A stretch of DNA of 12,382 nt. Source: Chlamydiota bacterium (lineage in GTDB: Bacteria; Auribacterota; Tritonobacteria; UBA1439). Shown in pieces: positions 1-12,382 of the stretch. Within the stretch, counting starts at the first letter, position 1. Every line of letters starts with the position of its first letter. The notes beneath the pieces are model-generated. The model made no database searches, had not been told where the DNA came from, and saw only the letters and a program-made list of their open reading frames with translations. Made by a program: the position numbers and the translations under genes. The stretch is taken from NCBI GenBank assembly GCA_037133055.1, contig JBAXOY010000092.1, forward strand, positions 1 through 12,382. Direction: 5' to 3'.

Positions 1-1121
1 AGGATCACGTCGCGGGTGTTCTCGACGATGCTCCGGTACCTGACCTCGCTCTCCCAGAGATCCCCCTGTGACTTCTCGAGCGCCCCCAGCATCCGGTTGA
101 TGGTCCCCGCGAAGTCCGCCAGTTCGTCGGCCCCCGTCACGGGCACCCTCCCGGTGAGATCGCCGCTCTCCCCGATCCCGATGAGCGCCGTCGAGAGGCG
201 CGTGAGCCTCGAGAGCACCTGTTGTTGAAGAAACACGGCGATCGTCACTCCGACCACTCCCCCGACGCAGACGAGCGCGAGGATAAACCAGGCGATGCTC
301 TCTCGCCCCTCCCGGTAAATATCCCGGGGCAATCGGACCTTGAAATACACCGCAGGCTTTCCGTAGATGTCGCACTTCATCGCGTAGCCGCCGAGCACGG
401 TGTCACTGAGGGGAATGACGAAGACGGGGGCGCGCTGCGTGAGGAAGCGCGCAGCGTCGCGGATATCGGCCGGGAGCCGGGGGTCATCCGCCCGGTGTGC
501 CTCGATCGGCCCGCGGCTCGATTCCCCGTGCCGCTTCTCTTCCGCCGCGTCGTAGTAATGGCCCATGATGAGGATCCCGCGCGCGGGCCCCTTGTCTTCG
601 CTCGTCAGGATCGGGCGCGCGGCGACGAGCGTGGGGGCGTCCGGCAGGAGAATGATGCCTGTCAGGGAGGTTTTCATCCCGTGACCCAATAGAAGGGGGG
701 AACCCGCCTTGAGATGGGAGAGGATGGCTGTCGGCACCGGCATTTCTTTCTTTTGGATGAGATCAAATGCCTTTCCGTACACAACCGTGCCTGCCGCGTC
801 CACGAACAGGATGAGGTTAATCTTCTGACTGACGAATGCTGCATCGACCAGATTCGACGTTATGTACTGCGGATTCTCCCCGGGCCGGGTGATGAACTCA
901 TAGGTATCGTCCCGGGAGGCGTTGTCATGGACCAGCGTGTCCATCCGGGCCAGTTCTTCATTGAGGAATCCCGCGGCCTCTTGGACATCCTCCCGCCCGC
1001 GGGATTGTTCGAGCGCGAGGAAGCTCCGGAGGATGATCTCCTGGGACGCGAGAAGGAGGACGCCGATGAGACAGACGAGCGTTACGGAGACGATGAGAAG
1101 GATTTTCTTCCGGAGCGTCAT
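1..1121 (-). CDS. CHASE4-HAMP(-PAS) membrane sensor protein, probably a histidine kinase or diguanylate cyclase; C-terminus lies beyond the left window edge
   Basis: Manual translation from ATG at 1121 (SD-like GAGAGG upstream). MTLRKKILLIVSVTLVCLIGVLLLAS is TM1; VHDNASRDDTYEF is a CHASE4-like motif; then LVAARPIL, a second TM (IAWFILALVCVGGVVGVTIAVFL), HAMP (LSRLTRL...GDLTGRVPVTGADELADFAGTINRML) and a PAS lead-in (SEVRYRSIVENTRDVI). No stop inside the window, so it is absent from the ORF track. Confidence 0.88.
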   Translation of the reverse strand, partial: MTLRKKILLIVSVTLVCLIGVLLLASQEIILRSFLALEQSRGREDVQEAAGFLNEELARMDTLVHDNASRDDTYEFITRPGENPQYITSNLVDAAFVSQKINLILFVDAAGTVVYGKAFDLIQKKEMPVPTAILSHLKAGSPLLLGHGMKTSLTGIILLPDAPTLVAARPILTSEDKGPARGILIMGHYYDAAEEKRHGESSRGPIEAHRADDPRLPADIRDAARFLTQRAPVFVIPLSDTVLGGYAMKCDIYGKPAVYFKVRLPRDIYREGRESIAWFILALVCVGGVVGVTIAVFLQQQVLSRLTRLSTALIGIGESGDLTGRVPVTGADELADFAGTINRMLGALEKSQGDLWESEVRYRSIVENTRDVI

Positions 1122-1226
1122 ACGAGCCTCTCATGGCTGAATGCCGCCCGGGCGGGCATCCGCCGCGGTATCAGCCGCCGTCCCCCGTGGAAGGGGATGG
1201 CCGTATAAAAGAGGAAACCGTCTTAA

Positions 1227-1304
1227 TGGTCGGGGCGCCGGGATTCGAACCCGGGACCTCTTGCACCCCAAGCAAGCGCGCTAGCCGGGCTGCGCTACGC
1301 CCCG
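1227..1304 (-). tRNA. tRNA-Pro (anticodon GGG), CCA encoded
   Basis: Reverse complement reads CGGGGCGTAGCGCAGCCCGGCTAGCGCG-CTTGC-TTGGGGT-GCAAG-AGGTC-CCGGG-TTCGAAT-CCCGG-CGCCCCG-ACCA: C1-G72 and A73 proline identity elements, a T-loop, and a GGG anticodon. Confidence 0.97.
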
Positions 1305-1325
1305 CCATTAAAACGGTTTCGCGTA

Positions 1326-1355
1326 ATGATAGCACCTCGGCGGCCCGGAGGCCAA
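1326..1355 (-). promoter_or_regulatory. Putative sigma70 promoter for tRNA-Pro
   Basis: Minus strand TTGGCC-18 nt-TATCAT with an extended -10 TGn (TGC TATCAT). Predicted start is near 1320. Confidence 0.55.
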
Positions 1356-1361
1356 CGCAAT

Positions 1362-2033
1362 TTAGATCCCCGCGAGCGGAAGGAAAAGCCCCTGCCAGAC
1401 CGCCGCAAAACCCGCCTCAAGGATGCCAAAGAGGAACGGCGTGTTGATCACGAGCAGGATGAGCCACGGCCCGCTCGCCCGGAGGAACGCGGCGCTCTTC
1501 CCCGGATCGACCCGGAGCAGGTCCGTCAGGATATGGTACCCGTCGAGGGGAGGAATCGGGACGAGGTTGAAGAGGCTTAAAAAGATGCTGACCGAGCCCA
1601 GTCTGAGGAGCGTCTCCGCGAGCACGCCCCCGGTGATCCCGGCGCCCGGGAACGACCGCGTGAGCACGCGGAGCAGAAGGGCCGCGGCAAGCGCCACGAG
1701 AAACCCCGAGGCGCAGCCTGCGAAACTGACCAACATATTGTCCCTGCGCCAGTTCCTGACCCGCCCCGGGTTGACGGGGACCGGCTTCGCCCATCCGAAG
1801 AACCCGAACCCTCCCGGGAAGCCGCCCATTCCGACGAGGAAAAAGATGAGCGGCGAGAGCGGAATCAGGACCGTGCCGATCAGGTCGATGTGCGCGCGGG
1901 GATCGAGCGTCACCCTTCCCTGGAGCCTGGCGGTCGGGTCGCCGCACCGGTCCGCGGTCCATGCGTGCGCGCACTCGTGGACGGAGGCGACGAAGAGGAA
2001 GATCACGTAGCCGGCGAAAAAGTTCAGCAGCAT
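1362..2033 (-). CDS. Site-2 protease family intramembrane zinc metalloprotease (peptidase M50), about 223 aa
   Basis: HECAH zinc motif followed by GDPTARLQGRVTLDP, FGWAKPVPVNP and FNLVPIPPLDG. Start reassigned to ATG 2033 (MLLNFF...), 2 nt after the upstream stop, because the track's 2267 start overlaps the upstream gene. Confidence 0.93.
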   Translation of the reverse strand: MLLNFFAGYVIFLFVASVHECAHAWTADRCGDPTARLQGRVTLDPRAHIDLIGTVLIPLSPLIFFLVGMGGFPGGFGFFGWAKPVPVNPGRVRNWRRDNMLVSFAGCASGFLVALAAALLLRVLTRSFPGAGITGGVLAETLLRLGSVSIFLSLFNLVPIPPLDGYHILTDLLRVDPGKSAAFLRASGPWLILLVINTPFLFGILEAGFAAVWQGLFLPLAGI

Positions 2034-2035
2034 AG

Positions 2036-5000
2036 CTAATCCGGTTTCTTCTTCGCCCGGCGAGCCTTCTCGTTCCACTTCTCGATTGAGTAAATCCCGT
2101 CGTAGAGCGCGTTCCCGACGTAGTACGTCGTCCCCCACGACACCGCATCCAAAGTGAGCCGCATGCCGCCGAAAAGATAGTTCACGTTGCTCACCACCCG
2201 CACGTCCGGATTCCCCGCGGGGTAAAGCAGGGCGTGGTCCATGTCGGAGAAGAGGTGCTCGATCCACTTGATGAGAAGGCTCATCCTGAAAAACACGCCC
2301 CTCCCCGCGAGCCCGGTCCAGCTCAGGAATATCGCCGAGGGAACCTCCCCGAGGGTAACCTCGGGGATCTGGAAGGCGAAGACGAGCTCGCGCACCCGCT
2401 CCTTCGGGTAGTGGTCGGGCAGCGCATCGTAGCCGGTGACGAGCTTTCTGATGCCGGAGCGGATCGGCCGTTTCTTGTCCCCCGGGTACGCGAGGTCATA
2501 GAGGTTGTCGAGATCGGTGAGCACCTCGCGATTCATGACGCCGAAGATGTCGGCCCCGATGACGTGGATATCCGTAGCCCGCTTATAGTCGTGACCCTTG
2601 TAGCGCGTGTCGGGCGCGAGGAACGCGGGTTTCTTCTCTCCGGCCCGGCGCTCGTATTCGGCGAGGATATCGGTCCGGTCGGCCTGGTCCGCGCTGTACG
2701 GGAGCTTCGCCATCAGCGCCTTCATCGACTCGCCGGGCTTTGCCGGCGCCCCTTCCCCCTCGGCCTTCAGGAAGCCCGCGAGGGGCTTGCCGTCGAGGGC
2801 CCCCTCGTCGTACGGGATGCTGAGGAGCGACAGCACGGTGGGCACGATATCGGCGGTCCGGACGGCGTTGGTGAGCACGACCCCATTCCTCACGTTAGGC
2901 CCGGCCACGAGGAACGGGATATGCGCCGTCTCGTACTGGAGATAGCCATGGGCTCCGGACGGCTTGCCGGACATCTCGTCGAGGGGTTCCAACGACCAGC
3001 CGGGAGCGGCGCAGAGCACCATGTCGGGGGAATACCTCTCCTCCCTTTCCGCAATCCTGCCGTCCCAGAAGAGGTGGTTCGCGACGGAGACGACCGCGTC
3101 AGGATACGCGCAGTATTTCGTCGCCTCGAGCCACTCCCGCTCGGAGTGGAATTCCCCCATCCACGCCGGATCGATCCCCGCCCTCAGGTAGCCGAACGGG
3201 TCGTTCGCGGACGATTCCTCGTAGCGGACCTCCCCCTCGGGAGAGCAGGAGATGTCCTTCACGGGGAGGTACCGGAACAGGTGCCGGGTGCTCTCCGCCG
3301 TCTTCCGCTCGATCACCGCGCGGGTTCCGTCCTGGCCGAAGACCGCGACGCGGTCCCCGTCGAGCTTCACGAGCACCTGCCCGACGGGCCGGTTGCCGAC
3401 CTTGCCCGGGTAGAGGTTCTGCCCTTCGAGGTCCCATCCGAGGATCTTGTCGATCAGGTTCACCTCGCCGGCGACCCCGCCGACGCGGTAGCGCTCGAGC
3501 TGGCAGAGGGAGTTCCTGCGGAGCCACTCGCCCGAGTCGATGGAGGCATACGGGAGAAAGACGCTGCACTCCCCCTCGCCGTAGTCGAGGAACGCGAAAC
3601 GGTCCTTCCGCACGCCCTTCGTGAGGTACGCGTCGTCGTACCAGCGGACATCCACGCCGAGGCCCTTCCCCTTCTCATGGAACAGATCGCGGCCGAGGTT
3701 GACCTTCTGTATCACCCCGGTCTTCCCGCCCGCGGTGCCGTGGTCGGCGAGGAGGATCAGGTAGGTGCGGTCCCACATCTTCTTGCGCTTGAGCTCCGCG
3801 ACAATGGACGCGACATGCCGGTCGAGCGCGTAAAGCGCTCTCCTGCCGTGCCCGAACTGGGCGCGCGGGGAGTCGTGGCCGGCGGTGTCGAGCCCCGAAA
3901 ACCAGAAGTTCATCACGCGCGCGTCGGGCTGGACGACCATTTCGAGCCCGTAGCGGGTGTTGATTTCGTCGGCGTATTCCATGGCGTGGTGCATCTGAAA
4001 CGGCGGCACGACGGTGGAGCCGTCCACCTCGTAGCGGTTCGGCGGGGACATCGGGAGGGTCGGCTGGATGGTGGTGTAGTACTCCATGCCGGCCCCGCGG
4101 ACGTAGTCCTGGAGGAGGGGGACCTCGGCCTTCCGCTCCGCCGCGTTCTTCTCCCGTCCCCCGGGGACGAGGGCGCGGACGCCGCGTCTCATCGTGACCC
4201 CGAGATAGCGCAGGCCCGCCGGGCGCAGGGCGTCGGCGGCGACCGTCGCGCCGAACGGCTCGAGGTAAGTGTCCCCCTTCCGCCGCTTCCGGTCGAAGTA
4301 GTTATTCCCCTTGATCCCCGTGCGGTTGGTGAAGACGCCCGTGTACATCGTGGAGTTGCTCGCGAGCGTGCTGGAGGGAAAGCCGGTGAACGCGCTCGCG
4401 AAATCGGTCCCGTGGTCGAAGAAGAGTTCCTTGATCGTCGGGAGGTATCCCGCCCCGGCCATCTCGCGAAGGACGTCGTAGCGCAGGCCGTCCACGTAGA
4501 GGAGGACCACGTTCGCATCCTTCACGGGACGCCCCTCGGGAAGGTCGAGCGCGCGGTAGACAATATCGTCGGGCTCGGGCTCGCGCGCCTTCGCCGCGTC
4601 GCCGAGGGCGATATCCGCGGCGAACCCTCCCGTGTTGTCCGTGACATCGAAGTCGTTCACCCCCAGGTACAGCCTCCCGCCCGCGGGGGCCTTGGCGCGG
4701 TACTCGCGGCCGACGAGGAACGGCGCCCCGTCCGCGCCGATCCGGCCGATGAGGGCGTAGCACGGAGCGGGGCCCCGCTCCGCGGCGGGCAGTGGGAATG
4801 CCTTGTCCTTCACGACCGTGTCGTAGAGATAGGTTCCCTGCGGCCCGACGAGCCACTCGAAACTGTCGCGCCCCGCGAATTTCCAGTGCGAGATCTCCAT
4901 CTCGCCGGTTGCGCTGATCGCCAGCATCTCGCCGTCGGCGACGTCGACGCCGGTGTCGGTCCACGTCTGATTGCCCGGCACCTTCACCTCGGCTGCGGGG

Positions 5001-5074
5001 GACGGGATCGCGCCCACCCCGAGCGCGAACGCGCCGGCCATGATCAAGATCATGCAAACAGGTATGTGCTTCAT
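2036..5074 (-). CDS. Secreted alkaline-phosphatase-superfamily protein (type I phosphodiesterase/nucleotide pyrophosphatase) with an N-terminal LecA/PA-IL-like domain and an uncharacterised C-terminal region, 1012 aa
   Basis: Signal peptide MKHIPVC...AIPSPA-AE. N-domain WTDTG...ISATG...GPQG...ALIGRIG...PFLVG...LYLGVND...DNTG. Catalytic motifs VDGLRYD, FPSST (Thr nucleophile), LDTAGH, LADHG, GAHG and RTADIVPTVL...LDGKPL. SD GGAAGGA upstream. Confidence 0.85.
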   Translation of the reverse strand: MKHIPVCMILIMAGAFALGVGAIPSPAAEVKVPGNQTWTDTGVDVADGEMLAISATGEMEISHWKFAGRDSFEWLVGPQGTYLYDTVVKDKAFPLPAAERGPAPCYALIGRIGADGAPFLVGREYRAKAPAGGRLYLGVNDFDVTDNTGGFAADIALGDAAKAREPEPDDIVYRALDLPEGRPVKDANVVLLYVDGLRYDVLREMAGAGYLPTIKELFFDHGTDFASAFTGFPSSTLASNSTMYTGVFTNRTGIKGNNYFDRKRRKGDTYLEPFGATVAADALRPAGLRYLGVTMRRGVRALVPGGREKNAAERKAEVPLLQDYVRGAGMEYYTTIQPTLPMSPPNRYEVDGSTVVPPFQMHHAMEYADEINTRYGLEMVVQPDARVMNFWFSGLDTAGHDSPRAQFGHGRRALYALDRHVASIVAELKRKKMWDRTYLILLADHGTAGGKTGVIQKVNLGRDLFHEKGKGLGVDVRWYDDAYLTKGVRKDRFAFLDYGEGECSVFLPYASIDSGEWLRRNSLCQLERYRVGGVAGEVNLIDKILGWDLEGQNLYPGKVGNRPVGQVLVKLDGDRVAVFGQDGTRAVIERKTAESTRHLFRYLPVKDISCSPEGEVRYEESSANDPFGYLRAGIDPAWMGEFHSEREWLEATKYCAYPDAVVSVANHLFWDGRIAEREERYSPDMVLCAAPGWSLEPLDEMSGKPSGAHGYLQYETAHIPFLVAGPNVRNGVVLTNAVRTADIVPTVLSLLSIPYDEGALDGKPLAGFLKAEGEGAPAKPGESMKALMAKLPYSADQADRTDILAEYERRAGEKKPAFLAPDTRYKGHDYKRATDIHVIGADIFGVMNREVLTDLDNLYDLAYPGDKKRPIRSGIRKLVTGYDALPDHYPKERVRELVFAFQIPEVTLGEVPSAIFLSWTGLAGRGVFFRMSLLIKWIEHLFSDMDHALLYPAGNPDVRVVSNVNYLFGGMRLTLDAVSWGTTYYVGNALYDGIYSIEKWNEKARRAKKKPD

Positions 5075-5092
5075 CCTTCCCTCCGTAGTAAC

Positions 5093-5127
5093 GCTATCGA
5101 GCTATCGGGCTATCAAGCTATCGAGCT
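5093..5127. repeat. Tandem 8-mer GCTATCRR x4 plus a partial copy
   Basis: gctatcga gctatcgg gctatcaa gctatcga gct, read directly. Confidence 0.9.
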
Positions 5128-5171
5128 CTGTGGCTGCCACGCTCCCAAAATCCAGTTTCTTTTACCCCTTA

Positions 5172-5210
5172 ATCAGCGCTCATCCCGACGATCTGCGTTC
5201 ATCCGCGTGC
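5172..5210. repeat. Degenerate tandem ~10-mer ATCYGCGnnn x4
   Basis: atcagcgctc atcccgacg atctgcgttc atccgcgtgc; same family as 9279-9308. Confidence 0.7.
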
Positions 5211-5252
5211 AACGTTATAGTCAAGAGAACTTCCTTCTCCCGTGTCCGCCGT

Positions 5253-6293
5253 TCACCGGTGGCCCATCTCCGCCTTCGGGCGCCGCATCATGAGCTCCCG
5301 CACCGCCCCTGCGGGGTCCTTGCCCCGGTAGAGTACCGCGTACACCTGTTCGGTGATCGGCATCTCGACCCCATGGCGGCGCGCCAGCCTCCACGCGGCC
5401 TTCGTGGTCCGTATCCCCTCCGCGACCATCTCCATGTGTGCGGTGATCTCCCCGAGGGTCTTTCCCTTTGCGATCAGTTCTCCCACCCTGCGGTTCCGCC
5501 CGTAGCGGCTCACGCAGGTCGTGATCAGGTCGCCGATCCCCGCAAGGCCCGAGAAGGTCTCCGGGGAGGCCCCCATGCTCACGCCGAGGCGCGCGATCTC
5601 GACGATCCCGCGCGTGATGAGGGCGGCCTTCGCGTTGTCGCCAAAGCCGAGGCCGTCGCAGGCCCCCGCGGCGATGGCGATCACATTCTTGATCGCGCCC
5701 GCGATCTCGACGCCGAGGAGGTCCGGGTTCGTGTAGACCCTGAATCGCTCCGTCATGAACAGACGCTGCGCCGCGAGGGGACGGGGGGCGTGCGCCGAGG
5801 ACGCGACCACCTGCGCGGGTATCTCCCGCGCGACCGCCGCCGCATGGCTCGGGCCCGAGAGCACGGCGACGCGCGCGCCAGGTATTTCCTGCCCGATCAC
5901 CTGGGACATCCGCAGCAGGGTATCAGTCTCGATCCCCTTCGAGCCGCTGATGATGAGCCGGTCCGCGGCGCCCCTGCCCCGGGAGATGAGGGGCGCGAGG
6001 CGCCCGCACACGTCCCGCACATGGTGCGAGGGCGCCGCGACGACGATCACCCCGCGGTCTCCGGCGGCCTCATCGAGACTCGCCGTGATCTTCAATCCCG
6101 CGGGAATGGCGACGCCCGGGAGGAATTTCCGGTTGACGCGCTTCCGTTTCAGGAACTCGACGTAGTCGGGGAAGACGCCCCAGAGCGCGACGTCCAGCCC
6201 CTTCTTGAAGAGGAGGATCGCCAGCGTGGTCCCCCACCCCCCGTCGCCGAGAACCGCGACCCTCGATGCCGCCGCCGGCATGGCGCGCTTCAT
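5253..6293 (-). CDS. gpsA: NAD(P)H-dependent glycerol-3-phosphate dehydrogenase, about 346 aa
   Basis: VAVLGDGGWGTTLA Rossmann motif, SKGIE, LSGPSHA, GAIKNVIAIAAG, GDNAKAALITRG, GIGDLITTC, RNRRVG and EGIRT. Start ATG 6293 overlaps the plsY stop (ATGA); ATG 6281 is an alternative. Confidence 0.96.
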   Translation of the reverse strand: MKRAMPAAASRVAVLGDGGWGTTLAILLFKKGLDVALWGVFPDYVEFLKRKRVNRKFLPGVAIPAGLKITASLDEAAGDRGVIVVAAPSHHVRDVCGRLAPLISRGRGAADRLIISGSKGIETDTLLRMSQVIGQEIPGARVAVLSGPSHAAAVAREIPAQVVASSAHAPRPLAAQRLFMTERFRVYTNPDLLGVEIAGAIKNVIAIAAGACDGLGFGDNAKAALITRGIVEIARLGVSMGASPETFSGLAGIGDLITTCVSRYGRNRRVGELIAKGKTLGEITAHMEMVAEGIRTTKAAWRLARRHGVEMPITEQVYAVLYRGKDPAGAVRELMMRRPKAEMGHR

Positions 6294-6919
6294 CCGTCCA
6301 CCCTCTCGGTCTTGCTTCCGATCTTCTTCTCCGTCCCGGCGATCAGGCGGGAGATGTTGGCGCGGTGCTTCAGAACAAGCGCGAGGGTGAGGACGACGGA
6401 AAACCATACATAGGCCGCGGGCGCATGGTAGGCCCACATGAAGATCGGGATCGAGATCCCGGCGAGGATCGAACCGAGAGAGACATAGCGTGTGAGCGCG
6501 ACGACCACCGCGAAGATGCCGAAGGCGGAGAAGATGACAAGCGGCGTCATCGCCAAAAACGCGCCCGCGGTGGTGGCGACCCCCTTTCCCCCGGTAAACC
6601 GTAAAAAGATCATCCAGTTGTGCCCCGACACCACCGCCACGCAGGCGAGAATCTTCCAGATGGGCAGATGGGCGTGGTCGAGGCACATGATCGGCGCGAG
6701 GAACCCCACCACGAGGTATCCCTTCAAGAGATCGATCGCGAGCGTGGCAATGCCCGCCCACGTCCCGAGCACGCGCATCACGTTCGTGGCGCCGACGTTG
6801 CCGCTCCCGTGCGTGCGGATGTCGATCCCCTTGAAAATCCGGCCCATGAGGTAGGCCGTGGGGATCGAGCCGGCGAGATACGCGGCGGCGCACAGTACGA
6901 CCAATCTGACAACGGTCAT
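6290..6919 (-). CDS. plsY: Glycerol-3-phosphate 1-O-acyltransferase (acyl-phosphate dependent), about 209 aa
   Basis: YLAGSIP, DIRTHGSGNVGATNVMR, DLLKG, GHNW, GGKGVATTAG, YVSLGS and KHRANISRL. Start ATG 6919 with SD AAGGGA. Confidence 0.96.
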   Translation of the reverse strand: MTVVRLVVLCAAAYLAGSIPTAYLMGRIFKGIDIRTHGSGNVGATNVMRVLGTWAGIATLAIDLLKGYLVVGFLAPIMCLDHAHLPIWKILACVAVVSGHNWMIFLRFTGGKGVATTAGAFLAMTPLVIFSAFGIFAVVVALTRYVSLGSILAGISIPIFMWAYHAPAAYVWFSVVLTLALVLKHRANISRLIAGTEKKIGSKTERVDG

Positions 6920-6944
6920 TTCCCTTATCCCGGCTGGAGGATGC

Positions 6945-6973
6945 AGTATACACAAATACCCGCCCAATTGCAC
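6945..6973 (-). promoter_or_regulatory. Putative sigma70 promoter for plsY-gpsA
   Basis: Minus strand GTGCAA-17 nt-TATACT, 25 nt upstream of the plsY ATG. Confidence 0.55.
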
Positions 6974-7012
6974 CACCTTTGGGGGAATCTGTACTGTAGA
7001 GAGAAAAAAGAG

Positions 7013-7041
7013 TTGACGTAGTTACACTATGTATATACAGT
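7013..7041 (+). promoter_or_regulatory. Putative sigma70 promoter of brnTA with an overlapping palindromic operator TGTATATACA (7030-7039)
   Basis: TTGACG (7013-7018)-17 nt-TACAGT (7036-7041). The 10-bp perfect palindrome overlaps the -10 box, as expected for toxin-antitoxin autorepression. Confidence 0.7.
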
Positions 7042-7047
7042 ATTTTT

Positions 7048-7329
7048 GTGAAGTTCGAATGGGATGAGAAAAAGAACAGCGAGAACATCCGCAAACATGG
7101 GATTGATTTTCGGGATGTCGTCGAGATGTTCAGCCATCCCATGCTCGCCTCTCTCGACACGCGTCGTGAGTATGGTGAGGACCGATGGATCGGTATCGGC
7201 TTACTGAAAAACATCGTGGCGGTGACAGTCTATCTCGAGTGGGAAGATGAGGAGACCATCCGAATTATCTCCGCCCGGAAGGCAACACGTTATGAAGACC
7301 AGGAATATCATAAGAGAATCGCGGACTGA
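7048..7329 (+). CDS. brnT: BrnT family type II toxin (ribonuclease)
   Basis: MKFEWDEKKNSENIRKHGIDF...YGEDRWIGIG...IRIISARKA is the BrnT signature. GTG start. Confidence 0.93.
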   Translation: MKFEWDEKKNSENIRKHGIDFRDVVEMFSHPMLASLDTRREYGEDRWIGIGLLKNIVAVTVYLEWEDEETIRIISARKATRYEDQEYHKRIAD

Positions 7330-7576
7330 CTGGAATCGGCTGGATGGCATGCCCGATTCGGAAATCGATTTCTCCGAGGTTCCGAAGATGGGAACTTCCT
7401 TCTTCCGGCGTGCAAAACTGCGTATGCCGAAAAGAAAAACATCGGTTTCCATCCGGCTTGATGCCGATGTATTGAACTGGTTCAAGCGCAAAGGCAGGGG
7501 ATACCAGACCCGGATCAACGCCATCCTTCGCGCGTTTGTCGAAGCCCATCATGACGCTCGGGGACACTCTCGCTAA
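7292..7576 (+). CDS. brnA: BrnA family antitoxin (ribbon-helix-helix), about 94 aa
   Basis: TDWNRL...DSEIDFSEVP...KTSVSIRLDADVLNWFK..GRGYQTRINAILRAFV. Start ATG 7292 overlaps the 3' end of brnT. Confidence 0.92.
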   Translation: MKTRNIIRESRTDWNRLDGMPDSEIDFSEVPKMGTSFFRRAKLRMPKRKTSVSIRLDADVLNWFKRKGRGYQTRINAILRAFVEAHHDARGHSR

Positions 7577-7577
7577 C
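7558..7577 (+). repeat. 20-bp direct repeat, copy 1 (TCGGGGACACTCTCGCTAAC)
   Basis: Identical to 7839-7858; contains the brnA stop codon. Confidence 0.92.
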
Positions 7578-7590
7578 CCAGGCGGAAGGA

Positions 7591-7857
7591 ATGACCACGG
7601 AGAAATTCACGCTCACGTGTCCGCAGTGCGGCGGCACGAAGTTCAAGGCAACAACCGCGAAGCCCGGCCCCGACACCCCCCTGACCTGCGCCGGGTGCGG
7701 AACGTCCATCACACTGGGGGCGGTGAAGGAGCGCATCGAACAGAAAGCGCGGGCCGCGATCGAAGCATCGATGTCCGGAAACACTCCAGCCGACCCATTC
7801 CCGCGCGCGCCGACGAGATTAAAACGCTTCTTCGGTTTTCGGGGACACTCTCGCTAA
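7591..7857 (+). CDS. Small Zn-ribbon protein (CxxC...CxxC), resembling phage-associated ECs_2282-type zinc-binding proteins
   Basis: FTLTCPQCGG...LTCAGCGTSIT followed by a charged helix. SD-like GGAAGGA directly before the ATG. The family name is from recollection only. Confidence 0.65.
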   Translation: MTTEKFTLTCPQCGGTKFKATTAKPGPDTPLTCAGCGTSITLGAVKERIEQKARAAIEASMSGNTPADPFPRAPTRLKRFFGFRGHSR

Positions 7858-7858
7858 C
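7839..7858 (+). repeat. 20-bp direct repeat, copy 2 (TCGGGGACACTCTCGCTAAC)
   Basis: Identical to 7558-7577; contains the stop codon of the Zn-ribbon ORF. Confidence 0.92.
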
Positions 7859-7869
7859 ACGTTCCGGGG

Positions 7870-9171
7870 CTATTCCCGGCGGTTCTTGAACTTCAGGCGG
7901 AGGGGGGCGCCCTCGAAGCCGAAGGCGCGGCGGAGGGAGTTCGTGAGATAGCTCACGTACTGGTCTTCGACGAGGTCCCGGTTGTTCACGAAGAGGGCGA
8001 AGGCGGGGGGTCTCACCTTGGTCTGGGCGGCGTAGTAGAGCCGGCAGCGCTTTCCCTTCAGCGAGGCGGGAGGGGTCCGCTCCCATGCCTGGTGGAGGAG
8101 CTTGTTGAGGATCGGCGTCGCGATCTGCCGCTGGGTCTGCTCCCGGACGAGGAAGAGAGTGTCGAGCGACCGTTCGATGCCGCGCCCGAGCATCGCCGAG
8201 AGGAAGACCACCGGGACATAGTTGAAGAACCGCATTTTGTCCCAGAGCGCCTCCCGGCACCGGCGCATGTCCCCGTCGCGGACGAGGTCCCACTTGTTGA
8301 CGCCGAGGACGCACCCCCTGCCCTCGTCGAGGATGGAGCGCGCGAGTTTCTCGTCCTGCACCGTCACGCCCTCGAGGGCGTCCAGTATCATGAAGGCCAC
8401 GTCGCAGCGGATCACGCTGGCGCGCGTGCGCGTGAGGCTGTAGTAGTCCGCCGCCTCTTTCAGCTTCCCCTCCCGCCGGATACCCGCCGTATCGATCAGG
8501 GTGAGTCCCTTCCCCCGCCATGCCGCGCGCGTGTCCACCGCGTCCCGCGTCGTCCCCGGGACCTTGTCCACGATCATGCGCTCCTCGCGGAGGACGGCGT
8601 TCACCCACGAGGATTTCCCGACGTTCGGCCGGCCGACCACGGCGATCCGAAGCGTCTCCGACTCCTCTTCGTCCCCTCCCTCCGGGAGCGTCGCGAGGAC
8701 CGCTTCCAGGAGGGCATCCATCCCCCGCCCGTGGGAGGCGGAGACGGGATAGAGGCCGGGGAATCCGAGCCTGTGGAACTCGCCCGACGCGGCATCGAGC
8801 GCCTCGTTGTCCGCCTTGTTGGCGACGACGATGACGCGCTTCCCGGCATCGCGCAGCAGCGCGGCGATCTCCCGGTCAAGCGGCACAAGCCCCTCTATCG
8901 CGTCCGTGACGAGGAGGACGGTGTCGGCCTGCTCGATCGCGAGCTGCGCCTGACGCTTCGCCATCTCCCGTATGTTGTCGGAGATGTCGAAGTCGATCCC
9001 GCCCGTGTCCACGATGGTAAAGCGCCGCCCCTCCCACGTCACCTGTGCCGAGATCCGGTCGCGGGTCATCCCGTAGGTTGGGTCGACGATCGCGATCCGC
9101 TTCCCCGCGAGGCGGTTGAAGAGGGCCGATTTTCCGACGTTGGGTCTCCCGACCAGGGCGACGGTGCGCAT
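7870..9171 (-). CDS. der: Ribosome biogenesis GTPase Der (EngA)
   Basis: Two G-domains (GRPNVGKS/TRD/DTGG/NKAD and GRPNVGKSS/GTTRD/DTAG/NKWD) and a KH-like tail ending FGFEGAPLRL. Confidence 0.98.
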   Translation of the reverse strand: MRTVALVGRPNVGKSALFNRLAGKRIAIVDPTYGMTRDRISAQVTWEGRRFTIVDTGGIDFDISDNIREMAKRQAQLAIEQADTVLLVTDAIEGLVPLDREIAALLRDAGKRVIVVANKADNEALDAASGEFHRLGFPGLYPVSASHGRGMDALLEAVLATLPEGGDEEESETLRIAVVGRPNVGKSSWVNAVLREERMIVDKVPGTTRDAVDTRAAWRGKGLTLIDTAGIRREGKLKEAADYYSLTRTRASVIRCDVAFMILDALEGVTVQDEKLARSILDEGRGCVLGVNKWDLVRDGDMRRCREALWDKMRFFNYVPVVFLSAMLGRGIERSLDTLFLVREQTQRQIATPILNKLLHQAWERTPPASLKGKRCRLYYAAQTKVRPPAFALFVNNRDLVEDQYVSYLTNSLRRAFGFEGAPLRLKFKNRRE

Positions 9172-9173
9172 TG

Positions 9174-9201
9174 CAGGGTCCTGGGTTCAGGGTTCAGGGT
9201 G
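9174..9201. repeat. Tandem 7-mer CWGGGTB x4
   Basis: cagggtc ctgggtt cagggtt cagggtg. Confidence 0.85.
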
Positions 9202-9211
9202 AAAAGCTTTT

Positions 9212-9247
9212 GTTCAAGCGGTTCAAACAGTTCAAGCCGTTCAAGCA
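9212..9247. repeat. Tandem 9-mer GTTCAARCN x4
   Basis: gttcaagcg gttcaaaca gttcaagcc gttcaagca. Confidence 0.9.
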
Positions 9248-9278
9248 GCGAGAAGGATTCTTCGTTCCCTCCATACCT

Positions 9279-9308
9279 ATCCGCGTTTATCCGCGGCGAT
9301 CCGCGTCC
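9279..9308. repeat. Tandem 10-mer ATCCGCGnnn x3
   Basis: atccgcgttt atccgcggcg atccgcgtcc. Confidence 0.85.
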
Positions 9309-9325
9309 AAACTTGGATTCAGCGT

Positions 9326-9892
9326 TCAGGTCGCCGCTTTGGTCCCGGATTCATGGATCTGCCGGAGCCCGTCCAGCAGGTAGCCGATGCCCGAAACGAC
9401 CGTAAAAATGGACGCCGCGTAAAGAAAGACGGAGACATACCGCCAGCCGCACAGGACCCAGGTGACGGTGAGCATCTGGAGCGTGGTCGCGCACTTCCCC
9501 GCGGCGCTCGGCCGCGGCGTCAGTGAGCCGCAGAGCATGTGGACCAGGAGAGACCCGAGGACGATGAGGAGGTCCCGGCTGATCACGAGCACGGGGAACC
9601 AGCTCGGGAGTTTCGTCAGGCGCCCCATGTGGACGCTGAGGATGACCACCGCCGCGAGCAGCAGGAGCTTGTCGGCCAGCGGGTCGAGGTACGACCCGAG
9701 GAGGGTCTTCTGGTTCCTCATCCTCGCGATCATGCCGTCAAGCGCGTCGCTCGCCATCGCGGCGGCGAACGCGGCGACCGCCCACCAATGGAACGCCTCG
9801 GCGCCCGTCTCCCGGTAGCGCAGCAGCGCCGCCACGAAACAGGGGATCAGCGCGATCCGGATGAGCGTGATGAGATTGGGGAGATTCAGCAT
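9326..9892 (-). CDS. pgsA: CDP-alcohol phosphatidyltransferase (PgsA-like), about 188 aa
   Basis: NLPNLITLIRI and SDALDGMIAR...LGSYLDPLADKLL (DxxDGxxAR...GxxxDxxxD), SRD, GKCATTLQM. Start ATG 9892 with SD AAGGGG. Substrate (PGP versus cardiolipin-type) cannot be determined. Confidence 0.85.
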   Translation of the reverse strand: MLNLPNLITLIRIALIPCFVAALLRYRETGAEAFHWWAVAAFAAAMASDALDGMIARMRNQKTLLGSYLDPLADKLLLLAAVVILSVHMGRLTKLPSWFPVLVISRDLLIVLGSLLVHMLCGSLTPRPSAAGKCATTLQMLTVTWVLCGWRYVSVFLYAASIFTVVSGIGYLLDGLRQIHESGTKAAT

Positions 9893-9905
9893 AAATAACC
9901 CCTTT

Positions 9906-10012
9906 GGGGTCAAATCTTTAATCTTGAATTTTTAACCCGTGCGGCATCGGATGTGGCGACCACCTGAGCCGGCAATAGGGAAAGGGACGGCCCGGCGGCA
10001 GAAAATTCAAGA

Positions 10013-10028
<16 letters not shown>
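9906..10028. mobile_element. 123-bp MITE/REPIN-like element with perfect 27-bp terminal inverted repeats
   Basis: GGGGTCAAATCTTTAATCTTGAATTTT (9906-9932) and its exact reverse complement (10002-10028) flank a 69-bp spacer. The arms are AT-rich in a GC-rich window. Mobility is inferred. Confidence 0.7.
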
Positions 10029-11745
<1,717 letters not shown>

Positions 11746-11749
<4 letters not shown>

Positions 11750-12382
11750 GGGACCTGCCGCTCTTCTTTCGGCGCCTCGTCGGGCACGGCCAGATGGGGC
11801 GCCTTCCTCAATCGGTCGAGGGCCTTCTCCTTCCCGACAAGGGCCATGGTCTCGAAGATGCCGGGCGTTTCCGTGCGGCCGGAAATCGCCACCCGCACGG
11901 GCTGTATCACCTCTCCCGGCTTCACTCCCCGCGCGGCAATGACGGCGCGCAGTTCGCGCTCGATTGTTTCAGGGGTGAACTCCCGGAGCGGCTCCAGCCG
12001 GGCGATGACATCTCCGAGGATGGCCGCGGCGCCCTCTTTCCGGATGTGCTTCCGGAATGCCTTTGGATCGACCATCGGCGCGTCGGTGAAGAAGTAGTGC
12101 GCCTTGTCCGCCAGGTCGCGAAGCGTCCTGAACCTCTCCCCCAGGAGACGGATCACGGCCTCCATCCTCGGCAGGGGGACCGATCCGGGGGCCACGCCGA
12201 AACCCCCGAGGTGCGGGAGCGCCATGCGCGCGATCTCCGCCGGCGGCTTTTTCTTGAAATACTGCATGTTCAGCCACTCGAGTTTTTTCGTGTCGAAGAC
12301 GGCGCTCTTCTTGTTCACCCGCTCGAGGGAGAAGGCGGCGATGAGCTCCGCGAGCGTCATGATCTCGCGGTCGTCGCCGGGG
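11746..12382 (-). CDS. gltX: Glutamate--tRNA ligase, C-terminal part; 5' end lies beyond the right window edge
   Basis: The frame is open to the edge: [38 protein letters not shown]...[31 protein letters not shown] (GluRS anticodon-binding domain). Stop overlaps the glnS start (ATGA). Confidence 0.93.

What the first reader, a model, noticed from the sequence alone, without database searches (positions are those of the whole stretch)
7558..7858. Perfect 20-bp direct repeat ends two consecutive unrelated genes: a cassette-like 281-bp unit
Seen: TCGGGGACACTCTCGCTAAC occurs at 7558 and 7839. It is in the same reading frame in both genes, so brnA and the Zn-ribbon ORF both end ...RGHSR-TAA. One repeat plus the intervening DNA is a 281-bp unit holding exactly one SD and one ORF. 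Inference: the repeat could be a recombination or target site at which single-gene cassettes are stacked in tandem, with the site donating the stop codon. The TAAC end is reminiscent of integron cassettes, but there is no attC hairpin or integrase here. Excision between the repeats would leave brnA intact.
Basis: partly seen in the sequence, partly recalled or inferred. Interest (0 to 1): 0.72.

Follow-up and report, generated by a model that had tools for sequence, protein, structure and literature searches.

The report
Fossil transposon end, locally duplicated
The 20-base repeat is real and gives both genes their stop codon, but it is most likely a worn-down end of a known kind of small transposon, probably copied once when a zinc-finger gene was inserted, rather than the docking site of a new gene-cassette system.

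Summary
Observation confirmed: exact 20-mer at 7558 and 7839, only these two copies in the genome, spanned by contigs of two studies; homologues of both proteins lack the RGHSR tail. The repeat matches the terminal inverted repeat (GGGACACTCT-NNN-YAAC) of a Y1/RAYT-type transposase clade in related genomes: 24 hits in 79 phylum genomes against 0 controls, 21 within the class, four beside the transposase gene. The same ends give host genes GHSx* tails (recJ, ispG). This fits the published TIRtron consensus GGGGWSAS. Here the ends have lost their AT-rich tail, partner arm and cognate transposase, so they look fossil. The brnTA-Zn block is an insertion in the plsY-der gap; close kin show decay (brnT lost; brnTA and the start codon lost), never a clean excision or another cargo between repeats. 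Best reading: one end at the brnA stop, duplicated when the 261-bp Zn-finger segment came in. A class relative stacks three same-direction ends between Fic and CD-NTase genes, which keeps a docking-site reading open (about 0.15). The scan's notes held no look-alike of this sequence; they do hold cassette arrays with other repeats.

The parts
7558..7577 (+). Repeat copy 1: 3 flank bases plus the 17-nt core of a TIRtron-type end (7561-7577); supplies the last codons and the stop of brnA
   Evidence: family match 14 of 17 to the commonest G006 end
7839..7858 (+). Repeat copy 2; supplies the last codons and stop of the Zn-finger ORF; followed by AC as in several family ends; 11 nt from the der stop
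   Evidence: (best PWM hit of G000, but not above the reversed-PWM control)
7591..7857 (+). ECs_2282-family small CxxC-CxxC zinc-binding protein, 88 aa; distant homologues are 63-68 aa
7578..7838 (+). 261-bp segment between the copies; inferred to be the later insertion
   Evidence: sequence; inference
7292..7576 (+). brnA antitoxin, 94 aa (start by homology); most close homologues stop at 87-88 aa
7048..7329 (+). brnT ribonuclease toxin gene of a type II toxin-antitoxin pair; deleted in the X13 relative
7013..7041 (+). Sigma70-like promoter match ahead of brnT (9 of 12); similar stretch in G048 and G049 brnTA loci
6945..6952 (-). Conserved -10-like box ahead of plsY, present in all 6 syntenic relatives examined; inferred to let the junction tolerate insertions
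7870..9171 (-). der (EngA) GTPase, right flank, convergent on the inserted genes
6290..6919 (-). plsY glycerol-3-phosphate acyltransferase, left flank
9906..10028 (.). In-window parallel: two-armed miniature element of another TIRtron family (GGGGTCAAATC ends); its arm supplies the glnS stop (GSNL*)

Best explanation
The identical 20-mer that ends brnA and the zinc-finger gene is likely a decayed terminal inverted repeat of a TIRtron (a Y1/RAYT-type transposase element), probably inserted once at the brnA stop and then likely copied when the 261-bp zinc-finger segment was inserted at it. Shown: the repeat, its two-copy rarity, the insertion of the whole block into the plsY-der gap, the family of matching ends in related genomes, their position on both sides of a Y1 transposase gene, and their habit of supplying GHSx* tails to unrelated genes. 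Inferred steps: (1) brnTA entered the plsY-der gap; (2) a GGGACACTCT-type element inserted at the brnA stop and replaced it, since its CGG GGA CAC TCT NNN TAA frame holds a stop; (3) the element collapsed to one bare end; (4) the Zn-finger segment was added by a short-homology crossover or template switch at that end, leaving copy 1 with the old upstream neighbour (brnA) and copy 2 with the old downstream bases (AC, then der side); (5) the locus now decays by ordinary deletions. The tails are probably neutral by-products; the repeat is probably inactive because no cognate transposase is in the assembly.
For: Family: pattern GGGACACTCT-NNN-YAAC gives 24 hits in 7 of 79 phylum genomes, reversed control 0; 21 of 24 are in G000, G006, G007, G008. 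Transposase link: G007:C64 has a 219-aa Y1_Tnp gene between two inverted ends of this type; G008:C126 likewise, G006:C266 and G038:C101 have the downstream end; these proteins are 49-57% identical to the G007 one. Against 64 transposase-flanking termini collected without using the motif, the 20-mer matches 16 of 20 bases; 3 of 4000 random G000 20-mers do as well. Stop donation: recJ ends GHSS* (G007), ispG ends GHSL* (G006), an LDH ends RGHNT* beside a Y1 gene (G046); 16 further open frames in G000 end in GSNL*, GVRP* or GHSL*, 15 of them at such ends. The codon that varies among kin proteins (RGHSR, RGHSI, RGHSS) is the triplet that varies in the family. The family once lived in this lineage: behind the stop of an acyl-transferase gene, G006 has a full 165-bp two-armed element and G000 (54% identical gene) a collapsed 22-bp hairpin, one arm reading GGGACACTCTC like the repeat. 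For local copying: both copies share 3 flank bases (9 of 120 family pairs share 3 or more) and a CGC triplet seen in 0 of 16 family ends; both lack the AT-rich tail (GC 0.18-0.42 in the family, 0.58-0.62 here); G000 has other end-plus-flank local duplications (C17, 9 flank bases, 181 bp apart; C3, 10 bases, 39 bp apart).
Against: The match is diverged: PWM scores 19.7 and 14.8 bits against 26-34.5 for the training ends, and the reversed-PWM control reaches 20.5, so a genome-wide scan alone would not single it out. The family was found by searching with pieces of the repeat, and 5 of the 7 genomes that gave the termini for one search were chosen for holding related motifs. The predicted earlier state (brnA, one end, der) was not seen in any of 3 kin variants; the order of events rests on parsimony and on one 79%-identical BrnA with a DARGR* tail whose DNA I could not see. 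Y1 transposases are reported not to make long target duplications (PMC2817692, passage read), so step 4 needs host recombination. No end of this type was found in the two same-genus genomes.
Confidence: 0.55

Rival explanations
1. Same identity (TIRtron end), but two independent insertions of a lineage-specific element at the stops of two neighbouring genes, each later collapsed to a bare end.
For: Same-direction ends of the sister family lie around housekeeping genes in G047 (trp operon, 1520 bp apart), G049 and G051 (gene names there by eye); solitary ends are common in G006 and G008; these elements sit at gene ends throughout G000.
Against: Needs the same 3 flank bases, the same unseen triplet and two deletions ending within 2 nt of each other, with no third copy left in the genome.
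Confidence: 0.2
2. Solitary TIRtron ends act as reusable docking sites: the Y1 transposase nicks at the end and joins in circles of accessory genes, so toxin-antitoxin, Fic and defence genes are stacked between direct copies.
For: G008:C33 holds three same-direction ends separating a DncV-like CD-NTase, a Fic gene and a Fic plus unknown gene beside a glycosyltransferase. On the host operon's strand both loci run: host gene stop, inner side of the end, outer side, cargo. E. coli TnpA-REP cleaves and recombines BIMEs in vitro (PMC3333891, abstract). G006 has a 63-bp relic of another toxin-antitoxin pair at the same plsY-der gap.
Against: No empty site, circle or cargo swap seen. In G006 most solitary ends border housekeeping genes. 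BrnA-family gene ends carried such a motif in 3 of 29 loci against 5 of 96 control frame ends, p = 0.39 (loose motif, crude control). Cargo orientation differs between the two loci. The G006 junction has no end of this type.
Confidence: 0.14
3. A one-off duplication of ordinary sequence at an illegitimate insertion; the likeness to the transposon ends is chance.
For: Only two copies in G000; PWM score not above control; the 10-mer TCGGGGACAC occurs 19 times against 12 expected.
Against: p about 1e-3 against unbiased termini; class-restricted family with 0 control hits; same frame, same position at stops, same variable codon; collapsed relative at C8.
Confidence: 0.07
4. Remnants of integron cassettes: each gene ends in the RYYTAAC-like left box of an attC whose remainder was deleted.
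For: A brnTA relative in G045 lies among attC-like sequences (by eye); a Zn-finger homologue in L026 lies just upstream of an integrase N-terminal SAM_4 domain; G003 and G006 hold true integron integrases.
Against: 16 of the 20 shared bases lie upstream of TAAC; no hairpin; no IntI over cut-off and no attC in my simple scan of G000; TAAC is explained by the TIR family.
Confidence: 0.03

Closest known systems
TIRtrons / TIRYT (Di Nocera et al. 2013, PMC3733652, section 16 read; equated with TnpA-Y1 subclass 2.1 and RAYT group 1 in Quentin et al. 2018, PMC6006769, passages read)
   Same: GGGGACAC fits the published TIR consensus GGGGWSAS; in relatives the ends flank a Y1 transposase gene in inverted orientation and also occur as single and paired copies elsewhere.
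   Different: In the window the two ends are direct, tail-less and without transposase. The cognate transposases are short (about 220 aa); the TIRYTs placed in subclass 2.1 carry a C-terminal HTH. I found no paper on TIR ends bounding an inserted gene in direct repeat.
REP/RAYT (REPtron, REPIN) systems (Nunvar et al. 2010, PMC2817692, passages read; Ton-Hoang et al. 2012, PMC3333891, abstract)
   Same: Y1 transposase with flanking repeats; repeats at gene ends; REP termini are reported to supply stop codons to flanking ORFs (PMC3733652, passage read).
   Different: No GTAG head, no palindrome, two copies instead of hundreds.
Integron gene cassettes (IntI, attC)
   Same: One ORF per unit, stop inside a TAAC; relatives of both cargo genes occur near integron-like features.
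   Different: No attC fold, no IntI in G000, identity lies upstream of TAAC.
Integrative elements that duplicate a gene's 3' end (attL/attR; own knowledge)
   Same: About 20-bp direct repeat around inserted DNA that restores a gene end.
   Different: No integrase; the repeat is not the der terminus (it ends 11 nt outside the der stop) and is foreign to the BrnA family.

Membership tests
TIRtron terminal repeat | Contains the GGGGWSAS motif | tested here: met
   GGGGACAC at 7560-7567 and 7841-7848; consensus from PMC3733652 section 16
TIRtron terminal repeat | Same sequence family flanks a Y1 (PF01797) transposase gene as inverted repeats | tested here: met
   G007:C64 and G008:C126 on both sides; G006:C266 and G038:C101 on one side; the window copy is a diverged member (14 of 17)
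TIRtron terminal repeat | Dispersed single or paired copies away from the transposase | tested here: met
   10 in G006, 6 in G008, 3 in G007 (one of them probably coding), 2 plus a collapsed hairpin in G000
TIRtron (intact element at this locus) | Two inverted ends enclosing the transposase gene | tested here: not met
   Copies are direct; the enclosed gene is a Zn-finger ORF; best G000 match to the cognate protein is 39% and has other termini
TIRtron (TnpA-Y1 subclass 2.1) | C-terminal HTH extension and tree placement of the cognate transposase | tested here: inconclusive
   Pfam gave only Y1_Tnp on the 219-aa protein; no tree was built
TIRtron terminal repeat | Bound and cut by the cognate transposase | not testable with these tools
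   needs biochemistry
REP (GTAG family) | GTAG head plus GC-rich palindrome, high copy number | tested here: not met
   no fold; 2 copies
Integron cassette | attC hairpin with paired R and L boxes after the ORF | tested here: not met
Integron cassette | IntI in the genome | tested here: not met
   TIGR02249 under cut-off in G000 (92% complete); over cut-off in G003 and G006
Site-specific cassette array | Clean gain or loss of the unit between repeats, or other cargo between them | tested here: not met
   3 kin states seen, all ragged deletions; 8 runs of contigs without the 281-bp skip; small sample
BrnT-BrnA type II toxin-antitoxin | Overlapping brnT and brnA genes | tested here: met
   Pfam PF04365 and PF14384 over cut-off
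ECs_2282 zinc-binding family | NF047912 over cut-off | tested here: met
   47.8 bits against 37

The most novel reading that the evidence does not exclude
Solitary ends of TIR-flanked Y1 transposases serve as docking sites at which small accessory and defence genes (BrnTA, Zn finger, Fic, CD-NTase) are captured and stacked in direct repeat, an integron-like use of a domesticated HUH transposase; the window is a frozen two-unit example and G008:C33 a three-end array.
Probability: 0.15. Interest if true: 0.75.

Novelty: new member of a known kind. Interest (0 to 1): 0.27.

Why it matters
As best explained it is a small fossil: it shows how ends of TIRtron elements rewrite protein C-termini (GHSx*, GSNL*, GVRP* tails) and seed local duplications in this lineage, and it warns that shared tails on neighbouring genes need not mean a cassette machine. 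TIRtrons are barely studied (the word occurs in 1 paper of the library), so a class-specific end family with its cognate transposase clade is a usable test system. If the docking reading were true, it would give a function to a transposase group whose role is open and add a new route for stacking defence genes.

Tried and rejected
Generic repeat finder did not list the pair among its 20 largest families; found by script. Rfam: only a tRNA in the window. Folding of six stretches around the repeats: z-scores from -0.84 to 1.35, no hairpin. Viral contigs: 27 single hits of a 15-mer with unrelated flanks and no inverted partner, taken as chance; no Zn-finger relatives there. Plasmid and phage collections: no match to the insert. 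Half-attC idea from the X13 letters: the two similar G000 hits I inspected, of 6 pattern hits, were coding, and the X13 letters proved to be the end of an abundant MITE family. Idea that the repeat copies the der terminus, prompted by earlier notes on secA and mreB arrays: the repeat lies 11 nt outside the der stop; a short likeness to the G002 der stop region and after copy 1 was too weak to keep. Enrichment of such ends behind BrnA genes: not shown, p = 0.39. PWM scan of G000: not above control. ESM Atlas: only unnamed small proteins. Runs X9 and X16 held only small parts and were not used as evidence. The DNA around P0010, P0129 and P0130 could not be fetched, so their junctions are unknown. 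No structure prediction or tree was run. Supplements of the papers were not opened; the TIR list in Figure 9 of PMC3733652 was not visible, so an identical published end cannot be excluded.

Full report
Observation. The two 20-mers at 7558-7577 and 7839-7858 are identical and do not extend; chance expectation in the window is about 3e-4. They end brnA (Pfam) and an ECs_2282-family zinc-binding ORF (NCBIfam) in the same frame. There are no other copies within 2 mismatches in G000 or in 78 other phylum genomes. A contig from run X2 spans both copies without a difference, and none of 8 runs laid shows a joint that skips the 281 bp, so it is not a misassembly; contigs cannot exclude rare excision.

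The tails are foreign. Of 26 BrnA homologues aligned, only the two closest carry the tail or part of it (DARGHSI, DARGR); most end at 87-88 aa. Of 6 Zn-finger homologues, 5 are 63-68 aa and only the closest has GCRGHSS.

The block is an insertion in a busy gap. plsY and der are adjacent in 6 of the 7 family genomes; the gap is 89 bp in same-genus G001 and 191-892 bp in the others, filled with unrelated hairpins and repeats; G002 has another gene next to der. None of the six gaps holds the repeat; G006 holds a 63-bp relic, 87% identical to the junction of another toxin-antitoxin pair of G000. A -10-like box ahead of plsY is kept in all six, which may be why insertions are tolerated (inference).

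Close kin show decay, not exchange. L024, the only metagenome hit of the exact 20-mer, has plsY, a short hairpin, the Zn ORF without its ATG, one copy, der; an X19 contig shows the same junction letters and may not be independent. An 1160-bp contig of X13 lacks brnT, keeps brnA and the Zn ORF, and has 22 extra bases after copy 2 that match the end of a MITE family with 57 hits in G000. The clean state brnA, one copy, der was not seen, nor any other gene between two copies.

What the repeat is. Searching with the core found GGGACAC palindromes and ends in several phylum genomes, then CGGGGACAC-N6-TAA: 82 hits in 27 of 79 genomes against 13 for the reversed control. The narrower GGGACACTCT-NNN-YAAC gives 24 hits in 7 of 79 genomes, control 0, 21 of them in G000, G006, G007 and G008. 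In G007:C64 two such ends, inverted, enclose a 219-aa Y1_Tnp gene; G008:C126 is built alike, and G006:C266 and G038:C101 show the downstream end; these proteins are 49-57% identical to the G007 one, while the best G000 match is 39% and has other termini. The ends also occur as two-armed miniature elements and as solitary ends with an AT-rich tail. They supply stops to host genes: recJ GHSS*, ispG GHSL* and, in the sister family, an LDH RGHNT*. G000 shows the same with its GGGTCA-type families (52 ends), including glnS in this window. This is the TIRtron arrangement of Di Nocera et al. 2013, whose TIR consensus GGGGWSAS the repeat fits (PMC3733652, section 16 read); Quentin et al. 2018 equate most TIRYTs with subclass 2.1 (PMC6006769, passages).

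How sure is the match. Against 64 termini taken from 32 transposase loci as the longest flanking inverted repeat, without using the motif, the 20-mer matches 16 of 20 bases; 3 of 4000 random G000 20-mers do so; 5 of the 7 source genomes had been picked for related motifs. A PWM from 16 non-G000 ends ranks copy 2 first in G000 (19.7 bits) and copy 1 eighth (14.8), but the reversed PWM reaches 20.5 and the training ends score 26-34.5: the copies are diverged, and the PWM alone proves nothing. Independent support: the variable codon in kin proteins is the variable triplet of the family, and at an orthologous acyl-transferase stop G006 has a full element where G000 has a collapsed hairpin with an arm reading GGGACACTCTC. 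I put the identity at about 0.85-0.9.

Why two direct copies. Shared flank bases (3; 9 of 120 family pairs reach this), a shared triplet seen in 0 of 16 family ends, and loss of the tail at both copies are simplest if one collapsed end was duplicated as the Zn segment came in: copy 1 keeps the upstream neighbour, copy 2 the downstream AC. Two of 7 same-direction end pairs within 2 kb in G000 share 9-10 flank bases, so such local copying happens here. Independent insertion remains possible, as same-direction ends surround housekeeping genes in G047, G049 and G051. Y1 transposases are said not to make larger target duplications (PMC2817692, passages), so host short-homology recombination is the likelier agent (inference).

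The open, bolder reading. G008:C33 has three same-direction solitary ends between a DncV-like CD-NTase, two Fic genes and an unknown gene next to a glycosyltransferase, and E. coli TnpA-REP recombines BIMEs in vitro (PMC3333891, abstract). Against it: no exchange seen, most G006 solitary ends border housekeeping genes, and BrnA ends were not enriched for the motif (3 of 29 against 5 of 96, p = 0.39). Searches (listings only, except the papers named) showed no report of such docking; PMC5581495 and bioRxiv 10.1101/2021.07.10.451892 were read in passages and describe RAYT groups and repeat decay after transposase loss. The family name ECs_2282 gave no paper.

Verdict. A real repeat and a real small insertion, explained for the most part by a known class of element in a fossil state. 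Interest 0.27; docking reading about 0.15.

Noticed in passing
L277 (G008:C33:7500-14000), ends at 1157, 2637, 4962: Three same-direction solitary TIRtron ends separate a DncV-like CD-NTase, a Fic gene, and a Fic plus unknown gene, beside a GT2 gene: a possible stacked accessory array.
   Followed up: partly
L008:1304-1495 (G006 plsY-der gap): 63-bp relic, 87% identical to the antitoxin-toxin junction on G000:C168 (YefM-YoeB-like by recall, not scanned): another toxin-antitoxin pair once sat in the same gap.
   Followed up: partly
window 9906-10028: Two-armed miniature element with 27-nt perfect inverted ends matching the termini of the Y1 transposase on G000:C64; one arm supplies the glnS stop.
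   Followed up: yes
G000:C8:12305-12326 (L090:1501-1522): Collapsed 22-bp hairpin of the same end family supplies the stops of two convergent genes; G006 has the full element at the orthologous stop.
   Followed up: yes
G000:C17:11176-11387: A GGGTCA-type end plus 9 flank bases is duplicated 181 bp apart; the upstream copy lies in frame inside the 3' part of an open frame next to a Y1 transposase.
   Followed up: partly
G000, many contigs: Abundant MITE family, full copies about 250 bp, ends followed mostly by TA (30 of 57 hits), with many single-end remnants; parent transposase not sought.
   Followed up: partly
window 7042-7309, run X13: A close relative has lost brnT cleanly and keeps promoter and brnA: an orphan antitoxin.
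   Followed up: no
L069 (G006:C368) and L070 (G003:C61): Integron integrases over the TIGR02249 cut-off with long N-terminal extensions (open frames 428-434 aa) in two family genomes.
   Followed up: no
L026:2403-2964 and L036: A Zn-finger homologue sits directly upstream of an integrase N-terminal domain; a brnTA relative lies among attC-like sequences (by eye). Both cargo families may travel with integrons elsewhere.
   Followed up: partly
G000:C28:225-1000: Two GGGTCA-type miniature elements enclose one 170-aa ORF inside a small island bounded by a duplicated tRNA end.
   Followed up: no
window 5093-5140 and about 9171-9330: Short tandem repeats (8-mer x4 near 5100; 7-8-mer runs upstream of der) of the kind common at gene boundaries in this genome.
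   Followed up: no
window 2036-5074: 1012-aa ORF with a signal-like start and a split phosphodiesterase/alkaline-phosphatase-type domain (Pfam PF01663); the rest has no Pfam match.
   Followed up: no
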